64,000 nt of DNA from Spirochaetia bacterium (GTDB lineage: Bacteria; Spirochaetota; Spirochaetia; DSM-16054; Sediminispirochaetaceae). The notes beneath the pieces are model-generated. The model did no database searches and was not told the origin of the DNA. It was given only the letters and a program-made list of their open reading frames with translations. Where the stretch lies: positions 288,001 to 352,000 of the forward strand of contig JAXHMY010000002.1 in the NCBI GenBank assembly GCA_034520965.1, given 5' to 3'. Of this stretch, positions 1-64,000 are shown piece after piece. The stretch's first letter is position 1; each line of letters begins with the position of its first letter. Both the position numbers and the translations under genes were made by a program.

Positions 1-740
1 ACGGTGCCGGAATCTACCCGCCGGCCTACTTCGACGTAGGTTGATTCATTGCCCCCGTAGGCGTAGATAAGCCCGTTAGCCGACTCTACCATGACCAGGG
101 TTCCATACCCGCGGTACGGGGCAACCCACACTACCTTGCCGCTGCTGACCGATACTACCTGGTCACCTCGTTTGCCGCTAATTTGAGTGCCCTGCAGTTT
201 ACCGTCGAGCTTGCTGCGGGTGCCCGCATGGGGCCAGAGCACCTCTTTTCCCTGAACAACATCACTGTAAGTGGGGGTTGAATTTGATGCTGGAGAGTTG
301 TCCGACTCTTCAGAACCGGTTTCATTAGAGAAGCTGCCCTCGCTGTTTGGTTCTTTCTGATCACTTGCATCCGCCATAGAGCTGTCGGAGGATGGAAGCT
401 GGATTACCTGCCCAATTTTGATAAGTGAATCCTTGTCAATATCGTTAAGATTGACCAACTCATCTACAGAAAAATCGTTACGCCGGGCGATACCGTAGAG
501 GGTATCCCCTTTTTCAATGATATAGGTGTTCGGCACTTTTATACGAGTACCCGCTTTTAAGGCCCGCGGGTTTACAATACCGTTTGCCTGAATCAGAGAT
601 TGGACGGAAACGTTGTATTCGCGGCCGATGCTGTAAAGGGTATCCCCCTTCTCAACCACGACTACCGTGTTATCAGCCCCGAGAGCTGCGAGTCCGCTCA
701 TTATTCCAATTATCCAAATCCACATAAGTTGCTTTATCAT
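1..740 (-). CDS. LysM-repeat / M23 peptidase-family protein (partial, runs off the window start)
   Basis: Manual translation from ATG at 740: MIKQLMWIW... signal peptide, two LysM repeats (VEKGDTLYSIGREYNVSV; IEKGDTLYGIARR), then M23-like segment (WPHAG...VSSGKVVWVAPYRGYGTLVMVES). Confidence 0.85.
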   Translation of the reverse strand, partial: MIKQLMWIWIIGIMSGLAALGADNTVVVVEKGDTLYSIGREYNVSVQSLIQANGIVNPRALKAGTRIKVPNTYIIEKGDTLYGIARRNDFSVDELVNLNDIDKDSLIKIGQVIQLPSSDSSMADASDQKEPNSEGSFSNETGSEESDNSPASNSTPTYSDVVQGKEVLWPHAGTRSKLDGKLQGTQISGKRGDQVVSVSSGKVVWVAPYRGYGTLVMVESANGLIYAYGGNESTYVEVGRRVDSGT

Positions 741-917
741 CTCGGTCTAATCTTCGGTTAAACCACCCATAAACTCAATACCCCCACGACTTTTATGTTG
801 TGCTTTTTGCCGCGCTTTCTTGCTGCACTTTCATGTGGAAATATTGCCATAAAGGGACACCTGAGATACAGTACCTAGTATGAAGATTGTTAAATCGATA
901 ATAATAGAGGAACATAT

Positions 918-3047
918 ATGCTCATAAAAAACATTAAGAAAGTCTTTTTCGGGATAGTCTTGTGTGGAGTTCTCCTGAGCCTGTCGGCCGAGGGAATCGC
1001 TGAAGCACAGAGTACTTTTGGTAGTAATTTTAAGAGCCGTCGACCACAGCTAAATGAGACACTGCCGCTGCAGAAGGTAGTGCTGTTTTCCAGCGGTGTG
1101 GGGTACTTTGAACATCGCGGTTTTGTAGAAGGAGATACCGCCCTTCATGTCACCTTCGGAACTGAGGAGATGGCGGATATTCTCAAAAGCCTGGTGCTGC
1201 AGGATTACGACGGAGGGGCGATTGATTCAGTGCAGTATCAACCGCCCGAGCCCCTGGAACGTAAGTTACGCGATTTTTCGTTTAACCTGGATTCCAATAC
1301 ATCCTTTTACGAGCTGTTGCGACAAGCCCGGGGCGAGCAGATTGAGGTGCAGATCGAAAGTTCTCAGTCTCTCACCGGCCGGATTGTAGCCCTCGAAACC
1401 CAGGACGGCGGCGTTACAGAACCCTCCCAAAGGCAGATGACCCTGTACAGTGAAGGCAGTATGACCAGAGTAGCCTTGGATGAGGTGGTAAAACTGCGCT
1501 TTTCCGACCCTCTGCTTCAGATGGAACTGCAGGAAATCCTTACGGTGCTGGCGGAGGCTCGGCGAAGCGAACAACGCAGTTTAACGCTTCATTTTTCCGG
1601 CGAAGGCCGCCGGGAGGTGATGGTTGGCTACATCCGGGAGATGCCGGTATGGAAGACAACCTACCGGCTGGTTCAGCAGGAACCGGAACTGCAGAAAGCG
1701 GAGCAGCAGGAACTGGAGCAGGATGAAAAGGCCCCCACCCTGCTGCAGGGCTGGGCAGTGGCCGAAAACACTAGCAATATGGATTGGGACGAGGTAGAGC
1801 TGCAGCTGGTGGCCGGGCGCCCTATCTCCTTCAAAATGGATATTTACTCCTCTCTGTATGTGACCCGGCCGGAGCTTCTGCCGCAAGTACACACAAGCGC
1901 CCGTCCGCCCCTGTATGAAGAGGGATACTCCGGTGGTCAATCCCAGGAACCGGCAGCCCGCAGGCTTTTGGCTCCCCAGCAGATGGGGACGATGGACTAC
2001 CCCATGGAAAAGAGCTCATCCGCGGAACTCCGCAGCCCCAGGAATGAAAACTTTTCCTCCGGAGTCGCAGCGGCTGCATCCGGAACCGAGCAAGGCGGGT
2101 TGTTTGCGTACACTATCGATAGGCCGGTAAGCCTGGCCGGGCATTCGAGTGCCCTGCTGCCGATCGTTCAGCAGCCGGTTGAAGCCGAAAAGCTGTCGGT
2201 ATATGGGGCGCAAAGCACACGACCTCTGAAAAGCCTCTATTTGAAAAACACCACCGGCCTGCACTTAATGGGAGGCCCGGTTACACTTTTTGAGTCAGGT
2301 ATGTATGCCGGCGATGCCCGGTTTGAAGATATACTACCCGATAACCGCCGTCTGATTAGTTACGCCGAAGACTTATCCGTCCAGGTTGTCCGGGAGCAGG
2401 ATCCGCTCCCGGAGCAGGTGGTTAACCTGAGTATCAAAAAGGGAGTATTCAGCTATGTGAACAAGCAGCGTCGAGCTACCGAATATCGCCTGATACAGCA
2501 CGGTACTGAAACCTCAAAAATATTGGTTCAACATCCGAAGCGTACCGGCTGGGAGCTTGTACAGCCTGCAGAAGCTGAGGAGGAAACGGCCTCTTATTAT
2601 CGCTTTATTCGGGAGTTGAAGGAGGATGAGGAATCACAGCTGCTGAAAGTGGTGGAGGAGTATCCTCAGGAGCGGACCGTGCAAATTCGGAATCTCGACA
2701 GCGGGCAAATTAGTTTTTACCTAAAGAATGTAAACATGTCGGGGGAACTGCGAAGGGTTCTCGGCCGCATTCAAACCCTTCAGCAGAGGATCAATCAACT
2801 GCAGCGCCAAAAAGCCGATGTACAGTCCAAAATCGATTCAATCTACCGGGCACAGGAGCGTATCCGCAACAACATGGAACAGCTCGACCGAGATTCCGAA
2901 TTGTACCGTGAGTATGCGGCCCGACTCGGACGCCAGGAAGTAGAGCTTGATGCACTCGAAGCAAGACTCGACACACACAGCACACAGGTTCGTAGCACTG
3001 AAAATGAATTAGACAATTTTCTGAGCAATCTAGAGATCGAATCATGA
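918..3047 (+). CDS. DUF4139-type secreted protein
   Basis: 709 aa, signal peptide, 'LPLQKVVLFSSGVGYFEH', 'WAVAENTSNMDW', 'LMGGPVTLFE' motifs, C-terminal coiled coil. Confidence 0.7.
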   Translation: MLIKNIKKVFFGIVLCGVLLSLSAEGIAEAQSTFGSNFKSRRPQLNETLPLQKVVLFSSGVGYFEHRGFVEGDTALHVTFGTEEMADILKSLVLQDYDGGAIDSVQYQPPEPLERKLRDFSFNLDSNTSFYELLRQARGEQIEVQIESSQSLTGRIVALETQDGGVTEPSQRQMTLYSEGSMTRVALDEVVKLRFSDPLLQMELQEILTVLAEARRSEQRSLTLHFSGEGRREVMVGYIREMPVWKTTYRLVQQEPELQKAEQQELEQDEKAPTLLQGWAVAENTSNMDWDEVELQLVAGRPISFKMDIYSSLYVTRPELLPQVHTSARPPLYEEGYSGGQSQEPAARRLLAPQQMGTMDYPMEKSSSAELRSPRNENFSSGVAAAASGTEQGGLFAYTIDRPVSLAGHSSALLPIVQQPVEAEKLSVYGAQSTRPLKSLYLKNTTGLHLMGGPVTLFESGMYAGDARFEDILPDNRRLISYAEDLSVQVVREQDPLPEQVVNLSIKKGVFSYVNKQRRATEYRLIQHGTETSKILVQHPKRTGWELVQPAEAEEETASYYRFIRELKEDEESQLLKVVEEYPQERTVQIRNLDSGQISFYLKNVNMSGELRRVLGRIQTLQQRINQLQRQKADVQSKIDSIYRAQERIRNNMEQLDRDSELYREYAARLGRQEVELDALEARLDTHSTQVRSTENELDNFLSNLEIES

Positions 3048-4981
3048 GGAGATGGTTTAATCGCTTACGTCTTCGATCAAAGCGAACATCCTTCACGTCC
3101 AACCTTGAATACCTGGGTGAAGACTTTATACAGCGGGTTACCAAAGCGGCACGGAAAGAAACCTGGGGCCGCACGGTTATTCAGCTGGCCTGGACTGCCG
3201 GCCCGGTTACCTATTTGGCCCTGCAAGGGGGCTATCTGCTTGGCTACGGCCAGAGCGCTCCTTCCAACCTGTTTATATACTTTGCCATTTACACCATAAT
3301 CGCCGGTGTATTTGCAATTTTAATGCGCTTCCTCTATCAACTTACCCGGGGCCAAGAATTGGAGAGAGCAGAGGCGGCTTTGAGCCAAGCTCTGGTGCGA
3401 CTGCCGGACCTGATATTCTTTGCCAGAAACCAAACACTGCTCTATTACGATAAGGAGAATCGGACCCTTCTCGCGGCCAAGTACCTGCTTGAGAACCCCG
3501 ATGCCTTTACGGAGACCGTAGGGGCTGCGGTGCAGGACGTGACCGGCGATGCGGTATTGGCCCATGCAGCCCAAAGAATCGAAATTTTTCGTAAAAACGG
3601 TTTGTATGCCCGTATTGAGGATGAACGAGTTCATATAGCCGATCGTCTTTCCAAAGCACTCGAGCAGGTGAAGCCCGCCTCCTCCACAGTCGCAGAACTG
3701 CTGCACCAACGCTTTACCGGTCGACCTCCAAGTAAGCAATCCGGCCGTATTCGCACTGAAGGCTTTATCGGCCGTGTGCTGGCCGCCGGGGAAGAACACT
3801 ATTTTGATACCATGACCCTTAATGATGCCGAAGAGGTATTTACCATCGCCTATGAACTATTGGCCGGACGAAACATACCGGTGTTCTCCCTGCATTATAT
3901 CGGTTCAAAAGAATTTACTGAAACTTCTGAGAATTTTGACCGCGCCAGACTTGCCTTCCGCAAAGAAGCCTACCTTCGCAACAGCAGATTAAGGACTTTA
4001 GCGGAGCTGTTTGCAGAATCGGACCCGGTTGATATTGTACCGGCCGCCGCCCCGGTGTTTACCACTGTGGAACGTATGTACGCCAATATTCTGCGGGCAC
4101 TCGACCAGCTCTACAAGGAGCTTAAAAAACAGACCAGCCATATGCCATTTCAACGCCGCAAACGTCATAGCAGTCAAGAGCTGCGGAGTAAGTTTGAACA
4201 ACTCCACACTGCAATAGAGCTGCATCGCTCACTACGAGCTGCCAATAATCAGCTGCACAAACGCTATGCCGCTCTGGTCCGAAGCGAGAAAAAATACAAT
4301 GAAGTCAAAGCCAACTCTGCCAAGCAGTTTCCCCTTCAGCTGGTAAAGCGCAGGGAACACAAAAGGGGCATAGAAATTGTGGAAAAACACATTGAACTTT
4401 CTAGGAGCAGCAAATTACGCTGTGCACGACAAGTGCAAAAACGTATCCACACTCTTGACCAAACCCCTCACCCCAAGCCTGAGGCTTATAAACAACTGGC
4501 CATCGATATTGCAATGACCCTGGAAAGGGACCTGAAAATCAGCCGCTTTGAAATACAATATGCAATCGAAAGCTCCAACGCGCCCTACCTCTCATCGATT
4601 GAACCCGATATGACCGCCGCCACCAAGGCCGGCATCGCAGTAGCTCTGGTGCATGAAGTTCAGAAGAATATAAGCACTCCGATTCAGCGGCTTGCCCATG
4701 TACTGGTTAATTATCATGGGATGCCGCTTAATCAGGACTCAATTGATTATTTAGTGGAACGCTACGGGGCAGACCCTAATCGCCTGGCGCAACTGCTGCC
4801 CGATCAGGAGAGCGCAGCATTCGGGTCTGAGCACGGTACGGAGGAATCAACCGAAGCGATACCGGATGGGGCTTTACAGCCAAGCGCAGCATCCCGGCCG
4901 CCGCATCTTCTTGAAATCAATCGGCTTGATAAAAAATATCAGGAACTTATAGATTACGCAGTCAGGATGCACATTCTTTAG
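3044..4981 (+). CDS. Hypothetical membrane-anchored protein
   Basis: 645 aa ORF overlapping the upstream stop (ATGA); two N-terminal hydrophobic helices followed by a helical body. Confidence 0.6.
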
Positions 4982-5731
4982 TTCTCCGCTTTTCCCTGGT
5001 TTTTAACGGCATCCATTGCCTTACGTACCCGCTCTTCATCGCCCAGATAGTATGAGTTAATCGGCGTTAAGTCTTCATCGTTCAATTCATACACCAAGGG
5101 CAGGCCCGTAGGAATATTGAGGTCGGGAATTTCTTCATCGGAGATTCCGTCTATATATTTTACCAGTGCCCGCAAGCTGTTTCCGTGGGCTGCAATGACC
5201 ACTTTTTTCCCCGACTTAAGTGCCGGAACAATAGTATCAAACCAATACGGCATAAAACGCTCGACGGTGTCCTTAAGACACTCGGTATGGGGTAATACCC
5301 CTTTATCCATCTGTGTGTACTGCTTTTCATTCAGCGGAAAACGTGAATCACTCTCCTCGAGCCTGGGAGGGGCTATGTCGTAGCTTCTGCGCCAAATGTG
5401 CACCTGCTCTCTCTCCTTCACGTTCGGCCGTTGCGGCCTTATTTAAGCCCTGCAGTGCTCCGTAATGGCGCTCGTTGAGACGCCAATGCTTTCGCACAGG
5501 AATCCATTGCAAATCGAGCTCCTCAAGCACGATGTTCAGCGTACGTATTGCCCGTTTCAGCACTGAAGTAAAAGCAATATCAAAGGTAAAACCCTTCTCC
5601 TTCAGCACCTTCCCCGCTTCATGGGCTTCGTGAACACCTCTTTCGGACAGGTCGACATCGGTCCACCCTGTAAATTTGTTCTCTTTATTCCAGACACTTT
5701 CTCCGTGTCGCAGCAGCACCAGCTTTATCAT
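4978..5731 (-). CDS. gpmA: 2,3-bisphosphoglycerate-dependent phosphoglycerate mutase, split by a frameshift near 5410
   Basis: [23 protein letters not shown]...[14 protein letters not shown] in one frame; [10 protein letters not shown]...[10 protein letters not shown]...LNIPTG in the next; break lies in a CT repeat. Confidence 0.92.
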
Positions 5732-5777
5732 AAACTTACTCCTTTCCATTTTAAGATATAAAGACTAGGAACCGCAG

Positions 5778-6804
5778 TCAAATGGTGGGGGATATCTCCG
5801 TTATTTTCACCGGCCGGTGCTCGGCTAACGATTTTTTCGCAGCAAGCCCCATAACTGCCGGGTATTTCCCATCTTTTCCGGAAACAGGGGATGGGGTATC
5901 TTCTTTCACACAGCGTATGAATTGGGTGACCTCTTCAATATAGGAATCGACATAACGCTCCATAAAAAAATTGAGCGGTAAATCCTCCGACACGTGCTCC
6001 GGGCCGCTCAGCTGTACACGGTTTGGCGTATTGTTGTCGCTCCGGGCCATTCCTCGACTGCCGAAGACCTCCGCCCGCTGGTCATAGCCGTACACCGCCC
6101 GACGGCTGTTGTCGATGGAACCTATCACCCCGTTTTTGAAGGTAAGAGTTACCAGAGCTGTATCAACATCACCTGCTTCTCCAATCTCAGGATTCGACCT
6201 TCACCGAACCAAGCGCATACACCTCCTCCACTTCATCACCAATAAGGAAGCGTGCCATATCAAAATCGTGAATCATCATATCCAGAAATATTCCGCCGGA
6301 TACCTTCACATACTCTATCGGCGGAGGAGCAGGATCCCGGCTCGTAATTTTAAGTATGTGGGGTTCTCCCAGCTCGCCGGCAGCAATCAGGTCTCGGATG
6401 CGGCGGTAATTGGAATCGAAACGACGGTTGAAACCTATTTGCAGCTTAACCCCGCTTTTCTGAACCTCTTCAAGCGCTCGGTCAATTTGGTCCAGATCCA
6501 GGGCGATAGGTTTCTCACAAAAAGTGTGCTTCCCTGACCGGGCCGCCTCTTCCATAATCGCTGCATGGGTATCGGTGCTTGAGCAGATAAACACCATATC
6601 AATTAGGGGATCCTCTAGTATTTTGTGGTAGTCGCTGTAGTACTCCAGTATTCCGAGTTCTTCAGCACACTCTTCAGCGGCCTTCACGATCACATCTGAA
6701 ACAGCCTTTACCTGTATATTGGCTATTCGCGTATTAAGATGACGGGCATGAAGGCGTCCTATCCGTCCCGCTCCAATTATGCCGGCATTCAATTTTCCTT
6801 CCAT
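5778..6804 (-). CDS. iolG: Inositol 2-dehydrogenase (Gfo/Idh/MocA), frameshift near 6190
   Basis: GAGRIG, CEKPI, GFNRRFD, SRDP..PP, DMMIHDFD, then NSRRAVYGYDQRAEVFGS and FFMERY. Confidence 0.85.
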
Positions 6805-6805
6805 C

Positions 6806-7624
6806 TTAATGCTCCTTGCTTTCCCATATTTTTTTTATCATGTCCATTGCCAGTTCACTGTCTTCAGTCAAGCCCGCCTTCAAATTACCCTCCAGCGCAA
6901 AGCCTCCCGAATAGCCCAAGGAACTGAGATGCTGTAAAATTTTACTAAAGTCCATAGCCCCGTATCCGGGAAAGTAGCGGTTGTTATCGGAGAGGTGCAC
7001 ATTGTTGTAATATTTTGAGTATTTCTTCATCGATGCGAACATATCCTGTTCTTCAATATTCATGTGGAAGGTATCCGGGAGAATTTTCAGATAAGGACTC
7101 TTGCGAGGTTCAACCAGCCCCACCGCATCCTCTAAACTATTGGCGATTGAAGATTCGTAGCGGTTCGTGGCCTCCACCACCAAAGGTATTTTTGCATTCT
7201 CTGCGGCAGTCAATAATTCATCCAGGGAACGCCCAAACTGACTTTGGGCAATCCCAGGATACTCGACTTTCGGTCCTTTGAAAAAACCAAGAATAATTCC
7301 TACTTCACTTCCCGATAGAAATTCAATGACCTGCTGCAACTTGCGAACACTGCGCAGGCGCACTTCTTCATCCTTGTCGGAAAGGGAGAGACCATAGGTT
7401 TTTGCGGTGAGGCCGGAGGCAAAACTGGTTAGTTTTAGGTGATATCTTTCTAAAAATCGTACTATCCGTTCTAATGGTTCAGTGCCGGGATGAGCAATGT
7501 TCAGCTCCAGCCCATAGAAACCCAGTTGCTCCAGTTTTTCCAAGGCCTGTTGAAAGCTTTTGTCGGAGTCGAAATTGTCGGGGAGTGTCGTTTGCACGGA
7601 TAACCGTAATGCCGGATTGTTCAT
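6806..7624 (-). CDS. Sugar phosphate isomerase/epimerase, probable 5-keto-L-gluconate epimerase (IolO-like)
   Basis: TIM-barrel motifs EATNRYE, DTFHMNIEE, HLSDNNRYFPG; lies in the iol cluster. Confidence 0.7.
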   Translation of the reverse strand: MNNPALRLSVQTTLPDNFDSDKSFQQALEKLEQLGFYGLELNIAHPGTEPLERIVRFLERYHLKLTSFASGLTAKTYGLSLSDKDEEVRLRSVRKLQQVIEFLSGSEVGIILGFFKGPKVEYPGIAQSQFGRSLDELLTAAENAKIPLVVEATNRYESSIANSLEDAVGLVEPRKSPYLKILPDTFHMNIEEQDMFASMKKYSKYYNNVHLSDNNRYFPGYGAMDFSKILQHLSSLGYSGGFALEGNLKAGLTEDSELAMDMIKKIWESKEH

Positions 7625-7672
7625 ACTTTACCTCCTGCTTATTTTTGAAAGTACCTGAACCATATATTTATC

Positions 7673-7684
7673 GTAAACGTTTAC
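7673..7684. promoter_or_regulatory. LacI-type operator upstream of iolO-iolG
   Basis: Perfect palindrome GTAAACGTTTAC with the central CG typical of LacI-family sites. Confidence 0.75.
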
Positions 7685-7853
7685 AGTTAAGTATGAAATG
7701 GAACTAATAATTTGTAAAGACTTTTCTAGTATTTGCACCTATTTGCAGTTATCTTTACCACCGAAAACGACCTTTCTTCTCTGGTGCTTACTTTTAGCGA
7801 AATAAAGCTGTGTTATGATGATTTATTTTACTGTAATTTTTAGCTGTTGATTT

Positions 7854-7994
7854 CAGGAATTCTAATTTTGGAAGTCTTTTGACTTCCAAAATTAAATAAC
7901 CTCAAACCCTTTAAGCTAAGTTAATTATCTTAAACAAAATGTGAGCATTCTAAATTTAAAAATTTTTTTAAAATTTTCAAATTTAGAATTGCTG
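7854..7994 (+). mobile_element. MITE copy 1 (141 bp)
   Basis: CAGGAATTCTAA...TTAGAATTGCTG ends; flanked by TGTTGATTT at 7845-7853 and 7995-8003; homologous to 15982-16123 and 54045-54186. Confidence 0.9.
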
Positions 7995-8011
7995 TGTTGA
8001 TTTCTTTTAGC

Positions 8012-8040
8012 TTGCGTATTTCGTAAACGTTTGCTATTAT
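8012..8040 (+). promoter_or_regulatory. sigma70-like promoter of the lacI-type gene with an embedded operator
   Basis: TTGCGT-17 nt-TATTAT; GTAAACGTTTGC (8023-8034) sits in the spacer. Confidence 0.65.
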
Positions 8041-8050
8041 TTTTGGTAAG

Positions 8051-9062
8051 ATGAACGCAACAATAAAGGATATAGCCAGTAAGGCCGAGGTTTCCTACGC
8101 TACGGTATCCAGGGCTTTGAACAATAAATACGGGGTAAACCCCGAAACCCGCAGCCGTATTCTGCAGATTGCAAAGGATTTGAACTACAGCCCGAATGCT
8201 ATTGCCCGCGGACTTGTAAGCAGCCGCAGCTACACATTAGGTCTTGTACTTCCGGATGTAACAAACCCCTACTTTCCAGCTGTAGCCGCCGGTATTGAAG
8301 CCTATTCGCAGGAGCGGGGCTACAGTGTGTTTCTCTGCAATACCAACTGGGAACGCCAGCGCGAGGATAACTATATTCAGTTGCTGGCAGAGAGACGTGC
8401 TGACGGAGTGATAATTGCTCCGGTGGGCGGAAGTATCAAAAAAGAACTGCAGAGCCTGCTGCCGACTGTATTTGTAAGCAACGCTCCCCGGCGAGACCGT
8501 ACACAGTTCTGTGGTCATCGACAACATCCGCGGTGGGTATCTGGCAACCAAGCATCTTATAGAATGCGGCTACAAAACAATAGGATTTATTGGTGTTTCG
8601 GAACACGGTATGGCGGATAACGACCGGTTAGAAGGTTATCGTCTAGCTTTTAATCGCTATGGCCTTGAACCGGAGGCCCGGTACATCAAGTTTGGTGATT
8701 TTCGGCAGCAAACCGGCTACAATATTATCCGTACTCTTATTGCGGACGGTGATTATCCGGAAGCACTTTTTGCCGAAAACGATGTGCTGGCTATCGGCAT
8801 TCTCCACGGCATCAAAGACAGTGGGCTCAGGGTTCCGGAAGATATTGCGTTGATCGGTTTTGACGATATTGCCTTCTCTTCCTACCAGGAGTTTCAGCTG
8901 AGCACCATTAATCAACCGAAGGAGCAAATGGGAAGAACTGCCGCAGAAATTCTTATTGAAGAAATTGAAAACAGCGAAAACCCACCGGCACCTCGAAGAG
9001 TAATCCTTGAACCGGAGCTTATTATCAGACGCAGCAGCTGCCGTGAGCAGTCTTTTACATAG
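8051..9062 (+). CDS. LacI-family transcriptional regulator, frameshift near 8490
   Basis: ATIKDIA..AEVSYATVSRALN HTH; C-terminal half DNIRGG...VPEDIALIGFDD...LSTINQP. Confidence 0.9.
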
Positions 9063-9083
9063 ATTAATAACAGGAGGTGCCTT

Positions 9084-10286
9084 ATGGGCGAAAAAATGAA
9101 AGCGGTCCGGCTGTATGCGGACTGGGAACCCAAAGCCGATTTTAAACTAGGCTGGAAAGATGTCGAGTACACACAAACTTACCTCGGCAGTAAGGTGTGG
9201 CGGAACCCGCGACTGGAAATAGAAGAAGTAGATGTCCCTACTCCAGGTCCGGAGGAGGTTCTTATTGAAGTAAAGCAAGTAGGGATCTGCGGCAGCGATG
9301 TCCATATGGCACAATCCGACGACGACGGGTATATCTGGTATCCCGGCCTCACAGGCTTTCCTGCTACCCTTGGGCATGAACTGTCGGGAATAGTACGCTC
9401 GGCGGGTCCCGGAGCCTTCGACAAGAACACGAACCAGCCCTTTAAAGGCGGTGAGTGGGTCTGTGCCGAAGAGATGCTGTGGTGCGGTAAATGCAAGCCC
9501 TGCGCCGACGGCTACCCAAACCACTGTGAACGACTTGACGAAATCGGGTTCAACATCGATGGCGCCTTTGCCAAGTATATTGTTGTACCTGCTAAAGTTC
9601 TCTGGAGTCTTGATCCTCTTAAGGATAAATACAGCGAAGAAGATGTATTCCGGTTGGGAAGCATGGTCGAGCCCACTAGTGTAGCATACAACGCAGTGAT
9701 CGAACGCGGTGGGGGTATTCGTCCCGGCGACAACGTAGTTATCTGCGGAAGCGGACCAATCGGAATTGCGGCAATTGCCATTCTGAAACGGGCCGGCGCT
9801 GCAAAGGTCATACTCTCCGAACCAGAACCTGCGCGAGCAGAGTTAGGCAAGAAGATGGGTGCAGATTTTGTGGTAGATCCTCTAAAAGAGAATTTCGCAG
9901 AAAGGGTTCTGGAGCTCACCAACGGAATGGGTGCATCACTCTTTCTGGAAGCCACCGGTCTGCCGACCCAGGTATATCCGGGAATTGAGCAGGTCATCTG
10001 GGAGGGGAGAACCCTCAATAGTACCATTGTTGTGGTAGCCCGGGCGGATGCAAAGATGCCGGTTACCGGCGAAGTACTGCAGGTACGACGCGCCCGAATT
10101 GTAGGAGCTCAAGGCCACTCCGGTCATGGCACCTTTCCCAGAGTAATCGATGCTATGGCAAGTGGAATGAATATGCTGCCGATGATGACCAAGGAAATTT
10201 CCCTAGATGAGGTTCCTGAGCATATAGTGGCTCTGCGCACCGACCGCACAGAGACTAAAATAAGCTGTAAGAATCCCGGTGCTTAA
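9084..10286 (+). CDS. iolM: Zn-dependent dehydrogenase, scyllo-inosose 3-dehydrogenase type
   Basis: CGSDVH, GHE, CGKCKPC..C motifs; N-terminal GSKVWRNP and C-terminal GAQGHSGHGTFPRVI as recalled for the Thermotoga IolM family. Confidence 0.8.
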   Translation: MGEKMKAVRLYADWEPKADFKLGWKDVEYTQTYLGSKVWRNPRLEIEEVDVPTPGPEEVLIEVKQVGICGSDVHMAQSDDDGYIWYPGLTGFPATLGHELSGIVRSAGPGAFDKNTNQPFKGGEWVCAEEMLWCGKCKPCADGYPNHCERLDEIGFNIDGAFAKYIVVPAKVLWSLDPLKDKYSEEDVFRLGSMVEPTSVAYNAVIERGGGIRPGDNVVICGSGPIGIAAIAILKRAGAAKVILSEPEPARAELGKKMGADFVVDPLKENFAERVLELTNGMGASLFLEATGLPTQVYPGIEQVIWEGRTLNSTIVVVARADAKMPVTGEVLQVRRARIVGAQGHSGHGTFPRVIDAMASGMNMLPMMTKEISLDEVPEHIVALRTDRTETKISCKNPGA

Positions 10287-10310
10287 ACACGTTAAATAAG
10301 GAGATGAAAC

Positions 10311-11438
10311 ATGGATAATATGGTAAGAGGCGACTTCAATTTTCTCACCACCGGTCATCCTATGATCGTATTTGAAGATAATGAAGTCGGACGTTTGAAA
10401 AAAGAAGTCTTTGATGCTCCCATGGGAGATATTGAAAAGATACTGAAAGATTATGAGATTCCCTCGGAACCGGAAATTGGAAAAGGCGGTTGCTATATAC
10501 AAACCACTCCAAGGGCAATTAATATGGAAAAACGACGTAAAAACGATGTTGTGCTGGTCCCGGTAGGAACCACCGAAAACCACGGCGACCACGCCAACAG
10601 CGGTCTGGATACCTTTATGGCCTCTCAAATATGCGAAGGAGTGAGGCGATACACCGCCAAACAAGGCTATGAGGTAAACCTTGCCCTGCCGCCGTTGAAC
10701 TACGGCGGGCACCCCTACCACCACATGGGCATGCCCGGTACCATTATGCTGCCCCAGGAAGTAGTCACCGAGACCCTCATTTACGTCATGCTGGGTTTAT
10801 GGAATGACGGCTACCGCAAGATCATTATAATAAACAATCACGGCCAGTTGTGGATGCTGGAAAATGCTCTACAGGAGTTCTGCAAGCGCTATCAATTGCC
10901 CGGTATATTTCAGGTACTCGACTGGCACAGGGCGGTCCGCGAGTTTTTTATTCCGGTGAAAAGAGAAGACAGCTTGGAGACTACCTTTGTGCACGCCGAC
11001 GAAAGCGAGACCTCCGTAGCCCAGCTTCTGTTTCCTGATATGGTCGACATGAAATACGTGAAGGATGCGAGCGGCGAAAGCTACCTCCCGGGAGGTCACT
11101 TCGATACTTCCGTCGATCCCTGGCGCCGGCCTCACAAGTGGTCCGAAGGTGAAGGGCACTTTGCCATCGAGCGCAGAGCTACTCCCGAAGGGGTGGTCGG
11201 CCAGCCGTCTCTCTCCACTCCGGAAAAAGCGAAGCGACCTATAGCTGCAATCCTGAAGTACCTTACCCTTGTGGTGGACCAAATTATTGAGGCGTATCCC
11301 TCGGGTAAACTGCCTCCGGTGGATATGGTGACCCTTCGCGACCCCAAGGAACTGGAACCGTTCCTCAAGGAGCCCTTCAGCGAAGGATGGAAGTCGGTTT
11401 TCGAGCTGCCAGCTATGGGTCCCTTTACGAAAGGATAG
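10311..11438 (+). CDS. iolN: Creatininase-family hydrolase, 3-dehydro-scyllo-inosose hydrolase type
   Basis: PVGTTENHG, D, NNHG and HADESETS motifs; directly downstream of iolM. Confidence 0.8.
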   Translation: MDNMVRGDFNFLTTGHPMIVFEDNEVGRLKKEVFDAPMGDIEKILKDYEIPSEPEIGKGGCYIQTTPRAINMEKRRKNDVVLVPVGTTENHGDHANSGLDTFMASQICEGVRRYTAKQGYEVNLALPPLNYGGHPYHHMGMPGTIMLPQEVVTETLIYVMLGLWNDGYRKIIIINNHGQLWMLENALQEFCKRYQLPGIFQVLDWHRAVREFFIPVKREDSLETTFVHADESETSVAQLLFPDMVDMKYVKDASGESYLPGGHFDTSVDPWRRPHKWSEGEGHFAIERRATPEGVVGQPSLSTPEKAKRPIAAILKYLTLVVDQIIEAYPSGKLPPVDMVTLRDPKELEPFLKEPFSEGWKSVFELPAMGPFTKG

Positions 11439-11452
11439 ACTTTTGATCCGGC

Positions 11453-12290
11453 TTATACCAGTTTTAGTAGTACCATCCCTGCTACAATAGCCCCAATGCT
11501 GAGTGCTTTTCTGGGCGTAAAAGGCTCTTTCAGGAAGATAAAGCCCAGAATTGCACCAATCGCCACCGACATTTCTCGGGCGGCCACCACATAACTAACT
11601 TGAGCCATTTGGTAGACAAATAGAATAATCAGATAGGTTCCAACCGAACCAATCCCGATAACCAGGGAATACTTTTTCCTGCTTTTCCATGCGAGGGACA
11701 CTTCCCGTCGCCTTTTTATAAGAACATAGGGGGATAGGAACAGCGTAAAAGCAAGGGTGATTCCGTATATGTAAAATACGGGATGAGAGATAGCAACCGC
11801 TAACTTGTCCACAATTGAGTAGCTGAGAATCATCAGGCCTACTGAGAACTGCGAATGACACCCCCCGCTTTTCACGGTGATTATTGAGACCAAGCAGCAG
11901 GATCCCTCCGCTTATTGTCAGTATACCAACTAGCCCGACCGGGACTAGGGTTTCATTGATCAACAGGGCTGCTGCAAGTGCTGTACCGGCAATTCCTATA
12001 CCTCTTGCAATAGGATACACCACCGAGATCTCACCATATTCATATGCCTTTGCTAACGTGAAAAAATAGACCGAGTGGATCGCCCCCGAAGCAATAATGT
12101 AAGGGTAGACTTTCCCAAGTGCAATTTGATCGGGGCTAAGCCAAAACAGCAAGGGGGCAAAGACAATACATGCAAAGGCAAAGCCGTTCCACATGGTTGC
12201 AAGGTCTCCAGCGGCCTTCTTGGTGGCAAAATTCCACAGAGCGTGGAGAGTTGCTGCAATAATAACCAATATAAAGGCGAGGGGCGGCAT
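11453..12290 (-). CDS. EamA/DMT transporter, frameshift near 11840-11860
   Basis: AATLHALWN, AYEYGEISVVYPIARG, then VSYVVAAREMSV. Confidence 0.85.
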
Positions 12291-12291
12291 A

Positions 12292-12645
12292 TTATGGCTT
12301 GACCGTCGCCACTCGGGGAGATTCGTAAAATTTCACCGAGACCCCCGCCTCGCCTATATAGCCGATCTTCTCATAGCTGCTGCTCTGACTCGATTTTCCA
12401 ATAAAGGCAAGATAGGACGGGGCTCCTTTTATTACTCCATACCCTCCGCGAATACCGGAGAAAATACTCCCGTCGTGTGATTGCATCAGTGCAACCCGGC
12501 AGCTCTCTACCGTTTCGTTTAAATTGGCGATAAGCTTTTCCATACGATCTATTTTTTCCGACTGTATTGGTTCCCCGGTAAACTTGCGCCGCGAGCGTCG
12601 AAGCTCGACAGCTTTATACCATTCCTCGTTCTGCCTGTTCATCAT
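12292..12645 (-). pseudogene. Truncated nitroreductase-family gene
   Basis: RRSRRKF...GAPSYLAFIG...IGYIGEA, then similarity stops before the expected GLGTCW segment. Confidence 0.6.
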
Positions 12646-12747
12646 GTACCTCCAGCTGTACTAATTATGTAAGAACTGCCCCACCCAATTTTATCCCAAA
12701 CCTGCTTACCTTGACCAGCGGGGCGTTAGCGGATTACTATTCCGACC

Positions 12748-13908
12748 ATGAGTATACGCGGTGGAGAGACCCGAACTAAAAATAAAAGATCAAGTGCAAT
12801 CCGCTCTGAAGGGAAGGCCCTGTCCAACGGAGTGCTTTTAGTGTTAATAGCACTTGGATTCATTGGGGTTTTTATGCTTCTGCGCCCCTTTATCGCCCCT
12901 ATCGTCCTGGCTCTGTTTCTGGTAACAATGGCCTATCCAGTTCACAAGCGTGTACGGCGGTTATTTAAGGGGAGAAAAACTATTACGGCAATTGTAATGG
13001 TGATAGGCGTTTTTCTGGTAGTGGTGATTCCATTTCTGCTTGTCTCTGCAGCCATAGTCCAACAGGGTATCGAAGTAGCTCAGCACCTGCAAAACTGGAT
13101 TATCTCCGGGGGACCAAAAAGTTTGGTCGAGGGCGTGCAGAACTTTAACTGGGAGAGGTATTCCTGGCTTGGAGGCCTTCGCAGCTTTATAGAAGATCGG
13201 GTTGCGGGAATGGCCGGAGAAGGGGGAACCCTTACCGAAGGTCTTACAGAATTGAGCAGCACTACTGCTCAGGCTTTGGGTAGTTTTATTCTGCCCCTTC
13301 TTTCACAGACGGGCCTGTTGATCATGAACTTCTTCATTATGTTTTTTATTATGTTTTATGCCTTTCGAGACGGCGATGCTATGCTGGCCTACTTTTTAAA
13401 GATTCTGCCCCTCTCCGGAAGCCACGAACAGGTGCTTATCGAGCGTGTCCGGTTTATTGTGAGGGCGGTTCTAGTAGGAATGCTGTTGACCGCGGCCATT
13501 CAGGCGGTGGTGGCCTCGATCGGATTCAAGATAATCGGCATTTCCGCCCTATTCTGGGGTGTTATGCTCGGCATCTCCTCGTTTATTCCCATAGTAGGTA
13601 CCGCCCTGGTGTGGGTACCGGTAACCGGCTATATGCTTATCTCAGGAAAAATTGGCTTTGCAATTTTTATATTCATCTGGTGTGCCGGGGGAGTCGGCTC
13701 CATTGACAACTTCCTCCGACCTTACCTTATGCAGGGAAAATCGGGGATGTCTACGCTGATCCTCTTTTTCGCCCTTATCGGAGGAATTCGACTCTTCGGC
13801 CCGATCGGAATTCTCTACGGCCCGATGATATTCGGTCTGCTGGCGGTGATCCTGTACATCTACACCCTGCAGCATTCGCAGGCACTTCTGCATTTAGAGA
13901 GACAGTAG
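12748..13908 (+). CDS. AI-2E family transporter
   Basis: Multi-TM protein with IPIVGTALVWVP, IDNFLRP and FGPIGILYGP motifs. Confidence 0.85.
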   Translation: MSIRGGETRTKNKRSSAIRSEGKALSNGVLLVLIALGFIGVFMLLRPFIAPIVLALFLVTMAYPVHKRVRRLFKGRKTITAIVMVIGVFLVVVIPFLLVSAAIVQQGIEVAQHLQNWIISGGPKSLVEGVQNFNWERYSWLGGLRSFIEDRVAGMAGEGGTLTEGLTELSSTTAQALGSFILPLLSQTGLLIMNFFIMFFIMFYAFRDGDAMLAYFLKILPLSGSHEQVLIERVRFIVRAVLVGMLLTAAIQAVVASIGFKIIGISALFWGVMLGISSFIPIVGTALVWVPVTGYMLISGKIGFAIFIFIWCAGGVGSIDNFLRPYLMQGKSGMSTLILFFALIGGIRLFGPIGILYGPMIFGLLAVILYIYTLQHSQALLHLERQ

Positions 13909-13960
13909 CCCACGCCCTGTCCCGCCACCTTGGTCCGAAGCTTGGAGATCTTTGCGACCA

Positions 13961-15790
13961 TTAGCCTAGGCGCTTATCCAGGATTTTGCGGGCGGAGCTG
14001 TTGAGCTCGGCCTTGCGCAGACGGATAGCGGTAGGGGTAATTTCGATCAGCTCATCCTCGCGGATAAACTGCACGGCCCGTTCGATTGTCATAGGCAGGA
14101 TCGGAGTCAGAGTGACGGTGTCGTCTTTACCGGAGGCGCGCATATTGCTGAGCTTTTTGGCCTTGGCGGGGTTTACGTTAAGGTCATTTTCGCGGTTGTG
14201 CTCGCCCACGATCATTCCTTCATAGACCGGGTCGCCGGGAACGACAAACAGGTTGCCCCGGGGCTCCAGGTTGAATAGGGCGTAGGCGATTGCCTGGCCC
14301 TGGCGGTCGGCCACCAGTGAGCCGGTGTGGCGCAGGGCGAACTCGCCGCGGTACTCTTCGTAGCCGGAGAGAAAGGAGTTCATGATGCCCGTACCCTTGG
14401 TGTCAGTAAGAAACTCGTCGCGGTAGCCGATTAAAGAGCGCGAGGGAATGCTGAACTCGATGCGCACCCGACCGCTTTGGTGGTTGGACATGGTGATCAT
14501 GCGCCCCTTTCGCTTAGAGAGTTTTTCGGTTACTACGCCCATGTAGGCGTCTTCGCAGTCGATAAACAGGTGCTCTATGGGCTCGACGGTTTTACCGTCT
14601 TTCTTTTTCATTATAACCTCGGGCCGGCCGACGCAGAACTCGTAGCCCTCGCGGCGCATGGTTTCGATGAGGATTACCATCTGAAACTCACCCCGCCCTT
14701 TCACAATGAAGTTCTCGCCGTCGGAACTGCGTTCGACACGCATAGAGACGTTCTGAAGTGTCTCTTTTTCCAAACGCTCGAATACTTTTCCTGCCTGCAC
14801 AATGGTTTTACCCTGCCCGGCCAGGGGACCTGAGTTTTTGCCGAAACGCATTGATACGGTGGGCTCGTCGACGGTGATACGAGGGAGTGCTTTAGGCAGC
14901 TCACGGGTGCAGATAGTGTCGCCGATGTGAACGTCTTGGATGCCGGCCAGCACCACAATGTCGCCGGGCTCGGCGGTTTCTGCATCAATAATCGACAGCC
15001 CCTGGTACTGCTGGAGCTTTGAGATTTTCAGGGGCGCAGCGTTTCCGTCGGCGCCGACACAGGCCAGACTGTCGTTGGCCTTGACCCGGCCGTTATAGAC
15101 TTTCCCGATAACCAGACGACCCAGATAATCAGAATAGGCCAGGTCGGAGACCAGCATTTGAAAGGGCTGTTCCACATCCGCAATAGGTGCGGGGATTTCC
15201 TCGACTATCAAATCCAGCAGCTCGTGCAGATTTTCGGCGGGTTTGTTCAGATCGGTGGAGGCTACCCCGTCGCGTCCAATAGCGTAGAGCATGGGAAAGT
15301 CGAATTGGTCCTCCGAGGCATCAAGGTCGATTAGCAAATCGTGAATTTCATCCAGAATTTGCAGCGGCCGGGCGTCGGGGCGGTCAATTTTGTTGATGAC
15401 CACCATCAGCGCCAAATGTGCTTCCAGGGCCTTGGAGAGCACGAAGCGGGTTTGCGGCAGGGGTCCCTCGGAGGCGTCTACCAGCAGGATAGCGCCGTCA
15501 GCCATCGAGAGAGCCCGTTCTACTTCGCCGCCGAAGTCGGCGTGGCCCGGGGTGTCGATGATATTGATTTTGGTACCCTTCCAGCCGATGGCACAGTTTT
15601 TCGCTGAGATGGTAATACCCCGTTCCCGCTCGAGGTCCATGCTGTCCATTATCCGCTCGTCCACTACCTGACCTTCACGAAAGACTCCGCTCTGGCGGAA
15701 CATCGTGTCCACCAGGGTTGTTTTGCCATGGTCTACGTGGGCTATTATGGCTATGTTACGTATTTTTTCATTTCGTGGCTTGTTATGCAC
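13961..15790 (-). CDS. typA: Translational GTPase TypA/BipA
   Basis: [37 protein letters not shown]-terminal [10 protein letters not shown]. Confidence 0.97.
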
Positions 15791-15981
15791 TATACTATTT
15801 CCTTGAATAAAGATTTATAGGGATGTAAAAGAATTTTCTACTATTTTTCCTGAAAGTTTCCTGATGGAGTAAAATTTATAAGAAGCACAATTTTTGAGGA
15901 GCCTAAATTTCGAGAAAACTGTAAAATTTTAGGCTAATTATAACCTAATCAATCGATGTATACAAGCGGGGCTGCTGCAGA

Positions 15982-16123
15982 CAGATATCTCGGCAATTTG
16001 AAAATTTTAAAATTTTTCAAATTGCGAATACTTACATTTTGTTTAAGATAAGTAGTTTATCTTAAAGATATTGTGGGTATTCTCATTTTGGAAGTTTTAA
16101 AACTTCCAAAATGAGAATTCCTG
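15982..16123 (-). mobile_element. MITE copy 2 (142 bp, inverted, more divergent)
   Basis: Reverse complement begins CAGGAATTCTCATTTTGGAAG; flanked by TGCTGCAGA at 15973-15981 and 16124-16132. Confidence 0.88.
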
Positions 16124-16143
16124 TGCTGCAGAACCAGCAACAC

Positions 16144-17205
16144 TCAGGGGTTGGCTGACCCGGTGGATCGAAGGAGTACTTTTTTATCGTGCTTGTACAG
16201 AAAAAGACCGGGCCACAGCATAAAAAAGGCAAATAGTTTTTTGTTAGCCTGTTTGTAGATGTCGTCTGGGATTACACCGGCATGCATGGAGTAGCGCACA
16301 TAATTTGCAGAAGCCCTAATACGGTAAGATAGGGGCACCCGCTGGTTGGTAAGCTCGTTGAAAAACAGGGAGGCTGCACGGGGACTGCTCGTCCATTTAC
16401 GTAGGCGCTCAGTTTTGGACAGCACTGCTTGTGCCGAATCGGCTTTAGTTGTAGAGCCGGCTTCTTCTTGGCCAACCGGTTGAACAATCAGCAGCGGCTC
16501 ATTGATATAACGAGTCAACCTATCGCGGCCGATACGGTTAAGCACCAGCTCGTCGGGAACAAATTTTTCCCCCTTGAACACGGGATACGGATTGTCCTGA
16601 AACACCGCGGTATGCAGCATTCCCCATTTGCGCCCGGTAATCCCATAGTGGGTACCCACCTCGATACTATTGGAATCGAATGGGCTGGAGGGAAAACGGT
16701 TGCCATCGATTTTGCCGTCCGGTAAGGCCGACAGACCGACTATCGAGGCAAAATAGGGGCGCTCTTGAGCCGGAAGACTGTACCAGTGTTCTAATAAACG
16801 TTCAAAGGCCTCCGGCACAGGCACCGAGTCTGTATCGAGCACCACAAAAAACTTACCCTGCGCTGATTTAAGAGCCCGGTTAATCGCAGTATGACGGCCC
16901 CCTCGCTTTTGTGTCAGGAGCTTCACTGGAAATGGAGCTTCTGTCTTTTTACTATTTTTTGACTTTGAAGAGTCCTGTTTGGTGTCTTGCTCCGTATCCC
17001 GGTTTCGGTCCGGGGTCAGGGCTGGGTCTTCTCCGGCAATTGCCTGCACTTGGGCTGCAGTATCATCGCTCGAGCCGTCATCGACTACTATCCATTCAAA
17101 ACGCTGTTCTGTCTGCTGCAGCAGGCTATTATAAAGCTTGGGAATCCGGTCGGCAGCGTTATGGGCCGGCGTGCAGACGCTCAGCTTAAATGGAGGGGGT
17201 TTCAT
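16144..17205 (-). CDS. Glycosyltransferase family 2
   Basis: SVCTPAHN, EWIVVDDGSSD, LDTD motifs. Confidence 0.85.
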   Translation of the reverse strand: MKPPPFKLSVCTPAHNAADRIPKLYNSLLQQTEQRFEWIVVDDGSSDDTAAQVQAIAGEDPALTPDRNRDTEQDTKQDSSKSKNSKKTEAPFPVKLLTQKRGGRHTAINRALKSAQGKFFVVLDTDSVPVPEAFERLLEHWYSLPAQERPYFASIVGLSALPDGKIDGNRFPSSPFDSNSIEVGTHYGITGRKWGMLHTAVFQDNPYPVFKGEKFVPDELVLNRIGRDRLTRYINEPLLIVQPVGQEEAGSTTKADSAQAVLSKTERLRKWTSSPRAASLFFNELTNQRVPLSYRIRASANYVRYSMHAGVIPDDIYKQANKKLFAFFMLWPGLFLYKHDKKVLLRSTGSANP

Positions 17206-17357
17206 ATACGCCACCAATCTTCTTATTCAACATGTGTACATCTGTATCATATTTTAAACTCCTTTTCCAGGGTTTATTAAGTCCTTTCCGAGACCTTGCA
17301 TTTTAGAATGTGGGGTATAAAATTTATGTATGTAAGCTTTTTCTAAGGAGAGATACT

Positions 17358-18344
17358 ATGCAGCATGTACATTGGGGAATTATTGGTTGTGGTGATGTAA
17401 CGGAAAAAAAGAGCGGACCGGGATTTGCAAAGGCAAACGGCTCCGACTTGGTCGCAGTAATGCGCAGAGATGCAGCAAAGGCTAAGGATTATGCTGCACG
17501 GCACAATGTCCCCAGATGGTACTCCCAAGCAGAGGATTTGCTGCAGGATGCGGATGTGAATGCAGTCTACATAGCTACGCCTCCTGCATATCATCTACCC
17601 TACACTATTATGGCAGCCGAAGCGGGGAAGCCTGTATATGTTGAAAAACCAATGGCAATTAATATGAAAGAATGTGAAAAAATGCTTGAGGTGTGCCATA
17701 AAAATGGGATTCCTCTCTATGTGGCCTATTACCGTCGAGCACTCCCCCGTTTTTTGAAAGTTAAACAACTGATTGACTCCGGCGCCCTCGGTGAAGCTCA
17801 CTCATTTGATATTACTCTGCACAAACCGCCTTCTGAGGCTGACCAAGGACCACACTCTCTATGGCGAGTCGATCCTGCAATCGCCGGAGGGGGATATTTT
17901 ATCGACTTGGCTACCCATACGCTCGATCTTATCGATTACCTTTTCGGACCAATTACCGAAGTACATGGGTTAGCAGTCAATCGAGCAGGACTCTATGCAG
18001 CAGAGGATAACGTGACCGCTGTATTCAAAACTAAATCCCATATTGTGGGGAGCGGCATCTGGTCATTCAGCACACTCAACGAAGAGGATGAAGTGAGAAT
18101 TAACGGAACCCTAGGGAGCCTTAGTTTCGCCTCTTTCCAGGATAAGCCGGTTGTACTGAACACAGATACGCAGCGGGAAGAGTTTTCAATTGAACATCCG
18201 CCCCATGTACAGCAACCTCTGATTCAAACGGTAGTCGATGAACTGTTAGGGCTTGGAACCTGCCCCAGCACGGGTCAATCGGCACTGCGCACAACCAGAG
18301 TTACCGATGAAATATTAAAGGGATACTACCAGACCCTATATTGA
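17358..18344 (+). CDS. Gfo/Idh/MocA oxidoreductase
   Basis: WGIIGCGDV, VYVEKPMA, AYYRR; AGGAG RBS before ATG 17358. Confidence 0.88.
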   Translation: MQHVHWGIIGCGDVTEKKSGPGFAKANGSDLVAVMRRDAAKAKDYAARHNVPRWYSQAEDLLQDADVNAVYIATPPAYHLPYTIMAAEAGKPVYVEKPMAINMKECEKMLEVCHKNGIPLYVAYYRRALPRFLKVKQLIDSGALGEAHSFDITLHKPPSEADQGPHSLWRVDPAIAGGGYFIDLATHTLDLIDYLFGPITEVHGLAVNRAGLYAAEDNVTAVFKTKSHIVGSGIWSFSTLNEEDEVRINGTLGSLSFASFQDKPVVLNTDTQREEFSIEHPPHVQQPLIQTVVDELLGLGTCPSTGQSALRTTRVTDEILKGYYQTLY

Positions 18345-18350
18345 AGTTAA

Positions 18351-19619
18351 TGGTTCAAACCATGGGGGATGCGAATTTTCACACGCCCCGTGCGAGTAAG
18401 GGCGATTACATCCACACATATTTGGGCCAGTACATCCCGTCGAACTTATCCAGGGTTCCAGTCATCCGTGCCCATACCATCAGCTGTGACCAGTTGAGCT
18501 TTACATGGGTGTAGAACTTGCGTATGGTAAAGATGCCCCGCAGCCCTCTTGCGATTTTACCCGGGGGAACACCGGCCACCTCGGCATGGGAGAAGTTCTG
18601 AAGAATGGGCTCTCCAATGCGAAAGGGCTTAAAATAATTCTGATACAGCTGGTAGACGGCCATGCGCTCAAGACAGTTATTCACATTCTGGGAGAAGCGG
18701 ACCGTCTCACGCACATGATTTGCATTATCCTTTCTAAATTGTCTGTCCAGATAATTAACAGAAAAAAGTGGATTGAGCACGGTGCGTTCGAGCTGTGAAG
18801 AGATTCTCACATGCTCAAACCTCCCCTCACTTTTTAGGCTCTGCAGCACATCCGAGCCCATGACCAATCTTTGATACTCGAGCTTCTCATCGCTGTAGAG
18901 GCAGGTAAACCGCCGCTTCTGCGCGTATTGTTCGACCAGATCGACAATCTGCAGGAAAGACTGACTGATGGATATCCTCTTGCGGATGTAGTGCCTCTCC
19001 CGCTGGTCACGCTCGTCCTTCTGCAGCTCGGTCATCTTTCCCTTGCGCCGCAAATGGGCATAGTCGAAGGTGATAAAGAACTGTGAACGCTTGCCGGCCA
19101 GGATGTGAATGTTATTCGGCTGGTACTGATCGCTGACAAAGCTCTCGAACCCGTCGGTGACCAGGTCCTCGCAGGGAACATAGTCCTGCAGGACATCCGC
19201 CTGCAGAGCAATGGCCTGACGGGCGAGACGGCCCAGACGGTTGATGATCGCCTGGTGGCTGACCTCCATTATGCGGGCGGTCTTACGCACTCCCCCGCAG
19301 TTGGTCATATGATCGAAAATCACCTGACAAGTCGAGCTTTCGTTTAACATAATAATCGAGGCGGAAGGTTTGCTCACTGAAACCTCCTCCGCAGCTGAGG
19401 CATCTGAAGCGAGTGACCGTCCCATGGGCCAGGGTCTCGTAGCTGCCATTGATGTGGTACCAGCGCCCATGGTCTGGGGGCTTTGTGTGATATTCACATT
19501 CGGGATGGGGACAAAATGGGGGGATAAGCATTGGCAGGCCTCCTCTAAAAAAAAGTGCGGGTACACTTGAATAGAGGGGTAAGTCGCTCTCCTGCTTCAA
19601 TACCCCATGGTTTGAACCA
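18351..19619 (-). mobile_element. Insertion sequence A (1269 bp) with an IS1/IS1595-like Zn-finger-HTH-DDE transposase at 18406-19531 (one frameshift near 19330)
   Basis: Perfect terminal inverted repeat TGGTTCAAACCATGGGG/CCCCATGGTTTGAACCA with TTAA on both sides; CPxxxC...CxxC, HTH, TDGFE / SDE / NYLDR motifs. Confidence 0.85.
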
Positions 19620-19630
19620 TTAATTACATT

Positions 19631-20356
19631 TTAAGGGGATTGTACGATTGCTCGATTGAACTCATCTGCTACAATCTGCGCTCCAGCAGAATTAAGGTGA
19701 ACTCCATCCATCGTAAAGTGCAGACCCCTCTCTTCAGCTCGCTGATCGGCTTTTGAAGCACTGCGGTAGGTTAAGAAATCCGCTGCCACTTGGAAAGGGT
19801 CTATCGGCAGATAAGTTGAGATTTGAGTAGTTTGCTGATGATCCTTAGCTAATATCTCAATGAATGGCCGCCGAATATCAAGAAATGCAGCTCGCTCATA
19901 CACACTGGCTAACTTGGAAATTAATTGCGCCTGAAGTTCCAAACGGCGATTCCAAGGGTTCTCCAAATCTTCCCCTATAAACAAAGGCGCCACCGCCCAA
20001 ATATGGCGGCACCGAGGATTGAACAGATCCAGAAGTCGGCGGTAATAATCAGAAAACTCAGTCTCGGTGTGTGCCCAGGGTTGGCGAACTACAGTTTTCA
20101 TTGGAGGATAGAAGCGAGCCAACTGCGGCAGAACATCATTGACCCCCATCCAAACAAAGACTACATCCGCCTTGAACTTCTCCGGCCTACTCTGCTGAAG
20201 CTGCTCAGCCCGCTCGTACAGGCTTCGTACCGTATCTCCCCCTTTACCATAATTTTCAACAGTGTGGTTCTGCTGTACAGCTCGTATTATATCGATATAG
20301 GCCGCACCAGGAACACCTTCGGTGAGGCTATTTCCCCAGAATGCAATTTTTGCCAA
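19631..20356 (-). CDS. SGNH/GDSL hydrolase
   Basis: GNSLTEG, G-x-G-D-T, GVND, DGVH blocks. Confidence 0.85.
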   Translation of the reverse strand: MAKIAFWGNSLTEGVPGAAYIDIIRAVQQNHTVENYGKGGDTVRSLYERAEQLQQSRPEKFKADVVFVWMGVNDVLPQLARFYPPMKTVVRQPWAHTETEFSDYYRRLLDLFNPRCRHIWAVAPLFIGEDLENPWNRRLELQAQLISKLASVYERAAFLDIRRPFIEILAKDHQQTTQISTYLPIDPFQVAADFLTYRSASKADQRAEERGLHFTMDGVHLNSAGAQIVADEFNRAIVQSP

Positions 20357-20424
20357 CAGAAGAGCTCCTTAAGCTTATAAGACTATCGACCAATCTTAAT
20401 CCCATCCACATAGGTAATCAACCA

Positions 20425-21721
20425 AACTGTCCCGAAGCTTATTGATTTTGTCGGCGCTTACCGCTGTGGACATAATTAACATAGAGGCCTCTTTCAGCTA
20501 TATGCATATTTTGGAAGGTACTCTCTTCCTTTTTTGAGGGGAGTACGATACAAGCGAAACCATAAGCCCTTCTCCCCGGGAGTAAGGTCCAGAAACGTGA
20601 CAAAGGGTCTCCACACGAAGCGGCTCTCGAGCATCGGCGCGACGAGCCGGCCGTTCACACCGGCCAGATTCCAGTGCCACTTCCCGGCCTTGGGGTGGTT
20701 CTCCCGGTAGGGCTTTATGCAATTATGGTGGAGCCGATACACGCACAACCGCTCCAGAAGAGCGCTTGCATTTCTCGCGGTATTCACTGTATAGCGCACA
20801 TAATTGACAATATCCTTACGGAATTGCCTGTCCATATAGTTAACTGCAAACAAATTATTTACCCGCCCCGGCTGTTTAGTCCCCTTTGCCGCATCATGAA
20901 TAATACTCCCCTGCCGCAGCAACTGAGCGAAGGCTTTGTGCCGGCGAAAAGCCCGCGGGTAGGCGTGGTGGTCATCGGTATACACCTTGAGAACTGTTTT
21001 GTGGCGCCCTGCAAACAGATACAAAATCTCCTCGGCAAGCCTGGCCATCGACTTTTCTATCCCCTTCGGATCAGGGCGGCACACACGATCGAGAAATCGC
21101 CGAAACAGTTTTTGGGAGGGGCTCATACGCCCCTTTCGGCGCAGGGTGGTAAAGTCCATGGCGTAGAAGTACTGGGTCTGCTTGCCGATGAGAATATTCA
21201 GGTGGTGGGGAAAATACCTGCTGTGCAGGTAGCCCTCAAAGCCGTCGGCCACCAGGTCCTCCTTAAGGTGCATATGCTGCCGGCTCAACGCATGAAGGCC
21301 CAGAGCCCAGTGGGCCATACGAAAGAGCCGGTTTTCGGCCGAGCCGCGGGAGATTTCCAGATTCCGGATAAATCTCGAATTCCGGCAGTGGACCTAAGCT
21401 GACGAAAGATCTGCTCGTAGGAAATAACTCTTTTCGCATAATAGTTTAAGCTGAAGGTCTGATCGCTGAAGGTGCGCTTACAGGCCAAACATTGATAGCG
21501 CTGGACCGGCCCGAAAGCATCAGCCCAGTGGTGTCCATAGCGCCTATACCAATGATAGTGCTTACCTTCAAAGTGCTGTGAGCACTCTTATAAGGACAAA
21601 ATGGCGGTGTGTTCATTCTCTTTCTCCTCCTCTTTGGTGGTTCTACCTATACAGAGGGGCAAAAAAGAGGCTCTGCTTCAACTCAAGTGTGAAAAAATTT
21701 TCAATAAGCTTCGGGACAGTT
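20425..21721 (-). mobile_element. Insertion sequence B, same transposase family as A (CDS 20494-21616, two frameshifts)
   Basis: 21-bp perfect inverted repeat AACTGTCCCGAAGCTTATTGA (20425-20445 / 21701-21721); MNTPPFCP..C..CLACKRTFSDQTF, ADGFE, TDD, NYMDRQFRKD. Confidence 0.85.
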
Positions 21722-21760
21722 CAAATTGACAACAATGGCAGAAAGTATTATCAGTACATT

Positions 21761-22300
21761 ATGATAACTTTAATCGCGCGCTTTATCGCAGCGCTGAATG
21801 CAAACAGCCGTCCCGGAGAGATTGCCGCAGGTTTTGCGTGCGGTATTCTATTGGCACTTATCCCATTCGGAAATCTATTATGGTTTCTTCTTTTTGCAGT
21901 ATTCTTTTTACTGAAGCTACATGCAGGTACTCTACTGTTTACCGCTGTACTGTTCAAACTGTTTATTGGTGTGATGGATCCGCTCGTTGATTCGTTTGGC
22001 ATCAGCATCCTGACCCAGCCATCTTTGAACCCCTACTTCACCTCAGCTATGAATACTCCCGTTCTCCCACTTATGGAATTTAACAACTCTTTAGTGATTG
22101 GAGGATTGGCAATAGGACTGTTATTGTGGCTCCCACTTTTTTATGGGGGGCGAGTGGCAGTAAAAAGCTATCGCAAAGGTATTCGTGATAAACTGGCTTC
22201 AAGCAAAATAGTAAAAACCTTTGAAAAAGTTCCCTGGATAAGAAAACTAACAACGGCGATACGAAAAAGCACAGCCATATATCAAGGGTGGAGTTCATGA
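21761..22300 (+). CDS. TIGR03546-family membrane protein
   Basis: ALNANSRPGEIAAG, FNNSLVIGGL motifs; precedes a TIGR03545-like gene. Confidence 0.75.
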   Translation: MITLIARFIAALNANSRPGEIAAGFACGILLALIPFGNLLWFLLFAVFFLLKLHAGTLLFTAVLFKLFIGVMDPLVDSFGISILTQPSLNPYFTSAMNTPVLPLMEFNNSLVIGGLAIGLLLWLPLFYGGRVAVKSYRKGIRDKLASSKIVKTFEKVPWIRKLTTAIRKSTAIYQGWSS

Positions 22301-24446
22301 ACAGCAAAAAGCGCATACCTAAGCTATTTAGAAAGCCGATTCCACCCAAAAAGTTTAACCATCACATAGCTCGACGTATTCATGTACCGAGGGAACTCGA
22401 TTTTCTCAATTCAAAGCTCACTCAAGATGGTCAGGGTAACGATCTACTCGATACCTAGCAGAAGCTGCGAAAAGACGATTCAAAACGGCTTACACACCTA
22501 AAGCAAAGCCATTAAAAAGAATAAGGGCTTGATAGTTGGATGGAAAGCGGCCATTTTAGTTGTTATTTTGGCCGGAACCCTCGGGTTCAACTATTTTCTT
22601 AAAAACAGGCTAATTAAAACGGGCGTAAAAAGCTATTTACAAGGAATATTTCTGGCTCAGGTGGAGCTTGAATCGCCTGATTTATCGCTACTGGCGGGAA
22701 CACTTTCCTTCGAACACCTTAGTATTGCCGATGCTGACCAACCGATGCAGAATCTTATTGAAATCGGCCGGAGTACTTTATCAATCGATGTAGGTCGCCT
22801 ACTATCAAAAAAAATAATCATCAACGAAGCTTCTTCTCGGGAGATACAGTTTAAGACTCCGCGCAGCACCTCAGGTGCATTACCAGCTTCGGAGCGAGAG
22901 GATACAGAAGACGGGCAATCAGACACTGCCGACGGAGAAAGCCTCTCTGGTACAGCTGCCGGTGCCATAGAGCAAGCGGGAGCTCTCGGGATAGAGATAG
23001 GCCGCGACAGCGCTGAAAGTCTTATCCGGTCATACCAAGACTCGCTGCAGAGTCCTGACTTGATTGACGAGGTCAATGCCCGCTATCGGGATAGCCGTCA
23101 GAAGTGGGGAGGAACGGGTCGAAACTGTGCAGCGACAAATTGATTCTGTTGAAAACCGGACAGAGCAAGTGCTTGCAACCGATATATCTTCTATTGACAG
23201 TATCGAAAAAGCCAAGGATCACCTCTCGAATCTGAAAAGCCTGAAGGGTACAGCAGAGTCTGCCGGCAAGACGGCTGAAACAGCATATAGCGCCTTCCAG
23301 GAAGATACCCGCTTCCTCGGAGAAAGCCGAAGTTCGATTGAAGAGGCAATTAAGAAGGATATAGAATTTTTGGAATCAGCAGTCGGAAACTTTGCTACGG
23401 ATACCCTGCAGGTGGTAGCCGACACGGCAAAGCCCATTTTGCGTACAAAGTTCGACACACTCTTTGAATATAGCGAACGTATAGGACGAACATTTTCACA
23501 AATAAAATCAACCTCGACCCAAAAGCAAAGTAAATTTGCCGATAGAGGTCGCAGCGGCACAACTGTCCGATTTCCAATGAAAGACTACCCGGCTTTTCTG
23601 TTGAAAAACTTTGAACTCTCAAGCGGCACTGCAGCCACCGGAGATGTACAGACATTGAAGATTCACGACCTTACTGGAGACCAGGACACGTGGGGAAGAC
23701 CAACCTCTGTTGAGCTTAGCTCAGATACAATAGGGGGCGGCATGAATACACAACTTACCATCGATGCCCGAAAGCAAGTTGAATCATTACTGACTGGAGA
23801 TATAACTTTGCATAGGGTTCCGGTTTCTCTTTCAGAGGGATTAAGTTCTTTGTCGATCAACTCACTTGCAGCTGACAGTCGCAACCAAATAGAACTTTCT
23901 ATGCAGCCGGATCTCTCGGGCCGGGGAAAAGCATTTATCGAACTAAGTAAACTTGAGTTTACCTTTAGCAAAGATGCACATGTAATAGGTGAGGCTCTTC
24001 GGAATATTCTTAGCGGGATAGAAACAACTGCGCTCGAGGTCGAGTTTGAATTTTCCGAGGGACAGATCAGCAGCCTGCAGGTTGCATCAGAGCTCGATCA
24101 GGTATTGTCCCAGAGGGTCGCAAATTACGCGGAAGAACAGGCCCGAGTAGCAGCGGCAAAAATGGAAGCGGCCATGTATGACTATCTCGAAGAGGAACTT
24201 GCAACTAACTCCATGCTTAGTGAGGAACTTAGCCAGAAAGGCCGCCGTCTTTTAGAGGAAATTAAAACGGCTGAAAACTTAGACCAGCTAATCGAAGCCG
24301 AGCAGGAACAGAGAAACGACTCGCTCAGTAACAGAATTGAACAGAATCTGAGAGATGAAGTTGACAAGCAAGCCGATACATTGAAAGATGGGTCCGGAGA
24401 AGCAGTCAAAGAACTTGGGGGAAACCTGAATATTCCCGGCTTTTAA
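22297..24446 (+). CDS. TIGR03545-like (AsmA-like) protein, several frameshifts
   Basis: Three consecutive ORF pieces; IADADQPMQNLIE, FKTPRSTSGAL, GTTVRFP motifs. Confidence 0.65.
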
Positions 24447-24461
24447 ATGCTGCACGCTTAC

Positions 24462-24526
24462 ACATTGAACCAAAACATTGAACCAAAACATTGAACCAAA
24501 ACATTGAAATAAAACATTGAACTAAA
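24462..24526 (+). repeat. 13-bp tandem repeat x5 (ACATTGAACCAAA)
   Basis: Three exact copies plus ACATTGAAATAAA and ACATTGAACTAAA, ending at the RBS of the next gene. Confidence 0.95.
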
Positions 24527-24537
24527 AAGGATTGGAC

Positions 24538-25451
24538 ATGGACTGGCAACAACTCATGCAACTTATTACTCCTGCGGTGGAGTCGAGCTTATCAGGTCTC
24601 CCGTTTTATACAGCACTTTTGGCAATCGGTTTAGGAATAGGGGTTCTCACCGGTTTTTTTGGGGTGGGAGGCGGATTCTTAGTAGTTCCGATTCTAAATG
24701 TGCTGTTGGGTATAAACTATGAAATTGCCGTTGGCAGCAGTTTAAGTTTTATTATCGGAACCAGCTTTGCAGGCCTAGTTAAGCAGCGCAAGTTGGGGAA
24801 TGTGCACTTTCGAGTCGCCGGGTACATTATTATAGGCAGCGTTTTAGGGGCGGTTCTGGGCGATTCTCTGCAGATGTTTCTTCTATACGGATTGGCCGGT
24901 GGAAACACTGAAATGTTTACAGTTTTCATGCATTCCATCTTCATTGTAGTACTCATTGGAACTATTTTTGCCATGCGCACACCGGGAGAGTCAGAAACCG
25001 CGCAACTCCCCCTTTTAGCCAGGCTTGGCCCCGGCCCTAAATTTCAAATTGAAGAGTGGGGCTCACATGGTTTCAGTGTGCCCGGTTCTTTCATAGTCGG
25101 ACTTTTAATTGGGATCTTTACCGGTTTACTAGGGCATCGGCGGGGGTGTGATGCTGGTACCGGTTCTATTAGGTCTGACATGGGCTCTCCCATCAAAAGG
25201 CCGCCGGTACAAGTTTAGCCATTATCTTTGCAACTTCCGTGGTTGCCGTGATAAAAAAGAGTTTCTCAGATGTACCAAAGATTAGTCTGCCCTTAACCAT
25301 AATTCTGCTCGTTGCCAGCCTGGTGGGTGTTCAGGTTGGAATATTTCTAGTTCGACGTATCTCAGGGGCCGGTTTTCGCCGCTATTTTATCTACGTACTG
25401 ATAGCCGCCATAACTATGATTGCCTTCGATTTAGTCGGCACGCTTTTATAG
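24538..25451 (+). CDS. Sulfite exporter TauE/SafE family, frameshifted near 25135-25180
   Basis: GFFGVGGGFLVVP, AVGSSL; second repeat TGLLG(IGGG) breaks frame and resumes as AAGTSL. Confidence 0.8.
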
Positions 25452-25596
25452 CGGATCAAACTAGAAGTAAGCGGGTCAGCGTGGTGATTTTCTGAAAAAT
25501 AAATATAATTTTTTTCTATACTCTTTCAAAAGCTGTTTTTGGTAATTATACTAGTAATAGGATTAATTTACTAATTTGGACATAACGGGATAGAAA

Positions 25597-26247
25597 ATGT
25601 ATATACAAACCTCTACACAAGAGAAACTTACCCTTGGAATCGGCAATTACCAGTGTAACTGGGGCATCCATATTGCCGGACTTTACGAAACTGAAGCTGA
25701 GCGAGAGGAAATTGTTATGGGGTACCTTCATCAAGGCGACATTGACGGTGACCTGCAACTGTATTCTCCGGTTGAACACAGTGTCGAAGATTTTCAGCAC
25801 AGCTACTCCAAAGCCTATCCACAGTGCAGCGCACATCTCTACAATGAGCAGCATTTCCAGGTAAGCAGTGCAGAAAAGCTGTATTATCCGGACGGGACAT
25901 TTTCTCCGTGGAAAATGGACGAGAATTTAGACGCATTCTACCGGAAAAGCCAAAAAGCCGGTCGCAGAAATGTGCGAGCCACTGCAGACATGGTATGGGC
26001 TCTCAAGGCTATCCCAGGAACTGAGCACCTAATGGCTTACGAATCAAAACTTAATTATTTTATTCCCGGAAAGCCGTGGATTAGCCTCTGCCTCTACAAT
26101 ATCACTAATTTCGATGGGGCAACTATCATGAATGTGCTGCGCACTCATCCTTATACATTAAATGGCGGTGTTCTTACAGAAAACCCCTACTATCAGGATC
26201 CCGATATTTGGCTTGCAGATAACGCGCCTCAGTTCTTAAATCACTAA
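25597..26247 (+). CDS. Stand-alone MEDS-domain protein
   Basis: WGIHIAGLYE, RATADMVWAL, LMAYESKLN, LCLYN..F......VLRTHP. Confidence 0.8.
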   Translation: MYIQTSTQEKLTLGIGNYQCNWGIHIAGLYETEAEREEIVMGYLHQGDIDGDLQLYSPVEHSVEDFQHSYSKAYPQCSAHLYNEQHFQVSSAEKLYYPDGTFSPWKMDENLDAFYRKSQKAGRRNVRATADMVWALKAIPGTEHLMAYESKLNYFIPGKPWISLCLYNITNFDGATIMNVLRTHPYTLNGGVLTENPYYQDPDIWLADNAPQFLNH

Positions 26248-26252
26248 CAAAT

Positions 26253-27650
26253 ATGCACGACACACACATAGAACATGAGCTATTTTTACTTATGCTTCAC
26301 TTATCACAACGTAAAAGTGTTTTTGAAATAAAAAGAACCTTCATTGAAGCACTGCAATCCTTATGGCCGACATTTCAATTTTGGGAAACCTCAGAAAATG
26401 AACAGCCTTTTAAGGACGAAGCAGACATGACCGTCGCCACAATTGAAATTGCTACTACCCAGCACTTCTTCGGGAGGCTCAGCTACAAAGATGAGACTTC
26501 TGAGATTAGTTCTGAAGATCATTCGCTGATTAGAAACGCAGCCCACATGACCGCAATTATCATGGCTAATCTGTATCAAAACCAACAACGGCAGCACGAA
26601 ATTCAAGCTCAGGAACGGCTGCGTTACGAGAGCTATTTCAACAATGCCTTCGATAAAGTTCGTCTGTATGCCCTGACGTATGACACCGAGGGAACGATTC
26701 TGTTTTGCAACCAGTATTTTATAGAAAAGACCGGCTGGAGTCATGCAGAAATCATAGGAAAAAACTGGTTCGAATTAGGCGCATTGGAACATCAGAAAAA
26801 ACACATCGATGCTGCGACTTTCAAAACCGCAATTCAAGATCACACCCTGCCCCCACACCATGAAAATCTGATCTACACTAAATCAGGCGAAAAGAGATAT
26901 GTACTCTGGAACAATGTCCTACTGTATGATGATCAGCAGCGGGTGCATTCTATTACCACCATCGGTGCGGACCTGACCGATCAGAAAATGGCCGAAAAAC
27001 AACTCAGAGAAGAGCTGAATGAAAAGACAACCCTTATTAAAGAGATCCATCACCGGGTAAAGAACAATCTAAATGTGGTTACCAGCCTGCTGAATCTGCA
27101 GAAAAATGAAATCATCGATATAGAATCAGCTAAGGCTGCTTTTGAGGAGAGTCAAAAACGGATAATTACCATGGCCCTTGTCCATGAAGACCTCTACCAA
27201 TCAGCGAAACTTTCCGAGATAGATATGTCCTCGTATGTCCACAGTCTCGTCTCAAGACAGCGCGAACTATTCTCTGCTCAAGGCAATATACGCTTCAAGC
27301 TTGATATTCAAAGTGTTTCTTTGGACATAACCAAGGCAGTACCCATAGGCCTAATTATTAACGAGCTGTTGTCAAATGCCTGCAGCCACGCTTTTACCAA
27401 AAAGCAGGAAGCGGTCATTTCCATCAGTCTCGGGCAGAAGGATACCGGGAGGTGTACATTGAAGTTTCATGACAACGGATGTGGACTCCCGGATAACTTC
27501 GATATCAATAAACAGAATTCACTCGGATTGAATCTGGTCAATATCCTCACACAACAGATTGACGGCAGCTTACGCTGCTTCAATAACGAGGGTGCAACTT
27601 TTTATATAGAGTTTCCCAATTCGGAGGAATCCCCACATGCCGGTGATTAG
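26253..27650 (+). CDS. PAS-domain sensor histidine kinase (HisKA_2 type)
   Basis: EIHHRVKNNL, NELLSNA, DNGCG, LGL motifs. Confidence 0.9.
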   Translation: MHDTHIEHELFLLMLHLSQRKSVFEIKRTFIEALQSLWPTFQFWETSENEQPFKDEADMTVATIEIATTQHFFGRLSYKDETSEISSEDHSLIRNAAHMTAIIMANLYQNQQRQHEIQAQERLRYESYFNNAFDKVRLYALTYDTEGTILFCNQYFIEKTGWSHAEIIGKNWFELGALEHQKKHIDAATFKTAIQDHTLPPHHENLIYTKSGEKRYVLWNNVLLYDDQQRVHSITTIGADLTDQKMAEKQLREELNEKTTLIKEIHHRVKNNLNVVTSLLNLQKNEIIDIESAKAAFEESQKRIITMALVHEDLYQSAKLSEIDMSSYVHSLVSRQRELFSAQGNIRFKLDIQSVSLDITKAVPIGLIINELLSNACSHAFTKKQEAVISISLGQKDTGRCTLKFHDNGCGLPDNFDINKQNSLGLNLVNILTQQIDGSLRCFNNEGATFYIEFPNSEESPHAGD

Positions 27651-27740
27651 TTTACATGAGCCCTGCCGTCTATCTCTATATTCTGGGCTTTCTGGTGCAG
27701 CAGGCTAATTGCCTGATACCACATGTACGCGGATGCCCGC
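27640..27740 (+). repeat. Left copy of a 101-bp direct repeat (duplicated 3' end of the acyltransferase gene)
   Basis: Matches 30184-30284 with 3 mismatches. Confidence 0.95.
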
Positions 27741-27934
27741 CCCACCTCGGTGATGGAGTAGGGAAAGTCAAGACTCGGGTGTGGATAATCCAAACAGCAA
27801 GAAAAAGAACAGCGGTATAGACAAGTGTTAAAACTTTTCTTGATTCAGGCATCAAGATAGTATTAAACTTTAAATAAAGAAGCTCGCAAAAACAATCGAG
27901 GTTACTGCCGATTCTTGACCATGGAGGAATATGT

Positions 27935-28033
27935 ATGGTGCCCGATTATATACAAAGACTCTCCGATACCCTGTGGGAGATATCACCGGACTTCAAACAG
28001 GGGATGCAGGAAAATAAAGAAGGAAAATTTTGA
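27935..28033 (+). pseudogene. Short fragment resembling the N-terminus of RtcB
   Basis: GGAGG RBS then MVPDYIQRLSDTLWEISPDFKQGMQ..., stop after 32 codons. Confidence 0.4.
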
Positions 28034-28178
28034 TTTTTTAACATTACATTACTATAATTATAATGTATGATAAAGAAATCAAGCATAAACAGCCAGAGAT
28101 CTTCGGTGCCTTTTTCTCTCTTGGAACTCGATACCACAGCTTTTCACGCAGTAGTGGTCAGAATGGAAACCCCTCCCA

Positions 28179-28415
28179 ATGGGAAGACTTCAAACGCCTT
28201 GGGCGTGGGCTGATGCATTCGAAGGACAGCTCACCCCTGCAGAGCTTTCTGTGGCGGGGGCGGCGGTATCCGGCCTGAGCGATCGTGAGATTGCCAAGCA
28301 GCGGGGCTCTGCAGCACGGACAGTAGCCGTTCAGCTCCGTTCGATCTATGGGAAACTGGGTATCTCCTCGAGAACCGAATTGGCAGCCGTGTTTGACGGA
28401 GGGCTTTGCCCTTGA
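28179..28415 (+). CDS. Small LuxR-type HTH protein (start uncertain)
   Basis: LTPAELSV....GLSDREIAKQRGSAARTVAVQLRSIYGKLGISSRTEL. Confidence 0.75.
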   Translation: MGRLQTPWAWADAFEGQLTPAELSVAGAAVSGLSDREIAKQRGSAARTVAVQLRSIYGKLGISSRTELAAVFDGGLCP

Positions 28416-29449
28416 GCAATCTCGTACTAACACCTCGCTTTCACGAGCTGCTGGAACACACCTACCGTCTTGATGTAGAGCCGCAGCAGTGGCAGCGACG
28501 CCTTACGGAAGAAATCCGAAACCGTTTTCCCTTCGGTCCGGGGGTCCTCTCCTACGAGTTCGATATTCGCCGTCCGGAGAAGAGGGTCTTCCTTGGTCGG
28601 GTTATGGGAGTGGGCGATATAGAGGGCTTCACTGAACAGACCGCGCAGGTGCACGACTCCCTCGACTCGGATCTCTACCGACAGCTGTTGGAGGGGCTCG
28701 GAACCCATGCAGCCACCATCCGGGAGGCCCTGGAGAAGCTCGATGTCGATATGTCCGTGTTAACCCCCGTAGAGCAGTCTATCGAACCCCTAGGGTTCCA
28801 AGATATATGGGGAGTGTGCTCCATGAATCCTGATGCCGTCGGTATCGTGTTTGCCGTGCCCCTCCTCGAGAGGGAAGCAGTAAGGGACGTAGATCGCCGG
28901 GCATGGACGAAGGTGGGGGTGCACATAGCCGCCGCGCATCGTCTGCAGCGGCGACTCCGCCGGAACCCCGGTTTTGAGGACGCGGAGGGAATCTTCCGGG
29001 CCGACGGCAGAGAGGTGCAGCTCGGGGGTCCTGCGATAGACGAACGCGATGCCCTTAGCCGCTTCATCCGTACAGTAGACAGGGCCAGAGCGCACGACTA
29101 CCGCAGCGGGGAAGATTCAACCCTCGATGTATGGGAGGGGCTGCTGCGGGGTCGCTGGAGCCTTGTCGACCATATAGACAGCGACGGTGCACACTACCTG
29201 CTGGCGATACGTAACGATCCCGATGCCGAGGCGCCGCATACCCTTTCCCGTCGAGAGGCTCAGGTGGCAAGCTACGCCGCCCAGGGCCATATGAATAAAG
29301 AGATAGCCTACGAACTCGGCCTGGCCGCCTCTACGGTGGCGAGCCATCTGTCGAAAGCCCTCATAAAGCTCAAACTTGGTTCGCGAACCGAGTTGGTGTG
29401 GCTTTACGGGCGCCTGCAGGGCGGGATCAAGACACAGGGCGAACAGTAG
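28406..29449 (+). CDS. LuxR-family regulator with a large N-terminal domain
   Basis: C-terminal LSRREAQVA...NKEIAYELGL..STVASHL; WEGLLRGRWSLVDH segment. Confidence 0.85.
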   Translation: MPLSNLVLTPRFHELLEHTYRLDVEPQQWQRRLTEEIRNRFPFGPGVLSYEFDIRRPEKRVFLGRVMGVGDIEGFTEQTAQVHDSLDSDLYRQLLEGLGTHAATIREALEKLDVDMSVLTPVEQSIEPLGFQDIWGVCSMNPDAVGIVFAVPLLEREAVRDVDRRAWTKVGVHIAAAHRLQRRLRRNPGFEDAEGIFRADGREVQLGGPAIDERDALSRFIRTVDRARAHDYRSGEDSTLDVWEGLLRGRWSLVDHIDSDGAHYLLAIRNDPDAEAPHTLSRREAQVASYAAQGHMNKEIAYELGLAASTVASHLSKALIKLKLGSRTELVWLYGRLQGGIKTQGEQ

Positions 29450-29591
29450 GACTGCCCGGCCTACCCCCTTCCATTCACCTATCTTTACAGCCGTTCCTCT
29501 TAACTCCCGACCCTACCCTGGACAAATTGACTATGTGTAAACCGCCGGGAAGGCAGTATTCTTGAGTTAGTTTTAATAATGAGAGGTTTGT

Positions 29592-30041
29592 ATGAACCGA
29601 ATGAGTAAGATGTTTTTTGTACTGGCGCTAACCGGCCTGGCACTTTTTATGATTGGCTGCGAGAACCCGATATCGAGCGACGAGAACGGGGGTGACGAAA
29701 GCGGCACTTCGAAGGACGCCCGGTCTTTTGACCTGGTTCTCGAGTCGAATCCTAACACAAAACTGGGTACGGTAGCGACTGAGAGGATTACCGCAGAGGA
29801 TGACGCGTACATAGATGACGGCTTCTTTATCGTAGTGAGCATAGACGATGGTGTCTCCTATCCAGAGCCGTATGACATTTTCATGGAAGAGGGTACGGGA
29901 GTGTGCGGTACCTGGGATGTATATGAAGATGAACAAGGAGAGATGCCCTGCGACTATGATGTTTTCTTAGAGGACACTTCGGCGTTAGATGTAACGAGCG
30001 AAGACGGGAATGGTGAGAAGGCCGTTTTGCAAGCTCAGTAA
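29592..30041 (+). CDS. Acidic lipoprotein of unknown function
   Basis: Hydrophobic leader ending MIG-C (lipobox-like), GAGG RBS, D/E-rich body. Confidence 0.7.
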   Translation: MNRMSKMFFVLALTGLALFMIGCENPISSDENGGDESGTSKDARSFDLVLESNPNTKLGTVATERITAEDDAYIDDGFFIVVSIDDGVSYPEPYDIFMEEGTGVCGTWDVYEDEQGEMPCDYDVFLEDTSALDVTSEDGNGEKAVLQAQ

Positions 30042-30107
30042 TACCTTGCTCCCAAAGCTAAAGCCTCAGCTTCATATTCGCCGCATTTAGGGGTATAACA
30101 GAGGAGG

Positions 30108-30194
30108 GGAATCAAGGTCACGTCGGTGGAAATAAAGGATGTAGAAATCCCCTCTGAAATGCAGCATGCTACCGCCCGCCAGACCGGTGCTTAA
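30108..30194 (+). pseudogene. SPFH/stomatin-like gene fragment
   Basis: Translates GIKVTSVEIKDVEIPSEMQHATARQ, matching the band-7 motif; no start codon. Confidence 0.6.
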
Positions 30195-30284
30195 TTTACA
30201 TGAGCCCTGCCGTCTATCTCTATATTCTGGGCTTTCTGGTGCAGCAGACTAATTGCCTGATACCACATGTACGCGGATGCCCGC
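30184..30284 (+). repeat. Right copy of the 101-bp direct repeat
   Basis: Matches 27640-27740; supplies the stop codon of the acyltransferase gene. Confidence 0.95.
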
Positions 30285-31462
30285 AGATTAAGAAAATCCA
30301 AACGGTAGAGGGAGTTCTTGTGATAAAACTCCAGCTTTTCTTTATTTTGTACGTTCTCCCCGAAGATCTCTTCAATCGGAAAATACTTAGTTTTGCCGAC
30401 GGTGGTATGGAACTCTATGCCACTGGGATAAAAATAGGCTCGGCCGGTGTTCAAACGCTTAAGCGGCTCTGACCGATAACCTCGCCACAAAATAGCCGGC
30501 CCCTCTTCAAACAGGGGGGTGGTAGTGTTCATATCCCGGCTTAGATACTCAATAAAATACTTAATTTGCCAATCATTCCATTCTGAAATAGAGGTATAGA
30601 CCAGAGGACCGTTGACAGGTTGTAATATACCATATTCATCATAGCGAAAGCTGTAGCCGCATTCACGGCATTCGGCTGTATCACCTTGAGAATAGAACGA
30701 GGCAATTGCTTTACAGTGCGGGCAGACAAACAACACACGTTCGATATACTCCGCCGGGTGCTTTCCAAAAAAACGTATGCGCTGAGTTCGATTCCACTCT
30801 AGTTCGTTATGTTCAATGCGCTCTTCCAAGATTCGCCTGCACGTCTCACCATCAATCTCCCTCAACTCCTCCGATGTAAAAACTGTCTTGTACTCAAGGA
30901 ATACTTTTCCGCGACGGAGGCCGCGGGCCCATCGAGGTTTAGACAGGTACCCGCCTCTAACGACAACACCGATCACCGGCAACTTTAATTTATGAATCAG
31001 CCTTGAAACAGTGGGCACATGGCGAAGGGAACGCCCATCCCAGGTACTGTTCCCTTCTGGAAAAACTCCTATTACACCACCGCGCTTCACAATCCGAATT
31101 ATCTGTGCCACTGTTGTGGTATCGGTTATGAACTTGCTTGTGGGTATTGAGCCTAATAATTTCATAAGAATTTGAAAGATTCTGGTGCGAAACACACTGT
31201 CGGAGGCGATAAACTGAATATCCTGATGCAGAAAAGAGCCCAGAAAAAAAGGGTCCCAGTAGTTCACATGATTGCCCACTACGATGTAAGGGGGTTTGAT
31301 ATCCTTCAGCCCAACTTTATCTTCAATTTCCAGGTTATACCGGTGCTTTAAAATGATATGGATGATAGGACGGATAACCTTCACAAACAATGGGTTTGGT
31401 GTAATAGTCCGTTTTGCAGTTCTCTTTTTAAGGGTGGCATTCTGGGTGTTAGATTTTTGCAT
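30191..31462 (-). CDS. PlsC-type lysophospholipid acyltransferase with a C-terminal Zn-ribbon region
   Basis: NHVNYWD, FPEG motifs; CPHC...CRECG. Confidence 0.85.
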   Translation of the reverse strand: MQKSNTQNATLKKRTAKRTITPNPLFVKVIRPIIHIILKHRYNLEIEDKVGLKDIKPPYIVVGNHVNYWDPFFLGSFLHQDIQFIASDSVFRTRIFQILMKLLGSIPTSKFITDTTTVAQIIRIVKRGGVIGVFPEGNSTWDGRSLRHVPTVSRLIHKLKLPVIGVVVRGGYLSKPRWARGLRRGKVFLEYKTVFTSEELREIDGETCRRILEERIEHNELEWNRTQRIRFFGKHPAEYIERVLFVCPHCKAIASFYSQGDTAECRECGYSFRYDEYGILQPVNGPLVYTSISEWNDWQIKYFIEYLSRDMNTTTPLFEEGPAILWRGYRSEPLKRLNTGRAYFYPSGIEFHTTVGKTKYFPIEEIFGENVQNKEKLEFYHKNSLYRLDFLNLRASAYMWYQAISLLHQKAQNIEIDGRAHVN

Positions 31463-32917
31463 TAGCCGGCCTTTGTGTTCTCGAGTTTGTTTGTATTCTT
31501 GTGATGAGGATACCAGATGTGATTGGCCTTATGAACAGCCCGCCTTTTTGAAATAAGTAAGAAAGCGACAGCGACAAACAACAGATAAGCAGCGCTGACT
31601 GCAACTGCAATCCAAAACAGTTGAGGGTTATTATTTGTTACGCTATACGCCGGCAGATTGATACTGAGTATAAACGGTATTGCCAGGAGAAAAGTAATTC
31701 CTGTAGAAAACATATAATCCGAGGCGGCGGGAGTCTCAAAGTTCGGGTCTACAACCCGCAGAAGGGCCAGTCCTGTCGGCAGAGTTCCGGTTGACACGCC
31801 GTATACCAACAGCATTCGGTAAAACTGATGATCCGTATAAATCCGAGAACAGAACCACGGGACAATTAACAGGGCTAAAGATCCTGCTATAGTACTGAGT
31901 ATGAGTATCTGAATAAGATATTGCCCAACTATTACCAGGGATATTCCTCCGACTGCAGCGGCCACCATTACATCGACTGATAATCCTGAAAACCTGCTAA
32001 GGGTGTGATTGTCAAAGGTATAATCTATATCGAGCTTGCTTGCCGCAAAGCGAACCAGCATGGCTACAACGGCGGAGAAGACAAAGTTGATGCCCCACAA
32101 GTTCACTGCTAATTCGTATCCCAAAGGACCGATCAAGCCGAGCAGAGCGGTGAGTCCTTTTAGCAGCAAATAACTAAGAAGGTCAGGTGAAGAATATCAG
32201 TCCCAAATGAAAGGTCATCGAGTCGATTGCTTCGGTTTCGGTGCTGAGCCGGCTTCCCACAGGCTTCTCTTCATGCTTCTGGTATAAGCCTGTCCGCACC
32301 CCCCGGCTGCGAAGAATTTCAATTTGATCACGCTTCACCCAGCCGCGCCGAATGCCGTAGTTTATCAGAAATACGCCCCCAAAACAGGCCCATAAAAAAC
32401 CTACCGCCGCAAAGGTAAGGCCAACCGTTCCGGCACCGGCAAAGCCCATGGGTTCCCAACCGTTCCCAATTGCAAAGGCCTGCCCCGGCCCCAGAACGAA
32501 ACCGAGGGGCAACAGAAAGCCAAAGGAAGGAAAGAGGTTGGGAAATAGGGTCGACATAAACAAAAAGGTTATCAGCAGACCCAGCAGCGCCTGCAGAGCG
32601 TATTGGGAAAGAACCGCTACCGAGGTGGCAAAAATTGCAGGATTGCCCTGTGCTTCTCTTGGGGGTGGCTTTCGCAGAGTCATGGCAATAAACGAAACAT
32701 TCAACAAATGGTAGACCATCTCACCAAAGCGAACCGTTGTCAACTGCAGTGTGGAAAACACAAAGTTGTACATGATCAGCAGAATAAAACCTGCTGTCAG
32801 GGCGTTGGGAATTAAATATTTTTGGAAAAAAGGTACCCTAGACCGAATGAAGGTCGACAGCAACAATGCTATGGAGATAATACCAAAATCAAGAATCAAG
32901 CCCCAAGAAAAGTCCAT
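31462..32917 (-). CDS. Sodium:glutamate symporter (GltS-like), frameshift near 32180
   Basis: FQKYLIPNAL, GFVLGPGQA, YGVSTGTLPTGLALLRVVDP. Confidence 0.8.
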
Positions 32918-32974
32918 ACGCACCTCCACTCGGAAGTACTGTAATACATCTTATCGGATAATGCAACCTGCTTC

Positions 32975-33090
32975 TATCATCGGCCTCCTTTAGCTGAACA
33001 GCCTCTTTCTCTTCTCCTAGGGCCTCCATATCGAGCAAAATAATTACCTGGGAATCTATCTTCCCGAGGCCCGACACATACATTTTTTTG
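32975..33090 (-). pseudogene. CheW-like C-terminal fragment
   Basis: YVSGLGKIDSQVIILLDMEAL resembles the CheW C-terminus; no N-terminal part is present. Confidence 0.45.
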
Positions 33091-33212
33091 GCCTCCCTGT
33101 TCTGGGAAAATGTCAAACTCGAAATATATAGTATAGTGGTTCTGTTCAACTCATAAGAAAATACTTTGACTGAACATGAGAACAAGTTGTATGTTAAAGA
33201 TAGGAGGATGAT

Positions 33213-33563
33213 ATGGCTGGTCATGAAATTGAATCTTATTCCTTTGGAAAAATGAAGGTCGACGGCCGGGAATATACACAGGACCTCATTTTGTACCCAG
33301 AAACGATTGAATCTTCATGGTACCGAAAGGAAGGCCATACTCTATCGATTGACGACATCCCCCGAATTATTGAGCAGAAACCGGATGTGCTGGTGGTCGG
33401 CACCGGTACCTCGGAAATGCTGCATATACCGGAGGCCACTACTCAAAAACTATTAGAACTCGGCATAGAAATTGTAGCCGCGCCTACCGTCCGAGCAATA
33501 AAATATTACAATCGATTAAAAACTAAAAAGCACACCATTGGGGCCTTTCACCTTACCTGTTGA
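33213..33563 (+). CDS. Mth938-like (DUF498) protein
   Basis: IESYSFG, GH.L, LVVGTG, terminal GAFHLTC. Confidence 0.85.
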   Translation: MAGHEIESYSFGKMKVDGREYTQDLILYPETIESSWYRKEGHTLSIDDIPRIIEQKPDVLVVGTGTSEMLHIPEATTQKLLELGIEIVAAPTVRAIKYYNRLKTKKHTIGAFHLTC

Positions 33564-34962
33564 TTTTCCCCATTGCATTGAACTGCTGTTCGACATGCTT
33601 CACAATTAAACTCCGAATAGTTCGTTCTGAATTGGGTTGCTTACGTGTGCGTAAATCCGATAAAGACAGGGGGTCTCCCACTTGCAGGCTCACCTGACAC
33701 GAGCGCGGTTGCCTGCGTTGTCCAATTGTACCTCCCTGCATTCGGTTTGCCCCATCCAACAAGTTCAACAGATATTCAATATGGCGGTTCGTATCCTGAC
33801 TGTTCAGAGCATACTCGGGGTGCAAATAAGCCAATAGATCAACCACTTCCAAATGGCGGGCATACAATTCGGATTCAACGGCGAGATACTCATTCAAAGA
33901 GGCATCCAGAGGTGACTCTTGTGAATCAGCCGCCTCCCCCTGCACAAAAATTCGGTTCCAACCTGCCAGCCGCACAATGTATATCCGTGGAGTAAAACCC
34001 TTCGGGTGGTGCTGAATGCCGTAATGCCGTTCCTGCATACGCAGCAGTGCCTCTACTAAGCCCTCTACCCGACGCCGGCTGCACTCCCAGCTTCCGCCCC
34101 CGCCCTTCGCGGCTTCCTCCTTGTGTACCGATATCCCATAATACTGCGTATAAAACTGCTCGATTTTTGAAAATAAAGCTGCCCCCAGACTGGCTAATAC
34201 CGGTTGAACATTGTGCGGCAGGGTGTCGCCGGATAGGATATCCATTCCCGTCTCAGTCTGCAGCTCATGGATCAATGAGAGCAGGACTTTTCTCTTTTCC
34301 TGCTCAGTCTTCCCGTACTGATAGTATTGGGAGATCGGCAGTATCCGGACATCCTGATCAAGGCCTTGCTGCTGAAGATCCTTCTGAGCCCACAGGCATA
34401 GTTGGGCAAATCCCGGCTCAAGCTCATACACAATTTGGTTGTGGTAGGTTACCTGCCCCTCCGGGGCGAGGGCAATGGGGTACTTTCCCTGCAGCATGTA
34501 AGAGCGAACCACATCAAGCCCGTTGCGATCCAGTTTGCGGTGGTGAACAGGGATGCCTCCCAGCCGGGAGAACAGCCACTCCAGATGCTTTCCGCCCCAC
34601 ACCGGCACCCCTCTTCCATATAGAAAGTGGGCATGGGGGCGCTTTACGAGTCGAACTTGTTGGGCACGGGCATAACTTGGAAGCAGATTGTTAAGCGTAT
34701 AAAAGAGTACCTGCGCATCATGTACGTGCACATGGCGAAACACAATTATGAGCTTACTTGAGCCTCCGGCAAACTGCTGATATTCCTGGAGTAGTGTGTC
34801 CATATGCTCAGGGCGGTGAATACGCAGCCCCAATACCAGCTTCACGTACAATGGCCCAAGGCTTCGGGCAAGATGCAACACCAGGGGGTTCAGTCGGGGC
34901 GCTACGAACTTGAGTTTATCTCTTACCCCCTCAAGCTTCACTTTCACACTCATGGCTGTCAC
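33553..34962 (-). CDS. Acyltransferase-family protein
   Basis: FRHVHVHD, PIALAPEG motifs. Confidence 0.7.
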   Translation of the reverse strand: MTAMSVKVKLEGVRDKLKFVAPRLNPLVLHLARSLGPLYVKLVLGLRIHRPEHMDTLLQEYQQFAGGSSKLIIVFRHVHVHDAQVLFYTLNNLLPSYARAQQVRLVKRPHAHFLYGRGVPVWGGKHLEWLFSRLGGIPVHHRKLDRNGLDVVRSYMLQGKYPIALAPEGQVTYHNQIVYELEPGFAQLCLWAQKDLQQQGLDQDVRILPISQYYQYGKTEQEKRKVLLSLIHELQTETGMDILSGDTLPHNVQPVLASLGAALFSKIEQFYTQYYGISVHKEEAAKGGGGSWECSRRRVEGLVEALLRMQERHYGIQHHPKGFTPRIYIVRLAGWNRIFVQGEAADSQESPLDASLNEYLAVESELYARHLEVVDLLAYLHPEYALNSQDTNRHIEYLLNLLDGANRMQGGTIGQRRQPRSCQVSLQVGDPLSLSDLRTRKQPNSERTIRSLIVKHVEQQFNAMGKINR

Positions 34963-35047
34963 TATACATGAATTAAGAGCTTTTGTGAAAGGACCCTGCC
35001 GAAACTGCGCAACTTTGCTTTGCTTAGAAGGTTCGACAGGGCAGGTA

Positions 35048-36234
35048 TTAAGCTTTCAGCTTCCTTAAAAAATACTCCCGTGATGGACGGTCGGATGATA
35101 ATGCTGCAGTTATATGCTTCCATCGCTGGACATATGCAAAATAATTCTCAGCACTACTAGCTCTGGATTTTGCCTCATCAATTATCTCCTGCGGAGTTTG
35201 TGAAAAGTCGGAGTTTTTAGGGTACTTTGATTTTTGCGAAGCGCTTCGGCTGCGTCCGCCTCAAGACGTGGTGAAAAGAATTCTCCCGGGTAAGGCTTAA
35301 AAGTTTTCTCTGAGAGGGTCTGTACATCATCACGCAGACTAGAAAGCTCGATTTTCCGCTTCTCATAGAAGAAGCGAATTACATCTTCACGAAGCTTATT
35401 AGTGGGATTACAGGGCGGTGGATAATGGTAGATAATGAGCTCTTTATCAAGTTGCCAGCGGTATCCGTACATCATCGAATTAATGAGATAATCAATATCT
35501 TCTCCGCGAGTAATAGCTGGATCAAAGGGAACATTCTTAAGGAGCTCGCGGCTAAACACCATGTTGCCGCCTAAGGTGATTGAGGTATCCACCACTCTCC
35601 CCTCTCTCTTATCAAACAGATCGTAAGAATCATTCTGTAATACATGCTTCCGATCGAAAAGATTTACAGCCGCGCGGGCATTTTGAGGTTCCTGCACACG
35701 ATAACTACCCCACTCGTAAAAATAGCGGCCGGCAATCCCATCGATAGGTCGGCCATTTACTTCTTTTCCTATAAACTCAACGGCCTTATCAGCAAAATCC
35801 GGGTCCACCAGCTCATCATCATCAATCGCGGCAACCACTTCGGAGTTCAGCAGCAGCGGTACCAGCAACTGGCAGTTTCTGATGGAAGAGTATCCATCCA
35901 GACTGATATCCCGCTGATTCAGCCCATACAGCTTGAGTCGAGTGCGAATAAACTCCAGATCGTTTGCGGCAAACTGCAGTATCGGATACTGCTCTTTGAA
36001 TGGCTCAATAAGGTCGGCAACTTTCTTCTCTACCGTCTCATCGAGCTCATGATGAACTGTGGCTGTCACTACCACAACTTGAATATCAGCGGTAACCCGT
36101 TTAATGCTTTCCAGGGTTTTGGTAAGGGTATCAATTCCATCCAGCGGGGTAGGATGGTCAAACACCAGATCTTCACGATTTGATGGTGCTCCGATAGGTC
36201 GTGTCCAGTAAGTAGGTATAACAACTGTCAGCAT
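35048..36234 (-). CDS. GT-A fold (GT2-like) protein, frameshift near the 3' end (~35215)
   Basis: VVIPTYW, IDDDE, GGNM, RGEDIDY; continuation EIIDEAKSR...LRKLKA ends at 35048. Confidence 0.7.
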
Positions 36235-38512
36235 TAGAGAGGCTCCTGTTGTGTGTTTTTTTCTAGTATAAGATAGCTTTTCAGCTGCCGGGCTACTCCG
36301 GCGGGATTGCTAAGTGATGGGGCGGTGAGGCCGAGGGCTTCGCACTCCCCCTGGTGTGAGGTTGTAATGGAGGCTGAAGCGCCTCCGTCAAAGTTAATTA
36401 AAAATTCAAAGGTATCCGACTCTCCTAATGAAATACTGTGCAATTCGGACGGCCTCCGTAAAAGTAGCCCCCTTCGATGAACGTGTTCTACCTGCAAGAC
36501 TTATTAATAACACTTTTCCGGATACAGCTTTGCCCAGCATTGAGCGAGGTTGTGGAACGAACGGATCCAACTGGGTTTCCTGAGTTTCGGATGATTGAAT
36601 CCCATTCCACCCCTCACGTTCTAAAGACGCGACTCCCTGCTGAGGACTTGGATAGAAATTTTTACCCTTATCTACTAGTAGATTGAATCCGCCAACCAGC
36701 CACTCAAGATTCTCTTTCGGCAGCGGTAGTCCATCCAACAAGACATTCCAACGGAAGGAAGTCTTGTATAGAGAAAGATTCTCCTCTAAAACGACCACCG
36801 ATCCGAGAGGCGGAATACGGCAGGGGCCGGGTTGCAGACAGACCAGTTGGTCCTGTACCAGCACCAGGCAATGAAAGCCTCTACCGACCCAGAGTTCATG
36901 ATAAGAAGGCAGATAGAGCCCGGGACCTCCGTCTTGAGGGTTAATCTGTGCTGATGAAAAATCTAACTTATGATCCCACGTTCCATCCAAAGCAGTGATG
37001 GTTAGAGAAGCCTGTCGAAGCGGGTAGTAGCCGGCACACAGTTCTCCGCCGGTTCCGGCTCCAAGCATGGCTTTTTGATACAAGGGAATGGTTTCGTGCC
37101 ACTGTCCCGACCGGTTCATACCGATATAATCTATCAGGAGGTCCATATAGGGTATCTGCTGTGCAGAAGGAACCTGTTGGTTGTAAAGGGATCTCAAGTT
37201 CTCGGTAAAGTAATAGTTAAACGAGGTGTAGAGGGCATCTCCCTTGCCTCCATCCGGACAAATAGAGGCTCGCTGGGTAAGAAGCGCCGGCCTAAACTTC
37301 ACAGACTTCTCCTGCGCAGCAACGGCACTAACTTAAAATGGCCCCATCGGCACCAGCGACTGAGGGCTGTACCATTCCTTCATTAAGTGAAACATAGCTA
37401 TTCACCACTTGATGCCAGCCTATATCCTGCAGTTGTTTCTGTTGCCGCTGAAGTCTATCAGAAAGGTTTTCCACAGGATCACCCTTCAGAAACCGGTAAA
37501 GCGAAAGTGAATTATACTGCACCCCCGACACATCAACCTGAGAAGGAAATGGATGTTCCTGAAAAGCGGCAACTGTGTGCCCGCTCTTCGGCTCTGTCGG
37601 CTGCAGCATTTCTTTATATGATGATTCATACAGGGGAGAGGCCTGAGTAGGTACAGCGGTGTCATAGGCGGATTGAAATAAGCCGCGAGAGAACCACTCG
37701 CTATTATCAATAAAGAAACAGAACCCTCCTACACAACGGAACACCTGCAGGTAGATCCAAATGTTACTTATACATATTAGCTGATCCGCACCTTTCTCTA
37801 CTAAGTCATTGATATCGTTTTCTTCAAGAACAAAGGGAAGCGCTTCTGTAATATAAATCTCTCTGCTGCCCCAAGACCGGGCTGAGAGGAATTGCTCGAC
37901 CTGTTTTGCGGTAACTCCTACCTCTGTATCATCTATAGTGCAGGCAATTTCGATTTCTGCTGCAGACTGCTGTAAAAGCATATATAGTTCGCCCGCGAAA
38001 CGATGGGACGAGCCGGGTATGAACAGAATTCGATTCGCCCTCTGTAAAGCCTCTGTAAAACCGGGCATTACACACACTGTGTTTCCAGGATACAGAGCCT
38101 GTAGTTTACTTTGTATGGAGCTGTGCCCGTTGTTCAATCGGTCTTTTTGAACATATCCTTCAGCAGCTTGCGTTGTATTGAAACTGTGGAAAGGGGGCTC
38201 CGGAACCCCCTTTCCTAACGCGGTTTTTCTAAGCCGCCGTAAATCGCGCAGAATTCGAGCCGGCGTGAATGTATCGATATCCGGGCTGCGCAAAAAAAAG
38301 TCCAGTAGCTGCCGACGATACTCTTCCACTATGGTTGGTTCGTTTATCCCTACCCTTCTGTCCACAGAGCGGTCAATACACCGATCAATTACGATCGACT
38401 TTTTAGGGAGCTGATCAAAAACGAGATAAAACTCTTCAGCCACAAACCTGTGGTACCAGCGGGTTCCCTTTAGCTCTCCGAATCGGAAAGGCCCGCCCCG
38501 GAGGGAGCTCAT
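36234..38512 (-). CDS. Large protein with a C-terminal phosphodiester-glycosidase (NAGPA-like) domain, probably one gene with two frameshifts
   Basis: QPRSMLG...AGRT..SKGATF.E then INFDGGAS in the following frame; pieces are contiguous. Confidence 0.55.
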
Positions 38513-39330
38513 TCTTTCAGTCCTCCAGACATAATCCCACCGATAATTTGCCGTTGAAGGAACATCACTACAGCAATTAAAGGAACGATAATCACCACCG
38601 AGGCTGCCATCAATGGCCCCCAGGGAATATAGTTGTCCGCCTCATAGAGCTTCAGACCTACAGTGACCGTTTTTACCCGAATAGGGTTCATTACCAATGC
38701 AAACAGGTACTCGTTCCAGGCTTGTATAAAGGCGAGGATACCTACTGTGAACACCCCCGGAGCTACAATCGGCATAATGATGGTAGTGTAGCATTGAAAG
38801 GGTGACGCGCCGTCGATAGATGCTGAATCTTCAAGTTCGGTAGGAACTGAATTAAAATAGGGAGTTAAAAACCAAACCGATAGGGTAAGGCAGAATAGCA
38901 TATTGACTATTATCAATCCGCCGTGACTATTAAGCAGGCTCAGAGCGCGCATGATGTTATAGATTGGGCTTATGATTACAATAGGCGGAAGCAGTGAAAT
39001 GGACAGAATCAGCAACAGCAAGGGCTTTTTACCCCGGATGTTAGTGCGGGCAATGGCGTAGGCCGTCATGCTACCGAACAGCAGGGCTAACAAGGTTGCA
39101 AACCCGGCAATTATCAGACTGTTCATAAGAAATGAGAACAGAGGCTGCCGGCTGAAAGCTGCCGCATAATTTGCCCATGTTGGTACTTCGGGCAGCCATT
39201 TAATGTCGAAAATTTCTCTTTCCGGTTTAAATGAGTTCGAAAGCTGCCAGAAAAACGGGAACCCTATCAGAACTATAAAAAACGTCAAAAAAGCATAAAA
39301 TATTACTCGATCAATTTTTCTTTCAATCAT
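38509..39330 (-). CDS. Carbohydrate ABC transporter permease (MalG-like)
   Basis: ELEDSASIDGA EAA loop, AWNEYLFA. Confidence 0.92.
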   Translation of the reverse strand: MIERKIDRVIFYAFLTFFIVLIGFPFFWQLSNSFKPEREIFDIKWLPEVPTWANYAAAFSRQPLFSFLMNSLIIAGFATLLALLFGSMTAYAIARTNIRGKKPLLLLILSISLLPPIVIISPIYNIMRALSLLNSHGGLIIVNMLFCLTLSVWFLTPYFNSVPTELEDSASIDGASPFQCYTTIIMPIVAPGVFTVGILAFIQAWNEYLFALVMNPIRVKTVTVGLKLYEADNYIPWGPLMAASVVIIVPLIAVVMFLQRQIIGGIMSGGLKE

Positions 39331-39351
39331 TGGTATCTTTCCCGCTAAGTG

Positions 39352-40218
39352 TTAATCTTGCTTTGAATTACCGGCAGAAACATAAGTGCAATGAGAACCG
39401 TTCGAAGAAAAGGTCACTGTTGCCAGAGCGGAACCGTATCCGTAGTTACCGGCGTCGAAATACGTCCGAAGGGTGTACAAAGTAAGCGACTCTGTGCTGT
39501 TCGCCGGTCCACCATTGGTTAGAGCTACAATAATGGTATAGACCTTGAAGGATTGAATTAGTCGGAACAGAGTGGCCGTGGCAAGTATAGGTATCAAAGC
39601 CGGAAAAATAATGGAAAAATAGCGCTGAACAGCATTAGCTCCATCAATTGAAGCCGCCTCTAACTGACTACGCTGTATATTCTGAAGACCGGCCAAAACT
39701 AAAAGAGATATATAGGGCGATGTCTTCCATATGTCGGCCGTCACTAAGACAGCGGTAGCAGTAGCAGGCTGACTCAACCACGGGATAAAGGAATCGATTA
39801 TACCCACGGATTCAAAAATGTGGTTTAGAATACCGTATTGATCATTTACCATAAAACGCCATATAAACCCGCTGACAATTGTGGGAATGGCCCAAGGAAT
39901 CAAAACCACCAAGCGTAAAAATGACCGCCCCTTATAGTTCATATTCATAAACTGGGCAAACAGTAATCCAAGTCCAACCTCAGTGGTAACGGTCAGTATG
40001 GTAAACAGAATGGTGAACCGCAGGGATGCATAGAAGCGGGGGGTCGAAAAAAGTTTATAGTAGTTACTAAACCCGATAAAGCTTTTCGCCTCTCCGAATT
40101 GGAGCCGGTATTCAAAAAAGCTTAAACCGATCGTTTTTAATACGGGATACACAGCCAGTAAAGCAAAAATCAATAAGGTTGGAGTAATGAATAAATAGCC
40201 CATTTGCTTTCGTGTCAT
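39352..40218 (-). CDS. Carbohydrate ABC transporter permease (MalF-like), probable 3' frameshift
   Basis: IPWAIP, EAASIDGA, TNGGPANST. Confidence 0.92.
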   Translation of the reverse strand: MTRKQMGYLFITPTLLIFALLAVYPVLKTIGLSFFEYRLQFGEAKSFIGFSNYYKLFSTPRFYASLRFTILFTILTVTTEVGLGLLFAQFMNMNYKGRSFLRLVVLIPWAIPTIVSGFIWRFMVNDQYGILNHIFESVGIIDSFIPWLSQPATATAVLVTADIWKTSPYISLLVLAGLQNIQRSQLEAASIDGANAVQRYFSIIFPALIPILATATLFRLIQSFKVYTIIVALTNGGPANSTESLTLYTLRTYFDAGNYGYGSALATVTFSSNGSHCTYVSAGNSKQD

Positions 40219-40237
40219 AAATACCTCAATCCATTAC

Positions 40238-40263
40238 TCGGGCCGCCCTTACAGGCGGCCCGA
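40238..40263 (-). terminator. Stem-loop between the binding-protein and permease genes
   Basis: TCGGGCCGCC-loop-GGCGGCCCGA. Confidence 0.6.
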
Positions 40264-40282
40264 AAGTAGATGAGTAGAATTA

Positions 40283-41563
40283 TTATTCTCCGACCTTCTC
40301 GAGCGCAACCTGTGCATCCTCGAGAGCCTGATCGACACTTTTTGAACCATTCAGTGCTTTCTGAACTTCAACCTGAATGATGGAAGAAGTTTCCGCGTAG
40401 AAAGGAGTTTTGGGTCGCGGAACGGCGTTTGCCAGAATATCTTCGATCATTCCAAAGAAAGGATTGGCTGCCAGAATTTCTTCGTCGGAATAGAGTGCTG
40501 CGCGGGCGGGAAGATAAGAGTCGTTAAGTGCGTGAAGCTTCATTGCATACTCACTGGCGTAAAACTTCATAAACTTCAGTGCTTCAGCCTTGTGGGTGGA
40601 GTTTTTTGAAACAAAGAGCTGCCAGCCGCCAAGGGTGCTGTGACCCATTTCACCGCTTTTTCCGCGAGGAAGTTCTGAAACCCCTAATTTACCTGCCACA
40701 TTAGAGCTCTCGTCATTCATGGAGAGGGCGTAGGCTTTAGGCCAGGCTCGCATAAAGACCTGGTTACCTTGAAACATCAGATGCCCGTACATCACCGCTT
40801 CCGTAAGAGAGAATCCCTCGGGATACAGGTCAAGTTCGACCATTTCGCGGATAAGTGCAAGGATCTCTTTATTTTCCGGAGTATTGATTTTAATATTGCC
40901 ACTATCGTCAATTACGGTACCGCCATTCGAATAGAACCATTCAACTGCGTTACAGGTGAGCCCTTCATACTGTTTCATAGATCCGGCCATACCGTACATC
41001 TCATTTCCAGCTTCCCGTTCAGCGGTAACAATCTCAAGAGAGGTATTTTTAAGCTCTTCCCAGGTTTCGGGTACTTCTTTGTTGTACTCATTCAAGAGGT
41101 CCTTCCGGTAATACAGAACACCGGCATCGGTTCTGAAAGGAATACCCCATACTTTTCCATTATAGGAGGCCGCATCAATTGTACTCGGCAAAAAAGCGGA
41201 GCGTTCGGAGGCGGGAAAATCTTTTTCAACATCATCAATCAGACCGGAGGATGCAAACAAGGGGGTCCAGGTTACATCAGCGTTAAAAAAGTCGATAGAA
41301 TCATCGCCGCTGCGCAGTGCAATTAGCAGGGCCTGCAATTTATCGCTGGTATTTTCCGGAAGTTCGATAAGATTAATACTGATATTCGGGTTCTCTTCCT
41401 GAAAAGCTTCGATGATTTGTTCCTGTGTACTATTGAAAGTGGATGCATGGGCGTACCAATTCAGTTCGACAGGTCCATCGGCTTCCTGCTCTCCTCCGGC
41501 AAAAATTGTAAAGGGAAGGATCAGAAACAAGACGAGGATTGTAGAAAAATAGTGTTTTTTCAT
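40283..41563 (-). CDS. Sugar ABC transporter substrate-binding protein (trehalose/maltose-like)
   Basis: Signal peptide, DAGVLYYRKDLL, QYEGLTCN, FMRAWP, TLGGWQL. Confidence 0.9.
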   Translation of the reverse strand: MKKHYFSTILVLFLILPFTIFAGGEQEADGPVELNWYAHASTFNSTQEQIIEAFQEENPNISINLIELPENTSDKLQALLIALRSGDDSIDFFNADVTWTPLFASSGLIDDVEKDFPASERSAFLPSTIDAASYNGKVWGIPFRTDAGVLYYRKDLLNEYNKEVPETWEELKNTSLEIVTAEREAGNEMYGMAGSMKQYEGLTCNAVEWFYSNGGTVIDDSGNIKINTPENKEILALIREMVELDLYPEGFSLTEAVMYGHLMFQGNQVFMRAWPKAYALSMNDESSNVAGKLGVSELPRGKSGEMGHSTLGGWQLFVSKNSTHKAEALKFMKFYASEYAMKLHALNDSYLPARAALYSDEEILAANPFFGMIEDILANAVPRPKTPFYAETSSIIQVEVQKALNGSKSVDQALEDAQVALEKVGE

Positions 41564-41692
41564 ACATGGACTCCTTTTAATAAAATTATGCAGTTTACTG
41601 CGTATTTGATATGTTAAACGCAAATTATTACGTTGTCAATCTAATTTACGCAAGTTATTGATTATCTAACACAAATATATTATGATGACTGT

Positions 41693-42919
41693 ATGACGAA
41701 TAATGGTATACATATCGCAAACAGCATTAGAGAACAGCGTATCAAGGCAAAATTATCCCAAACGGCGGTGGCCCAAGCCCTCGACACTCCTCTACGCACC
41801 TACCAGGGCTGGGAAAAGGAGTTTACCTCTTCTATACAAAATCTGCTGAAAATTTGTTCATTCTTTGATGTGCCGATAGAAACCTTTGTTGCCCCTTCCT
41901 ATCGCACCACCGATTCGCAGGAAGACAGTGCTGCTCAATGCAATCCACTACCGGGCTTCAAGATTAAGATATTCCGCATGGCCATGGAGGGGGCTGAAAA
42001 TGAAGAGATTTTTACCTGGTTCAGTAAAATCTATCCCGAAAAAGCCGCAGCTATTACCGACAGAGACCAATTTATAGAAAACTGCTTTCTTGATATATAC
42101 CATTGCAAACCGGAGTTGTTGCAAAATTACCATTTTCACCGTGAAAAGGAAAAGGAACATGCGATAGCTAAGCGGTTTTCCTTGCCGCCGGAGCAAATCA
42201 TTGTGGTGCACTCCGGCCATATTGCCCACGAGGTAATACGCGAGATGATTATAGCTCCATTTGGAGCTCAATGGATCGTAAAGTGGACTACAGAGAAGCC
42301 CGGCCTACGGATCGGTATCTCTAACGGCTTTACCATTGCAAGGATCCTGGATGGAGTGCAGCGCGGCTGTATTGAAAACATGGTCCTCTTCCCTCTCAAC
42401 TTTACCAGTACCCAGGTCGATTTTCCTATTTCCTCTACCGCATTAATCTCCTCATTTCTCTACCGATTTGCCGGTTATGGAGTTACCACCGATACAGTGA
42501 ACGAAGAGCAGGTATACAGCTCGATGCTGCTGGCCGACGCAGCTTTTCTGGGCATTGGTACTTTTTCCACCGAGGGACTCTACGAACGAATGATCCGTTC
42601 GGTATTAGGCCATTCGGTTGTGGCGGATATGCGCACGCAAGGAGTTATCGGAGACTTTAACTATCATCTGTTTGATGCTTCCGGTAATGAGGTGGTTTTT
42701 CCCGAAGTGGTTGCCGATGTAGGTAATTTTGACCAAAAAGCCTTAGTAAAGTCAATCGGACTGGAACAGTTAAAGCAGAAGGCCGACCGCGGGGGGCGGA
42801 TCGTCATTGCCGGTACAGGCGAACACAAAACAGACTCAATTGCTGTTGCATTGAAAAACGGCTACGCCAACCACCTTATTACCGACGAGTCGATTGCCGA
42901 CCAGCTGTTGCGTACATAA
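41693..42919 (+). CDS. Regulator: XRE-type HTH plus a SorC/DeoR-type sugar-binding domain
   Basis: REQRIKAKLSQTAVA..TYQGWE HTH; GIGTF, GVIGD, IAG.G.HK..SI..AL......LITDE C-terminus. Confidence 0.75.
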   Translation: MTNNGIHIANSIREQRIKAKLSQTAVAQALDTPLRTYQGWEKEFTSSIQNLLKICSFFDVPIETFVAPSYRTTDSQEDSAAQCNPLPGFKIKIFRMAMEGAENEEIFTWFSKIYPEKAAAITDRDQFIENCFLDIYHCKPELLQNYHFHREKEKEHAIAKRFSLPPEQIIVVHSGHIAHEVIREMIIAPFGAQWIVKWTTEKPGLRIGISNGFTIARILDGVQRGCIENMVLFPLNFTSTQVDFPISSTALISSFLYRFAGYGVTTDTVNEEQVYSSMLLADAAFLGIGTFSTEGLYERMIRSVLGHSVVADMRTQGVIGDFNYHLFDASGNEVVFPEVVADVGNFDQKALVKSIGLEQLKQKADRGGRIVIAGTGEHKTDSIAVALKNGYANHLITDESIADQLLRT

Positions 42920-42964
42920 AGCGTTCATTCCTTTTTAAGCTGCTTTGATTTATAATACGAATAT

Positions 42965-44215
42965 ATGTACGAAGATTATCAACGAAACCAATCCGAATCT
43001 GCATTTGAGAAAGCCCACGCCAGGGGCCGGCGGCAAATCTTTTCACTTAACCCGATAAAACGCCGGAACAACCGAATACTCACCCTGGCGGCAGTAGTAG
43101 AGCACGCATCCTATCAAAGTGAATCCTATTTGGGGGTGCGGGAGATACCTGTACGTTGGATAATAGGGACAGAGAACCGCAGCAGTGATTATTCTAAAGA
43201 TTTCTACCCGTTGCACAAAAGAATGAAGCGTAACTGGAGTACCATATACCGCATGATGAGCGAAGGCAAAATTTTCGAACCCATAAGAGTGATAGAGTAT
43301 GGGGGGTATTATTTTGTACGGGACGGAAACCACCGCGTTTCTGCGGCGAAACACCAGGACAGAGAATATATCGCTGCTGAGGTTGTGCACTACAGCCTTC
43401 CCTTTTCCCTGCCCCGTAACCTGCATTGGGGAAATCTCAAGCTGCTGGCGGAAAAACACCGTTTTCACCAGCATACACACGTCTTTGAAATACTTCCGGA
43501 AAATGAGTTTTATGTTCGCTGCCCCCACACCTGGCGGTGGCTGACAACTGAAATCTGTGAATACAACCGGACCTGGTTTATTCGAAGGTTTAACCGTCCT
43601 CCGGAGAGCATGGAAGAGCAGCTGCAGAGTTGGTATAAAAACCTTTATCAAAATGCCATCTCTTATATTCGAAAAAACTCACTTACCTATCTGTTTCCGG
43701 GTAAATTAGAGACCGATATTTTTATCGAGATGATCAAACTGTGGAACAGTTTCGATAACCCCGATTCCCTCTGGCTAGGTGAATTGTACGAATTATTTAT
43801 AAAAAAACACCAACGGTTCCGACTGATACGGACACCTTTCCAGCGAATCCATAAAGAGGTAAAGTCCCTTTTTCTGGGGGCTGAGGATGAATACCGGCGG
43901 TTCGCCGAGATTTCTCAAATTGAAGAACTTGTTCCCGAATACACCCCGATAAGGGCTTCAAAGAAATTCTACTCGTTCCTGCATTCACAGCTCATTCACT
44001 CTTATGCTCCGCACCTGAAATCCTTTTACGGCCGCGCCCCGTATATCCAGGAGCTTACAGTCGACTGGTATAATAATATCTACTCGCCGGTCCTGAAGGC
44101 GTATAATGGGGAGAACTTTCCCCAAGCCTACATGCGGTTCTGCAAGCGCTACTATAAGCGAATTATTTCAGGGGACATTCCGATGGAGGCGGCGCTACGG
44201 GAGTTCTTCAGCTAA
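42965..44215 (+). CDS. ParB/Srx-like domain protein with a DUF4032-like C-terminus
   Basis: YFVRDGNHRVSAA motif; repeated WY..(L/I)Y segments. Confidence 0.7.
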   Translation: MYEDYQRNQSESAFEKAHARGRRQIFSLNPIKRRNNRILTLAAVVEHASYQSESYLGVREIPVRWIIGTENRSSDYSKDFYPLHKRMKRNWSTIYRMMSEGKIFEPIRVIEYGGYYFVRDGNHRVSAAKHQDREYIAAEVVHYSLPFSLPRNLHWGNLKLLAEKHRFHQHTHVFEILPENEFYVRCPHTWRWLTTEICEYNRTWFIRRFNRPPESMEEQLQSWYKNLYQNAISYIRKNSLTYLFPGKLETDIFIEMIKLWNSFDNPDSLWLGELYELFIKKHQRFRLIRTPFQRIHKEVKSLFLGAEDEYRRFAEISQIEELVPEYTPIRASKKFYSFLHSQLIHSYAPHLKSFYGRAPYIQELTVDWYNNIYSPVLKAYNGENFPQAYMRFCKRYYKRIISGDIPMEAALREFFS

Positions 44216-44459
44216 AATACCAGCCAAAACACGACCATCTGAATTACTGGTAACAAGCAGACTGCATTTGCTGCTGCAAGAAATTTACCCTGAACAGAGG
44301 CAAGTCCTGCAACTTGCTACAAAAACAGCTTAAGCCCAAGGATGCCGGTTTTTCCAGTAAAAGTGAGAAATTTTGTAAGAAGGGAAACAATTACTTTCCA
44401 CTTCATAACACTCGTAGGCTTTATTTGAGTTTCCCCTCTATTTTTTTTATACTACAAAT

Positions 44460-45764
44460 ATGGAAAACGAAAAAAGAAAACAGACACCGGTATTCTACAA
44501 TACAATGACAAAACGGAATGAAGTTTTTGTACCCCGGCAGGCCGGGGTGGTTAAACTGTTTACCTGCGGCCCCTCTGTGTATCAGCAGCAGCACCTGGGC
44601 AACTACCGCACCTATTTATTTGAGGATGTGCTGCACAAGTACCTTGAATACCTCGGCTACCGGGTCGAGCGGGCAATCAATTTTACCGACCTAGAGGACA
44701 AGGCGATTAAGCGCCTAAAAAAAGAGGGGCTCACCCTCGAGGAGACCACCGGTCCGAATAAGGCGGAGTTTCTAAAAACCTCAAAGGAACTGGGCATTTT
44801 CCTGCCGGATGAAATCCCGCAAGCCACCGGCAGTGTTGAAGAGGCCGTGCAGATTATTGAGGATCTGCTTGAAAAGGGAATCGCCTACTGGCACAAGGGG
44901 AATGTCTATTTTGACCCCCTCAAATATCCGCGCTTCGGAGAGGTGTTTGGTCTGGATATGACTCAGTGGCCGGAAAAACGAGTACGATTTTCCAGGGACA
45001 CCTACAACGGCACACGCTGGAACCTGGGCGATTTCATTCTATGGCACGGAACCTCTTCCGAAGACCCGGTGTCCTGGGACAGCCGCATCGGCAAGGGCAG
45101 ACCCGCCTGGAACGTGCAGGACCCGGCGATGATTCTCAAAACCCTCGGTCCTGAAATTGATATTCACACCGGGGGTATCGACAATGTGTACCGGCACCAC
45201 GACTACAACCGCGCCATCCTTGAAAGTTATTCGGGAAAAAAGCTGGCCCATTACTGGCTGCATGGCGAGCATCTGATTGTAGAGGGAGCAAAGATGTCCA
45301 AGTCGAAGGGCAACACCATGTACCCGAAGGACGCCTACGCCCACGGATGCTCCCCTCAGCAGGTTCGCTTTATGCTGATGTGCACTTACTACCGTCACAA
45401 ACTGAATGTAAGCGCAGAGCGGATTGACGAATGCTGCCGCCACTTTTCCACCATTCGGCAGACATTGGAGGCTATCCAAAGCGGTTCCCCCCGCGAACAT
45501 AACCCAACTGCACCGGCCCGGGTGCACAAAACATACCGCCCCGGCAGCGAGCACTCGGTGGAGAAGCTGATCGACGAGGTGCCGATTCTCTTTAGCACTA
45601 AAATGAACGACGATATGGATACCCCGGGGGCAATTGAGTCAATCGAACATGTGGCGGACGAGTTTTACAGCGCCCAGCAGAAGAGCTTGGTGAACAACAG
45701 CCAGAGACAGCGCTTTATCTCGGAACTGAAATCGATCGACAGGGTACTTGGCTTTCTATTTTAA
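44460..45764 (+). CDS. Cysteinyl-tRNA synthetase-like class I ligase (atypical paralogue)
   Basis: TCGPSVY, HLGN, DFILW, KMSKS present; GRPAWNVQD and HHDYN replace GRPGWHIEC and HHENE; ends after the DALR-like helices. Confidence 0.85.
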   Translation: MENEKRKQTPVFYNTMTKRNEVFVPRQAGVVKLFTCGPSVYQQQHLGNYRTYLFEDVLHKYLEYLGYRVERAINFTDLEDKAIKRLKKEGLTLEETTGPNKAEFLKTSKELGIFLPDEIPQATGSVEEAVQIIEDLLEKGIAYWHKGNVYFDPLKYPRFGEVFGLDMTQWPEKRVRFSRDTYNGTRWNLGDFILWHGTSSEDPVSWDSRIGKGRPAWNVQDPAMILKTLGPEIDIHTGGIDNVYRHHDYNRAILESYSGKKLAHYWLHGEHLIVEGAKMSKSKGNTMYPKDAYAHGCSPQQVRFMLMCTYYRHKLNVSAERIDECCRHFSTIRQTLEAIQSGSPREHNPTAPARVHKTYRPGSEHSVEKLIDEVPILFSTKMNDDMDTPGAIESIEHVADEFYSAQQKSLVNNSQRQRFISELKSIDRVLGFLF

Positions 45765-45782
45765 TATTTGCGACTATCTGAA

Positions 45783-46514
45783 CTATCTCACTTGCAAATT
45801 AACCACAGGCTCGACAGTGTACTCCCCTCCGGGTCGAGCGTTGATTGAGGTTTCAAAGGACAGCCCTCCGGATACTATGCGCAGCCGGTGCCTTCCCTGC
45901 TCCACCTGGGCGGACAGCCCATTAACTCTGCTCCCGTTGATATACAACTCTACTTCGGATTCCGGATAATTGAGGTTTTGGTTGAGCATCTGCTCCGATA
46001 TAACAACGCTTACACGTGCCGGTTTCGGTTGAAGCTTGGCTACCACCTGCCGGTCCCTATTGAGTTTAACGGTCAAAAAATAGTCCTGATACCCCGGAGA
46101 AACAATACGTACATCGTACTCGCCAGGAGACAGCGACCTTTCTATTGGAACAGTACCAACCTTCGAATTGTTCACATAGACCTTTGCATCAGAAATATTG
46201 CTGGTTACTTCAAGAGTATGCCGTTTCGCCGGAGGTGCAACACCGAGCCGTGCATTCACAGTCAGACCCGATTGCCCAACGGTTATACGCTGTCGAAATT
46301 CGGGGCGCCCCGGTTTTCTGACAAGGAGCTCATAACTGCCGGGAGCTACCTGGGCTCTGTATGTGGGATTTGCAATCCCTAAAAGCCTCCCATCCAGTAT
46401 AACCTGAGCAGGTCCCTCACTGGCCTCTATGGTTAAGGGCACTCTTTGGGCAAAAAGACTTCCCGCAATCAACAGAAACAGGAGGGCAACGGAAAAATAT
46501 CTCAGTACTCTCAT
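45783..46514 (-). CDS. PEGA-domain protein
   Basis: Signal peptide plus three beta-repeat units (A.V..DG/N...G..P....PG.Y). Confidence 0.8.
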   Translation of the reverse strand: MRVLRYFSVALLFLLIAGSLFAQRVPLTIEASEGPAQVILDGRLLGIANPTYRAQVAPGSYELLVRKPGRPEFRQRITVGQSGLTVNARLGVAPPAKRHTLEVTSNISDAKVYVNNSKVGTVPIERSLSPGEYDVRIVSPGYQDYFLTVKLNRDRQVVAKLQPKPARVSVVISEQMLNQNLNYPESEVELYINGSRVNGLSAQVEQGRHRLRIVSGGLSFETSINARPGGEYTVEPVVNLQVR

Positions 46515-46729
46515 TATTTACTCCTTGAATCAATCTTTCCAGCTGGTCCCCGATAGAAACGAAATACAGAGTCAGCTGAGATAATTATACTACCCGCAAC
46601 ATGAAAAAACAATTTTTTATAAGATTACTGTGAGGAAAATAAAAATATAGGTTTGTTTGTTTTTTTTAAAGAGTGGATATATACTGCTTAAGGTAAAGCT
46701 GCATAGCTTAATAGAAAGGAGTCGGAATA

Positions 46730-47389
46730 ATGAAGAAATTAGTTGTGGTGTTTATAATGGTCGCAGTCGTAAGTACCGGAGTGTTCGCGCAAGGACTGGG
46801 GTTTGGACTGAGCGTGAATCAGTACTACATGGAGGACGAGAACGGTAACTTCCCCTCCTTGCCGGAAGCCTGGGATGATTTCCGGGAAGGCAACGGCCGA
46901 TACTGGGGCGGGTTCGGAGAGTTTATGGGCCGGAACTATGCCCTTGGATTATCCTTAAATTATATGATCGATAGGGCAGATCCTGATGTCTATAGTTGGG
47001 CAGAAAATCCAAGCAACTATGATATGTGGAACTACGATCTCAACCTTTACCTGGCATACCACTTTCTCGGCACCAAATCGCTTCTCGACCCTTTCCTCCA
47101 GGCCGGCTTCGGGCTCTGGGCCTACGACTATATGAACAAAGATGCTCTCAGAGAAGAAGAAGAGGAGACATGGGTAACCGACGATCCCCTGATGGGTTCA
47201 GCCTACTTCGACCTCGGGGCGGGCCTCGGCGTCAACTTCGGTTCTTTAGGAATATTTTTTAGGGGCATGTACAACTTCCAGTCCGACAAGCCACTGTACG
47301 GTCAGGATCAGAGCGGTTCAGACTATGAGATCTTCGAGCTCCCGGTTATGCCTTTCAAATGGACCTTCGGGGCTAAATTTCTCCTCTAA
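46730..47389 (+). CDS. Putative outer-membrane beta-barrel protein
   Basis: Signal peptide, alternating aromatic/Gly strands, C-terminal WTFGAKFLL. Confidence 0.6.
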   Translation: MKKLVVVFIMVAVVSTGVFAQGLGFGLSVNQYYMEDENGNFPSLPEAWDDFREGNGRYWGGFGEFMGRNYALGLSLNYMIDRADPDVYSWAENPSNYDMWNYDLNLYLAYHFLGTKSLLDPFLQAGFGLWAYDYMNKDALREEEEETWVTDDPLMGSAYFDLGAGLGVNFGSLGIFFRGMYNFQSDKPLYGQDQSGSDYEIFELPVMPFKWTFGAKFLL

Positions 47390-47427
47390 GCCCCTGGAAG
47401 TATAGTTTTTACCATAGAGGTAAATGG

Positions 47428-47463
47428 AAGGGGCTGCCTTGATTCTTGGGCAGCCCCTTTTTT
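47428..47463 (+). terminator. Rho-independent terminator
   Basis: AAGGGGCTGCC-loop-GGCAGCCCCTT followed by a T-run. Confidence 0.8.
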
Positions 47464-47637
47464 CACTGATTCTCCGAACTATACGATTGTAATGCCAGCG
47501 TGCTGGGCACCTAAAGGCTGGGCAAAAGCAGAAACAGAAGCACCGGTAACCTCTGTAATATTTGTCGAATGATCTTGGCAGCCGAAGGGAAACGCGGTAC
47601 ATTAAAATGAGGATAAAATAAAAAGAAGGAGGACGAG

Positions 47638-48120
47638 ATGAATAAAAAAACAGTTATTACCCTGATTATAGCGGTGCTGCTGACCGCAGTTGCAGTGCAG
47701 AATGTCAGCGCCTACGGATACCGGCAATCCCGAATCGGTTTTGGGGTGGGAACCCCGAATGCGGTTATTATCTATCGGCCGGCGCCCTTCGACTTCCGCT
47801 TTGGCTACGATTTTTCCGAGGGCAACCAGTTTATCTTTTTAAGCGGCGACTGGCGGCCCACCGGCAACATACAGATAACCGGACCCCTGCACTTTTACTT
47901 CGGCATAGGCGGCTACGCCAAGTTTTACCCCGGGACCGGCAGCTCCGAGGACTGGTTTGAAGGAGGCACCCGCCTGCCCCTGGGCCTGAGCCTGATGTTT
48001 CTGGACAACGTGGGAGAGCTGTTCCTGGAGGTAGCCCCGGGTTTTGATCTGTACCCCAAACCGGTATTCTCCCAGGACCCGGTTCAGGTGTGGGCCGGCC
48101 TGACCTTTGCCATTCGATAG
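47638..48120 (+). CDS. Small outer-membrane beta-barrel-like protein (DUF3996-like)
   Basis: Signal peptide; G.RLPLGL, ELFLEVAPG motifs. Confidence 0.6.
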   Translation: MNKKTVITLIIAVLLTAVAVQNVSAYGYRQSRIGFGVGTPNAVIIYRPAPFDFRFGYDFSEGNQFIFLSGDWRPTGNIQITGPLHFYFGIGGYAKFYPGTGSSEDWFEGGTRLPLGLSLMFLDNVGELFLEVAPGFDLYPKPVFSQDPVQVWAGLTFAIR

Positions 48121-48138
48121 GCCTGTACAGGGGGCGCA

Positions 48139-48558
48139 ATGAAGGGTTATTTTACCGGACGCGGCTTATCCGGGGCGACGATAAAAATCGTCGCCCTGGT
48201 ACGCAACCTGGTTATTTTTATCGGCGGGGTGTGGTTCTTTGAGTTTAAAGCCGACTACGTGTTTCCCGCCGAAGAGAATCTGCTGCTGTACTTTGTGGCT
48301 ATTCCAATTATTTGGTCTACTCTTATCCACATATGGACCAGCACCAGCTACGGCGAGCAGCAGGGCCTTTTTATGCATCTGTATACCCACCTTATCTCAG
48401 TGCTGCTGTTGATCTCGTCGGTGTTCTTGATCAGCGCCACCCTCAACACCATCTCCGACAGCCTGGACACCCTGGGCAACATTCTGTTCCACTTTGTGGG
48501 CTGGACAGTAATTATCTCGCTGATTTACTACGATATGGTGGATATAAACCGCTATTAA
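48139..48558 (+). CDS. Hypothetical 4-TM membrane protein
   Basis: 139 aa with four hydrophobic segments. Confidence 0.6.
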   Translation: MKGYFTGRGLSGATIKIVALVRNLVIFIGGVWFFEFKADYVFPAEENLLLYFVAIPIIWSTLIHIWTSTSYGEQQGLFMHLYTHLISVLLLISSVFLISATLNTISDSLDTLGNILFHFVGWTVIISLIYYDMVDINRY

Positions 48559-48560
48559 GA

Positions 48561-48584
48561 AAATAGCCGTATCCGGCTATTTTC
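48561..48584. terminator. Bidirectional terminator-like hairpin
   Basis: AAAATAGCCG-TATC-CGGCTATTTT between convergent genes. Confidence 0.7.
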
Positions 48585-48621
48585 GCTGTTTCGGTTGCCG
48601 CTACGCGGCATGCGAAACTAA

Positions 48622-49125
48622 TCAGGCTAACTCGCGGATATAGCGGCGAAGAGCGCTGTTGATGAGGGTCTGATAGCCCGTTTTTTCTTCCGAGGCCTTT
48701 TTCTTGAAATAGAGAATGATGTCGTCGTCAAGCCGGATGGTGGTGGTAATTTTTTTTGGAGTATAGAACCGGCCCCGTTCACCCCCGGAAAAGTCGTATT
48801 CCGGCTCTACTTCAAATACATCCTCAGGTTTTTTCGTATTGTCTTTGCTCATTTTGTCTTTGCTCATTGGGGCGGTCGCCTCCCGTGCCGACACGATTCG
48901 TATGATCTCTTCTCCCTCATAAGTAAAATACAAGTGTGCCACTACTAATAGGAGCAGGTTATGAGTAGCCCCCAAAGTAATCCACCGCTCCTCAAAATAA
49001 TTAAACCGTGTATCTAATATTGAGACGTGCAATGGATCGTTGAAAACTTCTGCAGCTAAATGAAACGAGATGCCGTGCTTTCGCCTGTTTGCTACTGCTT
49101 TATGCTCATCCCATTCAAACCTCAT
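48622..49125 (-). CDS. BrnT toxin / BrnA antitoxin module, read as one in-frame ORF in this sequence
   Basis: MRFEWDEHKAVANRRKHGISF...EERW...IRIVSAREAT (BrnT), then EYDFS...TIRLDDDII.YFK....GYQTLINSALR (BrnA, ATG at 48852 or 48867). Confidence 0.88.
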   Translation of the reverse strand: MRFEWDEHKAVANRRKHGISFHLAAEVFNDPLHVSILDTRFNYFEERWITLGATHNLLLLVVAHLYFTYEGEEIIRIVSAREATAPMSKDKMSKDNTKKPEDVFEVEPEYDFSGGERGRFYTPKKITTTIRLDDDIILYFKKKASEEKTGYQTLINSALRRYIRELA

Positions 49126-49256
49126 AGTCACAGTATACATATAAATATTTACATTGTACATACTATTAGCCTATTATTTTGCAAAATTACTTGTACTCAC
49201 TCCGGCAAGCCGTTTATCATTAAGGGAAGAATAAAATAAGTTAAGGAGATACGGTT

Positions 49257-51503
49257 ATGCAGAAGGGTGAAGGCAAGGGTTTGGCGATTTTGACCAGCGG
49301 AGGAGATGCCCAGGGAATGAACCCGGCGGTACGGGCGGTGGTGCGCACCGCCATTAAATGGGGCTTTGTGCCCTACGGGGTGTACGAGGGCTACCAGGGG
49401 CTGGTGGACGGTGGTGAGTATATTCAAAAGCTGGACTGGGGTTCGGTGGGCGGTATTTTGCACCGCGGAGGCACCACCCTCGGCTCGGCCCGCTCCAAGG
49501 ACTTTCGCGAGAAGGAGGGGCTGATTCGAGGGGTGCGCAACCTGGTGGAGCGAGATATTACCAATTTAATTGTCATCGGCGGCGACGGCAGCCTAAGCGG
49601 GGCGAACGAGTTTCGCAGCCTGTGGCCGGAGCACCTGGATATTTTAGTCGAGCGCGGCGAGATAAGCCCCGAGCAGCGAGAGCGCAACCGGCACCTGAAA
49701 CTGGTAGGCCTGGTGGGCTCTATCGACAACGATATGTTCGGTTCGGATATGACTATCGGGGCCGCCTCGGCCCTGCACCGCATTACTGAGGCAATCGACT
49801 CAATTACCGCCACCGCCTCCAGCCACCAGCGGGCCTTTGTAATTGAGGTAATGGGGCGCAACTGCGGCTACCTGGCCCTGATGAGCGCCCTGGCCGCGGG
49901 AGTGCAGTGGGTGCTGATTCCCGAAAACCCGCCGGATGTAGAGAACTGGGAAGAGCGCATGGTGGAGGTAATGAAAGAGGGGCGGGATGCCGGAAGGCGC
50001 TACAGTATTGCCGTGGTGGCCGAGGGGGCCCGCGACCGCAACGGTACTCCCATTAGCGCAGAACACGTGGTACAGGTGCTCAAGGAACGGCTTACGCCGG
50101 ATACCCGGCTTACCATTCTGGGCCATGTGCAGCGGGGAGGCACCCCCTGCGCTTTTGACCGCTACATGAGCACCATGCAGGGCTACAAGGCGGTGGAGAC
50201 TATCAGTGAAATGAACGAAGACGACCCGGCCCAGCTGATTGGGCTGCGCAGACACTCCAACGTGGCCTCGCCCCTGATGGACTGCGTGCAGGAGACCCGC
50301 TCTATCAAGGAAGTAATAGAGAACAGAGAGTATGCCAAGGCAATGAAGATGCGCGGGGGCAGTTTTGCCGACTCCTACGACACCTTCCGCACCCTTATCA
50401 GCGCCCTGCCCCGTAATCCGGTTCCCGAGACTCAGCGGCTGCGCATCGGGGTGATGCACGGCGGCCCCCCTGCTCCCGGTATGAACACGGCGGTACGGGC
50501 GGCGGTGCGCATAGGCATAGACAACGGGCACCAGATGTACGGGGTGCACAACGGCTTTGAGGGGCTGATTAAAGGAGACATTAGCCCGATGGATTGGATG
50601 AGCGTGGACGGCTGGGCTTCCCAGGGGGGCAGCGAGCTGGGTACTAACCGCCGAGTACCTACCGAAGAGGAATTGCCCATTGTGGCCCGACACCTGCGGG
50701 AGAAGAAGATGAACGGGCTGCTGATGATCGGCGGCTGGGACGGCTATGCGGCGGCCCATCTGCTGCACAGCCGGCGGGATGAATTCCCAGAGTTCAACAT
50801 TCCGATTATCTGCCTGCCCGCTACTATCAACAACAACCTGCCCGGCTCGGAGCTGAGCGTGGGCTCCGATACCGCCCTAAACACCATCATGGAGGCGGTA
50901 GATAAAATTAAACACTCCGCGGTGGCCTCGCGGCGGGTGTTTGTGGTTGAGGTGATGGGCCGCAACTGCGGGTATCTGGCCCTGTTGAGCGCCCTTTCCA
51001 CCGGGGCCGAGCGGGCGTATCTGCAGGAGGAAGGGCTTACCCTGAAGGACCTTCAAAATGATATAAAGAACCTGGTAAAGGGCTTTGAACGGGGCAAGCG
51101 GCTGGGCTTGATGATCCGCAACGAAAATGTGAATGAGTTTTACACCGCCGACTTTATGCGCTCGATCTTTGAGCAGGAGGGCCAGGGGCTGTACGATGTG
51201 CGGCGGACGATTCTGGGGCACCAGCAGAACGGCGGCGACCCCAGCCCCTTCGACCGCATTCAAGCTACTCGCCTGGCCAAGCGCAGTATGGAGCATATTT
51301 TCATCGAGGCGGCCAAACCACAGCCGGAAAGCTACATGTGCGGCCTGGTCAACGGTCAGGTTCAGTTTAACTGGTTACACAAGTTTTACGAACTGGGCGA
51401 CGGAGAGCTGGAGCGTCCACACCAGCAGTGGTGGCTGAAAATACGTCCGGTTGCCACTACCCTTGCATCGGAGGACACTCCCCTGGACTACACTGAGCTG
51501 TAA
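49257..51503 (+). CDS. 6-phosphofructokinase, eukaryote-type tandem-duplicated form
   Basis: 748 aa with two PFK halves: TSGGDAQGMNPAVR / GGDGSLSGA / GSIDND, and GPPAPGMNTAVR / PATINNN / LGHQQNGG.PSPFDR. Confidence 0.93.
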   Translation: MQKGEGKGLAILTSGGDAQGMNPAVRAVVRTAIKWGFVPYGVYEGYQGLVDGGEYIQKLDWGSVGGILHRGGTTLGSARSKDFREKEGLIRGVRNLVERDITNLIVIGGDGSLSGANEFRSLWPEHLDILVERGEISPEQRERNRHLKLVGLVGSIDNDMFGSDMTIGAASALHRITEAIDSITATASSHQRAFVIEVMGRNCGYLALMSALAAGVQWVLIPENPPDVENWEERMVEVMKEGRDAGRRYSIAVVAEGARDRNGTPISAEHVVQVLKERLTPDTRLTILGHVQRGGTPCAFDRYMSTMQGYKAVETISEMNEDDPAQLIGLRRHSNVASPLMDCVQETRSIKEVIENREYAKAMKMRGGSFADSYDTFRTLISALPRNPVPETQRLRIGVMHGGPPAPGMNTAVRAAVRIGIDNGHQMYGVHNGFEGLIKGDISPMDWMSVDGWASQGGSELGTNRRVPTEEELPIVARHLREKKMNGLLMIGGWDGYAAAHLLHSRRDEFPEFNIPIICLPATINNNLPGSELSVGSDTALNTIMEAVDKIKHSAVASRRVFVVEVMGRNCGYLALLSALSTGAERAYLQEEGLTLKDLQNDIKNLVKGFERGKRLGLMIRNENVNEFYTADFMRSIFEQEGQGLYDVRRTILGHQQNGGDPSPFDRIQATRLAKRSMEHIFIEAAKPQPESYMCGLVNGQVQFNWLHKFYELGDGELERPHQQWWLKIRPVATTLASEDTPLDYTEL

Positions 51504-51627
51504 CGGCTGAGAACAAGCAAGAGGGGCCGGGCGCCGACCCGCCCCTTACTCGGGCTCAGGTTTGCCTTGACCCCGCCGGCATTAGTATACTCAAGACTCA
51601 GGGATTGCATTTATTAAGGAGATTAAT

Positions 51628-52449
51628 ATGGATTTAAAATCAACGACAACATTAAATAACGGGGTAAAGATGCCCTGGGTAGGTTTTGGAGTGTTTCAGA
51701 CGCAGGAGGGCCCGGAGGTGGAGAACGCGGTGCGCTGGGCCCTGGAGACCGGCTACCGGCATATCGATACGGCCAGTTTTTACGAGAACGAGGCGGGTGT
51801 GGGCAAGGCGATTGCCGCCTCGGAGGTGTCCCGGGATGAGCTGTTTGTGACCACCAAGGTGTGGAACACCGAGCAGGGCTACCAGGAGAGCCTGAAGGCC
51901 TTCGACCGCAGTCGCACGAAGCTGCAGATGGATGTGGTGGACTTGTACCTGGTGCACTGGCCCTTGAAGCACAGTTTTAAGGATACCTACAAGGCGCTGG
52001 AGAAGCTGTATGCCGACGGGAAGGTGCGGGCGATTGGGGTGAGCAACTTTCTGCCCCACCATCTGAAGGACCTGATGGCCGACTTTGATGTGGTCCCCGC
52101 GGTAAACCAGGTGGAGTGGCACCCCTTTCTGTTTCAGAAGGAGCTGTACGAGTTTTGCAAGTCCAAGGGAATTCAGCAGGAGGCCTGGAGTCCCCTGACC
52201 CGGGGGCGCTTTCTGGACGAGCCGGTGCTGAGGGAGATCGCCGAGGCCCACGGCAAGTCGCCGGCCCAGGTGCTGCTGCGCTGGGATCTGCAGCACGAGG
52301 TGGTGACGATTCCAAAGTCGGTGCACAAGGAGCGGATTATCGAGAACTCCCAGGTTTTCGACTTTCAACTGAGCGACCTGGAGATGGCGCGGATAGACTC
52401 GCTGGACAGCGACACCCGCATCGGGCCGCATCCGGATAAAATGAGCTAA
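51628..52449 (+). CDS. Aldo/keto reductase
   Basis: GYRHIDTA..Y.NE, DLYLVHWP, IGVSNF, IPKS. Confidence 0.95.
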   Translation: MDLKSTTTLNNGVKMPWVGFGVFQTQEGPEVENAVRWALETGYRHIDTASFYENEAGVGKAIAASEVSRDELFVTTKVWNTEQGYQESLKAFDRSRTKLQMDVVDLYLVHWPLKHSFKDTYKALEKLYADGKVRAIGVSNFLPHHLKDLMADFDVVPAVNQVEWHPFLFQKELYEFCKSKGIQQEAWSPLTRGRFLDEPVLREIAEAHGKSPAQVLLRWDLQHEVVTIPKSVHKERIIENSQVFDFQLSDLEMARIDSLDSDTRIGPHPDKMS

Positions 52450-52473
52450 GGCGCAGGAGCGAGGGTAAGTTGC

Positions 52474-53982
52474 TTAGTGGTGCCGACCCCGTCGCCCGGC
52501 CCACCCTGCCCCTTCGGTCAGCCTTGCCCCGCCCCGGAGGCCGAGGCTCAGCAGCAGAGGTACGGCCGGCGCCGGCAGCTGCTGCGGAAGCATAGGAAAC
52601 AGTCCCAGGGCAATGAGCGCTGCTGCAGCGGCGATTCCCGCATACCACCGGATAAATGGGGGCTGTTGCCGGGGCTTTTTGCTACTCCCTTGGGGGCCTT
52701 GCGAGAGTCCCCTGGAGCGTCGTTGGTGGCGCCGTTTTTTTATTAATAAAAATGCAATGATTACATGCACTGGCCATGCCCACAGCAGATGGTCAGTTGG
52801 CAGTAGTCGTCACGTATCCCGAGAAAATCCACAACAGCAGGCTTGCCGTACCTATCAATCCCGCAGCTCCAAATAGGAGCGCATCCAGGGCCCGTGCACC
52901 CCGGGACCAGCGAAAGCGGGAGAGCGTAAGCAGGAGCGCGGCGGCAAAGAGCAGCCACAGCAGCAGCGAGGGCAAAAGAGACCAGACTCTATCCGCGAAA
53001 GACGGCCCAACTTCCGCCTGTCCGGGCTTGCCGCCGGCCGAGGGCACGATGTCGGTGCCGTTACGTCCTTTGTAGACAAAGCGGGTCTTTCCCATCAGCG
53101 GCCGGCCGTCTAACTCGGCCGCCTCTACCGCCTCCATAAACTGCCCCGGCAGGTAAAGCCGGCGTTCGCGCCCAGGCACTCCGTCGGTGGGGCTGCCCAG
53201 CATCAAGTTAATGCCGAACTTCACAAAGGGCTTATCGACCAGATACGGGCTAATTGCCTTGCGATAACTTACCGCCGGGCGCTCACCCAGCATAAAGCTG
53301 ATATCATCGCCGAAGAGGTCCCACAGCAGGTCTCTTACCCGGGTGGTGCAGTTATCATAAAAAAAGTCATAGATGTAAATTCGGTTCTCCGGACGCGCAT
53401 TTATTTCAAGAAACTCAAACACCGCCTGTCGCTCGGCGGCGGAGAGCAGCAGGTCCTGCTCGTAGATGCTGCGGTTCTCGTACCGGCTGTAAAAATCGTA
53501 GGCCCGGCGGGTCTGCACCACCCCCAACATAAAGGGCAGCTCCCCCGTCACAAAGCGGGGAATAAAGGTGGCGTCAAAGGGCACCGAAGACTGGCCGTAG
53601 TTGTACAGCAGGTCAATCTCGTACACCGGATCTTCCACCCGAATGGCCGTGTGCCCGAACATGGAATAGAGGGCCCGGCCGGGAAAATAGTTACCATAGT
53701 CAGCTTTGCCCGGGGCGAGAGCTGCAGCACTTTTTGAGTCTGGGGTTCCTCCTGTTCTTGGGGCTGTTCTTGGGGCTCGGGCTGCGTTTTGAGCTGGGAT
53801 TCCTCCGCCGGAAGATTCACCGGCCGGACAACTGCCAGGCAGAGGAGCATCAGCGTAGCCATGAGGAGGACTGCCGGCCCGGTTTTTGGAAGAGCCAAGG
53901 GCAAAGGCTTAGGAGTTACTTTTGGGGCTTTTGTTGTGGATAATTTTAAAAATGCTTGGAGGGCACACATATTTTTTTTCAC
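52474..53982 (-). CDS. DUF4105 (Lnb-like) membrane protein, two frameshifts (near 53670 and 52795)
   Basis: FGHTAIRV, YNYG, Y.YDFFYDNCTTRVRD papain-like motifs, then TM helices. Confidence 0.75.
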
Positions 53983-54044
53983 GATCCTACCTTACTCAAG
54001 AGCCGCCCTTTTTTCAACGCCTAAAAACAACTTTCCCTTGACCT

Positions 54045-54186
54045 CAGGAATTCTAATTTTGGAAGTCTTTTGACTTCCAAAATTAGAATAACCTCAAACC
54101 CTTTAAGGTAAATTACTTATCCTAAAGAAAATGTGAGCATTCTAAATTTTAAAATTTTAATAAAATTTTAAAATTTAGAATTGCTG
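54045..54186 (+). mobile_element. MITE copy 3 (142 bp)
   Basis: Same ends as copy 1; flanks CCTTGACCT (54036-54044) and TCTTGACCT (54187-54195). Confidence 0.9.
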
Positions 54187-54226
54187 TCTTGACCTGATTC
54201 GTATATCGCCATACAGTATTTTCAGA

Positions 54227-55855
54227 ATGACCCTAGATAACCCTGAAGAATACCACACAATTTTTGAACACACTGGAACCGCTATGGCCTTAATAGACGC
54301 GGATCATACCCTGCTTAGGGTAAACCAGGAGTTTGCCCGTCTCACCGGTTTTTCTATGTCGGAGATAGAGGGAAAACTTTCTTGGACCAGCTTTATCCAT
54401 GAGGAAGACAAGCAATTGCTCCTCGATCGCCATGAGCAGCGGATGAAGTCGACGGGTACCCCGCCTACTTCCTATGAGTTCAGATTTTTAGATCGCTACA
54501 AGAAAACACACAATGTGCATTTAACTATCACCTTTTTGGCTTCAAGCCGGCGATCGATTGTCTCCCTTATTGATATTACCGAGCATAAACATCATCAGCT
54601 TATGCTTGAACGGCGGCTTACTTTGGAAAGGATTATTGCCGAAAGCTCACAAACCTTTATCAATGCCACCGAGAAAGAGATCGATAACGCAATTTACCGA
54701 GTATTACAGGCGGTCGGCTTGTTTTCAGAAGCCGACCGCAGCTATGTGTTTATGTTCTCCGAAGATGAAAAAACCATGAGTAATACCCACGAGTGGTGTG
54801 CCGAGGGGGTAAGCCCGCAGATCGAGATGCTGCAAGAATTGCCGGTAAAAGAGTTCCCCTGGATTGTAGAGGAGCTGCAGGCCGAAGGAAATATCAATAT
54901 TACCGACCTAAACGACCTTCCCGCGGCGGCTGCTGCGGAGAAAGAGATTCTAGGGGCCCAGGATATTCAATCTTTGGCTATTGTCCCAATACTTTATACC
55001 GGTCGGCTGCGAGGCTACCTGGGCTTTGACTCTACCCGGAAGCAGACAGCCTGGAGCGACGAAGACTTCCTCCTGCTGCGAACTATCGGAAATGCTATCA
55101 TCAATGCGTATATGCGTTGCAAACTCGAACACCAACTACTGCAATCTCATAAGATGGATGCAATTGGCCGCCTTGCCGGTGGTATCGCCCACGATTTTAA
55201 CAACATTCTGGCAACCATCCAGGGGAACAGTCAACTTCTGTCCTACTCGGAGTGCATGAGCGACAACGATAAAGAAATTCTCGATACAATCATTCACTCT
55301 ACCGAGAGCGGAAGCAGTCTCACACGCCAACTGCTGGCTTTTAGCCGGGATGAACCCTTGTCCGCTGAGATTATCGATGCAGATATAGTCGTTAGCAAGA
55401 GCCGGCAGATGCTCGAACGCTTGTTGCCGCAGAAAATTCACCTGCACACTCATTATGACAGTGCCGACAGCCGGATCAAGATTGACCCGATCCAACTGGA
55501 ACAGATAATTATGAATTTGGTACTAAACAGTGCAGATGCAATGCCGGAGGGCGGAGATATCACTATTCACAGCAGCCAAACCCATATGAGTCCCTCGAGC
55601 CTGATTAACGGTTATGAGGTTATCGCCGGAAAGTATCTTTTGTTACAAATTCAGGACAGCGGCCATGGTATGAGCCGGGAAACAGTGGATAAGGCAATTG
55701 AGCCTTTCTTTACCACCAAAGCGCCGGAAAAAGGAACCGGACTGGGGCTTTCCACTGCCTATTCAACAATTCACCAAAACTCAGGCTACATGGAGATTAG
55801 TTCTCATCTTGGCAGGGGAACCCGAATCGATATTTACCTGCCCATCGTGGAATAA
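54227..55855 (+). CDS. PAS-GAF sensor histidine kinase
   Basis: THEWCAEG GAF, GGIAHDFNN, NLVLNSADAM, DSGHG, GTGLGL. Confidence 0.92.
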   Translation: MTLDNPEEYHTIFEHTGTAMALIDADHTLLRVNQEFARLTGFSMSEIEGKLSWTSFIHEEDKQLLLDRHEQRMKSTGTPPTSYEFRFLDRYKKTHNVHLTITFLASSRRSIVSLIDITEHKHHQLMLERRLTLERIIAESSQTFINATEKEIDNAIYRVLQAVGLFSEADRSYVFMFSEDEKTMSNTHEWCAEGVSPQIEMLQELPVKEFPWIVEELQAEGNINITDLNDLPAAAAAEKEILGAQDIQSLAIVPILYTGRLRGYLGFDSTRKQTAWSDEDFLLLRTIGNAIINAYMRCKLEHQLLQSHKMDAIGRLAGGIAHDFNNILATIQGNSQLLSYSECMSDNDKEILDTIIHSTESGSSLTRQLLAFSRDEPLSAEIIDADIVVSKSRQMLERLLPQKIHLHTHYDSADSRIKIDPIQLEQIIMNLVLNSADAMPEGGDITIHSSQTHMSPSSLINGYEVIAGKYLLLQIQDSGHGMSRETVDKAIEPFFTTKAPEKGTGLGLSTAYSTIHQNSGYMEISSHLGRGTRIDIYLPIVE

Positions 55856-55867
55856 GTATCTAAACGG

Positions 55868-56551
55868 TTATACATGGCCAAAAGAGGCATGCAGTACTTT
55901 TCCAAAGGAGCTTGTGCGCACCACTTCGGCGGGAATGTTTCTATAATCTTTTTCTCCAAACTTAAAAGATATTTTAATATCATCGCCCTGAAAAAAACGC
56001 TTGTCCGGATTTTCCATCTTACAGCCGCCGCGGCTTAAATCAAAAATTCTGGCCTCAATGTGTGCATCGCTATGCTCGATCGGGGCCACATAACCGGTAA
56101 TTTGCACTGCCCTCCGCGTGCTCTTTCTGCGCTGCACCGGCAGCTCAGCCATCAGGGCCTCGGTTTTCCCCATTTTTGTTTTAGCGGTGATGCTTTCCAG
56201 CAGCTGCTTATCTACTGTATGTTCCCGGGAATAGGCTTGCAGGCTGTCGTGAAAGGCCTGATAATTGACCAATAACAGATACTTCTTTTCCGGGTTTTTT
56301 AAGTAGGAGCTGATGCCCTCCAGCAGTGTGATTTCATCGTTGTTTAACTGGTAAATTCGGCAAAGGGAGTCCCACTTATTATTCAGAAAATTTCTCGTCC
56401 GTTTACGCTCTTTCCGCCTCCGCATAACACCCGCCACCGCTAAAAAAACAAAAAAGCCGAACACAACAACAAGAAAAAGTGCCGTTTCCAGGGGCGACGT
56501 TTGCAAATCACGGGTAAACAGCATTTTGATAATCTCCTGCACTTGTTCCAT
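55868..56551 (-). CDS. Membrane-anchored PilZ-domain protein
   Basis: QRRKSTR and DLSRGG c-di-GMP-binding motifs. Confidence 0.8.
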   Translation of the reverse strand: MEQVQEIIKMLFTRDLQTSPLETALFLVVVFGFFVFLAVAGVMRRRKERKRTRNFLNNKWDSLCRIYQLNNDEITLLEGISSYLKNPEKKYLLLVNYQAFHDSLQAYSREHTVDKQLLESITAKTKMGKTEALMAELPVQRRKSTRRAVQITGYVAPIEHSDAHIEARIFDLSRGGCKMENPDKRFFQGDDIKISFKFGEKDYRNIPAEVVRTSSFGKVLHASFGHV

Positions 56552-56721
56552 TCTTCAACTCCTACTCTAAATCTACTATAAAGCTGTCCGGATTTAAAAC
56601 AATTAATGCCACATAATGCCACACAGTGGCTAAAGGCGGCACTTTTTATGATTTTATCATGATTTTTTTTGTCACCTTTATTCATAAACAGTATATTTAA
56701 ACCAGTATTAAGGAGGTTTGT

Positions 56722-57958
56722 ATGCGCAGTAGAGTAGTATATATAAGTATTTTCATTTTTCTCTTTGCAGGTCTGGGGATCATGCCGCTGAGTGCAGGCG
56801 GGAGCCAGGAGAACCGAGCAGGCCAAGAAGCCGGCAGCGAAGAGGATTCGGCGGGTTTTATGAAAACAACAGAACCCGGTAAGGGCAATGAGAACAGCTC
56901 TCTTAAAAGTTCCGGAAGTGAAAAGGAGATCGACCCCTTTTCCGAAGCGGAGCTGCAGTATCTTGAGCCCTACGACACTGCCGTGTTTGCGGGTGGTTGT
57001 TTCTGGTGTCTTGAACAGCCCTTTGAGCAGCTGGTAGGAGTGGCCGAGGTTATCTCCGGTTTCACCGGCGGCAGCAAAGAGAATCCCACCTATCGCCAGG
57101 TAGTCTCCGGAACTACAGATCACCGCGAGTCGGTGATAGTTTATTACAACCAGGATGTTATCAGTTATGAGCAGCTGTTGCAGGTATTCTGGCGGAATAT
57201 CGACCCCACCGATCCGGGCGGCCAGTTTGTCGACCGCGGCAGCCATTATGCTACCGGCATATTTGTCAATAGCGAGCAACAGCGGCGAATTGCCTCGGAG
57301 TCGAAGCAGCAGATAGAAGCCTCGGAGCGTTACAACCGGCCAATAGTGACAGAGATTCTGCCGGCGGGCCGTTTTTACCCTGCCGAGGAATACCACCAGG
57401 ATTATTACCTGAAGAGCGCTGATGCCTACAAACGCTACTACCAAGGGTCCGGACGGGGCAGTTTTATCGCCGAGCTGTGGAGCAACACCAAAACCCCGGA
57501 AGGCCTGGAGACAAAGGCCGGCCGGTGGAACAATTTTGATAAGCAGCAGAGGTTTTCGGAACTCTCTTCGCTTCAATATAAGGTAACCCAGGAAAATGGC
57601 ACCGAGAGGGCATTCAACAACGAATATTGGGATAACCGAGAGAGAGGGCATTTATGTTGATATTGTAAGCGGCGAACCCCTGTTTAGTACGACCGATCAG
57701 TACAAATCCGGTACCGGGTGGCCAAGCTTTACCCGGCCTATCGACCCGGATAATGTGACCTATCATGAGGATAGATCCCTCTTCAGCATGCGGATTGCGG
57801 TAAGCAGCCGCTTTGCCCATAGTCATCTTGGCCATGTGTTTCGCGATGGCCCCCAACCGACAGGATTGCGCTACTGCATGAACTCTGCAGCCCTGCGGTT
57901 CGTACCAAAAGAAGAGATGGCCTCCGAGGGCTACGAGCAGTATCTGGTACTGTTTTAG
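56722..57958 (+). CDS. msrAB: Exported peptide methionine sulfoxide reductase MsrA-MsrB fusion, frameshift in a GA repeat near 57645
   Basis: [45 protein letters not shown]. Confidence 0.92.
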
Positions 57959-58590
57959 CGGCGCTCTTGGGCGGCCTGCTGGGCCTTTGTCATGATCTCC
58001 CTTACCGTTTCATTCCACATGCCCTCGGTATACCATTGAGCCATGGTCTCGAGAAACTTGCGGTAGAGTTTAGCAAACTCCTTGGCCGCGGCCTTATCCT
58101 CGGACTGTTTTGCGTAGAGTTCCATCAACTGGGGATTCTCAGCCTTCCAGGCATCCTTCATCTCGGCCACCTTTGCGGGAGCTTCAATCCAGCGCAAAAT
58201 CTCATTGCCCTCGCCGTCCCACAGTGACACTACAGGTATGTGCGTGTCCCCGTCCCGCTCATAGCGGGTTTTCAGTTCTCCGTGTTCCGATCCGCGAAAG
58301 ATACGAATGGGTATCTCTACGCTCTTGAACAGCTGGTCCAGGAGGGGCATATTACAGATCCAGTCGCCGCACCAATCCTCGGTGGTGACAGTGGCCCGTA
58401 CCGGCTGTGTAAAACCCCCTAAGGCAATCCGCAGCTTCTCGATATCAGACTGGGCGGGGCTGTCCGCAGTGCCGGCCTGATCCATCAATTTCCGTACCAA
58501 AGAACGATAGTGACGAAGCTCTTTTAGATACACCTCGACCGTCATTCCCTTCTCAAAAAAGTCTGTAGTCATTTTTTCTAAATATTCCAT
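57955..58590 (-). CDS. Thioredoxin-family protein
   Basis: TEDWCGD motif, IPV strand. Confidence 0.75.
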
Positions 58591-58684
58591 ATACTGTCAA
58601 AGATATATAGAGTTCGGCTGGAGATCAAGCTTAATAAAGAAACAGGCTTTACCCCGCCCGCGATTTCATATAGAGTCAGGTGCT

Positions 58685-59584
58685 ATGCACATAATACTCG
58701 GTCAGATTTTCGCGCTTCTCACTGCCGCCTGCTGGGCACAGAACTCGTTGGTATACTCACTTGCCGGAAAGCGGGTGAGCTCCTCCACGGTCACCCACAT
58801 ACGTCTATGGATTGCCCTGCCTGCCATCATGCTGGTTCATTTTGTATTTAACGGCACTTTTTTTCCAGTGGGACTGCCCCTGGAGGGGTATCTTTACTTG
58901 GGCGGATCCGGGCTTATCGGCTTTTTTTTGGCCGACCTGTTTATTTTCAAAGCCTTTGTGGATGTGGGACCCCGGGAAACTCTGGTGATCATGACCCTCT
59001 CTCCAATTTTTGGTGCCATTATGTCGCTGCTGCTACTGGGTGAGCTGCTTACGCCCCTGCAGATAATCGGTATTCTTACCACCGTGGCCGGAGTCGCCTG
59101 GGTAGTGTTTGTAGAGCGCAGCGACCCGGGCAAAAAAAACCGCAATTATGTACTGGGGGTGCTGTTTGCCTTTTTAGGCGCCTTTACGCAGGCTGCGGGA
59201 ATGGTACTGGCAAAAGGGGGCATTGTCAGCGGCGTCCATCCTATCTCTGCAAACGCAATTCGCATCAGTGCAGGCTTGATAGGTATTATTATTTTTGCCG
59301 CCGGCCGAGGTCATTTGATAAGCGATTTCCGAAAGATGACCGATCGAAAAGCCCTTCTGCTGATAGCCACCGGAGCTCTGGTGGGTCCCGTACTCGGGAT
59401 TATTTTAACCCTGTACGCTTTCCAGTGGGCACCGGTGGGAGTTGTCACCACCCTAATGCAGACTTCACCGATTCTGCTGTTGCCTATAGAACGCTTTGTC
59501 TTCAAGAAGCATCTGCCCCTGGGGGCGATTGCGGGCACCTTCTTGGCCATCGGCGGGGCAGCCCTCCTGTTTATTGCTCCTTAG
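58685..59584 (+). CDS. EamA/DMT transporter
   Basis: Ten hydrophobic segments in two EamA repeats. Confidence 0.85.
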   Translation: MHIILGQIFALLTAACWAQNSLVYSLAGKRVSSSTVTHIRLWIALPAIMLVHFVFNGTFFPVGLPLEGYLYLGGSGLIGFFLADLFIFKAFVDVGPRETLVIMTLSPIFGAIMSLLLLGELLTPLQIIGILTTVAGVAWVVFVERSDPGKKNRNYVLGVLFAFLGAFTQAAGMVLAKGGIVSGVHPISANAIRISAGLIGIIIFAAGRGHLISDFRKMTDRKALLLIATGALVGPVLGIILTLYAFQWAPVGVVTTLMQTSPILLLPIERFVFKKHLPLGAIAGTFLAIGGAALLFIAP

Positions 59585-59924
59585 CGGTCGGCAGTGTAAT
59601 CCTTCTAGCCTTTTATCATTGTAGCGGCATCATAAAAACCGTGTTATTCTAAGCTATGCGGGTTTCTAAAATCTGTACACGAAATTTTTTGGTGAGATTT
59701 AATAATTGCCTTCAAGGCGTGCGCAATATATGGCTAAACAGAAACTGCAGTATGAGCGCTCAAAAAGGCGGGGATCCTCTCTCACCGCTGGTACTACCAA
59801 TTGTTCTACTATTACAATTCAGTATCTTCGGCTTGTTTCAAATATCCAGTACAGCATCAGAACAGGCAGCAATTTTGCATGCCTTCGAATGGCACTTTCA
59901 TATCCTTATCTCACTCTCGGCGGG

Positions 59925-60117
59925 GCTTTCCCGATGAGTGTAGAAAGCGGAAAGAGAACTCGGCACACAAATTTTCTCTTATGCGCCGAATAACATTGAA
60001 CTTGCTCAAACAGGAGACTTCCTGCACACGGAGTATCGCAGGTAAACGTCTGTTGTCCGGCTGGGACACCGGGTATCTTGAAAAAGTTTTGTTTAAGGTC
60101 TAACTGCGTGTGCCCTG
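59925..60117 (+). mobile_element. ISAs1-family remnant (3' end of the transposase plus right end)
   Basis: DECRKRKENSAHKFSLMRRITLNLLKQE...SIAGKRLLSGWD..YLEKVL followed by GCGTGTGCCCTG. Confidence 0.75.
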
Positions 60118-60178
60118 GGCGGCGGGCCCTGTTGTATTCCATTTTTACATGGTATGATATTTGCTGGAGAGGTGGCCC

Positions 60179-61219
60179 ATGCCGACTGATGATACCCGTG
60201 AAAACAGGCTTGAAAAAACAGGCGACTACGCACGTCTACTGGTTGAAATAAAAGAGCGCGTACGTTCCGCCCAATACGAGGCTTTCAAGGCTGTCAATAA
60301 GGAGTTGGTCGGACTTTACTGGGACATTGGGCAGATAATTGTCGAGCGGCAGGCGGATGCGAAGCACGGTTCGTCCATTGCGGAACAGCTATCCAAAGAT
60401 CTACGGGCCGAGTTTCCGGGGATTGGCGGGTTTTCCCGGCGCAACATCTTCTACATGCGGGAGTTCTACCTGCTGTATCGTGACGATGAAAGAGTGCAAC
60501 CACTGGTTGCACAAATCGGCTGGACCCACAACTTGGTCATACTTCAGCGCTGCAAAGACCCCTTGGAACGTGAGTTCTATATCCGCATGACTCGCAAGTT
60601 CGGATGGTCGAAAAATGTGCTCATCCATCAGATCGAGAACCAAAGCTACGAAAAATCACTGCAGGGGCAGACCAACTTCGACCAGGCGCTGACGCCGGAG
60701 CTGCAAGCTCAGGCCAAGCTGGCCGTGAAGGACGAGTATACCTTCGATTTTCTGGAACTCGGTGAGGAATACAGCGAGCGCGAGCTGGAACGGGCGCTGA
60801 TTGCACGAATTGAGAACTTTATGCGGGCCATGGGTAGCATGTTCGCATTCATGGGCAGTCAATACCGGTTGGAAGTTGAAGGTGATGAGTACTTTATTGA
60901 CCTCCTGCTCTTTCATCGACGTCTCAAGGCCCTGGTGGTCATTGAGCTGAAAATCGGAAAATTTATACCTGAGTTTGTCGGTAAAATGCAATTTTACCTG
61001 ACAGCACTGGATCGGCACGTTCGTCAGGAGGATGAGAACCCCTCCATAGGTATCATTCTGTGCAAGGAGAAGAACCGCACGATAGTGGAATATGCCCTGC
61101 ATGATGCCAAGAAGCCAATCGGTGTGGCAACCTATGAAATTACCAAGACCTTGCCAAAGGAGCTGAAAGGAGAATTGCCTACACCAAAGGAGATCGCACA
61201 ATTGCTGGAGGATCTATGA
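60179..61219 (+). CDS. YhcG/DUF1016 PD-(D/E)xK nuclease-domain protein
   Basis: YWDIG, GFSRRN, KDEYTFDFL, IDLLLFHR.L...VVIELK, GKMQFYL, SIGIILC. Confidence 0.93.
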   Translation: MPTDDTRENRLEKTGDYARLLVEIKERVRSAQYEAFKAVNKELVGLYWDIGQIIVERQADAKHGSSIAEQLSKDLRAEFPGIGGFSRRNIFYMREFYLLYRDDERVQPLVAQIGWTHNLVILQRCKDPLEREFYIRMTRKFGWSKNVLIHQIENQSYEKSLQGQTNFDQALTPELQAQAKLAVKDEYTFDFLELGEEYSERELERALIARIENFMRAMGSMFAFMGSQYRLEVEGDEYFIDLLLFHRRLKALVVIELKIGKFIPEFVGKMQFYLTALDRHVRQEDENPSIGIILCKEKNRTIVEYALHDAKKPIGVATYEITKTLPKELKGELPTPKEIAQLLEDL

Positions 61220-61430
61220 CGCCTACCGACACCACAGAAAAAAAATTGGAGACACTGATTGTCGAATCGCTCACCGGCGAAGCGGGCTACGTCCAGTGAT
61301 AGTGATTTGGTAGCCGCAGAAACCGGAGCTCACTACGAGTCTGATATGACCGAAGTCGACACCTTCGAGGATATGATCAACAATATCATGGAGTCGCGCA
61401 AGATGCTGGCCAACGCCAGCTACTTCGCCT
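61216..61430 (+). pseudogene. Type I RM HsdR remnants (N-terminus joined to an internal fragment)
   Basis: MTPTDTTEKKLETLIVESL... then ...TFEDMINNIMESRKMLANASYFA. Confidence 0.65.
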
Positions 61431-61601
61431 CATTTTAAGCACTTCCTGTTTCCTAGACTCAAGGCAGACGTCCAGGCGCCGTATAACAGTCATCGGCAGG
61501 ATGACGTCTCTGTACTTACCGCGTACCTACACATCTCGAAGCACATCGTCAGCAATACCCCAGATGAAGTTAGCTATCCAGTTAAGTTGTCCATTATCCA
61601 T
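61431..61601 (-). pseudogene. Type I RM HsdM N-terminal remnant with an in-frame stop
   Basis: MDNGQLNWIANFIWGIADDVLRDV*VRGKYRDVILPMTVIRRLD. Confidence 0.8.
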
Positions 61602-61882
61602 ATTCATCCTCATTCTAGTTGTTGTAAATGTACCGCACCAGCTTTAGACCATAGCGTGGCAATTTTCTGATAATAGTACTACTGCTCTGTCCATTTGGTT
61701 AGTGTACGCCCTCTTTTTTCAATGTTTCCACGCGATTTTATCAGAATATGGGCTAAAACGAAAGTCTTAATACATTTTGCATTTCGCATTGACAGGGACA
61801 AAACAGGGCCAGAGCGCATAAAAAAAGCACCCCCGGAGGGATGCTTCTCAAATAGTTCGTTGCAGGACAACGCTTTATTTAA

Positions 61883-61955
61883 TCGGGCTGGGCGGACTCG
61901 AACCGCCGACATCTTGATCCCGAACCAAGCGCGCTAGCCACTGCGCTACAGCCCG
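61883..61955 (-). tRNA. tRNA-Pro(CGG)
   Basis: CGGGCTGTAGCGCAG...CTTGG-TT-CGG-GA-TCAAG...GGTTCGAGTCC...CAGCCCGA cloverleaf; CCA not encoded. Confidence 0.95.
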
Positions 61956-62055
61956 AATAAGAAACCAATCAAAAACAAAAATGTGTTCCTCCGAGCGGCA
62001 CGATGATGTAAGACAAGGTGACTGAACGGCCGCACGGCTGAACAACAAAAAAAGG

Positions 62056-62129
62056 CGGGAGCGACGGGGATTGAACCCGCGATCTCCGGCTTGACAGGCC
62101 GGCGCGATAACCATCTTCGCTACGCCCCC
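62056..62129 (-). tRNA. tRNA-Asp(GTC)
   Basis: GGGGGCGTAGCGAAG...CCGGC-CT-GTC-AA-GCCGG...GGTTCAATCC...CGCTCCCG. Confidence 0.95.
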
Positions 62130-62301
62130 ACGGGAACAGCCACACTATACTCAAATAGGTTTATTATGTCAAGCGTGGGTGCCAGACTGATGAGCAAAAA
62201 GAGCATCGCCGAATTGACACTTACGGTCTAGCGTGGTACTGTTTTTTGCAATCAGGTTAATTTCTTTAACAGTATCACACTATGAATTAAAAGGAACATA
62301 C

Positions 62302-63846
62302 ATGCCTTCGAAAGAACAGCGACAAGCAAAAAAAGAAGAAAAAAAGAAAGCTTCTGCACAAAATACAGTTGAAAAGAAGCGGACTCAGCATCCCTTGACA
62401 TGGGCCCTGAGTGTAGTTGTATTGATAATTGTAGTGGTAGCCTTTGTTGTTGCCCCCGCTTTAGGCGGTATGGGCCAACAGAGCAGGTTGATCTTTGGTT
62501 ACTACAACGGTGAAGCTATAGAATATAAGCCCGACAGCTACTTTGCCCGGCAGCGGGACGCCTATGCCGAACAAATCGAACAACAGTCAGATCAAAACTC
62601 CGACAACTTCCAGTGGCAGGCGCTGCAGGTATGGAAAGGTGCCTTTGATTCCACGGTAGTTCATACGGCCATTCTTCAGCAGGCCGAGAAAAGCGGCTTG
62701 GTAATCTCGGAGAAGAAACTCGATCGTAATATTGCACAGTACGGGCCTTACCGCGAAAACGGGAAGTTCAGCGCCGAGCTGTACAGGAATGCTTCCAACG
62801 CTGAAAAAACGGCTACCCGCGAGCTTTTCAATGAGAACCTAATCCACGATCAATGGACACAGGATATTTCCAATATTCCCTCACCGGAAGCCGAAAAAAA
62901 GTTTATGCTGGGCATGACCAGTCCCGAACGCAAGTTTCGCTATGTCGACTTTTCACTGAACAACTTCCCCGACCAAAGGGTGATTGACTTTGCCGAAGAA
63001 AACAGCCGGCTGTTTCAGAAGATGAAACTCAGCCGAATATCCCTGCGTATGGACGAGAGCGAGGCTAAACAGATCTATCAGCAACTGGAGGAATCTCCCA
63101 GCCGCTTTGAGGAACTTGCCCAGAACCACTCCTCCGACGAGAACGCCGAGAAGGGCGGTGATATGGGCTGGGTACGCTACCATGAGCTGGCCGGCATGTT
63201 TGAAGACAGCAGCAAAGCCGACCCGATCTTTGCACTTGAAAAGAGTGAGATTTCCGGTTTGGTAGAAACCTCCTTTGGCTGGGCCATTTACCGAAGCGAC
63301 GAGGAAGCCATGGTACCCGATTTTACCGACGAGGATGAAATTGCGGCAGCACGCTCCTACTTAATCCGCAACGAACGGGGTCAGGTTGAGGACTACTTTA
63401 TCAATCGTGCCAATAGTTTTGTAGCCGATGCTGAAGAAGCGGGTTTTTCGACTGCTGCAGCGGCAGCCAATCTTTCCCCTGCCGAAACAAAATACTTTCC
63501 AATTAACTACGGAGAGAGCTTCTTCCTAAAACCGATTCAAATTGAAAATGAAAATGGAAGTGGTATCCTGCAACGGGCTCAATCGAACCAGCGGATACTT
63601 ACCAGCCTTTTTTCCGTGGGGCAGAACGATTTTACCGAACCCTTTGTTCTGGGCAACTCGGTAGTCGTAGCCCAGCTGCTTGATGAACGCCAGGCTCCCG
63701 AAGAGGAAGTAGAGCAAATAGCCAATTACCACTCTTACATTATACAAAACTTCCAGCGTGAAGAAATTCAAACTCACTTTCTGCAATCAGACAAACTAGA
63801 GGACAACTTTATGCAGGTGTTCTCTAAACATTTCCTAAGTTCTTAG
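62302..63846 (+). CDS. PpiD/SurA-like peptidyl-prolyl isomerase
   Basis: N-terminal TM anchor; parvulin motif FEELAQNHSSD....GGDMGW, ETSFGW. Confidence 0.85.
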   Translation: MPSKEQRQAKKEEKKKASAQNTVEKKRTQHPLTWALSVVVLIIVVVAFVVAPALGGMGQQSRLIFGYYNGEAIEYKPDSYFARQRDAYAEQIEQQSDQNSDNFQWQALQVWKGAFDSTVVHTAILQQAEKSGLVISEKKLDRNIAQYGPYRENGKFSAELYRNASNAEKTATRELFNENLIHDQWTQDISNIPSPEAEKKFMLGMTSPERKFRYVDFSLNNFPDQRVIDFAEENSRLFQKMKLSRISLRMDESEAKQIYQQLEESPSRFEELAQNHSSDENAEKGGDMGWVRYHELAGMFEDSSKADPIFALEKSEISGLVETSFGWAIYRSDEEAMVPDFTDEDEIAAARSYLIRNERGQVEDYFINRANSFVADAEEAGFSTAAAAANLSPAETKYFPINYGESFFLKPIQIENENGSGILQRAQSNQRILTSLFSVGQNDFTEPFVLGNSVVVAQLLDERQAPEEEVEQIANYHSYIIQNFQREEIQTHFLQSDKLEDNFMQVFSKHFLSS

Positions 63847-63858
63847 TAGTACGTGAAC

Positions 63859-64000
63859 ATGCAAGAACAAGCCCCCCTGCTGACCGAGGTAAGCGGGGGG
63901 ACTTCGATTGTATTTAAAAATAAGGAACTCTACAGCCGCAGTTCACCTCGCACGAGGGCCGAAGAACGGGCGGCGGCCTTTGAACTTGAAACCCACACAC
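63859..64000 (+). CDS. Partial CDS, possibly MAF/DUF115 (MptE-like) family
   Basis: MQEQAPLL...FKNKELYSRSSP..RAE; only 47 codons visible. Confidence 0.4.
   Translation, partial: MQEQAPLLTEVSGGTSIVFKNKELYSRSSPRTRAEERAAAFELETHT

Follow-up and report, generated by a model that had tools for sequence, protein, structure and literature searches.

The analysed window, a 64,000-nt stretch of the spirochaete genome G000, carries on its forward strand an open reading frame related to cysteinyl-tRNA synthetase (CysRS) at positions 44460..45764. This ORF, P0001, runs uninterrupted for 434 aa and lacks an anticodon-binding domain. Its neighbours in the window are a sugar ABC transporter, a DeoR-type regulator, an orphan 416-aa ORF and a PEGA protein. 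A local pathway built from these genes was rejected, since none of them recurs in the immediate surroundings of the gene in the five closest relatives. The 416-aa ORF, located upstream (42965-44215, forward strand), had no Pfam or NCBIfam match at an E value of 0.05 and was absent beside the gene of close relatives. The sugar ABC cluster also contains a 394-aa ORF (37328-38512, reverse strand) with no Pfam or NCBIfam match, which adjoins phosphodiester-glycosidase-like and glycosyltransferase-like genes. An Rfam search of window positions 40000-50000 gave no match at or above the gathering score.

A consensus scan predicted a sigma-70 promoter (TTGAGT-17-TATACT; 44425..44453, forward strand) that ends 6 nt before the ATG of P0001. 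The scan returned three sites versus 1.7 in shuffled sequences, a difference that is not significant by itself. In 6/6 close relatives the TTTGAG and TTATA cores were kept, as was the 6-nt spacing to the ATG, while the DNA upstream diverged. The segment 44425-44462 contained no Shine-Dalgarno-like sequence, and the P0001 transcript is predicted to be leaderless and stand-alone.

The Pfam search assigned residues 24-325 of P0001 to PF01406 and returned a weak DALR_2 match at residues 378-433. This DALR-like helical bundle (45591..45758, forward strand; PF09190, E value 4.8e-4, below cut-off; helices 364-430 of the model) is the last domain of the protein. The first-pass annotation had noted that the C-terminal anticodon domain was missing, and this held: PF23493 was not found in P0001 even at an E value of 0.05, whereas the canonical CysRS of the same genome has it. 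The stop does not stem from the assembly: the 120 best phmmer homologues all end within 17 residues of the P0001 end, and no separate anticodon-domain fragment turned up in G000. P0001 scored 296.6 bits against the CysRS model TIGR00435, below the cut-off of 340 (the canonical copy of the genome scored 488), and 168 bits against the MshC model TIGR03447 (cut-off 485.1), in agreement with the earlier distinction from MshC. The AlphaFold2 model (pLDDT 89.9, pTM 0.91) had CysRS 8QHP as its best Foldseek match (E value 1.2e-35, TM 0.83), with MshC ranking next (TM 0.74-0.76). In both sequence and fold, P0001 resembles CysRS more closely than MshC.

Residue equivalences were taken from an alignment to E. 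coli CysRS (1LI5), and all motifs below lie on the forward strand. The ATP signatures and first cysteine, previously described as intact, were all located in the uninterrupted ORF. TCGP (aa 35-38; Cys codon 44565-44567) places Cys36 at E. coli Cys28. It opens the segment C36-G37-P38-S39-V-Y41 (44565..44582), comprising the first metal cysteine and the alpha-amino-binding loop, in which the family has Ser where canonical CysRS has Thr. The HIGH-type motif is HLGN (44592..44603), whose Asn is also common in canonical CysRS (18/21), and KMSKS lies at 45291..45305. The motif GRPAWNVQD (45096..45122) keeps the Trp lid, with W217, N218, Q220 and D221 aligning with W205, H206, E208 and C209 of the E. 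coli enzyme. Further downstream, GGIDNVYRHHDYN (45171..45209) keeps the ribose GxD and both histidines, with R245, H246, H247, D248, Y249 and N250 standing for P233, H234, H235, E236, N237 and E238. The last of these E. coli residues, Glu238, is presumably a zinc ligand. The alignment thus confirmed the Asp and Asn reported earlier at the Cys209 and Glu238 positions (D221 and N250).

We have compared these positions across 293 distinct family sequences, part of which had been fetched by patterns containing the motifs themselves; the cleaner test is provided by the 120 best phmmer matches, picked by score and not by motif. C36, W217, N218, Q220, D221, R245, H246, H247, D248 and Y249 were present in 120/120 of the latter, so the substitutions, whose conservation among homologues had been put forward as a test, are shared. 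The same ten residues were held in the 293 sequences with one exception, at N218. The ATP and amino-group residues H45, G47, D241, K281, G37, S39, T76, Y41 and W217 were invariant (293/293), as were C36 and N48, with K278 present in 269/293. The Glu238 position was variable (N in 185, T in 81 and S in 19 of the 293). N242 was rejected as a family innovation, being inherited from GGIDN-type canonical CysRS. One later locus, in G1347, has Ser in place of the family Asp and no KMSKS match.

These data bear on the metal site. MshC binds zinc through C43, C231 and H256, and its residues G44, T46 and T83 hold the amino group; C43, G44, T46 and Y48 correspond to C36, G37, S39 and Y41 of the family (PMC9736012, excerpts). 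The family retains the counterparts of these contacts as C36, H246, G37, S39 and T76, with Asp221 standing where MshC keeps Cys231. An Asp at the 209 position was also found in 23 full-length archaeal CysRS that keep Cys28 and His234. We label these WHIED-type; they occur in Methanomicrobiales and Thermoplasmata, and in one methanogen class GRPGWHIED proteins with an anticodon-type tail were found in 22/151 genomes (L083-L104). The single-contig archaeal genome G002 has such a protein (L137) as its sole full-length CysRS match and gave no SepRS match, so by elimination this protein should charge tRNA-Cys. WHIED-type proteins differ from the family in having Glu238 and the anticodon-domain tail, the two tested pass TIGR00435, and they lie elsewhere in the tree. 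A quick tree (unrooted, with no MshC rows) rejected descent of the family from the WHIED clade and indicated that the two Asp residues arose separately; hence, the analogy for Asp221 is not one of descent. The natural Cys209 to Asp change, occurring also in full-length archaeal CysRS, lets the strictness of the two-cysteine need be tested.

The metal site of the family was thus probably rebuilt and not lost, as a putative Cys36/Asp221/His246 site. The first-pass annotation had described two zinc ligands as lacking; the changed residue identities stand, but Asp can itself serve as a ligand, and a loss of the zinc site is not supported as stated, given the invariance of Cys36 and His246 and the Asp at 209 in the archaeal enzymes. 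The same observations make cysteine a still plausible substrate of P0001. The earlier proposal of a non-cysteine substrate could not be upheld as stated, given the invariance of Cys36, His246, Trp217 and the alpha-amino binders G37, S39 and T76. On the other side, an E. coli CysRS with both cysteines changed (C28/209D) loses its activity in translation (PMC5660078, excerpts), and the pocket is ringed by six invariant changes (N218, Q220, D221, R245, D248 and Y249), which may have made it unsuited to cysteine.

The acceptor-side CP1 loop (WPxxxxRFxxDTYxGxRWNxG; 44967..45029, forward strand) is basic and aromatic, with W170, P171, D180, N188 and G190 present in 293/293 sequences. Its median net charge is +4 in the family, compared with -3 in 21 canonical CysRS and +3 in 22 methanogen WHIED CysRS, and P0001 itself has +2. 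The canonical Arg at 176 was kept in 282/293 family sequences. In CysRS, CP1 reads the first acceptor-stem pair of the tRNA (PMC5389517, excerpts). The acceptor side of the family is clearly rebuilt. Together with the invariant R245, the basic loop points to a negatively charged acceptor; RNA is a candidate, and so is a small molecule bearing phosphate or carboxyl groups.

The dN/dS comparison proposed in the first-pass annotation gave values of 0.054-0.093 for P0001 against five relatives at 85-91% identity, which indicates purifying selection. In quick trees (unrooted, with no MshC rows), a branch with full support and a length of about 1.4-1.5 changes per site sets the family apart, and the closest canonical CysRS is of the HIGN/GGIDN type (32-38% identity). 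At least 550 relatives were confirmed among the 600 pattern matches examined in genome contigs. In viral contigs, none of 32 pattern matches was confirmed as family, and phage copies were thus rejected. Even draws, with counts that each include the centre genome, found the family in 20/301 Spirochaetota genomes, 14/401 genomes of the phylum of a Syntrophobacter genome, 14/251 Nitrospirota, 9/201 Thermoplasmatota and 1/151 genomes of a methanogen class. The spread is therefore patchy over Spirochaetota, Desulfobacterota, Nitrospirota, Thermoplasmatota and methanogens, and it is patchy among kin too, with 4/9 same-genus genomes carrying the family. Two copies on different contigs were seen in G927 (L042/L054) and in one Spirochaetaceae bin (L020/L027). 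A broken copy in G941 (L274:5448-6278) lacks about residues 90-233, and in G819 (L252/L253) the ligase and an adjoining MATE gene are both frameshifted.

P0001 is not the sole cysS of its genome, a point raised earlier for checking: the canonical copy lies at G000:C8:260642-262099 and has WHVEC, HHTNE and the anticodon domain. A second CysRS match was present in 20/20 Spirochaetota carriers. The 20 second copies that were fetched (from 16 Spirochaetota carriers and four others) were all full length; the motif was WHIEC in 19 of them and WHIED in the other. The archaeal genome G001 was the only carrier seen without a second copy, and it has SepRS. Since carriers hold a second full-length CysRS and the exception has SepRS, the family is accessory and not the working CysRS.

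Where sources name the gene, it is plainly "cysteinyl-tRNA synthetase" or "class I tRNA ligase", and a 190-member ESM Atlas cluster, probably the family's own, bears no more specific name than "class I tRNA ligase family protein". The literature covered on CysRS paralogues and the CysRS active site, which leaves subscription papers mostly outside, described no family with these motifs. Excerpts from PMC9437257, PMC5424206, PMC5388404, PMC8762117, PMC11580382, PMC2770081 and PMC5370406 contained only MshC, CysRS*, Zur-linked full paralogues and unspecified CysRS duplicates. Supplements such as the CysRS* alignment of PMC5389517 and the paralogue tables of PMC5388404 could affect the novelty. 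It is a genuine family of CysRS-derived enzymes that is apparently uncharacterised.

We have then looked at the gene neighbourhoods of the homologues, as the first-pass annotation had suggested. The scans covered 150/152 nearest ORFs in one set and 102/134 in another, 25 cluster representatives and 52 chosen ORFs, with long ORFs scanned over their first 400-450 aa. Exporters recurred beside relatives, but nothing recurred near the window's own clade: in the window, P0001 has neither an exporter nor a pathway neighbour. G000 contained no orthologue of the family-linked MATE (best score 135 bits versus about 800), and the complete genome G003 gave no MATE match at all. A co-oriented MATE gene lay within 400 bp of the family gene in 55/223 loci, a figure inflated by the choice of 80 of the 223 loci for likeness to a MATE-clade member, and an ABC-2 permease lay within 1.3 kb in 10/223.

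One MATE orthologue was found upstream on the same strand in 35/86 loci of one subclade, and directly upstream in 11/13 newly drawn Nitrospirota carriers (even draws). Among 81 genomes of one Desulfobacterota order, it was present in 8/12 carriers (including the frameshifted G819) versus 5/69 non-carriers; it adjoins the ligase in seven of these carriers and, according to a later scan, in the eighth as well. Unrelated MATE genes abut the family gene in a spirochaete (L019) and in a Thermoplasmatota archaeon (L305). Downstream of the family gene, an ABC-2 exporter is present in Desulfohalobiaceae/Desulfobacteraceae and another, unrelated one in one spirochaete genus. The three MATE types are 24-28% identical and the two ABC-2 permease types 24% identical. 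Being so remote from each other, they make up five pairings that are apparently independent, where 0.15-1.1 would be expected (Poisson P 5e-7 to 6e-3, with 2-13 such genes per carrier); the exporter category was defined post hoc, and two of the five pairings are single loci (L019 and L305). The repeated adjacency to MATE and ABC-2 exporters in relatives favours a small-molecule product, and tRNA independence would likewise be favoured by these neighbours. The MATE-ligase pair is a two-gene unit whose product is directly searchable by metabolomics.

Other candidate partners were less consistent. ARAGORN, which can miss 8/4 tRNAs, found no Cys or Sec tRNA beside the family gene in 120 loci, where it detected five unrelated tRNAs; with relaxed settings, the 350-nt flanks yielded one tRNA-Leu. 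Matching pairs of 350-nt flanks numbered 278; in the 60 most distant of them, the paired loci share flanking protein genes, except for two short matches. With default settings, 37 tRNAs were found in G000, none for Cys, Ser or Ile, in an assembly that is 86% complete. SelA exceeded its cut-off in 2/5 carriers and was absent from the single-contig genomes G002 and G004, and no recurring selB cluster appeared among the neighbours scanned. Partners from low-molecular-weight thiol pathways (bacillithiol, mycothiol) were not found: BshA exceeded its cut-off in 0/5 carriers, MshA (TIGR03449) also in 0/5 (best score, in G000, 196.9 of 462.5 bits), and a PIG-L deacetylase was present in 10/20 carriers versus 10/13 non-carriers.

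A weaker hint concerned redox stress, in which the family may have a role. Superoxide dismutase (SOD) genes lay in 6/179 flanks, which corresponds to 3.7 per Mb; over 33 carrier genomes the density is about 0.15 per Mb. Rubrerythrin-like genes were present in 15/179 flanks. The SOD neighbours represent about three independent events and the redox genes few independent lineages. At the genome level SOD did not co-occur with the family (16/33 carriers and 14/42 non-carriers), and G000 gave no SOD match. Malic enzyme (3/179 loci), CysK (3), NifS (7) and WrbA (6) were set aside as too rare or confined to one lineage, and the PGM, dihydroorotate dehydrogenase/DUF502 and dsr-region neighbours look like lineage synteny.

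Our best guess is that the family works like MshC without being MshC. Judging from the motifs, cysteine and ATP would give cysteinyl-AMP on the putative Cys36/Asp221/His246 site, with Asp221 binding the metal by analogy to the WHIED-type enzymes. The rebuilt CP1 loop would hold a small, probably anionic amine to which the cysteine then passes, and the MATE or ABC-2 pump would export the product, which could be a metabolite or a conjugate formed in detoxification. We hold this tRNA-independent cysteine ligase, with a small-molecule amine acceptor and an exported product, as a tentative reading whose chances fall short of even; it is weakened by the lack of recurring acceptor-making genes, as seen for BshA, MshA and PIG-L. 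Its most specific version, a second and independent tRNA-free CysRS offshoot that makes an exported cysteine amide with a Cys/Asp/His site and a MATE/ABC-2 partner in sediment-type bacteria and archaea, is rather unlikely. The acceptor might instead be RNA, either a non-canonical tRNA recognised through its acceptor stem, as for CysRS*, or a modified base of a normal tRNA, as for Glu-Q-RS. [quoted passage not shown] The basic, aromatic CP1 with its retained Arg176 fits RNA at least as well, and a lone gene spreading over bacteria and archaea needs a universal acceptor. Such an RNA product would nevertheless leave the exporter pairings unexplained, and the 120 loci scanned offered no Cys or Sec tRNA, with no flank similarity beyond the shared protein genes and the two short exceptions, and no consistent SelA. 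We therefore consider an RNA acceptor unlikely, although it is the main rival.

Somewhat less likely again is a tRNA-independent ligase for a non-thiol amino acid, the reading closest to that of the first-pass annotation. The amino acid could be one with an oxyanion side chain, for example Asp, cysteine sulfinate, cysteate or phosphoserine, and would be accommodated by Arg245 and Gln220 together with a Cys/Asp/His metal site of harder character. The six invariant polar replacements round the pocket would suit it, H246 and N250 would fall on the MetRS pocket residues H301 and W305 (query 236-285 matched to MetRS 291-339; PMC3742241, excerpts), and SOD and rubrerythrin-like genes occur in some flanks. 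However, Trp217, Cys36 and His246 are kept, an Asp at 209 exists in full-length CysRS, N242 is inherited from normal CysRS, and the few SOD events do not track the gene across genomes. Taken jointly, the cysteine and non-thiol versions of a tRNA-independent ligase have slightly better than even chances. A dedicated cysteine persulfide synthase, in which the PLP-dependent side activity of CysRS was freed from translation, is very improbable. The E. coli C28/209D double mutant does lose translation activity and keep persulfide synthesis (PMC5660078, excerpts), many carriers belong to sulfur-cycling groups, and three of the four KIIK/KMSK lysine positions of this activity (CPERS) are conserved, the counterparts of K73, K266 and K269 being present in 293, 269 and 293 of the 293 sequences. 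That of K76 is not (commonest E in 68, S in 53 and A in 47 of 293), and each single Lys mutant had reduced activity (PMC5660078, excerpts). Since the PLP sites lie apart from the HIGH and zinc sites according to the same excerpts, persulfide activity would not explain the invariance of the latter or the rebuilt CP1. Slightly less credible still is a role as back-up CysRS, in which the protein would meet stress (oxidation or low zinc) by charging ordinary tRNA-Cys through the acceptor stem alone. The cysteine-binding core is largely kept, and the family protein is the only CysRS-like match in G001, but this archaeon has SepRS. Deletion of the ABD alone gives a less active CysRS (PMC5389517, excerpts), the Zur-linked CysRS paralogues in excerpts from PMC2770081 keep the zinc residues, and P0001 stays below the TIGR00435 cut-off. 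Finally, broken copies in G941, G819 and G1347 recall a decaying pseudogene or assembly artefact; for P0001 this was refuted by the selection data, and the promoter cores kept in all six relatives and the confirmed genome stretches, at least 550, make it scarcely credible.

Returning to the tRNA-independent cysteine ligase, known systems help to place it. Canonical CysRS (CysS; TIGR00435, PF01406 plus PF23493; PDB 8QHP, 1LI5/1U0B) has the same fold (TM 0.79-0.83) and shares HIGH, KMSKS, Cys28, His234/235, Trp205, Thr68 and the DALR bundle. The family differs from it by having no anticodon domain, by C209D, H206N, E208Q, P233R, E236D, N237Y and E238N/T/S, by a rebuilt CP1 and by being accessory, patchy and below the equivalog cut-off. 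The canonical Cys28/Cys209/His234 (plus Glu238) zinc site is replaced in P0001 by one with D221 and N250. MshC (TIGR03447; PDB 3C8Z, 8HFM) is likewise CysRS-derived and without an anticodon domain, its amino-group contacts G44, T46 and T83 correspond to G37, S39 and T76 of the family, and it is likely the best model for how the family works. Glu-Q-RS (YadB) has no anticodon domain. Like the family it is a truncated class I synthetase, but it comes from a different parent synthetase, and it is listed as a stand-alone paralogue (PMC9437257, excerpts).

The CysRS*/selC*/SelB* system resembles the family in being a second cysS copy without ABD, with a changed CP1 loop and found in Desulfobacterales, yet the CP1 loop of the family differs from the PTVS motif given for CysRS*, the two being compared by description only (PMC5389517, excerpts). 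With no Cys or Sec tRNA in 120 loci and SelA missing from two single-contig carriers, the family is not the CysRS*/selC* system. Excerpts from PMC9437257 list MshC, Glu-Q-RS, CysRS*, HisZ and the aa:carrier-protein ligases as truncated synthetase paralogues, and every such paralogue characterised so far gave a new reaction. The present family occurs in at least five phyla and two domains and is easily recognised by WNxQD/RHHDY.

A fusion partner for the family was rejected, as none of eight longer candidates scored, which is weak evidence; a 1113-aa open frame in G885 proved to be a mere in-frame stretch across the upstream MATE gene. Several other CysRS-like proteins were encountered. The ORF L105:5248-7674 in G003 fuses a cysteine-synthase-like N-terminus (judged by eye) to a degenerate CysRS with no zinc cysteines or KMSKS. 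G930 (L276) and G929 (L277) contain similar 760-805-aa frames with degenerate CysRS motifs, and a 710-aa frame in G926 (L275) keeps WHIEC and KMSKS. In the ESM Atlas, other short CysRS-like clusters of about 380-415 aa hint at additional families of paralogues without the anticodon domain; these clusters are commonest in Chloroflexota, Mycoplasmatota, Pseudomonadota and Nitrososphaerota.
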